In this document: piece by piece, positions 1 through 40,986 of the stretch | How the letters are laid out: each line of letters opens with the position of its first letter | How positions within the stretch are numbered: the first letter of the stretch is position 1 | Assembly (NCBI GenBank): GCA_050010515.1 | Contig: JBEKKX010000021.1 | Coordinates: 1-40,986 of the forward strand | Direction: 5' to 3' | Source of the DNA: Candidatus Bathyarchaeia archaeon | GTDB taxonomy: Archaea; Thermoproteota; Bathyarchaeia; Bathyarchaeales; Bathycorpusculaceae | DNA: 40,986 nt | Position numbers and translations under genes: made by a program | Notes under the pieces: generated by a model | Database searches by the model: none | Seen by the model: the letters and a program-made list of their open reading frames with translations, nothing else | What the model was told of the DNA's origin: nothing

Positions 1-415
1 CAGTTTAGACAGAATGGCGCATGAGAATTCGGGTTTCTCCATCCTTCACCCTAAATATTCAAGCTCAAACAAACTTAAACAGCAACATGTCAACTTTCAT
101 AATTTTGCAACAAGCTGGCGCGGCAAATTGTCAAAGAGGATATCGAAATAAGAAAAGAATCTGCTCAATTTCCGGAATCTCCAGAGGAGATGCACAGAGA
201 AGAAAAGGAAATAGAAGAGAAAATAGAGAAAGAAGAAAACCCCGACTAGAGGCGGTATCCTCTATAGTGCACGACCAGAATGACAAAAATTTCAATCGCT
301 TCTGATATCGCACTTTGAACAAGAATATGATCGAACAATCGTTCTTGAAGAAGTTGCTTTGACATTTGCAGGCTGAAGTGTAACAAAAGAAATTAAGAAT
401 ACGTAAAAAAGATGA

Positions 416-1660
416 TTATGATAGGTTTCCAATGGTTACCGAAACTGTTTGTGTTTGCCCGTTCCGTACCACCGTGAAATTAGCTGTTTGGCCAGGCAGC
501 GTGTTTTGCTCCAGATAAGACAGCAGATCGTCAGTGTTAGTTATTCTTACTCCGTTGACAGCTATTATTATGTCGCCGCCGATGGTTACGGTTGAGCCTA
601 AAATTGACACTTGAGTTGTGCCGCCTTTAAGGCCGTTCTGTGTTGAAACGCTTTCAACGAGCGATCCGTAAGTAACGCTGGTTCCCATGGCTTGAGCAAT
701 CTGATAGTTCATATCCGTTAGTGTGGCGTCAATGGATGGATGCTGATTGTATGAACCTGTTGTAACCAGTGAGCTAAGTTCACGTATTATTGTATCTGAT
801 GGAATTGCAAAGACTAAACCCTGAGAGCTGCTTACAACCGCTGTGGTTATGCCGACGACTTCGCCTGAGTAATCGAGAAGTGGACCACCAGAATTACCCG
901 GGTTAATAGCAGTGCTCGTCTGAATTATATCAGGAATTGTTGGACCCGTACTTCCACTTGAACTCGATTCAGTGATTGTTCTTCCCAATGCGCTGATTAC
1001 GCCCGTGGTTAACGTTCCTGATAACCCGTAAGGTGCACCAACTGCTACTACTGGTTCGCCTACCTGCAAAGTGCTGGAGCTAACAAGCGTTAAAGGAGTT
1101 AAACCGCTAGGCATCGGAGTTATACTGAGGGCTGCAAGGTCAGCTAGTGGGTCTGAACCTAACACTTTCGCGGGGTAGCTGTCTCCATCTGCAAAAGTTA
1201 CGGTTTCATTGATTGCATCCTGTACTACATGGTTGTTGGTGACGATTACCAATTGATTGTCCACCGAAGCTATGAACCCTGAACCCTGCTGTTCATCGTA
1301 ACCAGTACCAAAGAAAGTGGTTACGGGCACGAGATCTTGGATTACAACTACTGATGATTTAACTTGCGAATACAGAGTTGAAAGCGAAACATTAGAGCCT
1401 ATCACGTATGTGGCGTTTGGATATGAGACATAGGTGGCATTTTGAGAATAACCTTGCAGTTGAGCTTGTATGCTATTGAGTTTCCCGTTGAAATCTGAAT
1501 AAGTTACTGCGTAGCCGATTAAACCTCCTGCAACCAAACCGACAACCAGAAGAAACACTACAATAAAAACTGAAAAACGCCTAGTTTTTGGAGTTTTTTG
1601 AGGCTGCAGAAATGAAGGAATAGCTGGGCTATGTGGAGTTGGGCTAGGTGGAGTTTCCAT
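416..1660 (-). CDS. htrA: Membrane-anchored HtrA/DegP-like trypsin serine protease with PDZ domain
   Basis: N-terminal TM helix; TNNHVV (His), DLAAL (Asp), INPGNSGGPL (Ser); C-terminal GDIIIAVNG PDZ motif. Confidence 0.93.
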   Translation of the reverse strand: METPPSPTPHSPAIPSFLQPQKTPKTRRFSVFIVVFLLVVGLVAGGLIGYAVTYSDFNGKLNSIQAQLQGYSQNATYVSYPNATYVIGSNVSLSTLYSQVKSSVVVIQDLVPVTTFFGTGYDEQQGSGFIASVDNQLVIVTNNHVVQDAINETVTFADGDSYPAKVLGSDPLADLAALSITPMPSGLTPLTLVSSSTLQVGEPVVAVGAPYGLSGTLTTGVISALGRTITESSSSGSTGPTIPDIIQTSTAINPGNSGGPLLDYSGEVVGITTAVVSSSQGLVFAIPSDTIIRELSSLVTTGSYNQHPSIDATLTDMNYQIAQAMGTSVTYGSLVESVSTQNGLKGGTTQVSILGSTVTIGGDIIIAVNGVRITNTDDLLSYLEQNTLPGQTANFTVVRNGQTQTVSVTIGNLS

Positions 1661-1723
1661 AAAAAATCCTCGAAAATTTAAAAAAAGTTTTCTTGTGAAG
1701 GTTTGTTGTTTTGTATTTTACGT

Positions 1724-2548
1724 TCAGAAGAGGTCATCGCTTGCATAAATTGGTTTGTTGCATGTGGGACATTTATCGTCATTGGGTTGAATATGGCTTC
1801 CGCAATGTGGGCATGTCTGGTTCTTTTTATTTGAATGGAGACCTTTCATCTCTTTAACTATTTTTCCGTCTTTGAGAAGGAGCATTCGTTCTGTATTGCG
1901 TGCAGCTTGACTGTCATGCGTAACCATGATTATTGTCGTGCCTTGCGTGAGGTTGAGGTTTGCAAGCAACTTGATGATTCCTTGCTTATTCTGGCTATCC
2001 AAGTTTCCTGTAGGCTCATCAGCAAGAATTATAGCTGGGTTATTTGCTAACGCACGTGCAATTGCTACTCTTTGCTGCTCTCCAGCGCTGAGGCGTTGTG
2101 GCCTATGTTCTTCTCTTCCTGAAAGGCCAACCATTGCTAAGAGTTCGCTTGCTCGTTTCTTTTGTTCGCTTTTTGATTTGCCTCGTCCTTCCATGGGTAA
2201 CTCGACGTTTTCTCTAGCGTTTAAGTATGGCAACAGATTGAAGGTTTGAAATACAAAGCCCATCTTGTCTCTTCTAATCTTATATAGCTGATTTTCCGGG
2301 AGCGCTGAAGCATCAATGCCATCCAGTAGAACTTTACCTTTGGTTGGCTTATCAATGCAGCCAATAACATTTAACAGCGTAGTTTTGCCAGAGCCTGATG
2401 GACCCATGATGGCCACAAACTCGCCAGCGTTTACTGTAAGATTCAGATTTGATAAGGCTGGAACGTCGTGTTTGCCAAGTGTATATGTTTTGCTTAGGTT
2501 TTCTAATTGTAGTACTGGTTTACCTGATTGTAGTATTGTTTTACTCAT
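1724..2548 (-). CDS. ABC transporter ATP-binding protein (LolD/MacB type) with C-terminal zinc ribbon
   Basis: Walker A GPSGSGKT, signature LSAGEQQRV, Walker B ILADEPTGNLD, VTHD; tail CPHC...CPTC. Confidence 0.93.
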   Translation of the reverse strand: MSKTILQSGKPVLQLENLSKTYTLGKHDVPALSNLNLTVNAGEFVAIMGPSGSGKTTLLNVIGCIDKPTKGKVLLDGIDASALPENQLYKIRRDKMGFVFQTFNLLPYLNARENVELPMEGRGKSKSEQKKRASELLAMVGLSGREEHRPQRLSAGEQQRVAIARALANNPAIILADEPTGNLDSQNKQGIIKLLANLNLTQGTTIIMVTHDSQAARNTERMLLLKDGKIVKEMKGLHSNKKNQTCPHCGSHIQPNDDKCPTCNKPIYASDDLF

Positions 2549-4007
2549 ATCTCATTGCCTCTGCTGGTCTGATTTTTGCTGCTCTCCACGCAGGATATAG
2601 ACTTCCTAATGTTCCAAGCAGGATAGCTACACCGAAACCCAACAGTACAAGCTCAGGAGTCAACGTCGCTACTGCTAATCCACCGAATCTCGTAGTGCCC
2701 GAAATGACTGCGGCGCCTGCCGGTAACCTGGCGCCTACGCCAACGCTCGGAAGCAACTTTGATGCAAGCGTGGGTGCTGCTATGCTGCCTATTGCAATAC
2801 CAACTACGCCTGCAAGCATGCTTAAGAGGACGCCTTCAAGCATAAATTGGCCCATCACTGCAGAGTTGCTAAAGCCTATTGCTTTAAGTGTGCCAATCTC
2901 TTTGGTTCTCTCTTTGACAGTATAGAGCATGACAAATAACACTATCAAGCTTGTTGCTAACACCACCACAACAATTTCTTCAACTGCAGTTGAATTTGTT
3001 TGGCTGTCAGATGCATTCGCAGTCGCCAGTGCAGTAGCATAGCCCGATTCCTCGGTTGAAAGCGCGCTTTGAGCTGTAGTAACTGTAAGCTCTGGATGCA
3101 ATGAACTTATGGAGCTAGCTACCTGCGAAACAACGTCACTGTTTTGGGCAAAGACTGTGAGACTAGTTATGTATCCCGTATTGTTAGTTAATGCTTGAGC
3201 GTCGGATAGATTCATGTATAATGTTTGCGTGTCCGCAACTGATGATGGACTGTAGATACCTACCACCGTAAAGCTTTGGCCTAAAATGGTAACTGCGTCG
3301 CCTACTCCTGCTCCAAAGTACGCTGAGTTGTTTTCGCTGAGCAGGGCATCCCCGCTATCGCCTGCCTGTAAGTTACTTCCAGCAGTTATGTTTGTCGGCA
3401 GAATCGGATAGTTGTCTACGAGAGAAGAAGTCAACGGGACCCCTTCAATCTGGTACGTGACATCGAGAGTCGTGATGGTTCGCGTGTATCCGTTAAAATC
3501 CAGGTTTCTCGTTACGTTATTCCCTTCAGACGCTTTCAGTATAGGCTCAACAGCTGCAACTCCAGAGATACTAATAATATCAGTGTACAGGCTCTCGTTC
3601 ATAGGACTTGCTTGACCACCACCAAATGCACCGCCGCCAAAATAACCACCTACAGTGCCACCGCCGAATTGACCAGGCGTAAAGCCGCCGCTACTGCCAG
3701 ATGTACCACCGTGATACGTAAAACCACTACCGCCAGATGTGCCGCTTGGTGGGGTAAAACCGAAACCTGAATAACTTGACGCAAGACTACAATCTATTTG
3801 AGTATCTGTTTGGTTAATTGTTGCGCCAGTTTGGTTAATAATGTTGCTTAAGTTTGATGCAACCGTGTTTGCTGTCTTCTCATTAGCCAAAACACCTGCA
3901 GGAATTGAAATCATGATTGCCAAAGAAAAACCTAAAGCAATAATTACTAGTAACGCTCGAATTTTTCTTCTTGAAATATTTCTAACCGCTCTACTTACGA
4001 TTCCCAT
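2541..4007 (-). CDS. ABC transporter permease, MacB/FtsX family
   Basis: N-terminal TM, large extracellular domain, ERTKEIGTLKAIG motif, C-terminal YPAWRAAKIRPAEAMRYE; overlaps the ATPase start by 8 nt. Confidence 0.93.
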   Translation of the reverse strand: MGIVSRAVRNISRRKIRALLVIIALGFSLAIMISIPAGVLANEKTANTVASNLSNIINQTGATINQTDTQIDCSLASSYSGFGFTPPSGTSGGSGFTYHGGTSGSSGGFTPGQFGGGTVGGYFGGGAFGGGQASPMNESLYTDIISISGVAAVEPILKASEGNNVTRNLDFNGYTRTITTLDVTYQIEGVPLTSSLVDNYPILPTNITAGSNLQAGDSGDALLSENNSAYFGAGVGDAVTILGQSFTVVGIYSPSSVADTQTLYMNLSDAQALTNNTGYITSLTVFAQNSDVVSQVASSISSLHPELTVTTAQSALSTEESGYATALATANASDSQTNSTAVEEIVVVVLATSLIVLFVMLYTVKERTKEIGTLKAIGFSNSAVMGQFMLEGVLLSMLAGVVGIAIGSIAAPTLASKLLPSVGVGARLPAGAAVISGTTRFGGLAVATLTPELVLLGFGVAILLGTLGSLYPAWRAAKIRPAEAMRYE

Positions 4008-4026
4008 ATTTTACACCTTTCATATT

Positions 4027-4107
4027 TTATTTTAAAAAGGCAACCAAGAGAGAATCGAAGGGGAATTTTATTTGGGCAGTCATTGGGCTTATGACTTTGT
4101 TTTTCAT
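4027..4107 (-). CDS. Possible 26-aa leader peptide (MKNKVISPMTAQIKFPFDSLLVAFLK) upstream of the ABC operon
   Basis: Hand translation; lies in a structured leader and stops about 20 nt before the permease ATG. Confidence 0.3.
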   Translation of the reverse strand: MKNKVISPMTAQIKFPFDSLLVAFLK

Positions 4108-4153
4108 TTTCTATTCTCTTCTTGATTGCCTTTCTATGCATGTTGCTAAAGTG

Positions 4154-4186
4154 TTATTAAACAATTTTTCAAAATCTTACCCAAAT
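4154..4186 (-). promoter_or_regulatory. Conserved promoter module (upstream TTTGGGT element, BRE, TATA), copy A
   Basis: 27/33 identical to 4940-4972; contains TTTAATAA on the minus strand. Confidence 0.6.
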
Positions 4187-4316
4187 CCAACCATAATCCC
4201 CAAAGTAATCAGAAATTTTACTCTTTAAAATATGGATATGAATATAAAAAAAATGGAAAAATTAAAAGTTACGGTCTTTGTTGCTGTTGCTGATTCTAGG
4301 CTTCCAATGTATTTAG

Positions 4317-4907
4317 CTACGAGGTAGAAGGGTAAGTAACAGTCGTAGTTACGATCTTTGTTACTGTTGCTGAAGTGAGATCAACCACCACCAATGCTCT
4401 ACCATTTGTGCCTTGCAAAATTACATCTGCGGTTGTGGCTTGCATTACTACATTGCCGTTTCCGTTAATTACTGTGCTGATTACTGGTCTAATTGAAGTT
4501 ATGTTGTAGCCTTGGTTAAGCAGGTTTTGCACGTCTGGGTTATTTTGGAGTATATTAGTTACGTTCTGAGTAAAGGCAGAGCTTACTTGGATGGAACCTA
4601 ATCCTCCAAAAAACGTTCCGTTGGAAAAGTTTGCTCCACCAAATCCTCCGCAACCGCCGAATCCTCTGCCCATTCTTCCGGGTCCTCCAGGTCCTCCGAA
4701 TCCCATGTAGCCGTTGTTAAAGAAGCATCCATTGTTAGTCGCGTTTACAGATGAAGACGGCGACGCCACATCAGATGCAACTGCAGGAGTCGTATCGGCT
4801 TTAACTGTTGACATAGCAAATATCAGTGAAGCAGCAATTGTAGCTACAACTATGACTGAAATTAACGCTAAAACTTTGATTTTCCTATTCATGCTCTGGT
4901 TTTTCAC
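4317..4907 (-). CDS. Hypothetical secreted or membrane-anchored protein with Gly-rich segment
   Basis: Signal-peptide-like N-terminus, GFGG-rich linker; GGAGGTG RBS just inside the called start suggests a start near 4892. Confidence 0.75.
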   Translation of the reverse strand: MKNQSMNRKIKVLALISVIVVATIAASLIFAMSTVKADTTPAVASDVASPSSSVNATNNGCFFNNGYMGFGGPGGPGRMGRGFGGCGGFGGANFSNGTFFGGLGSIQVSSAFTQNVTNILQNNPDVQNLLNQGYNITSIRPVISTVINGNGNVVMQATTADVILQGTNGRALVVVDLTSATVTKIVTTTVTYPSTS

Positions 4908-4939
4908 CTCCTGTTATCAAAAAACCGATTGACAATAAA

Positions 4940-4972
4940 TTATTAAATGATTTTTCAAGATTAGACCCAAAT
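4940..4972 (-). promoter_or_regulatory. Conserved promoter module, copy B
   Basis: 27/33 identical to 4154-4186; directly upstream of 4317..4907. Confidence 0.6.
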
Positions 4973-5086
4973 TGACTCCTAATTTTACCTAAACCTTCAA
5001 TTTTAGTAATTTTCAAAAGAACACATTTATTACTTCAGCCAGATTAAGAGTGACAAAGAATCTCTTCAAGCACGGGAGCCTAACAG

Positions 5087-5389
5087 ATGTCTGCAAATAG
5101 CCGTTCGTTAAAATACTTGCTAGGATGGCTTATCGCTGGTACGCGAGGCGGACCAACCCGTGCCAAAATAATTGAGGCATTGAAAGAAACGCCGCAGAAC
5201 GCAAATCAACTAGCGACTATGCTGAAGATGGATTATAAAACAATGAGGCATCACCTTGAAGTTCTAGAAAAAAACAAAATAATCACCTCTATCGGAGATA
5301 GGTATGGCGCAACCTATTTTTTGACACAAACTATGGAAGAGAATTATGTAATGTTTGAGGAGATTATGAAGAAAATCGGGAAAAAGTAG
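5087..5389 (+). CDS. ArsR-like winged-helix transcriptional regulator (GTRGG type)
   Basis: WLIAGTRGGPTR...NANQLA...DYKTMRHHLEVL...YGATY wHTH pattern. Confidence 0.88.
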   Translation: MSANSRSLKYLLGWLIAGTRGGPTRAKIIEALKETPQNANQLATMLKMDYKTMRHHLEVLEKNKIITSIGDRYGATYFLTQTMEENYVMFEEIMKKIGKK

Positions 5390-5407
5390 AAAAAGGAGAA
5401 AGACAAG

Positions 5408-5857
5408 ATGGAGAAGCAAATGAATAAACGATTAAAATTTGGATTAATAATTGTGATATTGGTAGCAGTCGCTGTTTTTGCGGCTTTTTGGGCATTAGTA
5501 TTGCGTCAGCAGCAATTTCCCGGTTTTCAACAAAGCCGAGTTCCACCGCCGCGCGCTATTCCGGGCGACTTCCAGTATTTCTATGTTGCAAATACAATAA
5601 TCTCTACGATCAATATAGCGCTCTTAGTAATCTTAGCACTAATTTACTTTAATATCTATATCAAAACGCGTTCCCCATTCACAATCGGACTCGTAATTTT
5701 TGCTTTAGTCTTCCTAGTACAAAACGTGACATCAAGTCCCTTTATAACATCGCCATTCGGATTTAGAGCTTATGGACTTGGGCCATTCGCGTTTCTGCCA
5801 GGCCTGTTCGAGTTCTTTGCATTAACTATACTGCTGTACCTAAGCATCAAATACTAG
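5408..5857 (+). CDS. Hypothetical 4-TM membrane protein, probably co-transcribed with the regulator
   Basis: Four hydrophobic segments; starts 19 nt after the regulator stop. Confidence 0.8.
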   Translation: MEKQMNKRLKFGLIIVILVAVAVFAAFWALVLRQQQFPGFQQSRVPPPRAIPGDFQYFYVANTIISTINIALLVILALIYFNIYIKTRSPFTIGLVIFALVFLVQNVTSSPFITSPFGFRAYGLGPFAFLPGLFEFFALTILLYLSIKY

Positions 5858-6181
5858 GAAAACATTGCAGCCTAAAGATAATTTACCTATTTAACAAAGC
5901 GCAATTCGTTTAGGCATGCCTTTGGGTCAAATATGGAAAAAATTATTTTATGGAATACTAATAATGATTGAATTGCTGATTGTAAATCGAGAGGCTATTT
6001 CTACGCAAAAGCAATGAGGTACTACTAAGGTTTGGTTAAGCTTTGCTGCAAGCTAAAGCCAGCAAGACTAAACTTTAGAGCGCCTTTTCGAAAGGGATAA
6101 CAAGCGTTAAGTGTACGTAGGGCAAAAAATAAATCGTTAGTCAAACAAGTTTCCTCTGGTCCTTGCTCTTCGCTGTAAAAC

Positions 6182-7168
6182 ATGGAGAAGACAATAAGAC
6201 AAATGCTATCCAAAAAAAAGAAAATTATTTTAGTCATCCTTATAGCGGTGGCGTTGAATGTAATTACCTTTTGCTTTGCATATCCTGAAACGTTTAAACC
6301 AGAATCATCTACTCTTGCAAGAGATTTTTCAGCATACTATATTGGGGAATGGCGTTTATTCCATAATCCAACTAAAATCTATGCTGGAGGTGCCTATCCG
6401 GGAGATTATCAGATTCTTCCCCAACCTCAAACCTTCAAGTATATGCCTTCCTTCCTGATACTTTTTGCGCCATTTCTAGCCTTAAGCTACCAGAACGCTC
6501 TTACCGCTTTTGACATAGTACAACTTGCTTTAATTCCAGCCTTGGCTTTCTTTGTCTACAAGATTGTTAAAGACAAAAACCTAGTTCTTGGCGCTATAGC
6601 CGCTGTGATCGTTTTGATTGATCCCCTGCCTTCTCCCTCGATAAATTCTGCTGCGGTCAACTTACTCAATTACCGAGTATTCAGCTTAAATGCCCAGTCG
6701 TTCTCTCCAAGTTATTACTGCGGATATGTCTTAGCAAATGCCCACATACTCCAAACCGTCCTCCTTGTAGGCGCATTGTACTTAGGATTCTCCAAAAAAC
6801 CATGGCTCTCAGCATTATTGTTCGCGTTTGGTGCATTCGATCCGCGTGCTGCGCTTTTGGCGCTTCCACTGCTTCTATGGTACAACAGACAGAAAATATT
6901 TCAGTTCATTACAGCCACAGTTACGTTTGTTTTGGCAACCAATTTGCCCTTTTTCTTCTATTATGGTATAGGCTTTGCATTCTTGCATGCGGAAGTTAAC
7001 GGAAACACCGTTTCACAAATGTACCAGTACGATTGGATTCCGCTTTACGCAGTTGCCGCGTTAACAATAGTTGAAATTGTAACCGTCTTTCGCAGAAACC
7101 TAAAGAAGCACACTAATTTTCCCCAAACAATGAAAGACAGGCCATTAAGAGAAACGGAAAACCAATGA
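6182..7168 (+). CDS. Multi-TM glycosyltransferase, GT87/DUF2029-like (GT-C)
   Basis: DFSAYY after the first TM and FKYMPSFLILFAPF motif; polytopic. Confidence 0.7.
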   Translation: MEKTIRQMLSKKKKIILVILIAVALNVITFCFAYPETFKPESSTLARDFSAYYIGEWRLFHNPTKIYAGGAYPGDYQILPQPQTFKYMPSFLILFAPFLALSYQNALTAFDIVQLALIPALAFFVYKIVKDKNLVLGAIAAVIVLIDPLPSPSINSAAVNLLNYRVFSLNAQSFSPSYYCGYVLANAHILQTVLLVGALYLGFSKKPWLSALLFAFGAFDPRAALLALPLLLWYNRQKIFQFITATVTFVLATNLPFFFYYGIGFAFLHAEVNGNTVSQMYQYDWIPLYAVAALTIVEIVTVFRRNLKKHTNFPQTMKDRPLRETENQ

Positions 7169-7350
7169 GTCCCATGTATTAGCAGGTAACCTTCAAAGAA
7201 AGTTTGTAATGTGGCAAGGCTTGCATTTTTGCTTTGTAGCGAGAAACACAGGGAAACAATTGCAGTTCAATTCTGCTTCATGCTACTAAGGCGAAGTTTG
7301 CTTTATTGGTCTATGGCTACTCTTTTAACTTACGCATCATGTTTTTGATA

Positions 7351-8541
7351 TTATTCTTTTCGTATTACCTCAAAACTTCTTGGATCGCCTTCTAGTAGAC
7401 CTGCCAGCTGAGTAATAAAATTCAGCGTTACCGTTAGGTAGCTTGCTAAAGCACCTGCTAGGCCATGTTTCCAGCCCATGCATTTTCCTATGGCATAAGC
7501 TCTCATTCCGAACCAAATCGCAAACGAAATAAAAGTAAGGGGCAAGAGCACTGTCGGTATACTAAAGATGCCTAAATAATATAACGGCAATCCTAACATT
7601 GCGATGGAATATAGCCACACTCCTGAAAAGCCAATGAAACCCAACCTTAACCTATTAGGGAGAGGCAGCATTTTTTTGTTTATTATTCTGATTTCGCCCC
7701 AAACCCATCTGCGCCTTTGTTTTATTGCGTCAGTGAAAGTTAACGGCGGCATTATGTATATTTGTTTTTCAGAATTAAAAATTGTGAAACCCATTAATGA
7801 TGCTTTGTGGAAGTAAAAGGAATCTTCACTACTTATCAGCTTTTCTTTATTGTTATGAGTATATTCGCTTATGTCATAAGAAACCGCCCTGTCAACTTCA
7901 CTATTCATCCATGTTCCTTCCCCATGAGCCCACAGAGGTTTTCCAATGTTAGTGAAAAAGTTGCAGAAGATACCGCAGGCAACGCAACGTTCATAGTCAA
8001 GGATTGTGTTCCAACCGCCATTCGGTCGGGGAGTTATGGTTCCTATGGAAATGTCTGCATTAATGATTAAACTTTCTTTTATGAATTCGGAACTAGGCAG
8101 GGCGTCGTCGTCTCCTTGGACCAAAAGGTAGTTAGATTCCAACGTGCCGTCAGCCACCATTTTTTGTCTTACCTGGCGAGCGTATTCTAAAGCGCGGCCT
8201 TTGTACAAGTCTTCACAATTAAAATCGGCAGGAACGACAATAACATTGTCGCAGACATATTCAGTTTTGTGTGTGTCCCCATCTTCGATTACTACCCAAG
8301 TTTTCAAGGGGACAGTAAGTTTGTAGTTTTTCACCGCTTCAAAAATTTTGTTTACTGTCTGAACATTACCTATGGTGGGTATCTGAAAGATTATCTTACC
8401 AACTTTCTTTTGAGTTTGCTCGTCTTCCTTAGTTAGAGTTAACTTTCTTCTCCAGTTGAAGATTTTTCCGAACACTAAGATGGAAAAGTAGAGAAGAGGT
8501 GACAGCCAAATCGCCGAAATGACATAATTAAGTATTAACAT
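7351..8541 (-). CDS. Membrane GT2 glycosyltransferase (egghead/BRE-3-like)
   Basis: YKGRALEYA, DDD, HGEG, SED and KQRRRW motifs with flanking TMs. Confidence 0.8.
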   Translation of the reverse strand: MLILNYVISAIWLSPLLYFSILVFGKIFNWRRKLTLTKEDEQTQKKVGKIIFQIPTIGNVQTVNKIFEAVKNYKLTVPLKTWVVIEDGDTHKTEYVCDNVIVVPADFNCEDLYKGRALEYARQVRQKMVADGTLESNYLLVQGDDDALPSSEFIKESLIINADISIGTITPRPNGGWNTILDYERCVACGIFCNFFTNIGKPLWAHGEGTWMNSEVDRAVSYDISEYTHNNKEKLISSEDSFYFHKASLMGFTIFNSEKQIYIMPPLTFTDAIKQRRRWVWGEIRIINKKMLPLPNRLRLGFIGFSGVWLYSIAMLGLPLYYLGIFSIPTVLLPLTFISFAIWFGMRAYAIGKCMGWKHGLAGALASYLTVTLNFITQLAGLLEGDPRSFEVIRKE

Positions 8542-8758
8542 GCCTGTGCATCAATCCCTTAAAATTATGTTTTCCTAGAGCACACAACAATGGATTTAAG
8601 TCATCACTAAGAAGAGAGGCAATCAACTTATCCATGCATGTTGGAAGACATTTTTCCTCAAAGGAGTTAATGGTCTTGAAGGTTTCATACGTAAAAACCC
8701 TACCATCAGTATAAAGCCAAAACCCAGCCTTAAACTTAGCGTTCAAGCCCCATCTCAC
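8528..8758 (-). CDS. Small hypothetical protein
   Basis: ORF overlapping the GT2 start by 14 nt; no recognisable motif. Confidence 0.35.
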   Translation of the reverse strand: MRWGLNAKFKAGFWLYTDGRVFTYETFKTINSFEEKCLPTCMDKLIASLLSDDLNPLLCALGKHNFKGLMHRHVNT

Positions 8759-9017
8759 TTCTTATCAATGTTCCTTTGTGTAAACCTAATTCTTAAAAGC
8801 TTTGCTCTAAAATCTCTAGCCAATCTATCCCTTGGTAAAACCAACCAATTAAAAGCTAAACTAACCATGCAAGATTGGCTTAATCTAAAACGTTTGCGCT
8901 TTGCTTATGGATTTTAAAATGCTGAAATCACGATGCTTGCCTACGGGAAAAAATCAAACTATGAATCGGAATAGACAAATGTCCAAAAATATACAAAAAT
9001 ACTAAAAAACAAAAAGG

Positions 9018-9102
9018 CGCCGGGAATGGGATTTGAACCCATGCGGACCAGAAGGTCCACGGGCTCTCAAGGCCCGCGCATTAACCACTCTGCCATCCCG
9101 GC
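9018..9102 (-). tRNA. tRNA-Ser(TGA)
   Basis: Reverse complement gives GCCGGGA/TCCCGGC acceptor stem, anticodon arm CGGGC-CT TGA GA-GCCCG, long variable arm GGACC/GGTCC, GGTTCAAATCC. Confidence 0.96.
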
Positions 9103-9194
9103 TCTTTTTAGTGTAATGAGGATGGTTGTTTATTTCTGTTTTTCCTTAGTGAAAACTCAGTAAAGATAATAAAGCAGTAAACGTATGGGCGTTC

Positions 9195-9587
9195 ATGGCA
9201 AAAACTGCAGCTGTGTCTATGAGTCAGGAGTTGTTGGATTCAATTTTTGAGGGGGCAAAACGGCTTTATCCACGGGAGACGATTTTGTTTCTTAGAGGTA
9301 AAAAGGTTAAGGATGTTGTTCGTATTGTTGACCTTGTGGTGCCGCCGTTGGCTACTTATGGGCATGGGTTTGCTAATTATCAGCTTCATTTGTTGCCGAT
9401 GGATTTCTCTTTGGTAGGCACTGTTCATTCGCATCCGTCAGGTAACACAACGCCTTCGGACGTGGATTTTAACCATTTCTTTGGGCGAATCCTCATGATT
9501 GTAGGTTACCCTTATGCAAGTGAGCAGAATGTTAGTGTGTATAATTCTTGTGGGGAAAAATTGCCCATAGAGGTAACTAAGGAGTAA
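9195..9587 (+). CDS. JAB1/MPN/Mov34 (JAMM) metalloprotease
   Basis: N-terminal Glu (YPRE) and HSHPSGNTTPSDVD matching HxH-x7-S-x2-D. Confidence 0.9.
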   Translation: MAKTAAVSMSQELLDSIFEGAKRLYPRETILFLRGKKVKDVVRIVDLVVPPLATYGHGFANYQLHLLPMDFSLVGTVHSHPSGNTTPSDVDFNHFFGRILMIVGYPYASEQNVSVYNSCGEKLPIEVTKE

Positions 9588-9939
9588 CTGCTCCCCTAAG
9601 CGCGTATGCTTTGTAGGCTTCGATAAATTCTATGGCGAATTTGTCAGCGTTTTTCTCTGTGCCCCTGTGCATTTTATCGACCGCTTTACTGCGTAGGTGA
9701 TGATAAAACTCGTGCAGAATAACAAAGGGATTAACCACCACGTCGCTGTTTAGAACTGAAATGGTTTCGTTCTTAGAGGTGTAACAGCCGAACGCTTTAA
9801 TTTTGTGTCCCTTTGGTAAACCTACTTTTAGTTTGGGAACGTTCACCTTATAGTTTTTCGCCAGTAACACGAGTGCTTCTTCAGGTTTTCCATTGAGAAT
9901 AAGCCAGACTACCAGTGGTTTGAAGTTGTCCTGCGCCAT
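9577..9939 (-). CDS. Hypothetical zincin-like protein
   Basis: HEFYH (HExxH) followed by E..AD.FA. Confidence 0.7.
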   Translation of the reverse strand: MAQDNFKPLVVWLILNGKPEEALVLLAKNYKVNVPKLKVGLPKGHKIKAFGCYTSKNETISVLNSDVVVNPFVILHEFYHHLRSKAVDKMHRGTEKNADKFAIEFIEAYKAYALRGAVTP

Positions 9940-10006
9940 TGTTTTGTCAGCAATAAAGAGTTTCTGTGCTTAATTAACTACGCTAAAAAGAACGGAGTCT
10001 TAGATG

Positions 10007-11257
10007 TTACTCGCCATATGTGCCTCTTCTGATCTTCTCAGCCAACAAATGAATAAACTCAATCGGCCAAACATCATCGCACACATCGTCAGTCAATATT
10101 TTTCGTTGATGATACATAGAAATTAAATCATTTTTCAGCAGAAGTATTAAGAGGAACTGGTGACCGTAGGTTCTTTTGAATAGTGCATATTTGCGAGCTT
10201 GCTTTTTAGTCATTTCAAAATGTGGTTCAAGAACTATTTTTCTCCCCTGAACTGTTTTTTCTAAAATAAAATCCGGCGTATAAACTTCATTATTCGGCAA
10301 GGGGAAACTAATCGTTTCATAACCATAAGCAATGTGCATCCTTAAAAGAACGAGAGCGGTTTTTTTCTCCCATCCGCTTTTGTAGCGGCTCATTTTTTGG
10401 TAATAAGCTTGGGACTGACCAGTTATTTTTTGCATTCGGTCAAGAAAATCAAGTGCTGTTTTCAACGTGTACCGGTTTAGTGTTTTTTGTCTAAGCCATC
10501 TGCCTAAGAGGAAGAAGGGATAATCAACCTTTGCGGGGTCTTTTGGAAAGAGCTGTTTTGCAAAGTCAGTTATTTTTTGCCTTGCCATTGCTGCTGTGTG
10601 TTCGTCTCTCCATAGTGATGGCGAAGCTGAGTTTATTATCCCCAGGCTCGCTGCTACGTTGGCGTTTTCTTTGGTCAATGGAACGTAGAGGTCTTCTGGT
10701 AAAAGATGGTCGTAGATTTGCAGGTCAGGTTGAGGTCGCACCATCCACCGCATGTAAATCCACGCCTTATCTACGTGTGGTCCGTTAATTGCCTTGATGT
10801 TTTTTGCGATGTCTTCAACGAAATCCTTGGGCTTACTAAATTTTTGAGCATATTTTAGCAAATTTTTTTCTGCGTTAGTTTTAACAAATATGTTGATGGA
10901 TGCCATGATTTCTGATGCCGCTTTTTTGTTTGGGCCCAAGTCATAATAAAAATCAGATTTCACGATTTCTTCTTCAAAAATATGTGCTTTTTTGATTTCT
11001 AAAAGGCTGTTGCCAAAGGCTTCATGGAGATATGACAGTAGCATTCTAGCGTTTTCAGGGTAACCTACCACTGTATCATCAAGTATAGATGCAGCCAGTA
11101 AAAAGTAGTGAGCAATAGTTTTCCGCTCTTCATAACTTTCGGAGTACGGATTAAAAGGCAACCTTGGACTCATACGTCGGTCCCATTGGATATCAACAAC
11201 GTTAGAGTTCTTGTTAATGAAGTCAACAAGTAAAGAGAGCACTTCGTCAGTTGCCAT
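10007..11257 (-). CDS. DUF2400/TIGR02757-like domain fused to a T7 endonuclease I-like PD-(D/E)xK domain
   Basis: MRWMVR...LYVPL...FPKDPAKVDYPFF; C-terminal KSGWEK...YE...YTPDFIL...LEPH. Confidence 0.7.
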   Translation of the reverse strand: MATDEVLSLLVDFINKNSNVVDIQWDRRMSPRLPFNPYSESYEERKTIAHYFLLAASILDDTVVGYPENARMLLSYLHEAFGNSLLEIKKAHIFEEEIVKSDFYYDLGPNKKAASEIMASINIFVKTNAEKNLLKYAQKFSKPKDFVEDIAKNIKAINGPHVDKAWIYMRWMVRPQPDLQIYDHLLPEDLYVPLTKENANVAASLGIINSASPSLWRDEHTAAMARQKITDFAKQLFPKDPAKVDYPFFLLGRWLRQKTLNRYTLKTALDFLDRMQKITGQSQAYYQKMSRYKSGWEKKTALVLLRMHIAYGYETISFPLPNNEVYTPDFILEKTVQGRKIVLEPHFEMTKKQARKYALFKRTYGHQFLLILLLKNDLISMYHQRKILTDDVCDDVWPIEFIHLLAEKIRRGTYGE

Positions 11258-11460
11258 AGCCTTTTCCGCCTGAATTATTACATATATGCATTGAGTAACT
11301 TAAAACTCCTATTATGATAATCGACAATTTAATAAGAAATATTTTTTTTACCTTATTACAATTAAGAAATAGTTAATAGAAGCGAGAATTTTGAATATGC
11401 ATTACAGCGAAAAAGACGAAGCGCCTATATAGGAAAACACTGTAAAAATTAAGGGCATGT

Positions 11461-11535
11461 GGGCCGGTCGTCTAGCCTGGTTAGGACATCTGCTTGACGT
11501 GCAGAAGGTCGCCGGTCCGAATCCGGTCCGGCCCA
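11461..11535 (+). tRNA. tRNA-Val(GAC)
   Basis: GGGCCGG/CCGGCCC acceptor stem; TCTGC-TT GAC GT-GCAGA anticodon arm; T-loop reads TCCGAAT. Confidence 0.95.
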
Positions 11536-12100
11536 CCTCAAACCAATCCGAGACATTTCCTTTGGCATTGTGAGTGAGTAAATTGATTTTTAGTGATCAA
11601 AAAACGGAAAACCGAGAAACCAACAAACCAGAATGAATTTTGCTCCCGCTTCGGACCCTTTGTCTTTCGCGCGGCGCGCTATGAATCTTTGCTGAGTGCT
11701 TTTTAGGAAAGCCTGCTGATTACTTGTTATCGATTAGTAATGCATTTTTTCAGTAGAGCGTAAGCATGTGAGCACTATAAGAATTATGAGCCTTATTCTA
11801 TTGGGTTTAAGTCCTTTCCAATTTAAAATAAAAAACAAAACCTTGAAAAAATACTGCAAAAACCATTTTTAGGAACAAACATGCGCGCTTTTTGAGTGTG
11901 AGTTATAGTTTAATCGTTAAGGTTGAGAAGATATATAGAAAATTGCAATACCGAAAGGCTTTATATACCATTAATTTTTGAGAAAAATTTAAGCAATATC
12001 TTAAACTCAAAAAGTCGCGCGGCACGCTTGGTAGGTTTTATAAGTTCAGACGTTTATACAATTAGCTGTTTCTGAAAAATTTTAGGAGAAAAGACTAAAA

Positions 12101-12871
12101 ATGCCTGTTAAAATCAAGCGATATGGATGGGTTCCGGACCTGCCCGATCATCGAGACTTTTTGTATGCGGTTCCAACTGAGGCCCTTGTCCGTCTTCCTC
12201 CAAGTTTCGACCTGCGAGATCAATATCAATTTCCTCCCATATATGACCAGGGTGAGTTGGGAAGTTGCTCTGCCAACGCTATTGCAGGAGCTGTTGAGTT
12301 TGATCTGATAAAACAGAAACAAAAACGCGTCTTCATTCCATCGCGGCTTTTCCTTTATTACAACGAGCGCGCTATGGAGGGGACTGTGACTTCAGATTCT
12401 GGGGGTCAAATTCGAGATGGCATCAAGAGTGAGGCAAAGCAGGGGGACTGCCCCGAGAATCTTTGGCCATATGACATTACAAAATTTGCTGTGAAACCAC
12501 CGAAACAGTGCTATGATAATGCTTTGAAATACAAGGTCATTAATTATCAAAGGCTTGTTCAAGATCTTAACCAGCTTAAGGGATGCTTGTTTTCGGGTTA
12601 CCCATTCGTCTTTGGGTTCACTGTCTATGCAAGCTTCGAAAGCCCACAAGTTGAGCAGACTGGCCATGCTCCTATGCCGGCGCCAGGAGAACAGGTGATA
12701 GGAGGACACGCTGTGATGGCGGTCGGGTACGACAATTCCAATCAATGGTTCATTGTGAGAAACTCATGGGGAGAGGGCTGGGGCATGGAAGGTTACTTTA
12801 CGCTTCCTTACGCGTACTTGCTCAACCAGAACCTATCCAGCGATTTTTGGACAATAAGAGTGGTGAGTTGA
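12101..12871 (+). CDS. C1 family papain-like cysteine peptidase (xylellain-like)
   Basis: DQGELGSC (Cys), GGHAV (His), RNSWG (Asn); no signal peptide. Confidence 0.93.
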   Translation: MPVKIKRYGWVPDLPDHRDFLYAVPTEALVRLPPSFDLRDQYQFPPIYDQGELGSCSANAIAGAVEFDLIKQKQKRVFIPSRLFLYYNERAMEGTVTSDSGGQIRDGIKSEAKQGDCPENLWPYDITKFAVKPPKQCYDNALKYKVINYQRLVQDLNQLKGCLFSGYPFVFGFTVYASFESPQVEQTGHAPMPAPGEQVIGGHAVMAVGYDNSNQWFIVRNSWGEGWGMEGYFTLPYAYLLNQNLSSDFWTIRVVS

Positions 12872-12956
12872 AAAGTTTTGACTTCAACTTTTTCCCCCGT
12901 TGCGAGCTGGAAAAATAATCATTGCATAAGTGCATGCGCTTTAAGGAGGTGAAAAA

Positions 12957-13118
12957 GTGACTAAGGGAAATTGTCCAGTATGTGATAAGCCGATGGAAGC
13001 AAGACCAATTAAAATAACGGTGAGGGGAAAAGAAATCAAAGATACGGTATATGTGTGCAGTTCTTCAACTTGCAAGGGCGCTTTTATCCCAGAAAGCATT
13101 TTTGGTGTGCGCCCATGA
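12957..13118 (+). CDS. Small 53-aa zinc-finger protein, absent from the ORF track
   Basis: GGAGGTG RBS, GTG start; MTKGNCPVCDKPMEARPIKITVRGKEIKDTVYVCSSSTCKGAFIPESIFGVRP. Confidence 0.7.
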   Translation: MTKGNCPVCDKPMEARPIKITVRGKEIKDTVYVCSSSTCKGAFIPESIFGVRP

Positions 13119-13452
13119 TAGTGACGCGGTTTTCTCCCAACCTTGACTGCATGCTTCATTTGGGTTCAGCAATTGACTGTTTCTAATGAGTTCTCTAAGG
13201 TATATACTCAACATCTTTTTTTCTCAAAATTTTCATCAAGATAGTGGCTACGACAGAGAAAACTGCTTGCGTGTGCTCGTGAATTATTGCATGCAACAGC
13301 GATGGAAGGCATAGTCGGAGAAGTTGCAGCGGCAATACCTGTTCCTATAAACTGACGGCAACATGGGAAATTCTTCAAATAGGCTACGGAAAAACGTTTT
13401 ATGTGCGCGTAACATTATTATTGAGTTATGAATTCGCGATAGCACGTAGGTT

Positions 13453-16400
13453 ATGCTCATGGATTTTAGCCAAGATGAAAGGGACTACAAATGGTTTGAA
13501 GCAGCAAAATCCTATGAGCAAGCATTGCACTCCCGCTCCTTACCTCCTTCTTCCGCCGCGGATTATTGGCAGAGAATAGGCTACTGTTATGACTTAGCTT
13601 CTAGGCAGACAAGGGATATAGAGGGATTTAAGAATCTGAGACGGCTGGCAGTCGAAGCCTACGAAAAGGCTGCCGGACTTTTCATTGAAGGTCTGACCTC
13701 AGAAAATCAAAAGAGCTCACAATGTCTCGCCCTCGCTGAGTATGCGCGTTCTTGGCTGGCATCCAGCTCTTCTGAGAAACAAAAAACATTGGATAAATGT
13801 CATGACCTGGCAAAAGCAGCCCTAGAGATCTTCAAGAACTCTGGAAACATAATAGAATACGGTAAGACCACTAACATCCTAAATCAATGCCTATTTGACC
13901 GTTTGTACATTGCAGGTACCAGAGAAGAAGTTAAAGCGATCTCCAAAGAAGGAATAGACACTGCGGACGCCGCCATAACCGCTCTATCTAAGCTTGAAAA
14001 CAAGAATGAGCTTCTTCTTGCGTTCTCTTGGGCCAGTCTTCAAACCTGGTATGCTGCAAATATTTCTGAGCAAGAAAAACAGGCAAAGACACTTGCAAAC
14101 AGATGCGTGAGTTACTCAGAGAACGCGTTAAAACTTTCCAAACAAGTCGAAAACCCATATTATAGGGTGATGGCACTGTGGGCAGAAACTCTGTCAACTC
14201 TCTTTTTCACAGACAACATCGAGTCTTCTAGAGAATATGCGAAAGAAATGCTTGAACAAGCCTCAGTGATAAGAGACAACTACTTCAAAGGCATTGCAGG
14301 TTATCTTCTTGCGTTCGTCTCAGATTGGATGATTCCTGGAGAAGCAAACCCCGACAAAAAGAAAAATAGACACGAAGAGATCCTCAAGTATGCAGAAGAA
14401 GCCATCCAACACCTTCAATTGGTAAACCAAGACACGGCGATCGCAGAAACCTACTTATTCTACGTCGAAAGCTACTCGTGTATAGCACGAGAATTTGCCA
14501 CCAACGCGTCGGAGAAACTCTCCTTTTCAAGAAAAGCGATAGAAACCGGTGAAAAAGGACTGGATCACGCGTTACGCTCCGGATCACTTGATGCGTTGGG
14601 GTCCACCTTGCACGCATTGAGCAAGGCATATCATTATTACTCAAAACTTGAACCTGAAAAAGAAGAAAAACAGCAACAGCTAAGAAATGCTCTAGGTTTC
14701 AGAAAAGAATACTTAAACACCGTACAAAAAGGGTTCCCAGCAAACACTTGGGTACTCGGTGTGGGCCTAGTCTGTGAAGCTCAGATAGAAGCAGACCTTG
14801 CTGCACTGGAAAAAGAAGAAAGTAAAATCGCCCTTCTTCAAGACGCTATCGCCGATATGAACGATGGAGTTACACATTGCAAGAATTGGATAGAAACCCG
14901 CGCTGTTCCCTCACTAATAGCAATTGTCGCTGGAATGGAGGATGCATTTGCTGAAATGTTGGACGAAGGCTATCAGTTAACCTCAGATAAAGAGAATCTA
15001 AAAAAGGCCAACGAAGTCTATGGAAACGCTGCAGAAGATTTCAAAAAAGTTGACTTGCCAAGCCGCGTCGCAGAGTCCTACTGGAAAATCGCCAGAAACC
15101 TCGATCTCCTCGGCGAGCATAATCAAGCTGCTGGAAACTTTGAAAAAGGCTTCGCTGGATACAAAGCAGCAGCTCAAAAAATCAGCCAGTTCAGCGACTT
15201 CTACCTCGACTACGCATCCTACATGAAGGCATGGAGCGAAATTGAAACAGCAAAACTCGAACACAACAACGAAAAATACACGGACGCGATGAATCATTAC
15301 GAAAAAGCATCAAGTCTTCTAAAACGATCAAAATCATGGAACTATCTGTCTTCAAACTTTTATGCATGGTCACTTCTGGAACAAGCAGAAGACCTAAGCA
15401 TAAAAGACAATTGCAAAGAGTCAATAGTGACCTTCGAGAAAGCCATCAAATTCCTGCGAGACTCCGAGCGAATCCTTCTCGCCGAACTGGGCAGAATCGG
15501 CAAAACAGACGAACAAAACCTAGTCAAAAGACTAATCCAAGCCTCAAAAATCAGGGTTGAGTACAGTAATGGAAGAATTTCTATAGAAGAAGCGAAAATT
15601 CTCGACAGACAAGGCGACCACGGAGCCAGTTCCCAAAAATATGAATCTGCAGCAGAAACCTTCCAAAAAATATTGCAGACCGATCAAGAGCAAACGGGGA
15701 AAGAAGTCAGACCACTCGTTTACCTCTGCCAAGCATGGCAAAAAATGACCCTAGCGGAAGCAAGAAGTTCCCCAATAATGTACGAGGAAGCTGCAGACCT
15801 CTTCACCCTCGCAAATGAACACGCAACCAAAGAATCAGCAAGTCTGCTTGCGTTGGGACACAGCAGCTTCTGCAAAGCATTGGAAGCCGGGACAGAATTT
15901 GAGATCACGAGAAACACAACTATGTACGAAGAAACCGCCAAACACATGAGTTCTGCCGCAAGCTACTATCTCCGAGCTGGTTTCGAGTCAGCTTCTGATT
16001 ACGCAAAAGCCACGCAACACCTTTTCGACGCTTACGTCTACATGGACAGCGCTAAACGAGAAAAAGATCCTGCAAAAGAAGCAAAGTTTTATTTAATGGC
16101 CGAAAAAGTGCTGCAAATTTCAGCCGCATGCTTCGCAAAAGCAGGGCACATCGAGAAAAACGAGCAAGTCCAGCGCCTCCTTAGGAAAGTCAGAGACGAC
16201 AAAGAACTAGCACTAACCCTCAGCGAAGTCTTCCATGCACCAACCATCACATCATCCACGGCGAGTTTCTCAACGATAGAACCAAACGAAGAAAAAGCAG
16301 TAGGCCTAGAAAGATTCGAACATGCAGAGATACAAGCTAAACTCATCCAACACGAAAATGAAACCAAAGTAGGAGAAAACGTAAACCTCAAAATCCAAAT

Positions 16401-17379
16401 CGTAAACGTAGGCAAAGAACCAGTCCTGATGACCAAAATCGAAAACATACTTCCAGCCGGGTTTCAAATCGTTACCAAACCCGACTACTGCTCTTTCGAG
16501 GGCACTGCTCTCACTATGAAGGGAAGAAAGCTAGAACCTCTCAAGACCGACGAAATCAAAATGGTCTTGAAATCGTTCTTAAAAGGCTCTGTTGAAATCA
16601 GTCCAAGAATTATCTGTGTCGACGAAACAGGGCATAAAATGACCTACAATCTTGAACCCGTGACTTTCAGTTTTCTGGAAGCAGCTCTTCCAGGTCGCGT
16701 CAGCACAGGATACACTAGCCTTGATAACCTGTTATTGGGCGGAATACCTGAAAACTACACGATTATACTGACAAGTCCATCCTGCGACGAGAGAGAAGAA
16801 CTGATCAAGAGGTTCCTTCTGGCAGGCCTGACTAACGAGCAAATAACATTCTACATTACAACAGAGTTGAGAAATGTGGCGACCCTAGCGGAGGAATTTC
16901 AGTCAACTCTCTATCTGTTCATCTGCAATCCTCGCGCAGACATCATAGTCAAGAATTTGCCCAATGTTTTCAAAATGAAAGGCATAGAAAGTCTGACAGA
17001 CATCGATATCGCATTAACCAAATCATTTCGTACGCTCGACACTCCACGAAGCGGACCAAGAAGAGCCTGCATAGAAATCATATCAGACGTTTTGCTGCAA
17101 CACCACGCCGTAATAACCAGAAAATGGTTAAGCGGGCTTCTCCCAGACCTAAGGGCAAAAGGCTTCACAACTTTAGCAGTCATAAATCCCCAGATGCACC
17201 CACAAGAAGAAGTGCAAGCCATCCTAGGCCTATTCGAAGGAGAGATCAAGGTAACCGAAAGGGAAACCGAAAAAGGACCAGAAAAAATTCTCAGAATTCG
17301 AAAACTATACAACCAAAGATACGTAGACACCGAATCTATCCTGACAAAGGAAAAGCTTGAGATGCAGACGCCAAAATAA
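13453..17379 (+). CDS. Large TPR-like alpha-solenoid protein with Ig-like domain and C-terminal degenerate KaiC/RAD55-like ATPase domain
   Basis: About 930 aa of helical Ala-rich repeats; beta-rich IVNVGKEP...LPAGF domain; RVSTGYTSLDNLLLGGIP KaiC-type start with Walker A replaced by SPSCDER. Confidence 0.8.
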   Translation: MLMDFSQDERDYKWFEAAKSYEQALHSRSLPPSSAADYWQRIGYCYDLASRQTRDIEGFKNLRRLAVEAYEKAAGLFIEGLTSENQKSSQCLALAEYARSWLASSSSEKQKTLDKCHDLAKAALEIFKNSGNIIEYGKTTNILNQCLFDRLYIAGTREEVKAISKEGIDTADAAITALSKLENKNELLLAFSWASLQTWYAANISEQEKQAKTLANRCVSYSENALKLSKQVENPYYRVMALWAETLSTLFFTDNIESSREYAKEMLEQASVIRDNYFKGIAGYLLAFVSDWMIPGEANPDKKKNRHEEILKYAEEAIQHLQLVNQDTAIAETYLFYVESYSCIAREFATNASEKLSFSRKAIETGEKGLDHALRSGSLDALGSTLHALSKAYHYYSKLEPEKEEKQQQLRNALGFRKEYLNTVQKGFPANTWVLGVGLVCEAQIEADLAALEKEESKIALLQDAIADMNDGVTHCKNWIETRAVPSLIAIVAGMEDAFAEMLDEGYQLTSDKENLKKANEVYGNAAEDFKKVDLPSRVAESYWKIARNLDLLGEHNQAAGNFEKGFAGYKAAAQKISQFSDFYLDYASYMKAWSEIETAKLEHNNEKYTDAMNHYEKASSLLKRSKSWNYLSSNFYAWSLLEQAEDLSIKDNCKESIVTFEKAIKFLRDSERILLAELGRIGKTDEQNLVKRLIQASKIRVEYSNGRISIEEAKILDRQGDHGASSQKYESAAETFQKILQTDQEQTGKEVRPLVYLCQAWQKMTLAEARSSPIMYEEAADLFTLANEHATKESASLLALGHSSFCKALEAGTEFEITRNTTMYEETAKHMSSAASYYLRAGFESASDYAKATQHLFDAYVYMDSAKREKDPAKEAKFYLMAEKVLQISAACFAKAGHIEKNEQVQRLLRKVRDDKELALTLSEVFHAPTITSSTASFSTIEPNEEKAVGLERFEHAEIQAKLIQHENETKVGENVNLKIQIVNVGKEPVLMTKIENILPAGFQIVTKPDYCSFEGTALTMKGRKLEPLKTDEIKMVLKSFLKGSVEISPRIICVDETGHKMTYNLEPVTFSFLEAALPGRVSTGYTSLDNLLLGGIPENYTIILTSPSCDEREELIKRFLLAGLTNEQITFYITTELRNVATLAEEFQSTLYLFICNPRADIIVKNLPNVFKMKGIESLTDIDIALTKSFRTLDTPRSGPRRACIEIISDVLLQHHAVITRKWLSGLLPDLRAKGFTTLAVINPQMHPQEEVQAILGLFEGEIKVTERETEKGPEKILRIRKLYNQRYVDTESILTKEKLEMQTPK

Positions 17380-17819
17380 GCGCCAGCGTGTTGCAATTCG
17401 ATTTCTAGCGCGCCGCGCTAAAGCTTACTAATAGTTAAGTATTCGGGTGGCGTCTCCATTTGTCTTGAGTTCAAACCCTGCCATCGACACTACAACATCA
17501 TTTCGGATAATCCCTATACAGCTGCAATTTTCATTTCCTTAAGAATCTGAGCGGGCAATAAGGATCCCGTTCCAAGCCAATTTCATAAAAATCGCTTTCA
17601 GTCTGAACCAACTCTGGATTTTCAAATGTTCTCCGATGCTTTTCCCGTTGATAGTTCTCGGTGAATTCTTTAATGCTTTCGGAAACTTTAGTTTCTAAGA
17701 GGGTCATATTCTGTCCTCCGACAAAAAAATGAAAAAGAAAAAGCGTTTTTGATTACTCGAATCTGCAAGTAACATATATTAGGTTGTTCTATAAAATTAC
17801 TAGTTAGTCACAAAAGTTA

Positions 17820-19535
17820 GTGATTCTAGTGACCGAAAGCGAAATAGTCTCGGTTCTAAGGGATTTTGGGTTGACAGAAAAAGAAGCCGAAGTCTACTTA
17901 TTTCTTGCAAAAACTGGTGTTCAACGAGCAGGTGAGGTTTCGAAACGCCTGAAGATGCATAAGGCGCAGGTGTATCGTATTTTAGAGGTCTTGCAAAGCA
18001 GGGGGCTGACAGAGGCAACACTGGAATTCCCAGCACGTTTCGTGCCCATATCGTTTGAGCATTTTCTTGATATGACGATAAGAGCCAAAAGGGAAGAAAC
18101 CTTTCAGCTTGAAGCCAGGAAAAGCAAGTTGCTAACCCGTTGGGAATCCATAATTCCAGATAGACCATCGCCCCAGCAAGCAAAATTTACAGTCATTAAA
18201 GGAAGAGAAAACATCTATTCCAGGATTCTGGAGTTGATTGAGCATGCGAATATGGAGGTGCTGGCTATGACCGATAGCATAAGTATCATCAGGTCAGAGC
18301 AAGCTGGAATATTTGACCTTACCGAGAAGAACGACATCAGATTCAGAATCCTAACGAACGTTACAAAAGAAAATTATAGACTTGTGAAGGCAGTTCTTCA
18401 GAAGACTTTGCCGAAACATTTAGAAATTGAAGGACGCCACAAAGACTTAGGAGCCAAACCATATCCTCGTTTCGTGATTAGGGATAATGAGGAAATCGTT
18501 TTTTTCGTGACACCGACAGAGGACGCGTCTGCTCCAGATCGAGAGGACACAGTCCTATGGACCAATAGCCGAGAAATTGTCTCGGCACTTAAAATCTTCT
18601 TTGAAGAAACATGGGGTGAAGCAACAGATCTTGGAATAAGAATAAACGAGATTGAAACGGGAGCATCGACGCCGGAAACGGTCATTGTCAGAGATGGAGA
18701 GGAAGCCTATCAAAGATTTTGTAAAGAAATAAGAGAAGTGAAGGAAGAACTAATTGTAGTTTCCACTTCGAAGGGCTTCACTAAGGTGTTGTCGAATTGT
18801 CTTCTTTCTCAACTGTCCGAAAGACCTATAACAGTACATATTCTGGTTTCATTAGATTTGGAAAATTTGGAAGTTGCGGAATTACTTTCCAAACACTATC
18901 GGGTGAAATATTCCGATGCTGTTCACTCGAGTATAGTAATCGTTGACGGCATGCAAATGTTCATGTTTAAAGCCCCCTTGTCAGTCAAGAAAAAAGCTGA
19001 GCCTTCGGTGTACTTTGATCACTTGCTGTACACAAACGACGCCGATTACTTAAGAAGCATGAGAACCATGCTGGACGATTTGTGGAACAAGTCGCTTGAC
19101 CTCTCTGATATGAAGGTTGGAGCGGCGATGAGGTCGCCGCCAATAACGATATCGGCTGAGTCTCCAGTGTCCGAAGCTATCGACTCCATGCTTACAAATA
19201 ACATTGGTTCAGTGATTGTTGTCAAGGGCGAAAAGCCTGTAGGCATAATAACAGAAAAAGATATCCTTAACCGATTAGTAGGTACCCGGCGAGACCCTAG
19301 GAAAACAGTAGCAGAAGAAATCATGTCCTCGCCATTAGTTACGATTGGCAGTGAAAGGAGTCTTCTGGAAGCTTTGAATATTATGAAGTCCAGCGAAATT
19401 CGGCGACTAGTAGTAGTTGAGGAAGGAAGAATTGTGGGCGTACTTTCTGAAAGACGAGTTCTGGAAAAGTCAGAAGTGGGATTAATTCAGGAAATAAGTC
19501 AGCGCAGAAAATTCTCCATGAAGCGCAGCGCCTAA
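17820..19535 (+). CDS. TrmB family regulator with duplicated effector domains and C-terminal CBS pair
   Basis: FGLTEKEAEVYLFL TrmB HTH; two PLD-like effector segments; VGIITEKDIL and IMSSPLVTI CBS motifs. Confidence 0.87.
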   Translation: MILVTESEIVSVLRDFGLTEKEAEVYLFLAKTGVQRAGEVSKRLKMHKAQVYRILEVLQSRGLTEATLEFPARFVPISFEHFLDMTIRAKREETFQLEARKSKLLTRWESIIPDRPSPQQAKFTVIKGRENIYSRILELIEHANMEVLAMTDSISIIRSEQAGIFDLTEKNDIRFRILTNVTKENYRLVKAVLQKTLPKHLEIEGRHKDLGAKPYPRFVIRDNEEIVFFVTPTEDASAPDREDTVLWTNSREIVSALKIFFEETWGEATDLGIRINEIETGASTPETVIVRDGEEAYQRFCKEIREVKEELIVVSTSKGFTKVLSNCLLSQLSERPITVHILVSLDLENLEVAELLSKHYRVKYSDAVHSSIVIVDGMQMFMFKAPLSVKKKAEPSVYFDHLLYTNDADYLRSMRTMLDDLWNKSLDLSDMKVGAAMRSPPITISAESPVSEAIDSMLTNNIGSVIVVKGEKPVGIITEKDILNRLVGTRRDPRKTVAEEIMSSPLVTIGSERSLLEALNIMKSSEIRRLVVVEEGRIVGVLSERRVLEKSEVGLIQEISQRRKFSMKRSA

Positions 19536-19576
19536 CCTCAAGCTTAGCCTCTCGCATAGTCTTATAGTTAGTCGAG

Positions 19577-19655
19577 TGCTTGACGTGTTGAGCGTAGCGA
19601 AATCCTGAACGAAGTGAAGGGCAGAAGGTCGCCGGTCCGAATCCGGTCCAGTCCA
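19577..19655 (+). pseudogene. Partial tRNA-Val copy (att site) with a 34-nt insertion
   Basis: TGCTTGACGT, then insert 19587-19620, then GCAGAAGGTCGCCGGTCCGAATCCGGTCCaGtCCA. Confidence 0.85.
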
Positions 19656-19790
19656 CCACATAATAACCTGAGACTTTTTGGGCTTCTCTGAAAAATGTGT
19701 ACCAAAAAAATGATTCATAACGATTCTAAAAAGTCTTTTTTAAAATAAATACACGCACATAACAACAACTGTAGAAACGAAGCAACTGGG

Positions 19791-20324
19791 CTAGCACATC
19801 TGGCTATGAGATAATGCTGACTGCTCCGTTCTTCCCCACTGCTCACGCCAATATCTCCTTCTTGACCTCCAGAAAAGCATTCGGACCACAAACAACGCCA
19901 GGAAGATCACCAATAAAACGATAAGGAATTCCCCCGGAAAATACCCGCCCCTGAAGGCGACAAAGTAAAAGAGCACAAGCGCAAGGATTATGCCAATCGG
20001 CAGCATAAGAAAAATCCCGACAACGCGATACCAGCTCGGCGGGCCCGCTCTATTCCAGCCGCCACCTCCACTGCTTCCAGATCCCATGTTGGCACGCTGC
20101 TCTTCGATTTGTTTAAGCCGTTCTTCATTCAGATAGTATTTGCCGTTTATTTCTACAAAAATGCCTGATTGACCAAGTCTTCGATGCATGGCTTCTTCAA
20201 AACGTGGCGGCAACCCCAGTTCTTGGATGGTCATGGCTTTTTCTGGGCTTGTAGCTCCTTTTTGTCGGAACTTCTCAATTATCCCCTGTAACAGTCGGCG
20301 CATTCCCTCTCGGTCTCTAAACAT
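19791..20324 (-). CDS. Hypothetical membrane protein (soluble N-domain, two C-terminal TMs)
   Basis: ORF directly downstream of the AbrB gene; Gly linker followed by two hydrophobic helices. Confidence 0.78.
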   Translation of the reverse strand: MFRDREGMRRLLQGIIEKFRQKGATSPEKAMTIQELGLPPRFEEAMHRRLGQSGIFVEINGKYYLNEERLKQIEEQRANMGSGSSGGGGWNRAGPPSWYRVVGIFLMLPIGIILALVLFYFVAFRGGYFPGEFLIVLLVIFLALFVVRMLFWRSRRRYWREQWGRTEQSALSHSQMC

Positions 20325-20342
20325 CTGGCTTCCTCAAGGGCG

Positions 20343-20585
20343 TTATGTTTCTGTTTTTTCTTTTTCTGCGCCTTCAAGTCCCTGCATGATTTTTTCCGCG
20401 AGTTCCCTCATGGCGTCGGCTTTAACCATGGCGATACCGCGGCGGTTTCTGCCAGCCATGACAAAAAGAAGGTCGCCTGGCTTGATGTCAAGTTCCTTGC
20501 GGGCTTCAGCAGGAATCACTACTTGTCCTCTGTCGCCTACTTTTACGGTTCCGTAGAGGCGTGAATCTCGTTTTCTTCCAATCAT
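20343..20585 (-). CDS. AbrB/MazE/SpoVT family DNA-binding protein
   Basis: VKVGDRGQVVIPAEARKELDIKPGD motif. Confidence 0.92.
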   Translation of the reverse strand: MIGRKRDSRLYGTVKVGDRGQVVIPAEARKELDIKPGDLLFVMAGRNRRGIAMVKADAMRELAEKIMQGLEGAEKEKTET

Positions 20586-21099
20586 GCTTACACACTTTTC
20601 CTACATTTCCCACTAATATGAAAGTATATTTAAGTTTTCCCAAATTCACAAATGACTCACAAAACAAAAGCGTGCACCTTGAAGCATGCCCGATTTCTTT
20701 CTAAAAACCTCTTTGAGGAGGCCAAAATAGCGTCTCCTCGATTGTCCAACGGTTGTGCTAACACAAGCATTCTGCACAAAAAAGCCAATATGAAGGCATG
20801 TCAGTGTTTTCTTATCTTTAGCATGAGGTTTTAGATAATAAAAACGTTGTATTTTGTTGTTAAAGTTTGTATCTTTCAAGATCAGCGGAACCGCATTTAG
20901 GGGTAACAAAATAAAATATTTCTCCACAGTTGCTGCAATGAAACTCTTGATTTTTGGTTTTTTCTACCGCTTGAGAACTGCATTTAGGACAGCGTATTTC
21001 AACGTTCGGCGTTTTTCTTCATCTCCGGTTTAGGGTGGAACCATTTTGTTATTAAGGATTACGACAAATCATGGGGTAGGTTATATCAAAGTTTGAGTG

Positions 21100-21432
21100 T
21101 TATTTTTGTGTTACTCTGATTGCTCTTTTCTTTGTATTATTCATTTTGCCTGTTATTTCTTCGAATAGCCCATAGTTTTCTTCCATTAGTTCCGAGAGGA
21201 AGTAGGCAGTAGAGTAGTGGTCTCCAGCGGAGATGATTAATTTGTTTTTCTCTAGAACTGTAAGGTGGTGTCTAATTGTTTTGTAGTTTACTTTGAGGAG
21301 TGAAGCTAATTGGTTTGAGTTTTGCGGGGATTTTTTTAGAGTTTTGATTATTTGGGATCGGGTTTTGCCGCCTTTTGTTCCTATGATTAGCCATCCTAGT
21401 AATTGTCTTATTGGTCGATTGTTGTTTATCAT
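21100..21432 (-). CDS. ArsR-like wHTH regulator, paralog of 5087..5389
   Basis: LLGWLIIGTKGGKTR...NSNQLA...YKTIRHHL...MEENY aligns with 5087..5389. Confidence 0.88.
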   Translation of the reverse strand: MINNNRPIRQLLGWLIIGTKGGKTRSQIIKTLKKSPQNSNQLASLLKVNYKTIRHHLTVLEKNKLIISAGDHYSTAYFLSELMEENYGLFEEITGKMNNTKKRAIRVTQK

Positions 21433-21476
21433 CTGGGTGTTCCTGCGAGTTTTTCCTTGTTTATCTATTGCGCATT

Positions 21477-21497
21477 GCTACTATTTAAGGTAGTAGC
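21477..21497. promoter_or_regulatory. Palindromic operator GCTACTA-N7-TAGTAGC (wHTH promoter)
   Basis: Perfect 7-bp arms, 3 nt downstream of the minus-strand TATA (TTTTAATA). Confidence 0.8.
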
Positions 21498-21619
21498 TGC
21501 TATTAAAAGTAATATCACGCACTTTTTGGATGCGTTTTGTTTACTGGCGAGTTTGGATGGTGTGTTTTAATAGAAGGATAGGTGAGTACTATTCACAATA
21601 GCAACATTTATATCGCTAA

Positions 21620-21640
21620 GCTACTACCAAAGATAGTAGC
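21620..21640. promoter_or_regulatory. Palindromic operator GCTACTA-N7-TAGTAGC (second htrA promoter)
   Basis: Perfect arms just downstream of TTTATAT at 21607-21613. Confidence 0.8.
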
Positions 21641-21667
21641 GCAAACACTTGCAAGGAGACAAAACCA

Positions 21668-22900
21668 ACGGAAAACCCAACCAAAAAACCAAAAAACACC
21701 AAACTTGCCATTTTAATAGCCACCATACTCATCGTAGCCACCCTAACAGCCGGAATAGCTGGATACTACATAGGCCACCCACCCACCTCCACTAACAACA
21801 GTCAACAAAACCAAGCCCCAACCGCCTCATCTACCTCAACCAATTCAGCCACCTCAACCTCTCAAGCCGACGCCGCTTTACTCGACAATGCTTCACTTTC
21901 ACAGATATACCAGCAGGTGGAACCATCAGTAGTAGTCGTCGAAGACTTCCAAACAGCAACTAGCATATTCAACCAGCCCATCTATACACAAGTCCAAGGT
22001 TCAGGATTTACCTATGACCTCAACGGCCAAGACATCATAGTCACAAACTACCATGTAATAGACGGCGGCGTAAACATTACAGTTACCTTCCAAGATGGAA
22101 ACACTTACACCGCCAAAGTGCTAGGCTCAGACCCATACTCAGACCTAGCTGTACTTTCAACTAACGCACCACAAACTGAACTAGTCCCACTAACAATCAC
22201 CAACTCATCAAGTCTACAAGTCGGAGACCCAGTCATAGCAATCGGCAGTCCCTATGGATTGTCAGGGTCGATGACCACAGGCATAATCAGTGCCTTAGGC
22301 AGAACAATCACCGAAGACACTACAAACGGATACGCCATAGCTGATATCATCCAAACAAGCGCTGCCATTAACCCTGGCAACTCAGGCGGACCCCTGCTCA
22401 ACTACCAAGGCCAGGTTATCGGCATAACAACAGCCATAGTTGATAACTCGCAAGGCTTAGGTTTCGCCATACCCTCAGGCACCATACTGAGAGAAGTTCA
22501 AGACTTAGCAACTACTGGTACATACACTCAACACCCGTACTTGGGCATAAGCTCAGTAGACATGACTTATGACATCGCGAAACAAATGGGAGTAACTGTC
22601 ACATACGGAGTCTTAATTCAGCAAGTAACAAGCGGTGGACCTGCAGCCAATGCCGGTCTCAAAGCAGGCACCACACCAGCCACAATAGACGGCAACACCA
22701 TAACCGTAGGCGGCGACATTATAATAGCCATTAATGGCGCAAGAGTCAGAAACGGGGACGACTTATCTTCATACCTGGAAGAGTACACGTTGCCTGGACA
22801 AACTATTAGCCTAACAATTGTACGAAACAACCAAACCATGAACATATCAGTAGTACTGGGCGCACGACCTGCCCCTAGCGGCACTGGAACTGCTTCATAG
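21668..22900 (+). CDS. htrA: Second HtrA/DegP-like protease with PDZ; N-terminus extends upstream of the called 21917 start
   Basis: TNYHVI, DLAVL, INPGNSGGPL, PDZ; frame is open back to 21620 and encodes a TM anchor (KLAILIATILIVATLTAGIAGYYIG); start uncertain (ACG at 21668 or a frameshift). Confidence 0.85.
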   Translation, partial: TENPTKKPKNTKLAILIATILIVATLTAGIAGYYIGHPPTSTNNSQQNQAPTASSTSTNSATSTSQADAALLDNASLSQIYQQVEPSVVVVEDFQTATSIFNQPIYTQVQGSGFTYDLNGQDIIVTNYHVIDGGVNITVTFQDGNTYTAKVLGSDPYSDLAVLSTNAPQTELVPLTITNSSSLQVGDPVIAIGSPYGLSGSMTTGIISALGRTITEDTTNGYAIADIIQTSAAINPGNSGGPLLNYQGQVIGITTAIVDNSQGLGFAIPSGTILREVQDLATTGTYTQHPYLGISSVDMTYDIAKQMGVTVTYGVLIQQVTSGGPAANAGLKAGTTPATIDGNTITVGGDIIIAINGARVRNGDDLSSYLEEYTLPGQTISLTIVRNNQTMNISVVLGARPAPSGTGTAS

Positions 22901-22980
22901 AAATGGCAAGCTTCTACCTTTTGTTTTTTTGGAAAGCAGGTTGGAAAATGCATCGTGTTTTGTTTTCGAAAGCTTAAAGA

Positions 22981-23001
22981 GCTACTATAGATGATAGTAA
23001 T
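22981..23001. promoter_or_regulatory. Third operator copy GCTACTA-N7-TAGTAAT (BlaI-like promoter)
   Basis: Follows TATA-like CTTAAA at 22973-22978 and precedes the ATG at 23015. Confidence 0.72.
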
Positions 23002-23014
23002 GTGGTCGAAAGCT

Positions 23015-23464
23015 ATGACTGAAGAGAAAAAACCAGGATTCTCACAGTACAACATAGAAGGCAAAGCATTAGAAGCTTTTCTAGGTCCACTGGAGTCTAA
23101 CATCATGGAGGCAATATGGGGTTCAAAAAAAACACCCACAACAGTCAGAGAAATCCACGCAGCCCTAAATAAGACCAAGAAAATAGCCTACACAACCGTT
23201 ATGTCTACAATGGACAGACTTTTCGAGAAAGACTTACTAGACAGAAAAATAGAAAAAGGAAGAGGCGGACTCTACTATGTCTACTGGCCTAAACTTGGAA
23301 AACGAAACTTCCAAAAATCAGCTGTCCGTGAGGTTCTTGCGAGCTTGATCGGAAATTTCGGCGAAGCCGTCACCAGCTGCCTAATCGAAGAAACGAACAT
23401 GAGCGAAGAAGAGCGCAAAGCGTTGCAAGAACAACTCAGCAAAATAAAAAGGAATAAAAAATAA
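23015..23464 (+). CDS. BlaI/MecI/CopY family transcriptional repressor
   Basis: LGPLESNIMEAIW...TVREI...AYTTVMSTMDRLFEK; start moved from 22991 because that ATG lies inside the operator. Confidence 0.9.
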   Translation: MTEEKKPGFSQYNIEGKALEAFLGPLESNIMEAIWGSKKTPTTVREIHAALNKTKKIAYTTVMSTMDRLFEKDLLDRKIEKGRGGLYYVYWPKLGKRNFQKSAVREVLASLIGNFGEAVTSCLIEETNMSEEERKALQEQLSKIKRNKK

Positions 23465-23491
23465 TAAGGCAACTCTGAAGAGGCGGTTGAA

Positions 23492-24952
23492 GTGAACTTT
23501 GAAGATGTTCTCGTTCAGGTCTTTCAACCCTACTTTTACTATTCCATTATAGTTTTGGCCATATCGTTTGTTTGCATAAAAATAGTAGTAAAGTGTTGCC
23601 CATTCATGGGCAGTAAAACCAAAAGCCTGATTTACCTAATCCCTATAGTTGCGCCACTTTTTGTCATGTTTTCATTTCCGCCTAAAATTGTGATACAAGC
23701 GGTCTCTTACCATTTAATCGGTTCCTTCAGCATCCCTGCCCCTCAAGGGCCCATACTTTTTAGCCCCTTCCATCTAATACAGCCGCCTTTATCGCAAACA
23801 ATGGTCACGCTCGTGGCACTTTCAACAAATCAGATTCTTTCAATAACAGGAATTATCTGCTTAACCGGCTTAGCATTAGGGGGGATTTACGCTGTCACAA
23901 CTATTGTGATGGGTGATTGGATAGCCTCTAGGCTCCTACATGTAATCAACCTCGACTCAAACGAGTACGGCTGGCTTCAAACAGAAATAGCTAAAATCTC
24001 CAAGAAACTATCCATTTCAACCCCAAAAGTGGCGCTCGTTGAAGACTTGCGTCCCAATGCTTTCACCATGGGAAATGGCCGCAAAACAAAACTTGTCTTC
24101 ACCATAGGGCTTCTAAAAATTTTAGATAAAGAGGAAATATTGGCTGTAGCGTCCCATGAACTTGCCCACGTCAAAAACCACGATTTCTTCTTTAAGACCT
24201 TATCTAACGCCTTAACGGCTGTGTCATTCTTCAACCCTCTGGCATACTTTGCATTCTTCAACAGTCAAAGAGAAAGAGAAATGTTGGCGGACGAAAACGG
24301 AGCAAAACTCCTACAAAAACCCGACAGTTTAGCAAACGCATTAACAAAAATTACCAAGGCTCTACAAAACCTACCAAGTGAAGGCAGATTAATCCGAATT
24401 ACCTCAAACATTTTAGTAACATCACCAATCATTCATAGACCACAAATACTTTCTGGTCATCCGAAAATAAACCTGCGGCTAAAAAACATAAACCAACTAA
24501 CCACGGCAAAGCCAAAACGACTCAAACCCAACAAACTTATAGTTGCAATTTTGCTTACATGCATAATAATCGTAGCTGGCGCCACTACCACTTACGCCTT
24601 AGTCAATCTCCAATCTGGATACGCCACTCCTAAAATAGTACTAACAGCTTCAGCGTACGTTAAAGGTGCTAGCGCTGATTCGATTGGCACCCACATAATA
24701 TTAATTAGCTCCAACCTGACTTTTGACCCAATGCTCGGTCAAATATCCAGTTTGCAAAACCCAAACCCGCAAATTATTTCACCACACAATCCAGCCGAAC
24801 TAAACGAGGTGCCCAACTTTAATCAAAACCAAGCAGAATACATCACGCCTCAAACATCACTAGTCATTCCTGGAACTAACCTGCCCAATCAAATAGCCGT
24901 TATCTATGCATTGACAAACGGAAATGGCACAACTCTAATCATAAAATATTAG
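23492..24952 (+). CDS. Membrane zinc metalloprotease, M48/M56 (HtpX/BlaR1-like)
   Basis: PNAFT, HELAH, EREMLAD, GHP motifs; several TMs; C-terminal extracellular tail. Confidence 0.87.
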   Translation: MNFEDVLVQVFQPYFYYSIIVLAISFVCIKIVVKCCPFMGSKTKSLIYLIPIVAPLFVMFSFPPKIVIQAVSYHLIGSFSIPAPQGPILFSPFHLIQPPLSQTMVTLVALSTNQILSITGIICLTGLALGGIYAVTTIVMGDWIASRLLHVINLDSNEYGWLQTEIAKISKKLSISTPKVALVEDLRPNAFTMGNGRKTKLVFTIGLLKILDKEEILAVASHELAHVKNHDFFFKTLSNALTAVSFFNPLAYFAFFNSQREREMLADENGAKLLQKPDSLANALTKITKALQNLPSEGRLIRITSNILVTSPIIHRPQILSGHPKINLRLKNINQLTTAKPKRLKPNKLIVAILLTCIIIVAGATTTYALVNLQSGYATPKIVLTASAYVKGASADSIGTHIILISSNLTFDPMLGQISSLQNPNPQIISPHNPAELNEVPNFNQNQAEYITPQTSLVIPGTNLPNQIAVIYALTNGNGTTLIIKY

Positions 24953-25219
24953 TCAACTCTTTCAATTTCTCAGCGCTTGCTTACCAGAAGAAATACTCTT
25001 TTTTGAAATAGTTCTCATAGCTAAAAAATACCTACCCTCCCCTAAGTTTGCTACTCAAACCCCAAACAAAATTGAACACTCGTTATAGACATGAAGACTT
25101 CTATTCTCAAATGGGATATGACATCAACCACTATTCAATGGCACCATTATATTTTATGCAAATCCATGTGTGTTGTTTTGTGTAAAAGGTTGCTAACGCG
25201 ATTTTCTCTGTCGCGCGGA

Positions 25220-26434
25220 TTAAGTCGAGATTTCGCGGACAACAGCAACGATGAATTGCCCATGCAGTGTTTTTACCAAGCTACAGTGTAACTTTACGGG
25301 CATTAGGGATTTATCCTTTCGCACGTGAACCATTTCATGACTAATCAGTACTTTTTCAACAATATTTTTTAGAATGGATTCGATTGTGGGCAAATCTTGA
25401 GGCTGCAATAGTGAACGGATATTCATATTGAGGAATTCGTCAAGGCTATAGCCGTATGCTTTTGATGCTGCCTCATTTGCGTATGCAAAGTCACCTTTAG
25501 TATTTACGAGAAATATGGCTTCCCTTGAGTTGTCTAGAATTATTGCTCTTAGTTTAAGCCCTTCCTCCATCTTTTGATGTTCTTGAATTTCTCGGGTAAG
25601 TTCTTCGTTTGCCTTTGCACATTCAGCAGTGCGTTGTGCCACTACCTCCTCGAGCCTGTATCGATATTTGTCTATTTCCGCTTCTATCTCCTTGTTCTTG
25701 GTGATATCCATCGATAAAATCAAGACTCCTCCCGGCACAGGATCGATGTGAAGCTTAAACCAGCCTTTGGATCCATCTGGGAAAGTGAATTCATTATCCA
25801 TTTGGTGTGGAACACGATTTGTCATGCAGTTTCGAAGGTGGCTAAACATTTCTGTTCTGTCAATGCCTGGATAAACCTGCATCATTGTGTAACCTAACAA
25901 TTCTTCTTTGGTTTTGCGCCCCTGTTTAGCTGCTGCCGCATTCACGTATACATAGCGCCAATCATAATCGATAATTTGGCAACCCTCGATCATGGAATCC
26001 AACGAAATCTGAAGTCGGTTCTCCACCTCTTTTAACGCTTTTTCTTTTCGCCTAAGCTTAGTGACATCGTCCCCTGAGCTAAGCATTCCAATAATGTTAC
26101 CTTTTTCATCGCTGACGAGTATGTTATGAAAGCTAAATATTCGCTCTTCTCCTTGTTTGGTAATAACTGAATAATCAGAGTGTACATGGCGAAGAGTCCC
26201 ACTTAGCATATCGTGAAAAAAACGTCTAGCATCTTCCCTTTTTGCTTTTGAAAGAAAGCTGTCAAACCAGTTCTTACCCTTAATCTCATCTCTTGAATAT
26301 CCGAGAATTTCGCATGCCTTTTTGTTTACGTCGGTAACGACTTCGTCGCTGCCGATAGCAATCATAAAGGCGTCTGCACAGTCAAAAAACAATTGCGCAA
26401 AATTATTTTGTGTTTCCAACTTCTTTTCCCTCAA
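25220..26434 (-). CDS. Triple PAS domain protein with no output domain
   Basis: Three PAS repeats (NKKACEILGYS, NAAAA...ELLG, NEAASKAYGYS) and an LEEVVAQRT coiled coil. Confidence 0.87.
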   Translation of the reverse strand: MREKKLETQNNFAQLFFDCADAFMIAIGSDEVVTDVNKKACEILGYSRDEIKGKNWFDSFLSKAKREDARRFFHDMLSGTLRHVHSDYSVITKQGEERIFSFHNILVSDEKGNIIGMLSSGDDVTKLRRKEKALKEVENRLQISLDSMIEGCQIIDYDWRYVYVNAAAAKQGRKTKEELLGYTMMQVYPGIDRTEMFSHLRNCMTNRVPHQMDNEFTFPDGSKGWFKLHIDPVPGGVLILSMDITKNKEIEAEIDKYRYRLEEVVAQRTAECAKANEELTREIQEHQKMEEGLKLRAIILDNSREAIFLVNTKGDFAYANEAASKAYGYSLDEFLNMNIRSLLQPQDLPTIESILKNIVEKVLISHEMVHVRKDKSLMPVKLHCSLVKTLHGQFIVAVVREIST

Positions 26435-28595
26435 CCAGATTATTTTTTGATACTTGCTGTCCGGCAGCAGGCAAGTACATTTGCTGGGTGTACTCTTTCA
26501 TCATTCGGCAAGCGCTGAAAGCGGGGGTGATTGTTTTTATTGCTTCTTTAACGATTTTCATCCATCGATGCGGTATACCCCTGCGGTCTAGGTCATAGTA
26601 GAGAGGCGCGATTTCGTTTTCGAGTAGGTTATAGAGTGATTCGGCATCTCTTTTATCTTCCTCCTCCGGGCTGCCCACCTGAAAATCGCCGATTGCCCAC
26701 CCATTTTTGCCATTGTATGCTTCATCCCACCATCCGTCGCGAACGCTAAGGTTGATTACACCGTTCATTGAAGCTTTCATTCCGCTGGTTCCACATGCTT
26801 CCTGTAGTCGTCTGGGCGTGTTGAGCCAAACATCGACGCCTCGGACGAGTTCTCGCGCTACATTGAGGTCGTAGTCTTCAACAAAGGCAATGCGCCCTTG
26901 AAATCCTCTGTCCAAAACTGCATGATATACCTGCTTGAGAAGCTGTTTTGACTGGTAATCTGCTGGATGGGATTTGCCGGCAAAAATTATCTGCAAAGGT
27001 CTCACCGAATTTGTTATTATGCGTTTTAGCCGTTCAATGTCGGATAAAACTAAGTAGGGTCGTTTGTATTCGGTAAATCGGCGGGCAAAAGCAATAGTTA
27101 AAGCGTATGGGTCTAGTAGTGAACCCATGGCAATCACTTGTTGAGTGGTAACTGCGTCTTGCGTCCAGCGTCGTTGGGCTCTGTCTTGTATGGTATTTAT
27201 CAATCGGGTTTTTAATGTTTGACGCACCTGCCACAATTCTTCGTCAGGTATGTCATCTACGCATTTCCAATATTCTTCGTCATCTTGTTTTTGAAGCCAT
27301 TCAGAACCAAGGTGCTTTTCACAGAGCCCCCTGATTTCTGGCGCTTGCCAACTGGGTAAGTGCACACCGTTAGTTATGGATACAATCGGTACCTGTTCTT
27401 CCTTCTTATCTGGCCAAAGGACCTGCCACATTCTCCGGGTTACTTTGCCGTGTAGTCTGGATACAGCGTTGGATTGACCGGATAGACGAAGCGCAAAGGC
27501 TGTAAGGTTGAATTTTCCAGGACCAAAGCCTTCATACTGTCCCAGCTTCAGGAAAGTTTCTCTATCGATTCCGAGGGGCTCCCAAAGGTTACGTGAGTAG
27601 CGGTCCATTAATTGAAAGCTGAAGATATGATGACCAGCTGAAACTGGGGTGTGAGTGGTGAAGACTGTGCATCTGCGTACGTTTTCGATGGCTGAATTTA
27701 AAGAGGCGCCGTTTGCTCGCTCTAGTCGGAGTCGTTCAAGCATCATGAAAGCCGTGTGGTCTTCGTTAACATGCCACACAACTGGCTCTATATGAAGTTC
27801 GCGCAGTGTACGCACTCCGCAAACGCCTAGAACGATTAGTTGGCGTAGCCGTTCTTCTTGGTCGGCTGTGTACAGGCGCGCTGACAACATTCTATCTTCA
27901 GGACAGTTTTCTTCAACATTAGTATCCATCAGGTATAGGTTAACGCGACCAACACGTACCTGCCACACTTTAACATACAGTTGGCGGTCGGCGAGTTGAA
28001 TCGGAATAAGAGGTCCGCATCTGTAAGGCCAAGCGCAAGGAGAGATAGGTGCATCATTGAAGTTCAGTTGTATGTAGTCTTCTTGTTGGTCTCCTTCGGA
28101 AGATATGCGCTGGCGAAAGTAGCCTTGAGGATACATGAATCCGACAGCGACTAGTGGTATCCCACGGTCCGAGCATTCTTCACATATGTCTCCTGCTAAG
28201 ACGCCCAAGCCGCCTGCATATATAGGTAGGGAATTGTGGATAGCGTACTCAGCTGAGAAATACGCGATTTGCCCATTTGGTTTGCTTGGGTTTGTTTGGC
28301 CACACCAGTCTTGACCTCTTGACATTTCTTCGTCAAACTTTAACATTACTGTGTCGTAGAGTTCTAAAAAAGCTGGATCTCTTGCCGCTGCCTCTAGCTT
28401 TTCTGTGCTGATGCTGCGCAGTTGCTTGACTGGGTTATGTTCGCTGGTTCGCCAAAGGGCATAATCTAAAGAGCGAAAAATCTGTCGTCCTTCCTCATGC
28501 CAGCTCCACCACAAGTTGTTGGCAAGCTCGAATAGTCTGCTGATTCTTGGAGGAAGCTTGGGCGATTCATTTTCTTGATTACTTGCTGAGTTCAT
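26403..28595 (-). CDS. glgP: Alpha-glucan (glycogen/starch) phosphorylase
   Basis: YAGGLGVLAGD, FTTHTP, ARRFTEYKR, EACGTSGMKA (PLP lysine). Confidence 0.95.
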   Translation of the reverse strand: MNSASNQENESPKLPPRISRLFELANNLWWSWHEEGRQIFRSLDYALWRTSEHNPVKQLRSISTEKLEAAARDPAFLELYDTVMLKFDEEMSRGQDWCGQTNPSKPNGQIAYFSAEYAIHNSLPIYAGGLGVLAGDICEECSDRGIPLVAVGFMYPQGYFRQRISSEGDQQEDYIQLNFNDAPISPCAWPYRCGPLIPIQLADRQLYVKVWQVRVGRVNLYLMDTNVEENCPEDRMLSARLYTADQEERLRQLIVLGVCGVRTLRELHIEPVVWHVNEDHTAFMMLERLRLERANGASLNSAIENVRRCTVFTTHTPVSAGHHIFSFQLMDRYSRNLWEPLGIDRETFLKLGQYEGFGPGKFNLTAFALRLSGQSNAVSRLHGKVTRRMWQVLWPDKKEEQVPIVSITNGVHLPSWQAPEIRGLCEKHLGSEWLQKQDDEEYWKCVDDIPDEELWQVRQTLKTRLINTIQDRAQRRWTQDAVTTQQVIAMGSLLDPYALTIAFARRFTEYKRPYLVLSDIERLKRIITNSVRPLQIIFAGKSHPADYQSKQLLKQVYHAVLDRGFQGRIAFVEDYDLNVARELVRGVDVWLNTPRRLQEACGTSGMKASMNGVINLSVRDGWWDEAYNGKNGWAIGDFQVGSPEEEDKRDAESLYNLLENEIAPLYYDLDRRGIPHRWMKIVKEAIKTITPAFSACRMMKEYTQQMYLPAAGQQVSKNNLVEGKEVGNTK

Positions 28596-28934
28596 AAAGT
28601 TAGGACATTCCTCTGCCGTGATATTTTTTTGAGCAAGTCAAACTAGAATAAATTTCAGGCAACTTGTGACGCAAAATGCGCATAACTTAATAGTTTAAGC
28701 GCCAACTTATATACGTTGTACGTGCAGTAACAAAGTTGAAAGTGATGGCACAGCTAAACAAGCAATCGAAGCTCATCTAGTGCCAGACATTGAGAAAGAC
28801 GAGGCGTTATTGATACATTCGGAAGCTGGTCTTTACAAAAATCTTGAGCGGGGTAGGGTATCAATTTTGTTGATGAATTTCACTAGCTAAATTGAAAGAT
28901 ATCAGTGGGAAAGCATTATTATTGCTAAGTTTTT

Positions 28935-28998
28935 GGGGTCTGTCTAAATTTCATTCTTCATCTTTTCCGATCAGACTGGGACGGCGACATCATCCCCC
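28935..28998 (-). ncRNA. Box C/D guide sRNA, predicted to guide 2'-O-methylation of 23S rRNA G2251 (E. coli numbering)
   Basis: Reverse complement: GGGGG-ATGATG(C)-TCGCCGTCCCAGT-CTGA(D')-TCGGAAAAGA-TGAAGA(C')-ATGAAATTTAGA-CAGA(D)-CCCC; terminal stem; D' guide is complementary to the P-loop CUGGGGCGG. Confidence 0.75.
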
Positions 28999-29025
28999 AT
29001 AGATAGAACAACACCCCAGTCAAAT

Positions 29026-29562
29026 ATGAACATTGTCAACGTAATGTTATGGATGAAAAGAAACGCCTATGAAGAATCAACCATTAAGAAAACTGCAAAA
29101 CTGTTAAGACACTTACAGAGAAACTGCAATACAAAAGAACCCGAAGAAGTCAAACTATACATAGCAAATAAAACGTGCGGAAATGGACACAAAGAAAACT
29201 TAGTCGAAGCTTACGCATGTTTCATTAACTCTATAGGTGCAACATGGGTACAGCCCTTTTATCAAAGATACGACAAAAAACGCAGAGCACCAAAAGAAGA
29301 ACTTGTGGATTTCCTAATCAATCACGCAAGAATAGAAATGTCTCTTAAACTATCTATAAGCAAAGATTTAGGACAACGCCCAATAGAACTAACATGGCTA
29401 ACAATCAAAGACATCGATTTAACCACAGGCATAGTCTCAATCACAGGAGCTAAACACACAATTGGCAGAGAAGGAAAACTAAAGACCTCAACATTAGGAC
29501 AATTAAGAGTCTTTGTAGATAGAAAACAACTAAAATTAACTGAGATGAAATATATTGTCTAA
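29026..29562 (+). pseudogene. C-terminally truncated tyrosine recombinase/integrase
   Basis: LGQRPIELTWLTIKDID (catalytic Arg box) and GAK (Lys) present; no HxxR or catalytic Tyr region. Confidence 0.8.
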
Positions 29563-30142
29563 ATTCATAATTCATAAGAAGCATACGCTGATTATAATTT
29601 ATGGAATTAAAATGTTCGGAAAAAGTAAAAGACAGATAAAAAATGTGACATTCGTACAACCACACGAAGGAGAGGTATATTTCTACACTCCAATAGCATA
29701 CGCCATTAATTTGCGGGATTCTAAGGAAAAAGAAGGAAAACAGGTTTTCACAGATTCTGATTTGGCACTCGCAGGTAAACTAAAGCTAATTTTTGAACGC
29801 GAAAAAATGACTTGGTTTAAAATCAAAGAGGAGAAATCAACAACAACACTAAAAGACGAACACTTTTTTGCACTGTATTATTATCCTCGTCGTTTGGTGG
29901 CGAGTCGGGCTTACTCCTCCGATGAGAAAGCTACATTGCAGGATATAAAAAAACTGTTTGATTTCATTGTTACCGAAGACCAGATTAGATTTGCAGAGGT
30001 TCAACAGACCAAATCGCCGTCAGCATATGCGCCCATCACAAGAGAGCCAAACGAAGAATCGGAAGCTATTTCTATAGTAACAGCAGAGCCAAGCGAACAA
30101 TTGCAAGCTATTCCTACAGAAACAGCGAATAAGAAGCAGTAA
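29555..30142 (+). CDS. Hypothetical cargo protein of the element (start may be the ATG at 29612)
   Basis: 195-aa ORF; no recognisable motif. Confidence 0.6.
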   Translation: MSKFIIHKKHTLIIIYGIKMFGKSKRQIKNVTFVQPHEGEVYFYTPIAYAINLRDSKEKEGKQVFTDSDLALAGKLKLIFEREKMTWFKIKEEKSTTTLKDEHFFALYYYPRRLVASRAYSSDEKATLQDIKKLFDFIVTEDQIRFAEVQQTKSPSAYAPITREPNEESEAISIVTAEPSEQLQAIPTETANKKQ

Positions 30143-30794
30143 ACTGGTGCCATCCACACAACACTCAGCGGGAACACACCCCATTAAGGGGATTCGCTCT
30201 GCGCGCGCAACGCTCTAAATTACATTCTACGATTGAATTTCTCCACCATTCTCTAAATCTTCCTCAGTAACAAAACCAAACAAATTACTTTGCCCTAAGG
30301 CTGGGACGGCAACATCATCCCCCGAAAATATCTATCAGCTCAGGATGAAATAAGCCTTCCTAAGAGCAAAGAAAAAACAGTGTGGCTATGATGGAACTTC
30401 CTGTTTCCAGATGTTACAAAAGCGAAATGAAGTTTATTAACGAGCGATTTCCAAATTTAATCGGAGAAGGCAAAGTGAATTTTAGTATTGGAAAGTGCTT
30501 TAAAGCGATTAAAAGAGCGCTCAAGAAAGAGATTTCGGATTATTATTTTACGATCTTTTCTAGAAAGGCTGGTGCGCCCATATGCATCACACTATGCATA
30601 TTAACAATCTTAGCCTATGCTGTATCACACTTATAGGAAATGAGAGTAAGCAAAGCATACACATAGTCGTATTGCAGTTTAAGCAAACGTTCCATCAAGA
30701 GCCACTAAATTTGCACAATGTACCAACATGATTTGGCAGTTTTAAATGATTTTTTCCAAAGAAAATTAAAGCTAATATATAAATTAAAAAATGA

Positions 30795-31028
30795 GTGTAT
30801 ATTTAGTTCTTGTTTTTTCTTTTTTAATGTTTTTTTTCTACATCCAAAAAAGCAGGTTTGTACATAGAAAAAGCACCATTTCATGTTGATAGTGCGGGGA
30901 TTAATTCTATGTTGAACTATGTTGAATCATATTTGAAGCATATTAGAAGCATATAGTAGACCGGGGAGTAGGCTATGAGAGCAAACAAATACCCTATCTA
31001 AGACAAAAGCCAAGAGTTAAATACATAC
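30795..31028 (-). repeat. ~230-bp dispersed repeat, copy 1
   Basis: Reverse-complement match to 37597-37825, including 46 identical nt (30917-30962 vs 37657-37702). Confidence 0.9.
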
Positions 31029-31056
31029 AAAAATGAAAAGCAGTCTTTGCTTTCTT

Positions 31057-32112
31057 TTAATTCAGCACAATTATGTTTGGACTTTTTCTTCTCTTGATGA
31101 CCAATCCAATTATTACGGCTCCGAGGATGATTGCTGCGGCTATGACTGGAAGGTATTGACCCATCATTGACAATACGGGTGTTTGGGTTGGCGCATGTGT
31201 TGCTGCTGGTGTAGGTGTTGCAGTGAGCGTTGGAGTAGGTGTCAATGTTGGTGTTGGAGTGGGCGTGTTAATTGCGAAGCTCGCAGTGATTGTGCCTGTT
31301 CCGTTTATTGTTGCCGTTGATGAAGCAGCGGTGGCATTGTTAAACGTAATTGATCCTGTGTTGGAAGACCAAGAGGAGAAAGTGTAACCAGCGTTAGGTG
31401 TAGCCGTTATGGGAAGGGAACTCGCATTCTCCCAAACATTAGAACCAGTTGGACTAGTCGATCCGCCTCCACTCACTGCAAAACTCACATTGTACTGGTG
31501 ATAATACAACGGAGAAACAGCAGTTGATGAACTAACAGTGCCTGAAGGTCCAGTCGTAGCAATCCACTGCTCAGTACCTGAACCAGCAACAATCGTGCTA
31601 TTAACACTCCAGCTTGAACCAGCATCCAACCAAACGTGCTGAATTGAAGTCGTCAGTGTAGTGTAAGAAGGCGAACCCAATGAAGTTCCTGTAAGAACAA
31701 CAGGGGCTGAAGGAGTCGTGCTGTCAGAAGTAGAGTAGCTCGCAGCCACCAGATATTGGTTATATACCGAGAATGTCGCAGACCCAAAATTTGAACTGGC
31801 GTCAGTAACATTGACTGGTTGGCCGCCGGCCGCGGAAGCAGGAACAGTAAACGTCACACCCGACGGAATATTACCTGATCCATCAGTAGTCGTCGTACCA
31901 CTCAAAGGCACCGACGAACCATCAAAAGTAGCTGAAAACGCCGAGTTAGCGGCAAAACCACTACCCGAAACCGTAACCGTAGAACCAACATGACCGCTAA
32001 TCGGACTCAAAGAAATAGTAGGACCTGATTGAGCTTTGACTTGCATACTCGCGAAGGCGTAGATTGATAACGAAATTAGAAATACAATCATTAGGATTTG
32101 TAGTTTCTTCAT
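31057..32112 (-). CDS. Cell-surface protein: signal peptide, Ig-like and InlB-B-like repeats, Pro/Thr linker, C-terminal TM anchor
   Basis: GSTVTVSGSGFAANS; ITATPNAGYTFSSW...ITASF; (TP)n; TM followed by KRRK. Confidence 0.85.
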   Translation of the reverse strand: MKKLQILMIVFLISLSIYAFASMQVKAQSGPTISLSPISGHVGSTVTVSGSGFAANSAFSATFDGSSVPLSGTTTTDGSGNIPSGVTFTVPASAAGGQPVNVTDASSNFGSATFSVYNQYLVAASYSTSDSTTPSAPVVLTGTSLGSPSYTTLTTSIQHVWLDAGSSWSVNSTIVAGSGTEQWIATTGPSGTVSSSTAVSPLYYHQYNVSFAVSGGGSTSPTGSNVWENASSLPITATPNAGYTFSSWSSNTGSITFNNATAASSTATINGTGTITASFAINTPTPTPTLTPTPTLTATPTPAATHAPTQTPVLSMMGQYLPVIAAAIILGAVIIGLVIKRRKSPNIIVLN

Positions 32113-32573
32113 ATTTCTTTCATCCTCATGCCCATAGAGTGGCGCTCATTTGCTTGGATACAGGCGCTTTAACATTTGGGCTTTATGAATATAGAAACAA
32201 GATTTTCAATCAACAGTGCCCCACTTGGAAAAAAAATCTACCTCAAGTGCTTTACTATAAGAAAGGCGGTAGTTTATGGCGACAGTTGATTTGGTAGTTG
32301 CGGTTGGGTTTCATTAATTATAGTGCTTCTACGGACTCTTTGAAAAAATGAAGTTGTAGATCCAGTGTTTTGCGTAACTGTAGCTTTCCTGGCTAAACAA
32401 GTTAAGCGCTGTTTCTTTTGTTATGCACACAGCATAGTCAAAGTTAAGGTAGGCGCTGAGCTCTCGCTTCACATCTTTTCACCCAAACTCTATCGGCATG
32501 TGATCAATCAACGTAAAATAAGCGCTTTGCTGTAAAAACACAAAATAAAAAAATGGAGTGTTTTTGTTGGGTT

Positions 32574-33242
32574 TTATACTGGCGTTGGCGTTGACGGCGG
32601 GGGTGCCATTGTTGCTACGGGTTGTTCTGGTTGCGGTTTTATTTGGAAGAAGGCAATTGCAATTAATAATGCAGCGACCCACATTAGAATGGCACCTATG
32701 AAAATTATTGTTAGAAATGCGCCTATGATTAGCAATAGAGCTGCGGTTGAGAATAGGCCCACACTTGCTTTTGCTGAGAGCGTTTTGAGTGATCGTCTGG
32801 CGAAGAAAGCTGCAACTATAGCGAAAACCCACAGGACCACCAGCACTAAAAATACTGCGCCCAGTATGGATGTGACATCGCTTGTAGTTATGTTCGAAGT
32901 GTTTGGAGTTAGACCTCGTAATGATGAAATTGTTGACCAGCTGCCATTCCAGGTTGGATAAAGATTCTTAAGAAAATTTGTCAGTATGGTTGTGTCAAAA
33001 ATTATGTAGAGAGCCGCCGCAGCTGCCGCTACTACGCCCACTATGCCTGCAACGAAACTGTAAATTGCATTAGTGAATATTCCTCTTTCATGGTAGTAAT
33101 TCGCTAAACCATTCAGTGCAATGAAAACAAGTATTACGCCAATAAGGTCAACAATGCCAAAAGTATAGCTGGTAACTAATGAGCCTACTAGTATTAGTAT
33201 TGCGCCTATGCCGCCCAAATTTTTGCTTGATTCAAGAGACAT
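32574..33242 (-). CDS. DUF996-like membrane protein
   Basis: SKNLGGIGAIL N-terminus, LFSTAALLLIIGAFLTII motif, polytopic. Confidence 0.78.
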   Translation of the reverse strand: MSLESSKNLGGIGAILILVGSLVTSYTFGIVDLIGVILVFIALNGLANYYHERGIFTNAIYSFVAGIVGVVAAAAAALYIIFDTTILTNFLKNLYPTWNGSWSTISSLRGLTPNTSNITTSDVTSILGAVFLVLVVLWVFAIVAAFFARRSLKTLSAKASVGLFSTAALLLIIGAFLTIIFIGAILMWVAALLIAIAFFQIKPQPEQPVATMAPPPSTPTPV

Positions 33243-33378
33243 CGGTTTTTCCCTCTGTTTTTAGTCGTCTTTTTTAGAATAAAAGCTTTTTCATGCTTAT
33301 CCAATAGTTATGCTAGTTGGGATGTTAAAGTATGAATTAAAAAATTAAAATTTTTTAAGCAACAAACACGATTTGAGT

Positions 33379-33711
33379 TTAACTGGTTTTTACATTTCCA
33401 CTGCCGAGTTGACCTTGCAGTATGCCGTAGTAGGTTTGCAGGTAGGCTTTGCCGTTTTCTGTTATAGCGTAGATTTTGCGGGAACGTCCGTCTTTTTGTT
33501 GTTTTTTGCTTTTAAGAAAACCTCTTTGTTCGAGAGTGTTTAGTGCGGGGTAGAGTGAACCATGTCTTAGTTTTATGTTGAAATCTGCTTCTACTTGTTT
33601 TTTGATGTTATATCCCCATGTTGGTTGAGCTTGCACTATTCTTAACAGTTGCATGTCTAGTAAGTTTCTGATTATGTGTTGTACAATTTCTTTTTTGTAT
33701 GTTTCAGACAT
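33379..33711 (-). CDS. PadR family transcriptional regulator
   Basis: WGYNI...GSLYPALNTLE...RKIYAITENG. Confidence 0.92.
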   Translation of the reverse strand: MSETYKKEIVQHIIRNLLDMQLLRIVQAQPTWGYNIKKQVEADFNIKLRHGSLYPALNTLEQRGFLKSKKQQKDGRSRKIYAITENGKAYLQTYYGILQGQLGSGNVKTS

Positions 33712-33870
33712 GGATTTCTTTCCTGTTGGCTGTTGTATGAATTTGTTGATGTTTCGATTTATTTAGTTTATGTTAATTTTGTTTTATGGTATATTGCACT
33801 GTTATGTTTTTGTATGCTTTGGTTATGTATGAAGCTTTATATTAGGGTTTATTAATATTAAATACTCAAG

Positions 33871-33892
33871 ATATGTCCGAAAAAGGACATAT
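33871..33892. promoter_or_regulatory. Palindromic operator ATATGTCC-N6-GGACATAT between the divergent PadR genes
   Basis: Perfect 8-bp arms just downstream of TATA-like TTAAATA. Confidence 0.65.
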
Positions 33893-33953
33893 TGTATATA
33901 TGTAGAACATCAAAACTGTTCAACAAAAAAACAGGTCAGGAGAAAGAGAAAAA

Positions 33954-34388
33954 ATGTTAAAAGCGATGAATTTCCAAAAAGAGGTTTCAACTAAACTAAC
34001 TAAAGGCTTACTAGACCTGATAATACTGCAATTCGTAAGCACCCAGCCAATGCATGGATACCAAATAATAACCAAAATCCGCAAAAACTTCGGCGTGTAC
34101 TTCGGCCCAAGCACTGTTTACCCCTTGCTAAACACTCTTGAAAAGAAAGGTTTGGTGAAAAGTGAATGGAACATGAACACTGAAAGGCCAAGAAAAGTTT
34201 ACAGCCTAACAAGCGATGGGCAAAACATGCTGGACTTCACCGAAGAGTCCCTAAACCTGATATGCCGAAAAATAGGAACACAAACAAACACAGAAACTAT
34301 GGAGTCGTCAGTCCAATCAGAAGTAGCCATATTAGCTAAGAAAGGCATAAGCGCAGAGAAAAACCGCTTAACATTACAAATCAACTAA
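33954..34388 (+). CDS. PadR family transcriptional regulator
   Basis: MHGYQI...STVYPLLNTLE...RPRKVYSLTSDG. Confidence 0.92.
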   Translation: MLKAMNFQKEVSTKLTKGLLDLIILQFVSTQPMHGYQIITKIRKNFGVYFGPSTVYPLLNTLEKKGLVKSEWNMNTERPRKVYSLTSDGQNMLDFTEESLNLICRKIGTQTNTETMESSVQSEVAILAKKGISAEKNRLTLQIN

Positions 34389-34518
34389 GAAAAATAAAGC
34401 GTTTCCGGCAGAAAGCAGCTTTTATCTAGTTTTGGTATTCAATCAAAAAATTACTTGCCGACTATTAACAAACGTGTTTTAAATATATCGACAGCTAATT
34501 CTATATTGGAAGACTCAA

Positions 34519-36216
34519 TTGAAACAAATTAGTAACCTTACAAATGATGAATTGAATAGTCAAATATTTGAATTTTGTAGGCATGTCGCTGGCTCCGCAA
34601 GTATCACTGCTATAGCACAGGTTGATATGTATTCGAAAACAGCTAGCGAGAAAACAGTAATAGACGTGATGCTTGTAATCCGTGGTTTTCAACCTAGGGT
34701 GATGAGTTACATAAAAACAGTAAATGAAAGAGCTGTTTTCGTTCTTGCGGTTGATCAGTGGATTTTCGAGCGAGATATCGAAAGAGGCTTTCTGGGAGAA
34801 GCCATTGCAAGTAAACTTCTTTTTCCTCACTCAGCCCTTTACGGCAACGATTACTTTCATGAAAAAGAGGTAACGTTGAAGAAGCGTTTGATCTTGGAAT
34901 TAATTGAAAATTTAGCGTCAAGTTTTCCAGAGCTTGCCCCTCGATTTCAAATTAAACCGCAATATTTCATGTATGAGGTGCTTTTGAGTCGAATCCGAGT
35001 TTTCCCTTTGCTTGCTTATGATCTTTCAAATGTGCTGAATGGACTCGCTTTAAATGAAGACGACGCCCTTGGCAGCTACAATGAAGCGTTAAGGCAACTT
35101 GAAACTGAAGGCAAAATTTACTTTTTTGACAGCTACATAAAGATTTCAAAAAAACTTATTACCCGATGCCAAGACCCGAGAATCAAAATAATTAACCTGT
35201 CAAAAAATGCTCCTCGAACGATTTTCACTTCGTTCTTTGGTTTTTTCCCTCAACTCGTGAATATTTTTTCACAGAATGCTGAAGAGTTTCTTAGAACACA
35301 AAAGATTAATTGGAGAACAGTTCCTGACCCAAATTACCTACTCATGGATCCTCTAAAATACGTTTTCTTTCAAACTTCAGAAGGTTTGGTTTCATTGTCA
35401 GATAAAATTGACATTAAAAGTTATGCTCAAAAGATGCTTGTGAAAGATCAAAGCGAAGAGATTGAAGTTGAACCGATCGGCGGAATGCTAAACGACGTTT
35501 ACTTGATTAATGTTCATGGGAAGGGCGGCGAAAGGAAGGTATTAGCTAAACGCTTTAAGGACTGGTCTGGATTCAAATGGTTCCCGTTAACCATATGGTC
35601 TCTTGGTTCAAGACCCTTCGCTATTACGGCCCAAGCTAGGCTTGCGAAGGAGTGCGCAATAAGTGAGTTTTTGCATAGTGAAGGGTTTAATGTACCAAAG
35701 ATTTTGCATGTAAGTAATGCTGAGCGTTTAATTTTCATGGAGTACATCGAGGGAGAGAACCTCAGCCAAGCTATCAAACGCATAGCCATGGCGACAGAGC
35801 ACCAAACATTTGAAGAAGAACTTGCCAACATAGGTAAAGCAGGCGAAATATTTGCAAACGTTCATTCACATAATATTGCGTTGGGCGATACCAAACCAGA
35901 AAATATGCTGGTTAAACAAGATGGCTCTATTTACATGATCGACTTTGAGCAAGCCACACAAGGGGGCGACAAAGCTTGGGATGTAGCTGTTTTTCTGTAT
36001 TATTCAGGGCATTACCTTCTACCGCTTTATGGGAATAGTAAAGCTGAATCGATTGCAAAAGCGTTCATAAACGGCTACTTGAAGGCTGGCGGAGATGTCG
36101 ATGTCATCAGAAAAGCAGGGTCTTCCAAGTACACACGGGTTTTTAGCATATTCACAATGTGGAACATTATTTCTGCCATTGCAAACGTCTGCAAAAAAAC
36201 TGAAGCGCCGAAGTGA
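34519..36216 (+). CDS. Protein-kinase-like (Bud32/RIO/Kdo-type) domain fused to a long N-terminal region
   Basis: VLAKRF, MEYIEG, GDTKPEN, IDFE motifs in the C-terminal half. Confidence 0.82.
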   Translation: MKQISNLTNDELNSQIFEFCRHVAGSASITAIAQVDMYSKTASEKTVIDVMLVIRGFQPRVMSYIKTVNERAVFVLAVDQWIFERDIERGFLGEAIASKLLFPHSALYGNDYFHEKEVTLKKRLILELIENLASSFPELAPRFQIKPQYFMYEVLLSRIRVFPLLAYDLSNVLNGLALNEDDALGSYNEALRQLETEGKIYFFDSYIKISKKLITRCQDPRIKIINLSKNAPRTIFTSFFGFFPQLVNIFSQNAEEFLRTQKINWRTVPDPNYLLMDPLKYVFFQTSEGLVSLSDKIDIKSYAQKMLVKDQSEEIEVEPIGGMLNDVYLINVHGKGGERKVLAKRFKDWSGFKWFPLTIWSLGSRPFAITAQARLAKECAISEFLHSEGFNVPKILHVSNAERLIFMEYIEGENLSQAIKRIAMATEHQTFEEELANIGKAGEIFANVHSHNIALGDTKPENMLVKQDGSIYMIDFEQATQGGDKAWDVAVFLYYSGHYLLPLYGNSKAESIAKAFINGYLKAGGDVDVIRKAGSSKYTRVFSIFTMWNIISAIANVCKKTEAPK

Positions 36217-37565
36217 AAAGCATGGTAAAGGATCAGACAACCTTAACCTTTTATGGAGGAGTTAACGAGATTGGCGGAAACAAAATTCTGCTTCAAGACA
36301 GAGACACCAGAGTTTTCTTGGATTTCGGCATGTCTTTTACCGCTAAAAAACAGTTTTACTCGCCTCCTTTCCTTTCGCCTAAAAGCGAGAAAAGCCTCCA
36401 AGAACTCGGAATCCTACCAACCATAAGCGGCATTTACAAGTTTGACCAAAGCCCGCCTGAAACAAACGCTGTATTCCTTTCGCATGGGCATTTGGATCAT
36501 TCGGCTTATTTGTCATTTATTAAACGGGAAATTCCCGTGTACTGCGGCGAAACAACACAAACTATCCTGCGAACCCTAAGTGACATTCGGCGCGCTGATT
36601 TAGAATTCAACGTTGCAGACATCAACTTTAACGTTTTTAGAACAGGCAAAAAAATTCAGATAGACAATTTAGTTGTTGAGCCGTTTCATGTTGACCATTC
36701 AATTCCAGGCGCATACGGCTTTCTGATTCACACTTCAAACGGCACAATAGTTTACACGGGTGATTTTCGAGATCATGGTGCCAAGCCAGAGATGACTCAA
36801 GAATTTGTGGAGAAAGCTCGGGAAGCTGAGCCTGTGGCAATTGTGACTGAAGCCACCAACATGATTGGGGCAACTGTTTCCAACGAAGTGGAAGTTGAAG
36901 CGAAACTTGACAAGATTGCATCACAAGTTGACGGCATCTTGCTTGCAGAATTTGGTTACTCGGATGTTGACCGCTTGAACACGTTTTACCGAATGGCTAA
37001 GAAGAACAATCGGTGCTTGGCTGTTTCACTAAGACAAGCGTATTTGCTGGATGCACTTCACAACGATATGCACTTGCAGGTTCCAGCGCTGGATGATGAT
37101 GGGATATTGATTTTTCGAAAGTCGAAGAAGCGCTATGACAAGTGGGAAAAACAGTTGATTGAACGCTTTGACGGGGATAACAAGATTTTTGACGTGTTCG
37201 AGGTTTCGAAGCAGCAGTGTAAGGTTGTTTTAGCGGTTAGCTTTTATGATTTTGAGGAGCTTAATGCTATTCAGCCTGTAGCCGGAAGCTGCTATGTTCT
37301 CTCTGCATCGGAGCCGTTCAATGAAGAGATGGAGATTGATTATGAACGCTTGGTTAATTGGCTGAGCCACTATGGTTTGCCGCAGTACCATGTGCATGTT
37401 TCTGGTCACATGATGCCGTTGCAGTTGAAGGCAGCGCTCAAAAAGATAAATGCTAAACAGGTTTTCCCAGTCCACACCGAAAACGCTGAGTTGTTCAAGA
37501 GATTTATGGGCGACTCGAAAGGTCAAGTGACGCTTGTGGAAAAAGGCGAGGAATACCAGCTGTAG
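36213..37565 (+). CDS. Metallo-beta-lactamase/beta-CASP hydrolase (RNase J-like)
   Basis: GGVNEIGGN, SHGHLDH, VDHS, YTGDFR, HVSGH, PVHTE; GTGA overlap with the kinase stop. Confidence 0.88.
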   Translation: MKSMVKDQTTLTFYGGVNEIGGNKILLQDRDTRVFLDFGMSFTAKKQFYSPPFLSPKSEKSLQELGILPTISGIYKFDQSPPETNAVFLSHGHLDHSAYLSFIKREIPVYCGETTQTILRTLSDIRRADLEFNVADINFNVFRTGKKIQIDNLVVEPFHVDHSIPGAYGFLIHTSNGTIVYTGDFRDHGAKPEMTQEFVEKAREAEPVAIVTEATNMIGATVSNEVEVEAKLDKIASQVDGILLAEFGYSDVDRLNTFYRMAKKNNRCLAVSLRQAYLLDALHNDMHLQVPALDDDGILIFRKSKKRYDKWEKQLIERFDGDNKIFDVFEVSKQQCKVVLAVSFYDFEELNAIQPVAGSCYVLSASEPFNEEMEIDYERLVNWLSHYGLPQYHVHVSGHMMPLQLKAALKKINAKQVFPVHTENAELFKRFMGDSKGQVTLVEKGEEYQL

Positions 37566-37596
37566 CCTGTCAAGAAAACCTTGATTTGTTTTTTCC

Positions 37597-37825
37597 GTAT
37601 GTATTTAGCTCTCGTTTTTTGTCTTAGGATATTTATTTGTGCTCAAGCCTACCCCGGGTCTACTATATGCTTCTAATATGCTTCAAATATGATTCAACAT
37701 AGATGTGCATGGACTCAACTACGCGCACTTTCAACATGAAACAGTGCTTTTTCAACATACAAACCTGCTGTTTTCGATGTAGAGGAAAAGCAGTAGAAAA
37801 GAAAAAACAAGAACTAAATATACAC
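37597..37825 (+). repeat. ~230-bp dispersed repeat, copy 2 (inverted relative to copy 1)
   Basis: Reverse-complement match to 30795-31028. Confidence 0.9.
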
Positions 37826-37983
37826 AATTTTTTTAATGATGCAATTCAGGAAATAGACAACGGATAACGAATCAGCCTGACTCGGTGGCTCCAAAGTTTT
37901 GGCTAGAAGTGATTTCTTGTGGTCTGTTCAGAAATCAAATTCCGATGGGTTGGATTAAAATTTAATCTTTTTCCCTGTCCTTT

Positions 37984-38170
37984 CAACTAAACACTAACTC
38001 GCCTAACACTCACTACGCTAACACGCACTACTCTAACACTTCCTAACCAAACCCTTCATCCTTAACCTAACCCCCTATACCCCACTATACCCCTATATTA
38101 CACACCCTCACAACGCAACACGACACGCAACACAACGCAACATAACGCGACAACACATGACACCACACAC
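37984..38170. repeat. Strand-asymmetric C/A-rich short-period tandem tract
   Basis: CTAACAC-type 15-mers, CCCCCTATAC-type 10-mers, CAACG/CAACA-type 5-mers. Confidence 0.85.
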
Positions 38171-38256
38171 AATATTGGAAAGGGGTGCGGTGAGGGGAAA
38201 TCTGTGCCCCTCACTAAAACAATACACAAAACAAAAAACAAAACAATAATGAAAAT

Positions 38257-38289
38257 GAATAAGTCTTAAATCTGCACAGCGTAGAATAG
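38257..38289 (+). repeat. 33-bp cassette-boundary repeat, copy 1
   Basis: GAATAAGTCTTAAATCTGCACAGCGTAGAATAG. Confidence 0.9.
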
Positions 38290-38306
38290 AAAAATAAGGG
38301 GAAAGC

Positions 38307-38480
38307 ATGAATGTAACTCGTTTGGTCGGAATAGCTTTAGCGGTAGTTGGACTAATAGTCATGGTAATAGCGAACTTGCTCGCTTACCAATTAGGTTTGT
38401 ATCTCGGCATAATTGTGATTTTGGTTAGTTGCGTTGTTTATACCGTAGGTGTACTCAAAGTGCAACAAAAGCAAGAATAA
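38307..38480 (+). CDS. 57-aa two-TM small protein, absent from the ORF track
   Basis: MNVTRLVGIALAVVGLIVMVIANLLAYQLGLYLGIIVILVSCVVYTVGVLKVQQKQE; its stop codon lies inside repeat copy 2. Confidence 0.75.
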   Translation: MNVTRLVGIALAVVGLIVMVIANLLAYQLGLYLGIIVILVSCVVYTVGVLKVQQKQE

Positions 38481-38507
38481 GTCTTAAATCTGCATAGCGT
38501 AGAATAG
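38475..38507 (+). repeat. 33-bp cassette-boundary repeat, copy 2
   Basis: GAATAAGTCTTAAATCTGCATAGCGTAGAATAG (32/33 identical to copy 1). Confidence 0.9.
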
Positions 38508-38563
38508 CCTAAGCATAGGAAAGAGAAATCCTAAAACAAAGAAAATGAATTACTATTTTTTCT

Positions 38564-39112
38564 CTAGTTTTTTCCACCACAAAATGGGCATCTGTCCAGA
38601 GACTCATCATAGGTGCTCTTGCAGTATGAGCACCTAATTTTTACAATAACTTGTTTCTCTTTTATTATCTCTTTAACTGTTGGTTCTTCATGTGGTTTTT
38701 TATCTAAAGTTGTATTGAATTGAGACTTTGCTTGCTTTATTTTTTCAGGGTTACGTACTAAAATGGTAAGCTTCAAATATCTTTCAAGTTTATTTCCTAT
38801 CCAAATTGCAGGTTCATCAAAATTGAATTTGTAAGATTTTATTGAGACTTCGTTAGAAACATGGAATATCTCGATTAACGTATCTTGACTACGAGCTGGA
38901 TGATAAATCCTACTTTTGCTTAGGATGGACTCTTCGTCATAATACATTTTTAAATTATGTAAGATACGTTGGTCTAAATCTTTTATAGGTAAACGAAAAA
39001 CTACCGTAAATTTGGAACCATATAATATTGGAAATTCTCCAAGGGCTTCTTCACAAATATTAGCGATTAATTCTTCTTGACTGTCATATGATAATTCCAT
39101 GTGTATTATCAC
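38564..39112 (-). CDS. AT-rich hypothetical protein with C-terminal zinc ribbon
   Basis: IVKIRCSYC...CPFCGG tail. Confidence 0.75.
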   Translation of the reverse strand: MIIHMELSYDSQEELIANICEEALGEFPILYGSKFTVVFRLPIKDLDQRILHNLKMYYDEESILSKSRIYHPARSQDTLIEIFHVSNEVSIKSYKFNFDEPAIWIGNKLERYLKLTILVRNPEKIKQAKSQFNTTLDKKPHEEPTVKEIIKEKQVIVKIRCSYCKSTYDESLDRCPFCGGKN

Positions 39113-39203
39113 AACATTTCTCTTATTTGATTCTTACCACTATATTGCTTTAGGTAAATAAAATTTCTATTACTTCGACCATTCAGGGATTGGAAACTTA
39201 GAG

Positions 39204-39236
39204 ATAAGTCTTAAATCTGCATAGCATAGAAATAGC
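39204..39236 (+). repeat. 33-bp cassette-boundary repeat, copy 3
   Basis: ATAAGTCTTAAATCTGCATAGCATAGAAATAGC. Confidence 0.87.
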
Positions 39237-39348
39237 TTATTTGGTGTATTGCATGCCCCAAAAAAAGACGCCTGTCAAACAACGACTCTTTTGGTTTTGG
39301 AGATTGCTCTCATCGTCATAATAGGAATATCTGCTTGGAGGCTATGCT

Positions 39349-40113
39349 GTGGAAATCATTCCTGTAACTAACGAAAGTGAACGGATGTTCTGGAGCTATG
39401 TGAACCGCGACCCGCTAAATTATTTTTTCTTCATAATTGATTGGACTAAACGTCGAGAACGGACAAAGATATGGTTGGCAATTGAAGGAAAGGAAGTCTT
39501 TGGTTCGCTGTTGGTTTTTGCTGATTTCGTTGTTCAGCTCAGAGGTAACCGTGAAGCAGTACAGAAGCTGGTTGAGTGCGTCGAGTTTGACAAGGTGGAG
39601 TTACAAGCACCGCTTGACTGCGAAGATATTGTTTGTAAAAAGGTTAAGCCTCGTGTTAGAGAGAATATGATGTTGATGCGCTTGAATCGGGGACAGGAAC
39701 ACGTTCAAGCTGTTGAAACTCCCATTCGACTAAATGTTGAAGATGCTGAGGAAGTTGCTTCTCTGTTGAGACGATGCGACCCTGAATGGTGGTATGAAAA
39801 TATGTCGGAGCGGTTAAAGCAAGGGTGGCAAAACACGTACTGGCTGGGCATAATACATGAAAAGAAGTTAGTTTCGGTCGGTAACACTAGTTTCGACGTG
39901 GATTTTGCGGCTAACATCGGCGTTGTAGCCACTGATGAAAATTACAGAGACAGAAGTTACGCAACTTCAATCGTGTCTGCACTTGTCCAAGAAATTTTTC
40001 AGAGGTCGCCAGTTGCGTTAATTCATGTTATAGCTGACAATGATCCAGCGGTCAGAGCATATACAAATGTCGGCTTCAAACCCTATAAAACATACCTGTC
40101 AATCAGAAGCTAA
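39349..40113 (+). CDS. GNAT family N-acetyltransferase (FR47-like C-terminal domain)
   Basis: IGVVATDENYRDRSYA motif A; NDPAVRAYTNVGF motif B. Confidence 0.87.
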   Translation: MEIIPVTNESERMFWSYVNRDPLNYFFFIIDWTKRRERTKIWLAIEGKEVFGSLLVFADFVVQLRGNREAVQKLVECVEFDKVELQAPLDCEDIVCKKVKPRVRENMMLMRLNRGQEHVQAVETPIRLNVEDAEEVASLLRRCDPEWWYENMSERLKQGWQNTYWLGIIHEKKLVSVGNTSFDVDFAANIGVVATDENYRDRSYATSIVSALVQEIFQRSPVALIHVIADNDPAVRAYTNVGFKPYKTYLSIRS

Positions 40114-40227
40114 GGGGCAAGCGAAAAATTAGGCTAATATTCCTATTCTTGGATTCCAATCTTTCTGTTCATTTCTCAGGTACTTAGCGAATAAAAGAGC
40201 TTCTTCATTAATCAAAGTCTCAAAAGT

Positions 40228-40286
40228 CTGTTTTTTGATGTAGAAAAAAAAGCACTAAAGAAGAAAAAACAAGAGCTAAATAACAC
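40228..40286 (+). repeat. Partial third copy (distal end) of the ~230-bp repeat
   Basis: CTGTTTTTTGATGTAGA...GAAAAAACAAGAGCTAAATA matches 37768-37825. Confidence 0.75.
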
Positions 40287-40310
40287 CCAAAAGAAAATAC
40301 TATTGGTGAT

Positions 40311-40592
40311 TTGGTGAGTGAATTTAGCTACTATAAGGGATTGTACAAGGTTAAGGTTTTAACTAAAAGTGAAGGCTACTGGATTGTTGAGGCGTTGGAG
40401 GACTTTGAGGATTGTTCCGAAGGCGAGGAAATCACGGTTAAAAAGGGCGAACAGCGCATTGTACCGCCAGACACTTTGTTTGAGCAAAAAACGTTACCGC
40501 CCATGGTTAAAGAGCACCAATATGAACTGAACATGGAGAAGAAGCTTAAACGAATGATTGCTGAGGATGAAGCTGAAAAGAATAGAGAATAG
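40311..40592 (+). CDS. Hypothetical protein
   Basis: 93-aa ORF with GGTGA RBS and an upstream TATA-like element. Confidence 0.7.
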   Translation: MVSEFSYYKGLYKVKVLTKSEGYWIVEALEDFEDCSEGEEITVKKGEQRIVPPDTLFEQKTLPPMVKEHQYELNMEKKLKRMIAEDEAEKNRE

Positions 40593-40709
40593 AGCAAGTC
40601 ATTGGTTTTATAAAAAAGAAATTTTTTTGAAAATTAATTATTAATCAGTAAAATACTTGAAGATTTTGATTTTGAAGAATAAGAAATGGCTAATGACATG
40701 CAAATGAAT

Positions 40710-40882
40710 TTAGGTTTCAGTATCTCGATTTTTTAGTTTAGTATTTATAATGCTTAGTAGTTTGTCAGGATTAACTGGTTTTCCAACAAAAACATCTGCT
40801 GCACCTTCAATGCTATTTTGTAAACCTATTTCGCCAGTAAGCATTATCGTCAATGTTTTAGGGGATGAATTTTTTATTAAAG
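40710..40882 (-). pseudogene. C-terminal half of a response-regulator receiver domain, interrupted by an IS
   Basis: Hand translation LIKNSSPKTLTIMLTGEIGLQNSIEGAADVFVGKPVNPDKLLSII (IMLTG and KP receiver motifs). Confidence 0.78.
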
Positions 40883-40986
40883 TGTTCTATCTAGAAATAG
40901 CCTTACACTTTCTCTTTGAGGTATATTTCCGCTGGAGTTAAATAGTCTATTCCTTCATGAGGCCTTACGTAATTGTAGTAGCGTAT
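40883..40986 (-). mobile_element. Right end of an IS481-like element (transposase C-terminus plus terminal repeat), running off the window
   Basis: 40903-40986 translates IRYYNYVRPHEGIDYLTPAEIYLKEKV* (integrase-core tail); the element end reads 5'-TGT at 40883. Confidence 0.78.

Follow-up and report, generated by a model that had tools for sequence, protein, structure and literature searches.

That mobile elements integrate into tRNA and tmRNA genes is textbook knowledge. In the classical form a short identical core inside a conserved small RNA gene is used, direct repeats flank the insertion, one junction restores the gene, and tandem and decayed insertions pile up at the hot-spot. The locus described here shared these features, but it was the 5′ end of the gene that was duplicated and not the 3′ end, so that the promoter of the gene would be replaced.

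According to the available part of a review of tyrosine recombinases in archaea published in 2021, attB of the pTN3-like integrases of Thermococcales is the 5′ half of a tRNA gene (PMC8371274). There too, as far as that part describes it, a tyrosine integrase acts on a stable-RNA gene at its 5′ part, one junction holds an intact gene, and the rebuilt gene is expressed from sequence supplied by the element and not from its original promoter (PMC8371274), which is also what we propose here. Compared by description, the present system differs in its target, which is a box C/D guide sRNA gene instead of a tRNA gene, and in the orientation of its integrase. This reads away from the RNA gene, so the rebuilt sRNA would use a separate TATA-like box of the element and not the integrase promoter.

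The target classes given in the available part of the same review are tRNA genes, intergenic sites and protein-coding genes, and the terms sRNA and snoRNA have no occurrences there (PMC8371274). A Thaumarchaeota survey, in its available part, reports 39 tRNA, 15 intergenic and 14 protein-gene targets, with no guide RNA target found. Relative to these classes, a methylation-guide RNA gene would be a new class of target. Reviews of C/D sRNAs mention no role as an integration site (PMC6009581 has no occurrence of “integrase” or “integration”), and a 2021 review of archaeal C/D sRNAs describes the mobile features of such genes as still to be discovered. Our literature search returned no paper in which integrase attachment sites were linked to C/D or snoRNA genes, and some “intergenic” targets in Table S2 of PMC6563490 could be unannotated sRNAs.

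The window, that is, the whole stretch of 40,986 bp that was analysed, very probably holds the relic of an element of this kind, for which a conserved Bathyarchaeia C/D sRNA gene, predicted to guide modification of the P-loop, served as attB of a clade of tyrosine integrases. The complete sRNA gene, recognised by sequence reading, orthologues and guide pairing, is 64 nt long and lies on the minus strand at 28935-28998, where it forms the attR junction. From its 5′ end it was read as a stem GGGGG (28994-28998), box C AUGAUGU (28987-28993), a 12-nt D′ guide CGCCGUCCCAGU (28975-28986), box D′ CUGA (28971-28974), a loop UCGGAAAAG (28962-28970), box C′ AUGAAGA (28955-28961), a 12-nt D guide AUGAAAUUUAGA (28943-28954), a variant box D CAGA (28939-28942) and a 3′ stem CCCC (28935-28938), all on the minus strand. 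The internal D′ and C′ boxes, the two 12-nt guides, the terminal stems and the 64-nt total are those of an archaeal C/D sRNA, which has guide spacers of ~12 nt and an overall length of ~50-70 nt. The archaeal consensus of box C, close to the 5′ end, is RUGAUGA, and that of box D, close to the 3′ end, is CUGA; the two can fold into a k-turn with tandem G-A pairs. Box C, which ends in U, and box D each had one off-consensus position and both contained the GA dinucleotide; the GA dinucleotides needed for the k-turn or k-loop were kept in all four boxes. ARAGORN predicted no tRNA at the site, and a tRNA-derived att site was rejected.

The first 23 nt of this gene, CTGGGACGGCGACATCATCCCCC (28976-28998, minus strand), recurred at 30301-30323 on the same strand with 22 of 23 positions identical. 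When up to three mismatches were permitted, these were the only two matches in the window; the number expected by chance was 0.00 in 100 dinucleotide shuffles, none of which contained two or more. A repeat search lengthened the pair to 42 nt at 79% identity. The copy at 28976-28998, which covers the 5′ stem and box C together with 11 of the 12 nt of the D′ guide, is the attR core shared with the left junction. The copy at 30301-30323 is the attL core, a truncated sRNA lacking box D′: downstream of it C-CUUA-GGGC stands in place of U-CUGA, and the arm CCUUAGGGCAAAG follows. Between the cores lies a degraded element body (28999-30300), with a core-to-core period of 1,325 bp. The same arrangement was found, identical, in two metagenome contigs (L245 and L251).

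Two open reading frames, both on the plus strand, were found between the repeats. The first (29026-29562), reading away from the sRNA, encodes 178 aa of the N-terminal half of a tyrosine integrase. It aligned to residues ~25-190 of full-length 315-aa integrases, and in a tblastn search of the window with a 315-aa integrase residues 20-194 alone were found. Full-length integrases scoring above the Pfam threshold shared 58-71% identity with the remnant; two of these relatives scored 29.8 and 38.2 bits against PF00589 (cut-off 27.1), and full-length integrases also matched phrog_216 (E 7e-11). The remnant itself scored 13 bits (E 0.087) against Phage_integrase, below the 27.1 cut-off, and a search of PDB sequences with the integrase gave no matches. 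The catalytic residues of a tyrosine recombinase are Arg I, Lys, (H/x)xxR, His/Trp and the nucleophilic Tyr. The window copy retained the first catalytic Arg (R118, in ..GQRPIELTWL..) and the Lys segment (GAKHT.GREGKLK), and ended before the C-terminal half with YDFRR...LGHKD.RST..Y, so that the catalytic set was incomplete; the roles of R118 and of the other aligned residues are presumed. Because its integrase is without the catalytic C-terminal half, the element cannot move by itself, and judging from its sequence it is a defective 1.3-kb relic that is no longer self-mobile. The second frame (29612-30142), encoding 176 aa, is the only cargo ORF. Homologues 73-75% identical to it were present in sibling elements of the same kind (L233, L194, L216 and L206). 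Its best Pfam match was DUF5623 (16.9 bits, cut-off 35), and searches against PHROG and the atlas gave no match and no usable match, respectively. The first-pass annotation had described the 23-bp direct repeats, their identity with the 5′ part of a complete minus-strand C/D sRNA, the break of the right copy at box D′ (CUUA for CUGA), and the integrase remnant and single cargo ORF between them. Each of these was recovered here at the same coordinates, the repeats with one mismatch and none expected by chance, and the stem, boxes and guides by direct reading.

Orthologues of the sRNA, 82-94% identical, were present in 21 of the 24 genomes of the same genus; the three genomes without one were 56%, 58% and 88% complete. 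Outside the family, within the same order, the core was confirmed in 7 of 16 genomes. The box motifs, whose persistence in relatives had been named as a check in the first-pass annotation, were kept among 115 distinct full-length copies of 61-68 nt, a pattern that was partly imposed by the search and the regular expression used. Box D was CAGA in 114 of these copies, box D′ was CNGA in all 115 (CTGA in 88) and box C′ was ATGANGA, and the D guide and the loop each occurred in 70 variants. Positions 2-11 of the D′ guide were identical in every retrieved copy and position 1 varied; this invariance is partly by construction, as the retrieval fixed GCCGTCCCAG. A strict C/D/C′/D′ pattern matched the 2.38-Mb genome only at this sRNA, and a reversed-genome control gave no match.

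The D′ guide paired with the P-loop of LSU rRNA (GCUGGGGCGGCA) at 11 of 12 positions, with two G-U pairs and one mismatch, in the rRNA of three relatives (G003, G014 and G040); LSU and SSU rRNA were absent from the assembly of the window's own genome. The fifth pair upstream of box D′ was the second G of the P-loop GGGG; direct numbering of rrlH makes this the equivalent of E. coli G2251. Roughly 0.7 matches of at least 11/12 are expected by chance in ~4.5 kb of rRNA (our own calculation), and the weight of the target therefore lies in the exact landing on G2251 and in the conservation of the guide. According to the available part of PMC11542601, Gm2251 is conserved across domains, and the equivalent Gm1950 of H. 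marismortui is made by aFib with an sRNA (Table 1 there). The predicted nucleotide, the guide pairing and the N+5 rule are the same as for that haloarchaeal guide, as is the machinery of fibrillarin, Nop5 and L7Ae. The likeness is one of target, and the present sRNA differs in having CAGA as box D and AUGAUGU as box C. Genes for fibrillarin (323.5 bits) and Nop5 (242.7 bits) adjoined one another on contig C12 of the window's genome. We predict, from guide pairing, that the D′ guide directs 2′-O-methylation of the 23S P-loop G equivalent to E. coli G2251. All 12 positions of the D guide of the window sRNA paired, two of them as G-U, at position 1425 of the G003 SSU rRNA, and the D guide common in other lineages, ACUCAUGACGGA, had no match of at least 11/12 in the rRNA sets of three relatives.

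The 64-nt sequence might be an attachment site and yet no working methylation guide, belonging instead to some other non-coding element or small RNA. The near-universal CAGA in the place of box D would fit this, as would the imperfect guide duplex and the Rfam results: at gathering thresholds Rfam found only two tRNAs in the window and nothing at the sRNA, and at E ≤10 the families sR11, sR7 and snoU31b matched exactly at the sRNA, below threshold (the best C/D scores being 13.7-17.1 bits against thresholds of 37-39). We consider this reading improbable, given the GA dinucleotides in all four boxes, the 12-nt spacers and terminal stems, the D′ guide that is invariant at positions 2-11 in the retrieved copies (in part by construction), the coincidence of the N+5 target with the conserved Gm2251 site, the genes for fibrillarin and Nop5 in the genome, and a BRE/TATA-like box that precedes the sRNA also where no element is present. 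As a functional P-loop guide, the sRNA would apparently be one of very few C/D guides in these genomes, and would draw attention to a conserved P-loop Gm guide in mesophilic archaea that seemingly have very few C/D sRNAs.

Elsewhere the 23-bp core bounded elements of 0.5-9 kb with full-length 315-aa integrases, whose genes adjoined the 5′ end of the sRNA and were oriented away from it. Partial core copies followed by CCTTAGGG occurred in six genomes (G000, G002, G003, G007, G008 and G010), and the core with the CCTTAGGG arm in 97 metagenome contigs, which had been retrieved by this very pattern. In at least 20 of the 97 a full sRNA lay 0.5-9 kb downstream of the partial copy, often with an adjoining integrase. 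An integrase homologue stood directly upstream of the sRNA in ~30 of at least 120 loci on genome contigs. With ~100 metagenome contigs and many Bathyarchaeia genomes, the case is both widespread and concrete. The elements carrying the sRNA-targeting integrases are probably rolling-circle plasmids.

The first-pass annotation had proposed that the integrase targets an rRNA-modification guide and duplicates its 5′ end, and had suggested a search for an empty-site allele with one uninterrupted sRNA. Two such alleles were found, and together with the placement of the integrases they lend support to the proposal. L144 had an insert of 5.8 kb that contained an integrase gene and had the 23-nt core at its boundaries, where L042 (G030) had one uninterrupted sRNA; the flanks of the pair were 95% and 93% identical over 300 nt each. 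In the second pair L199 carried a 6.7-kb insert and L122 was empty. In both empty loci the flanks were 65 nt apart around one uninterrupted sRNA. These pairs also bear on the idea that the sRNA gene is cargo of the element and that insertion took place at some other chromosomal sequence. Element-like sequence was indeed found upstream of the sRNA in most genomes of the genus, and the integrase, when present, was nearly always the neighbour of the sRNA. Nevertheless, L042 and L122 hold the complete sRNA and native flanks with no element, the attL arm of the elements bears the 23-nt stump alone, and in five genomes (G000, G004, G013, G020 and G021) the 3′ part of the sRNA stayed joined to a conserved chromosomal neighbour, the gene for alpha-glucan phosphorylase. 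We regard a cargo origin as scarcely credible, and the sRNA gene as the chromosomal target.

Thirteen other loci contained the native flank of the window. A truncated core copy followed it in 11 of them (three of these copies lacked two or three G at the start of the stem), the core was missing in the remaining two (L021 and L198), and none of the 13 was an empty allele of the window's own lineage. In different contigs the same native flank was joined to differing element arms, which suggests that elements were inserted independently of one another at a single orthologous site. Homology to the corresponding flank in G004 ended exactly at the repeat boundary (30324/30325).

The placement of full-length integrase homologues had been a further check, since repeats derived from tRNA genes would have pointed elsewhere. 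In a protein search of 41 whole genomes, all seven matches of at least 60% identity (from six genomes) lay directly beside the sRNA. Relatives of at most 37% identity adjoined tRNA or RNase P RNA genes, and sister integrases from the same genomes (27-34% identity) were located at tRNA genes in 8 of the 12 loci examined. In a phylogenetic tree a branch with 99/97 support separated the 21 sRNA-adjacent integrases from the tRNA- and RNase P-adjacent relatives; the sRNA-adjacent sequences of the tree had been collected from loci retrieved by means of the sRNA core and are a biased sample, and the 41-genome search is the sole evidence for specificity free of this bias. At the level of sequence comparison, then, specificity of this integrase clade for the sRNA gene is supported. 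If this holds, the elements of Bathyarchaeia, together with the sister integrases at RNase P RNA genes, would have the whole spectrum of conserved small RNA genes as landing sites. The 23-bp site and the 315-aa integrase would also be a candidate genetic tool for an uncultivated and abundant class of archaea.

The 23-nt repeat of the window might instead have arisen by local partial duplication of the sRNA gene, or as a recombination scar, with the integrase fragment there by coincidence. The truncated integrase of the window, which cannot act, and the small size of the element (merely 1.3 kb) would agree with such an origin, and no excised form was seen among the metagenome loci or the attP-like contigs. 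The order integrase-core-CCTTAGG, indicating attP or a tandem junction, was present in ~11 of the 97 metagenome loci. Terminal repeats were not detected in any of the 97 and no circular contig was found; two attP-like contigs (L178 and L212) overlapped as a linear stretch of 5.9 kb without wrap-around. Among viral contigs the attP-type pattern had no match and the integrase protein no relative. The 23 sequencing runs listed for this stretch, all in the form of Logan contigs, included no RNA run. Logan contigs of the runs X17-X20 over 28000-31300 were fragmented, of low depth and free of joints, and were uninformative on the empty site and on excision. Nonetheless, a local origin is very improbable, as the junctions recur in many genomes with full-length integrases at the same position and in the same orientation, two empty-site pairs exist, close integrase homologues (at least 60% identity) occur at the sRNA site alone in the 41 genomes searched, and the flank homology to G004 stops precisely at the repeat edge.

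SSV-type (“suicidal”) integrases, likewise archaeal, borne by small plasmids and viruses and targeting RNA genes, have attP inside the integrase gene. Unlike these, the integrase gene in the main family described here was intact after integration (315 aa in G008 and G010) and lay wholly beside the core. In G003 one element had a C-terminal integrase fragment abutting the core, as in the SSV type, and a search for a split integrase in the second G003 element brought up no N-terminal part at the other junction.

Under integration into the sRNA gene, the element would hold in its attP the opening 23 nt of the sRNA, which take in the 5′ stem, box C and 11 of the 12 nt of the D′ guide. Recombination within this core, where we infer the exact crossover point to lie, would place the element at the gene's 5′ end. 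The motif CTGGGAYG was present upstream of the core in native and element arms alike, which blurs the boundary of the site recognised by the integrase. At the near junction the full sRNA would be rebuilt, with the start of the integrase gene 28-130 nt off and reading in the opposite direction. Element DNA would there supply a BRE/TATA-like promoter at canonical distance, and the guide of the rebuilt sRNA would direct fibrillarin to 2′-O-methylate the P-loop G. In the window a putative element-borne promoter of the rebuilt sRNA was read at 29012-29028 on the minus strand. It consists of a TATA-like CATATTTG at -30 to -23 (29021-29028), overlapping the ATG of the integrase, and the motif CTGGGGTG at -21 to -14 (29012-29019). 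Thus the element-derived sequence that had been anticipated upstream of the intact sRNA carries a TATA-like box at canonical distance, and would exemplify promoter replacement at an RNA gene. It is possible, and we advance this tentatively, that an archaeal integrase clade has specialised on a C/D guide gene and has colonised it to such an extent that in most genomes of the genus the guide is transcribed from a promoter donated by an element. If so, the expression of a core ribosome-maturation factor would now be under element-derived control.

At the far junction, the native promoter would drive a 23-nt stump that is continued by the arm CCUUAGGG and by a T-rich tract. A TATA-like box, GCTTATTTCAT, was located at -32 to -22 upstream of the truncated copy (30345-30355, minus strand), and is presumably the native chromosomal one; the flank containing it was conserved in related contigs. 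In genomes without any element the sRNA had a BRE/TATA-like box of its own, and in element arms, as in native upstream regions, TATA-like boxes occupied positions of about -34 to -22. A T-rich tract, TTTGTTTGGTTTTGTT (30269-30284, minus strand), on the element side just past the truncated copy, is a candidate terminator for the native promoter stranded there, and T-runs came after CCTTAGGGCAAAGTAATTTT in most attL arms.

The core, CTGGGACGGCGACATCATCCCCC, was located at 28976-28998, and a second copy at 30301-30323 differs from it by one G-to-A change on reading of the sequence. These correspond to the 23-bp direct repeats of the first-pass annotation and were the only two matches to the core in the whole window at up to three mismatches (dinucleotide-shuffle expectation 0.00). 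A repeat search extended the pair to a 42-nt repeat with 79% identity. Read on the minus strand (30323 to 30301), the second copy matches the first 23 nt of the box C/D sRNA gene and then continues C-CUUA-GGGC, in agreement with the reported break at box D′. The integrase remnant and single cargo ORF said to lie between the repeats were also recovered, as ORFs of 178 aa (29026-29562) and 176 aa (29612-30142). The window copy retains only a truncated integrase and one cargo gene, measures 1,325 bp core to core and is thus the relic of an integrative element. Its integrase ORF aligned with the N-terminal half of full-length relatives (58-71% identity) and ended before the YDFRR...LGHK...Y segment, and no C-terminal remainder was found in the window by tblastn. 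Homologues of the cargo gene, 73-75% identical, occur in larger elements. Two metagenome contigs were identical to the window over the entire element, but since they are probably from the same organism, they provide no independent support.

The 64-nt sRNA reads GGGGG-AUGAUGU-CGCCGUCCCAGU-CUGA-UCGGAAAAG-AUGAAGA-AUGAAAUUUAGA-CAGA-CCCC on the minus strand from 28998 to 28935. Its parts, in order, are the 5′ stem, box C, the 12-nt D′ guide, box D′, the loop, box C′, the 12-nt D guide, a variant box D and the 3′ stem. The full box layout of a minus-strand C/D sRNA is thus present, with the repeat as its 5′ part, as had been proposed. No Rfam family was found over this stretch at threshold. At relaxed thresholds the C/D families sR11, sR7 and snoU31b aligned exactly to 28936-28997 (-), which reflects box geometry only. 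A DNA search of 41 relatives detected the sRNA in 21 of the 24 same-genus genomes (82-94% identity), the three genomes lacking it being 56%, 58% and 88% complete, and its 5′ half was also found in other families of the order. The box motifs are kept in these relatives, the GA dinucleotides being invariant in all four boxes of the aligned copies while loops and D guides vary. In 115 distinct full-length copies from relatives, public genomes and metagenomes, box D was CAGA in 114, box D′ was CUGA (88), CCGA (18) or CGGA (8), box C′ was AUGA(A/G/C)GA and lengths were 61-68 nt. For this set the search pattern had partly dictated the box skeleton and the 5′ 22 nt, and independent information comes only from the loop, the variable box positions and the D guide. 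By database labels, nearly all public matches were from Bathyarchaeia. Fibrillarin and Nop5 genes lie side by side in the window's genome. A strict C/D/C′/D′ pattern with terminal stem matched this sRNA alone in the 2.38-Mb genome and gave no match in a reversed control. C/D guides may be very scarce in these Bathyarchaeia, though degenerate ones would escape the pattern.

Guide pairing was assessed on the rRNA genes of relatives, the LSU and SSU genes being absent from the window's own assembly. In the LSU rRNA of three related genomes (G003, G014 and G040), GCUGGGGCGGCA is complementary to the D′ guide at 11 of its 12 positions, two of them as G-U pairs, and the mismatch is at the position farthest from box D′. 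By local alignment, the fifth pair falls on the equivalent of E. coli G2251 in the 23S rRNA P-loop (C2248-U2249-G2250-G2251 in direct numbering of rrlH). The relevant sections of PMC11542601 place Gm2251 among the few 2′-O-methyls kept across domains and attribute its equivalent in H. marismortui to fibrillarin and an sRNA. Judged from its sequence, the sRNA is likely to be a functional C/D guide for 2′-O-methylation of this P-loop G, with a non-canonical box D. The window's D guide pairs at 12 of 12 positions (two G-U) with position 1425 of the G003 SSU rRNA, and the variant D guide of G003 itself pairs at 11 of 12 at the same site. This pairing is weaker evidence, because the two D guides are related by descent. 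In G003, G014 and G040, all closed or near-closed genomes, the SSU and LSU genes lie hundreds of kilobases apart (loci L047-L052), so the rRNA genes are unlinked.

A partial sRNA copy followed by CCTTAGGG was found upstream of the intact sRNA in six genomes, at a distance of 1.3 kb in the window's genome, 1.9 kb in G002 (decayed), 7.0 kb in G003, 0.9 kb in G007, 4.7 kb in G008 and 3.9 kb in G010. A second partial copy in G003, 4.2 kb upstream of the intact sRNA, borders a different element arm and thus indicates a tandem array. This array (L020, G003:C1:1092000-1111900, 8347-15388) comprises a 23-nt copy at 8347, a 29-nt copy including box D′ at 11140 and the intact sRNA at 15323. Directly against the intact sRNA stands a C-terminal integrase fragment (residues about 196-314), for which no N-terminal half was found at the array. 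Scanning metagenomes for the core plus CCTTAGG returned 97 contigs, at least 20 of which had a full sRNA downstream, commonly with an adjoining integrase, in elements of about 0.5-9 kb. An integrase homologue lay directly upstream of the sRNA in about 30 of 120 public-genome loci, among the matches listed.

Between the window and its closest relative, G004, homology breaks off precisely at 30324/30325, where the partial copy has its outer edge. When the flanks of 25 occupied loci were compared systematically, two pairs of occupied and empty sites emerged. The flanks that enclose a single uninterrupted sRNA in L042 (G030), where they stand 65 nt apart, are separated in L144 by a 5.8-kb insert carrying an integrase; flank identity is 95% on one side and 93% on the other, each over 300 nt. 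The second pair, L199 (6.7 kb) and L122, follows the same pattern, with a right flank 99% identical over 300 nt and a left flank that matches over 64 nt only. In both pairs, the truncated-copy junction (attL) consists of native upstream region, core and element arm, and the intact-sRNA junction (attR) of element arm, core, remainder of the sRNA and native downstream region. No empty allele of the window's own lineage was found among loci matching its native flank. This flank joins different element arms in different contigs, which indicates repeated independent use of one site. In two of these, L021 (G004:C21, at about 2010-2030) and L198, the attL core is deleted. In the former the flank runs straight into the arm TTAAGGCAAC... 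with no 23-nt stump, and a near-full-length integrase is kept. The empty-site pairs, together with the integrases adjoining the sRNA, uphold the proposal that the integrase targets an rRNA-modification guide and duplicates its 5′ end. The sRNA gene is very probably the attachment site of these elements, and it is quite probable that it is both the attachment site and a functional C/D guide.

Full-length integrases of 315 aa in G008 (L025, 10115-11062) and G010 (L026, 8882-9829) adjoin the 5′ end of the sRNA and are oriented away from it. The corresponding match found by tblastn in G004 spans residues 24-284, and its ORF runs on past the catalytic Tyr. The full-length proteins exceed the Pfam Phage_integrase threshold and match phrog_216. 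In a protein search of 41 whole genomes, independent of the sRNA pattern, all seven matches of at least 60% identity (G008, G010, G004, two fragments in G022, G000 and G021) were at the sRNA locus, as was a 39% identical C-terminal fragment in G003. The next-best matches, at most 37% identical, were located elsewhere; among 12 such loci examined, the integrase gene had a tRNA gene no more than about 100 nt away in eight and an archaeal RNase P RNA gene beside it in two, and no RNA gene was identified at the remaining two or at a second integrase in L280. In an unrooted maximum-likelihood tree of 30 proteins, a branch supported at 99/97 set the 21 sRNA-adjacent integrases, which had been collected via the sRNA core, apart from the rest.

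At L280 (G003:C1:930000-941000, 5615-5922) and L273 (G030:C44, 4006-5204), sister integrases (30-36% identity) adjoin the 3′ end of the RNase P RNA gene, which has Rfam scores of 188.6 and 218.4 bits. In L280 the 3′ end recurs as a perfect 26-nt repeat 4.5 kb away (10437-10462). Given the adjoining integrases and this repeat, RNase P RNA seems to be used as an attachment site too. No paper combining such genes with integrase attachment was returned by a literature search.

Because it is the 5′ end of the gene that is duplicated, the rebuilt sRNA loses its native upstream region, a geometry reversed from that of the usual tRNA-gene integration. The element arm precedes the attR core in both empty-site pairs, so that the claim of element-derived sequence upstream of the intact sRNA also holds. 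Native upstream regions at empty sites combine a purine-rich stretch with a TATA-like box that lies at about -34 to -22 (for example caaagTTTATCTG in L042). The distance from TATA box to start is an established feature of archaeal promoters, and the native position would put transcription start at the first G of the sRNA. Element arms bear their own TATA-like box at the same distance, for example TTTATAAT in L144 and CATATTTG at window 29021-29028, overlapping the integrase ATG. From these motifs we infer that the element supplies a replacement promoter. Crossover must occur within the 23-bp identity, and the orphaned native promoter would face a 23-nt stump without box D′. T-runs follow the stump in most arms (window 30269-30284) and are plausible candidate terminators. 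The closest described parallel is found in integrases of the pTN3 type, whose target is the 5′ half of tRNA genes, as outlined in part of a 2021 review of archaeal tyrosine recombinases (PMC8371274).

The motif CTGGGAYG was observed at about -21 to -14 relative to the sRNA 5′ end, after the TATA-like box and before the RNA start, in native and element arms alike (window 29012-29019; L025, L026, L042, L122 and others). It matches, in reverse complement, the 3′ end of the core, i.e. the D′ guide; candidate roles are an integrase site and a promoter element, or it may be a relic.

Targets named in the pertinent sections of the same review are tRNA genes, intergenic regions and protein-coding genes; sRNA and snoRNA are not mentioned there. 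A Thaumarchaeota survey counted 39 tRNA, 15 intergenic and 14 protein-gene targets, and the body of its text makes no mention of sRNA targets. In the portion concerned, a paper on Bathyarchaeia viruses mentions integrases and not att sites, and a study of Pyrobaculum sRNAs (PMC6009581) does not mention integrases or integration. Literature searches joining C/D sRNA genes with integrase attachment returned nothing relevant. The pattern is real and widespread, and apparently undescribed. Site-specific integration into stable RNA genes is known; here the target class, a guide sRNA, is new, and the promoter would be replaced. A well-known principle is extended rather than overturned.

The full-length 4.7-kb element of G008 (L025, G008:C15) encodes a HEPN-domain protein (11591-12502; Pfam 28.7 bits) and a 330-aa protein (12984-13976). 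Among named entries of the ESM Atlas, the latter most closely resembles rolling-circle Rep_1/HUH proteins (feature score 0.96, structural TM 0.44-0.48). As a lead only, this similarity suggests that the elements may be small rolling-circle plasmids.

Two interspersed repeats were also observed in the window. One, of about 50 nt and partly palindromic (GGCGGGGTAGGGTATCAATTT...AAATTGAAAG, 28848-28898), lies just downstream of the sRNA 3′ end and has 25 further BLAST matches across the genome and more in relatives. The other, of 140-230 nt (30780-31010 and 37617-37837), has 33 further matches in the genome and a very high summed contig depth, of up to 2711, in peat/wetland runs. Elsewhere its end borders on the 50-nt repeat, and both may belong to a single composite element.

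Follow-up and report, generated by a model that had tools for sequence, protein, structure and literature searches.

The minus strand of the window (the whole stretch of DNA analysed, 40,986 nucleotides) carries at 28998-28935 a 64-nt C/D box sRNA that is very likely an ordinary archaeal C/D guide RNA, predicted to direct 2'-O-methylation of the 23S P-loop at the equivalent of E. coli G2251. The 5' 23 nt of the same gene probably also constitute the att site of widespread small (~4-6 kb) tyrosine-integrase elements in Bathyarchaeia, and in much of the genus the working 5' half would perhaps be element-derived. Judged by comparative structure, this putative role as an integrase target would be the more unusual aspect of the locus.

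Anatomy of the sRNA and its predicted 23S target

The window is contig 21 of a Bathyarchaeia MAG (2.38 Mb, 66 contigs, 98.5% complete). Read on the minus strand, the sRNA has exactly the coordinates and strings that the first-pass annotation had given. Its features are collected in Table 1, together with their conservation in the genus of the host, for which 43 of the 61 genomes searched provided a locus and 42 full-length sRNAs could be parsed from these 43 loci. Internal boxes D' and C' are present, both guides are 12 nt long, a GGGG/CCCC terminal stem closes the molecule, and the total length of 64 nt lies within the ~50-70 nt expected of such RNAs. Boxes C and D are off consensus, as had also been noticed at the first pass (6 of 7 positions match in AUGAUGU and 3 of 4 in CAGA); both retain the GA dinucleotides needed for the sheared pairs, and a U-A pair is predicted in the K-turn in place of the usual U-U pair. 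Thermodynamic folding of the sRNA was not significant (z = -0.47), which is expected for a C/D sRNA.

Table 1. Position, strand and conservation of the sRNA parts and of the neighbouring element-derived features; genus counts refer to 42 full-length sRNAs
Feature	Position	Strand	Remarks
5' terminal-stem half GGGGG	28994..28998	-	pairs with CCCC 28938-28935 in the fold; genus: GGGGG 36, GGGGA 6
Box C AUGAUGU	28987..28993	-	6/7 vs RUGAUGA; identical in 42/42 genus sRNAs
D' guide CGCCGUCCCAGU, 12 nt	28975..28986	-	identical in 40/42 genus sRNAs
Box D' CUGA	28971..28974	-	genus: CUGA 40, CGGA 2
D'-C' spacer UCGGAAAAG, 9 nt	28962..28970	-	13 variants among the 42 genus sRNAs
Box C' AUGAAGA	28955..28961	-	genus: AUGAAGA 31, AUGACGA 8, AUGAGGA 3
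D guide AUGAAAUUUAGA, 12 nt	28943..28954	-	probably degenerate; candidate target 16S helix 44
Box D CAGA (CUGA variant)	28939..28942	-	identical in 42/42 genus sRNAs; CAGA in other Bathyarchaeia too
3' terminal-stem half CCCC	28935..28938	-	42/42 genus sRNAs
TATA-like AT-rich stretch UUCAUAUUUG	29021..29030	-	23-32 nt 5' of the sRNA start
Truncated tyrosine-integrase gene, 178 aa, N-terminal half	29026..29562	+	75% identity to residues 1-169 of a 330-aa homologue
Element remnant, ~1.3 kb, between two copies of the putative att core	28999..30300		from repeats and comparison with relatives
Displaced 5' sRNA copy: GGGGG, box C, UGCCGUCCCAG	30301..30323	-	without D' box and without 3' half
Conserved element end CCUUAGGGCAAAG, directly after the displaced core	30288..30300	-	recurs in genus elements

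The search for archaeal sR families in Rfam that the first-pass annotation had proposed as a check gave no C/D family at gathering score, the only hits in the whole window being two tRNAs, and a permissive scan of 28880-29050 returned sub-threshold C/D alignments only (best snoR38, 19 bits vs a gathering score of 45; sR11, 16.1 vs 39). Because the C/D models of Rfam are lineage-specific, the missing family match says little. Regarding the protein partners, the genes for fibrillarin (PF01269, 323.5 bits) and Nop5 (PF01798, 242.7 bits) are adjacent on contig 12 of the host genome, which also encodes L7Ae (PF01248, 100.1 bits); the C/D RNP machinery is therefore present in the host.

Neither a 23S nor a 16S rRNA of its own is assembled in the host MAG, and the rRNA targets were for that reason taken from relatives. 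Positions 2248-2256 of E. coli rrlH, in the P-loop, read CUGGGGCGG. In the 23S loci of six relatives, three of the same genus and three from other families of the order, the string GCUGGGGCGGCA, equivalent to E. coli 2247-2258, occurs once per 23S at the homologous place (6/6). The D' guide forms 11 contiguous pairs with it, nine Watson-Crick and two G-U, in excess of the 9 bp of complementarity expected of a C/D guide: a G-U pair at 2247, Watson-Crick pairs at 2248-2252, a G-U pair at 2253, Watson-Crick pairs at 2254-2257 and a C/A mismatch at 2258 (all positions being equivalents). Numbered from box D', the guide begins U1, G2, A3, C4, C5, and the fifth nucleotide, the C at 28979, stands opposite the G2251 equivalent, which is ~G2365 in the same-genus 23S that served as target. 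The register proposed at the first pass, with G2251 as the target and a single wobble at 2253 within the stretch 2248-2256, is thus borne out in the 23S of all six relatives.

Duplex energies were computed against a target set of 7447 nt, made up of the 37 host tRNAs and the 23S and 16S from one complete genome of the same genus. The P-loop was the best site (-23.7 kcal/mol, the next site reaching -18.1), and 1 of 60 shuffled guides equalled it. With a lenient measure that counts contiguous pairs on the same target set, 89 of 1000 shuffled guides equalled the D' guide, so that complementarity alone is only suggestive; the stronger evidence for a guide, as read from the sequences, comes from conservation.

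From this anatomy we infer that the sRNA is transcribed, assembled into an RNP and used for methylation. Within an RNP formed with L7Ae, Nop5 and fibrillarin, its D' guide would pair with the 23S P-loop (helix 80), and fibrillarin would then 2'-O-methylate the equivalent of G2251, a nucleotide that in E. coli contacts the CCA end of P-site tRNA. Archaeal double guides have also been proposed as rRNA folding chaperones, and the sRNA might accordingly pair with the P-loop to assist folding while the large subunit is assembled, without methylating it, given that catalysis could be impaired by the variant K-turn boxes and by the G-U pair two positions away from the target. This is the least probable of the alternatives considered here, as the spacing from guide to D' is exactly 12 nt, the value expected for methylation, and fibrillarin is encoded by the host genome.

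Conservation and published counterparts of the D' guide

The two genus D' guides that differ from the other 40 do so by a change in the last base only. In a wider scan, the UGAUGNNGCCGUCCCAGNCUGA pattern was found in at least 120 stretches of GTDB species genomes. Among the matches listed, 57 of 80 titles name Bathyarchaeota, Bathyarchaeia or Bathycorpusculum; the other labels among them are Thermoprotei, Acidilobaceae, Baldr-, Jord- and Njordarchaeota, Iainarchaeum, Micrarchaeota and Undinarchaeota. The non-Bathyarchaeia loci (Thermoprotei, Acidilobaceae, Asgard and DPANN labels) have canonical C, D', C' and D boxes, and their second guides differ. Three titles among the matches listed are bacterial: two of these stretches have no further boxes and look like chance matches, and the layout of the third recurs at two loci whose only label is 'archaeon'. 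Among 401 genomes sampled evenly from the phylum, a 22-nt pattern was present in 29, vs 0 for the reversed control. Since the same guide occurs in Asgard- and DPANN-labelled genomes, as suggested by the database scan, it points to an old guide.

It should be noted that position 7 of the guide (28981), opposite the G2253 equivalent, is a U in all 29 matching phylum genomes and a C in none.

Most public genomes with this sRNA bear the label Bathyarchaeota or Bathyarchaeia, and the DNA runs in which the stretch occurs come from peat and wetland metagenomes. Contig depth over 28909-28995 rose ~7-fold and ~100-fold above the flanks in two peat metagenome runs, a peak that fits many co-occurring relatives with the same short conserved sequence.

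Guides with the same core have been described. Dennis et al. (2015), in a catalogue of seven archaeal species, predicted modification of G2520 (= E. coli G2251) in three organisms (PMC4644070). The supplementary table of that work gives the guide core GCCGTCCCAG for Tte sR107, Pca sR36 and Iho sR410 and assigns Pca sR36 and Tte sR7 to 23S G2520 by prediction; three sRNAs of the supplement have CGTCCCAG and none has CGCCCCAG. According to these entries, the core GCCGUCCCAG is common to the sRNA described here and to Pca sR36 (Pyrobaculum calidifontis), Tte sR107/sR7 (Thermoproteus tenax) and Iho sR410 (Ignicoccus hospitalis), and Tte sR107, Pca sR36 and Iho sR410 all present a U to the G2253 equivalent, as here. 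The core stands directly before CUGA in Tte sR107 and Pca sR36, as it does in the window, whereas the box in Iho sR410 is GCGA. By contrast, the core is the D guide in Tte sR107 and Pca sR36 and the D' guide here, the second guides of the three published sRNAs are unlike the one found here, and the combination of box D CAGA with box C AUGAUGU sets the present sRNA apart from them. The hosts differ as well, being hyperthermophiles in the published cases and mesophilic peat or wetland Bathyarchaeia here. The guide core and its predicted P-loop target are already published for other archaea, and this locus is an additional case, by which mesophilic Bathyarchaeia of peat join the hyperthermophilic Crenarchaeota among the archaea predicted to form the P-loop Gm with a guide RNA.

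Ribose methylations common to bacteria (RlmB), organelles and eukaryotes (snR67/U31) are few, and the P-loop Gm is among them; in yeast, snR67 is the guide for Gm2619. The snR67 and U31 snoRNAs (RF01177, RF01285) are, like the sRNA described here, C/D guides for the P-loop guanosine, and in the sub-threshold Rfam alignments their guide has the same register before D'. The window sRNA is nevertheless not a member of these families, scoring 13-17 bits vs gathering scores of 37-55. Moreover, the snR67/U31 consensus GCCCCAG is fully Watson-Crick whereas archaeal guides read GUCCCAG, and the sub-threshold alignment to plant U31b likewise has GCCCCAG, that is, C opposite the G2253 equivalent; the archaeal guides seen have U at this place in every case and eukaryotic guides C. 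The same modification is listed as yeast Gm2619, human Gm4196 and Arabidopsis Gm2620 in a review (PMC11542601). RlmB and Pet56 (Mrm1) form this Gm too, at G2251 of E. coli 23S or at G2270 in yeast mitochondria; they are protein-only SPOUT enzymes without guide RNA, unlike the RNA-guided route predicted here. H. marismortui Gm1950 was dropped as a haloarchaeal counterpart, the two tables that bear on it being in conflict: Table 1 of the review equates it with E. coli Gm2251 (PMC11542601), whereas the table of the source that the review cites aligns Gm1950 with E. coli C1909 and has an empty Gm2251 row for H. marismortui (PMC2584109).

The persistence of U opposite G2253, in 29/29 phylum genomes and 3/3 published guides, could be explained if the D' guide had a target in some other RNA, either in place of the P-loop or in addition to it. 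At 16S ~121-129 (UUGGGACGG) this U would pair with an A, and the second-ranked duplex of the energy search involves a tRNA 5' end (-18.1 kcal/mol) and the fifth 16S 119-132 (-17.2 kcal/mol). We hold either target to be highly improbable, as the P-loop duplex has 11 bp and is better by 5.6 kcal/mol, the universal conservation of the P-loop fits a guide conserved across phyla, and the supplementary entries of Dennis et al. predict the P-loop site for the same guides (PMC4644070).

The second guide

The D guide has a different history. Among the 42 genus sRNAs it exists in 27 variants of 11 to 14 nt. Bathyarchaeia sRNAs outside the genus carry NCUCAUGACGG before CAGA, and strings related to it are found in loci labelled Thermoprotei, Acidilobaceae, Baldrarchaeum and Jordarchaeia. 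This ancestral D guide pairs with 23S ACCGUCGUGAGA, equivalent to E. coli 2589-2600, and its fifth nucleotide falls at U2593. A few genus genomes keep it (G050, G063, G064), and most have AT-rich strings of variable length instead. By sequence comparison, the D guide of the window is a decayed form of this ancestral 23S guide. Because the D guide has decayed from a guide to the 23S helix 93 region, the sRNA would in essence be a single-guide RNA within the genus: of the two guides that the ancestral sRNA had, one would have decayed there and the other stayed fixed. The reverse of this pattern was seen at two loci, L200 (G050) and L202 (G063), where box D' is CGGA yet the ancestral D guide GCUUAUGACGGA is kept.

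The first-pass annotation had been unable to assign a target to the second guide. A candidate can now be named: AUGAAAUUUAGA forms 12/12 pairs (10 Watson-Crick and 2 G-U) with 16S 1425-1436 (UCUAAGUUUCGU) of a same-genus genome, and its fifth nucleotide faces A1429, ~E. coli 1474, in the 3' strand of helix 44. The match was equalled by 5 of 1000 shuffled guides in number of pairs and by 0 of 60 in energy. The helix 44 site is nearly constant in 33 genus 16S sequences (32 genomes) and the D guides vary; only the window variant and a few related variants pair with it, in registers that differ by one, and most of the 19 other decayed variants score no better than their own shuffles. As the D guide is hypervariable across the genus, the candidate is doubtful, and with some 20 variants tested one match at the 0.5% level is unsurprising. 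The 12/12 match may thus be due to chance, and we consider a real 16S target for this guide rather unlikely.

Element remnants at the 5' half of the sRNA gene

The truncated integrase gene of Table 1 lies just upstream of the sRNA and reads away from it. The 330-aa homologue has the same position in a relative and matches the phage integrase family PF00589 (38.2 bits, E 1.7e-9), and two further integrase homologues match this family above the cut-off; a Pfam scan of the 178-aa window fragment gave no match. The fragment ends after residue 169 of 330 and so lacks the half with the catalytic C-terminus; the sequence behind it is filled with stops. The DNA around the TATA-like stretch derives from the element, and the stretch itself shares positions with the start codon of the integrase gene on the opposite strand. 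This arrangement beside integrase genes recurs in relatives, and from its sequence and place the stretch could be the promoter of the sRNA.

A partial copy of the sRNA is found 1325 bases to the right of it, the repeat pair (28964-29005 vs 30289-30330) being 79% identical. On the minus strand, 30323-30296 reads GGGGGAUGAUGU UGCCGUCCCAG C CUUA, and likeness to the sRNA is lost by ~30288. The first-pass annotation had regarded this truncated copy as the better match to the archaeal P-loop flank, which it took to be consistent with this copy being the original 5' end of the host gene. The copy does pair better, with 11 Watson-Crick pairs and one G-U at -25.3 kcal/mol vs -23.7 for the D' guide of the sRNA, and it does stand where a displaced host 5' end would be expected. 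The better fit is, however, no evidence of an original host guide, since the last base of the copy, C, is the first base of the element end CCUUAGGGC. The U at guide position 1 of this copy recurs in some other loci; in Bathyarchaeia this position is free to vary, all four bases (C, U, A, G) being found there.

The same structure is repeated in relatives. All nine other genus loci examined show, in order, a partial 5' copy, a conserved end, cargo, an integrase trace (undetected in one) and the full sRNA. A direct repeat of the core thus flanks the element in the window and in 9/9 genus loci, and an integrase lies beside the sRNA in 8/9; its ORF is 285-315 aa long in six loci, a fragment of 91-98 aa in two, and undetected in one. 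Directly after the core stands CCUUAGGGC in the window and in 8 of the 9 other genus elements, and CCGUAGGGC in the ninth; CAAAGUAAUUU mostly comes next in these nine elements, and is followed by 3-5 kb of largely unannotated cargo. Of eight cargo proteins scanned with Pfam, the only matches above cut-off were HTH_17 and a DDE transposase, with HVO_A0114 sub-threshold (22.9 vs 27.6 bits). At one locus, L223 (G003:C1:1099500-1108000), there are three copies of the core and the integrase on the sRNA side is a 98-aa C-terminal fragment; the three copies indicate two elements in tandem at the sRNA gene.

With the junction of core and element end as the search pattern, 80 metagenome loci that carry it were retrieved. 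Sixty of them extend at least 500 nt upstream; integrase fragments were found upstream in 9 of these 60, and an intact integrase or an intact attP form in none. A search of viral contigs with an attP-type junction pattern gave 0 matches, and contigs of four DNA runs over 28300-30900 contained no excision joint across the insert; one contig from another study covers 28867-30900 unchanged. Loci of the sRNA without integrase trace occur in other Bathyarchaeia, and none was an empty site matched by its flanks.

From this repeated arrangement we infer integrase-mediated recombination at the site. The att core would be the 5' 23 nt of the sRNA gene, comprising the stem, box C and the guide up to CCCAG. 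On insertion, an element would supply a promoter and a 5' copy of the sRNA, so that an intact sRNA would be restored beside the integrase gene, and the former 5' part of the host gene would end up at the opposite end of the element. The element in the window would since have shrunk by decay to 1.3 kb, in which half of the integrase gene is left. As part of the same reading, and with the same good probability, the elements would exploit a sequence that is frozen by its complementarity to the universally conserved P-loop. The invariance of the D' guide in the genus may stem in part from elements that re-supply the 5' half.

The organization is close to that of archaeal elements in tRNA genes with an intact (pNOB8-type) integrase. 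In these too, a tyrosine recombinase lies beside one att end, part of a small RNA gene is present as a direct repeat, and the gene is rebuilt by the element copy. They differ in their target, pNOB8-type elements using tRNA genes and the present elements, by our reading, the 5' part of a C/D sRNA gene. If this reading is true, the locus provides an archaeal RNA-gene att site other than a tRNA gene, and a methylation-guide gene as integrase target would add C/D sRNA genes to the known RNA-gene att sites. No published C/D sRNA gene serving as att site was found in the literature searched, subscription journals and bioRxiv supplements lying outside the search; the words 'sRNA' and 'snoRNA' are absent from a 2021 review of archaeal tyrosine recombinases, and C/D sRNA targets are mentioned neither in a paper on Thaumarchaeota iMGEs nor in one on a provirus.

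The duplication of the 5' half by elements in 9/9 other genus loci could also mean that the sequence is kept only as a DNA att site copied by integrase elements, the RNA being either not made or unable to guide. Non-consensus boxes and a decaying D guide would agree with such a role, as would the finding that none of the runs listed as containing the stretch is an RNA run. We nevertheless consider this very unlikely, since conservation reaches into the element-free 3' half, where D' is CUGA in 40/42 genus sRNAs and C' AUGANGA, D CAGA and the terminal CCCC are present in 42/42. Furthermore, the same guide and canonical boxes are found in lineages without a nearby integrase trace, an integrase trace and an upstream inverted repeat are both missing at 51 of 101 loci, and the same core occurs in three published C/D sRNAs (supplementary table, PMC4644070). 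These observations favour a gene that encodes a guide RNA and that would, in addition, be used as an att site.

The inverted repeat just mentioned is a motif that resembles the reverse complement of the D' guide (ACTGGGACGRTG), found between the TATA-like stretch and the 5' end of many copies of the sRNA. It is present with at least 9/12 matches in 36 of 101 loci, ~1 being expected by chance according to a hand-worked binomial estimate. In this set of 101 loci, from which loci with less than 600 nt upstream were excluded and in which some places were fetched twice and relatives are non-independent, 17 have both the repeat and an integrase, 19 the repeat only, 14 an integrase only and, as stated above, the remainder neither, so the motif is only loosely tied to integrase traces. 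The window motif (29009-29020) is degenerate and unpaired with the guide in the fold; clearer copies stand 10-25 nt upstream of the sRNA 5' end in L019, L027, L055, L075 and others. The motif could be an integrase arm site.

A second repeat of this general kind was noticed elsewhere in the window. The 3' part (11495-11558) of the tRNA-Val(GAC) gene at 11461-11537 is repeated at 19615-19678, 8.1 kb downstream, with 83% identity over 64 nt, and the pair resembles in sequence what is seen at an integration site. No integrase was found among ORFs of at least 120 aa. Four ORFs were scanned, three inside the island between the repeats and one just beyond the right repeat: they comprise a papain-family protease, a TrmB/CBS regulator, one ORF without match, and a 1308-aa protein with a sub-threshold match to a KaiC-type ATPase (24.5 vs 26.6 bits).
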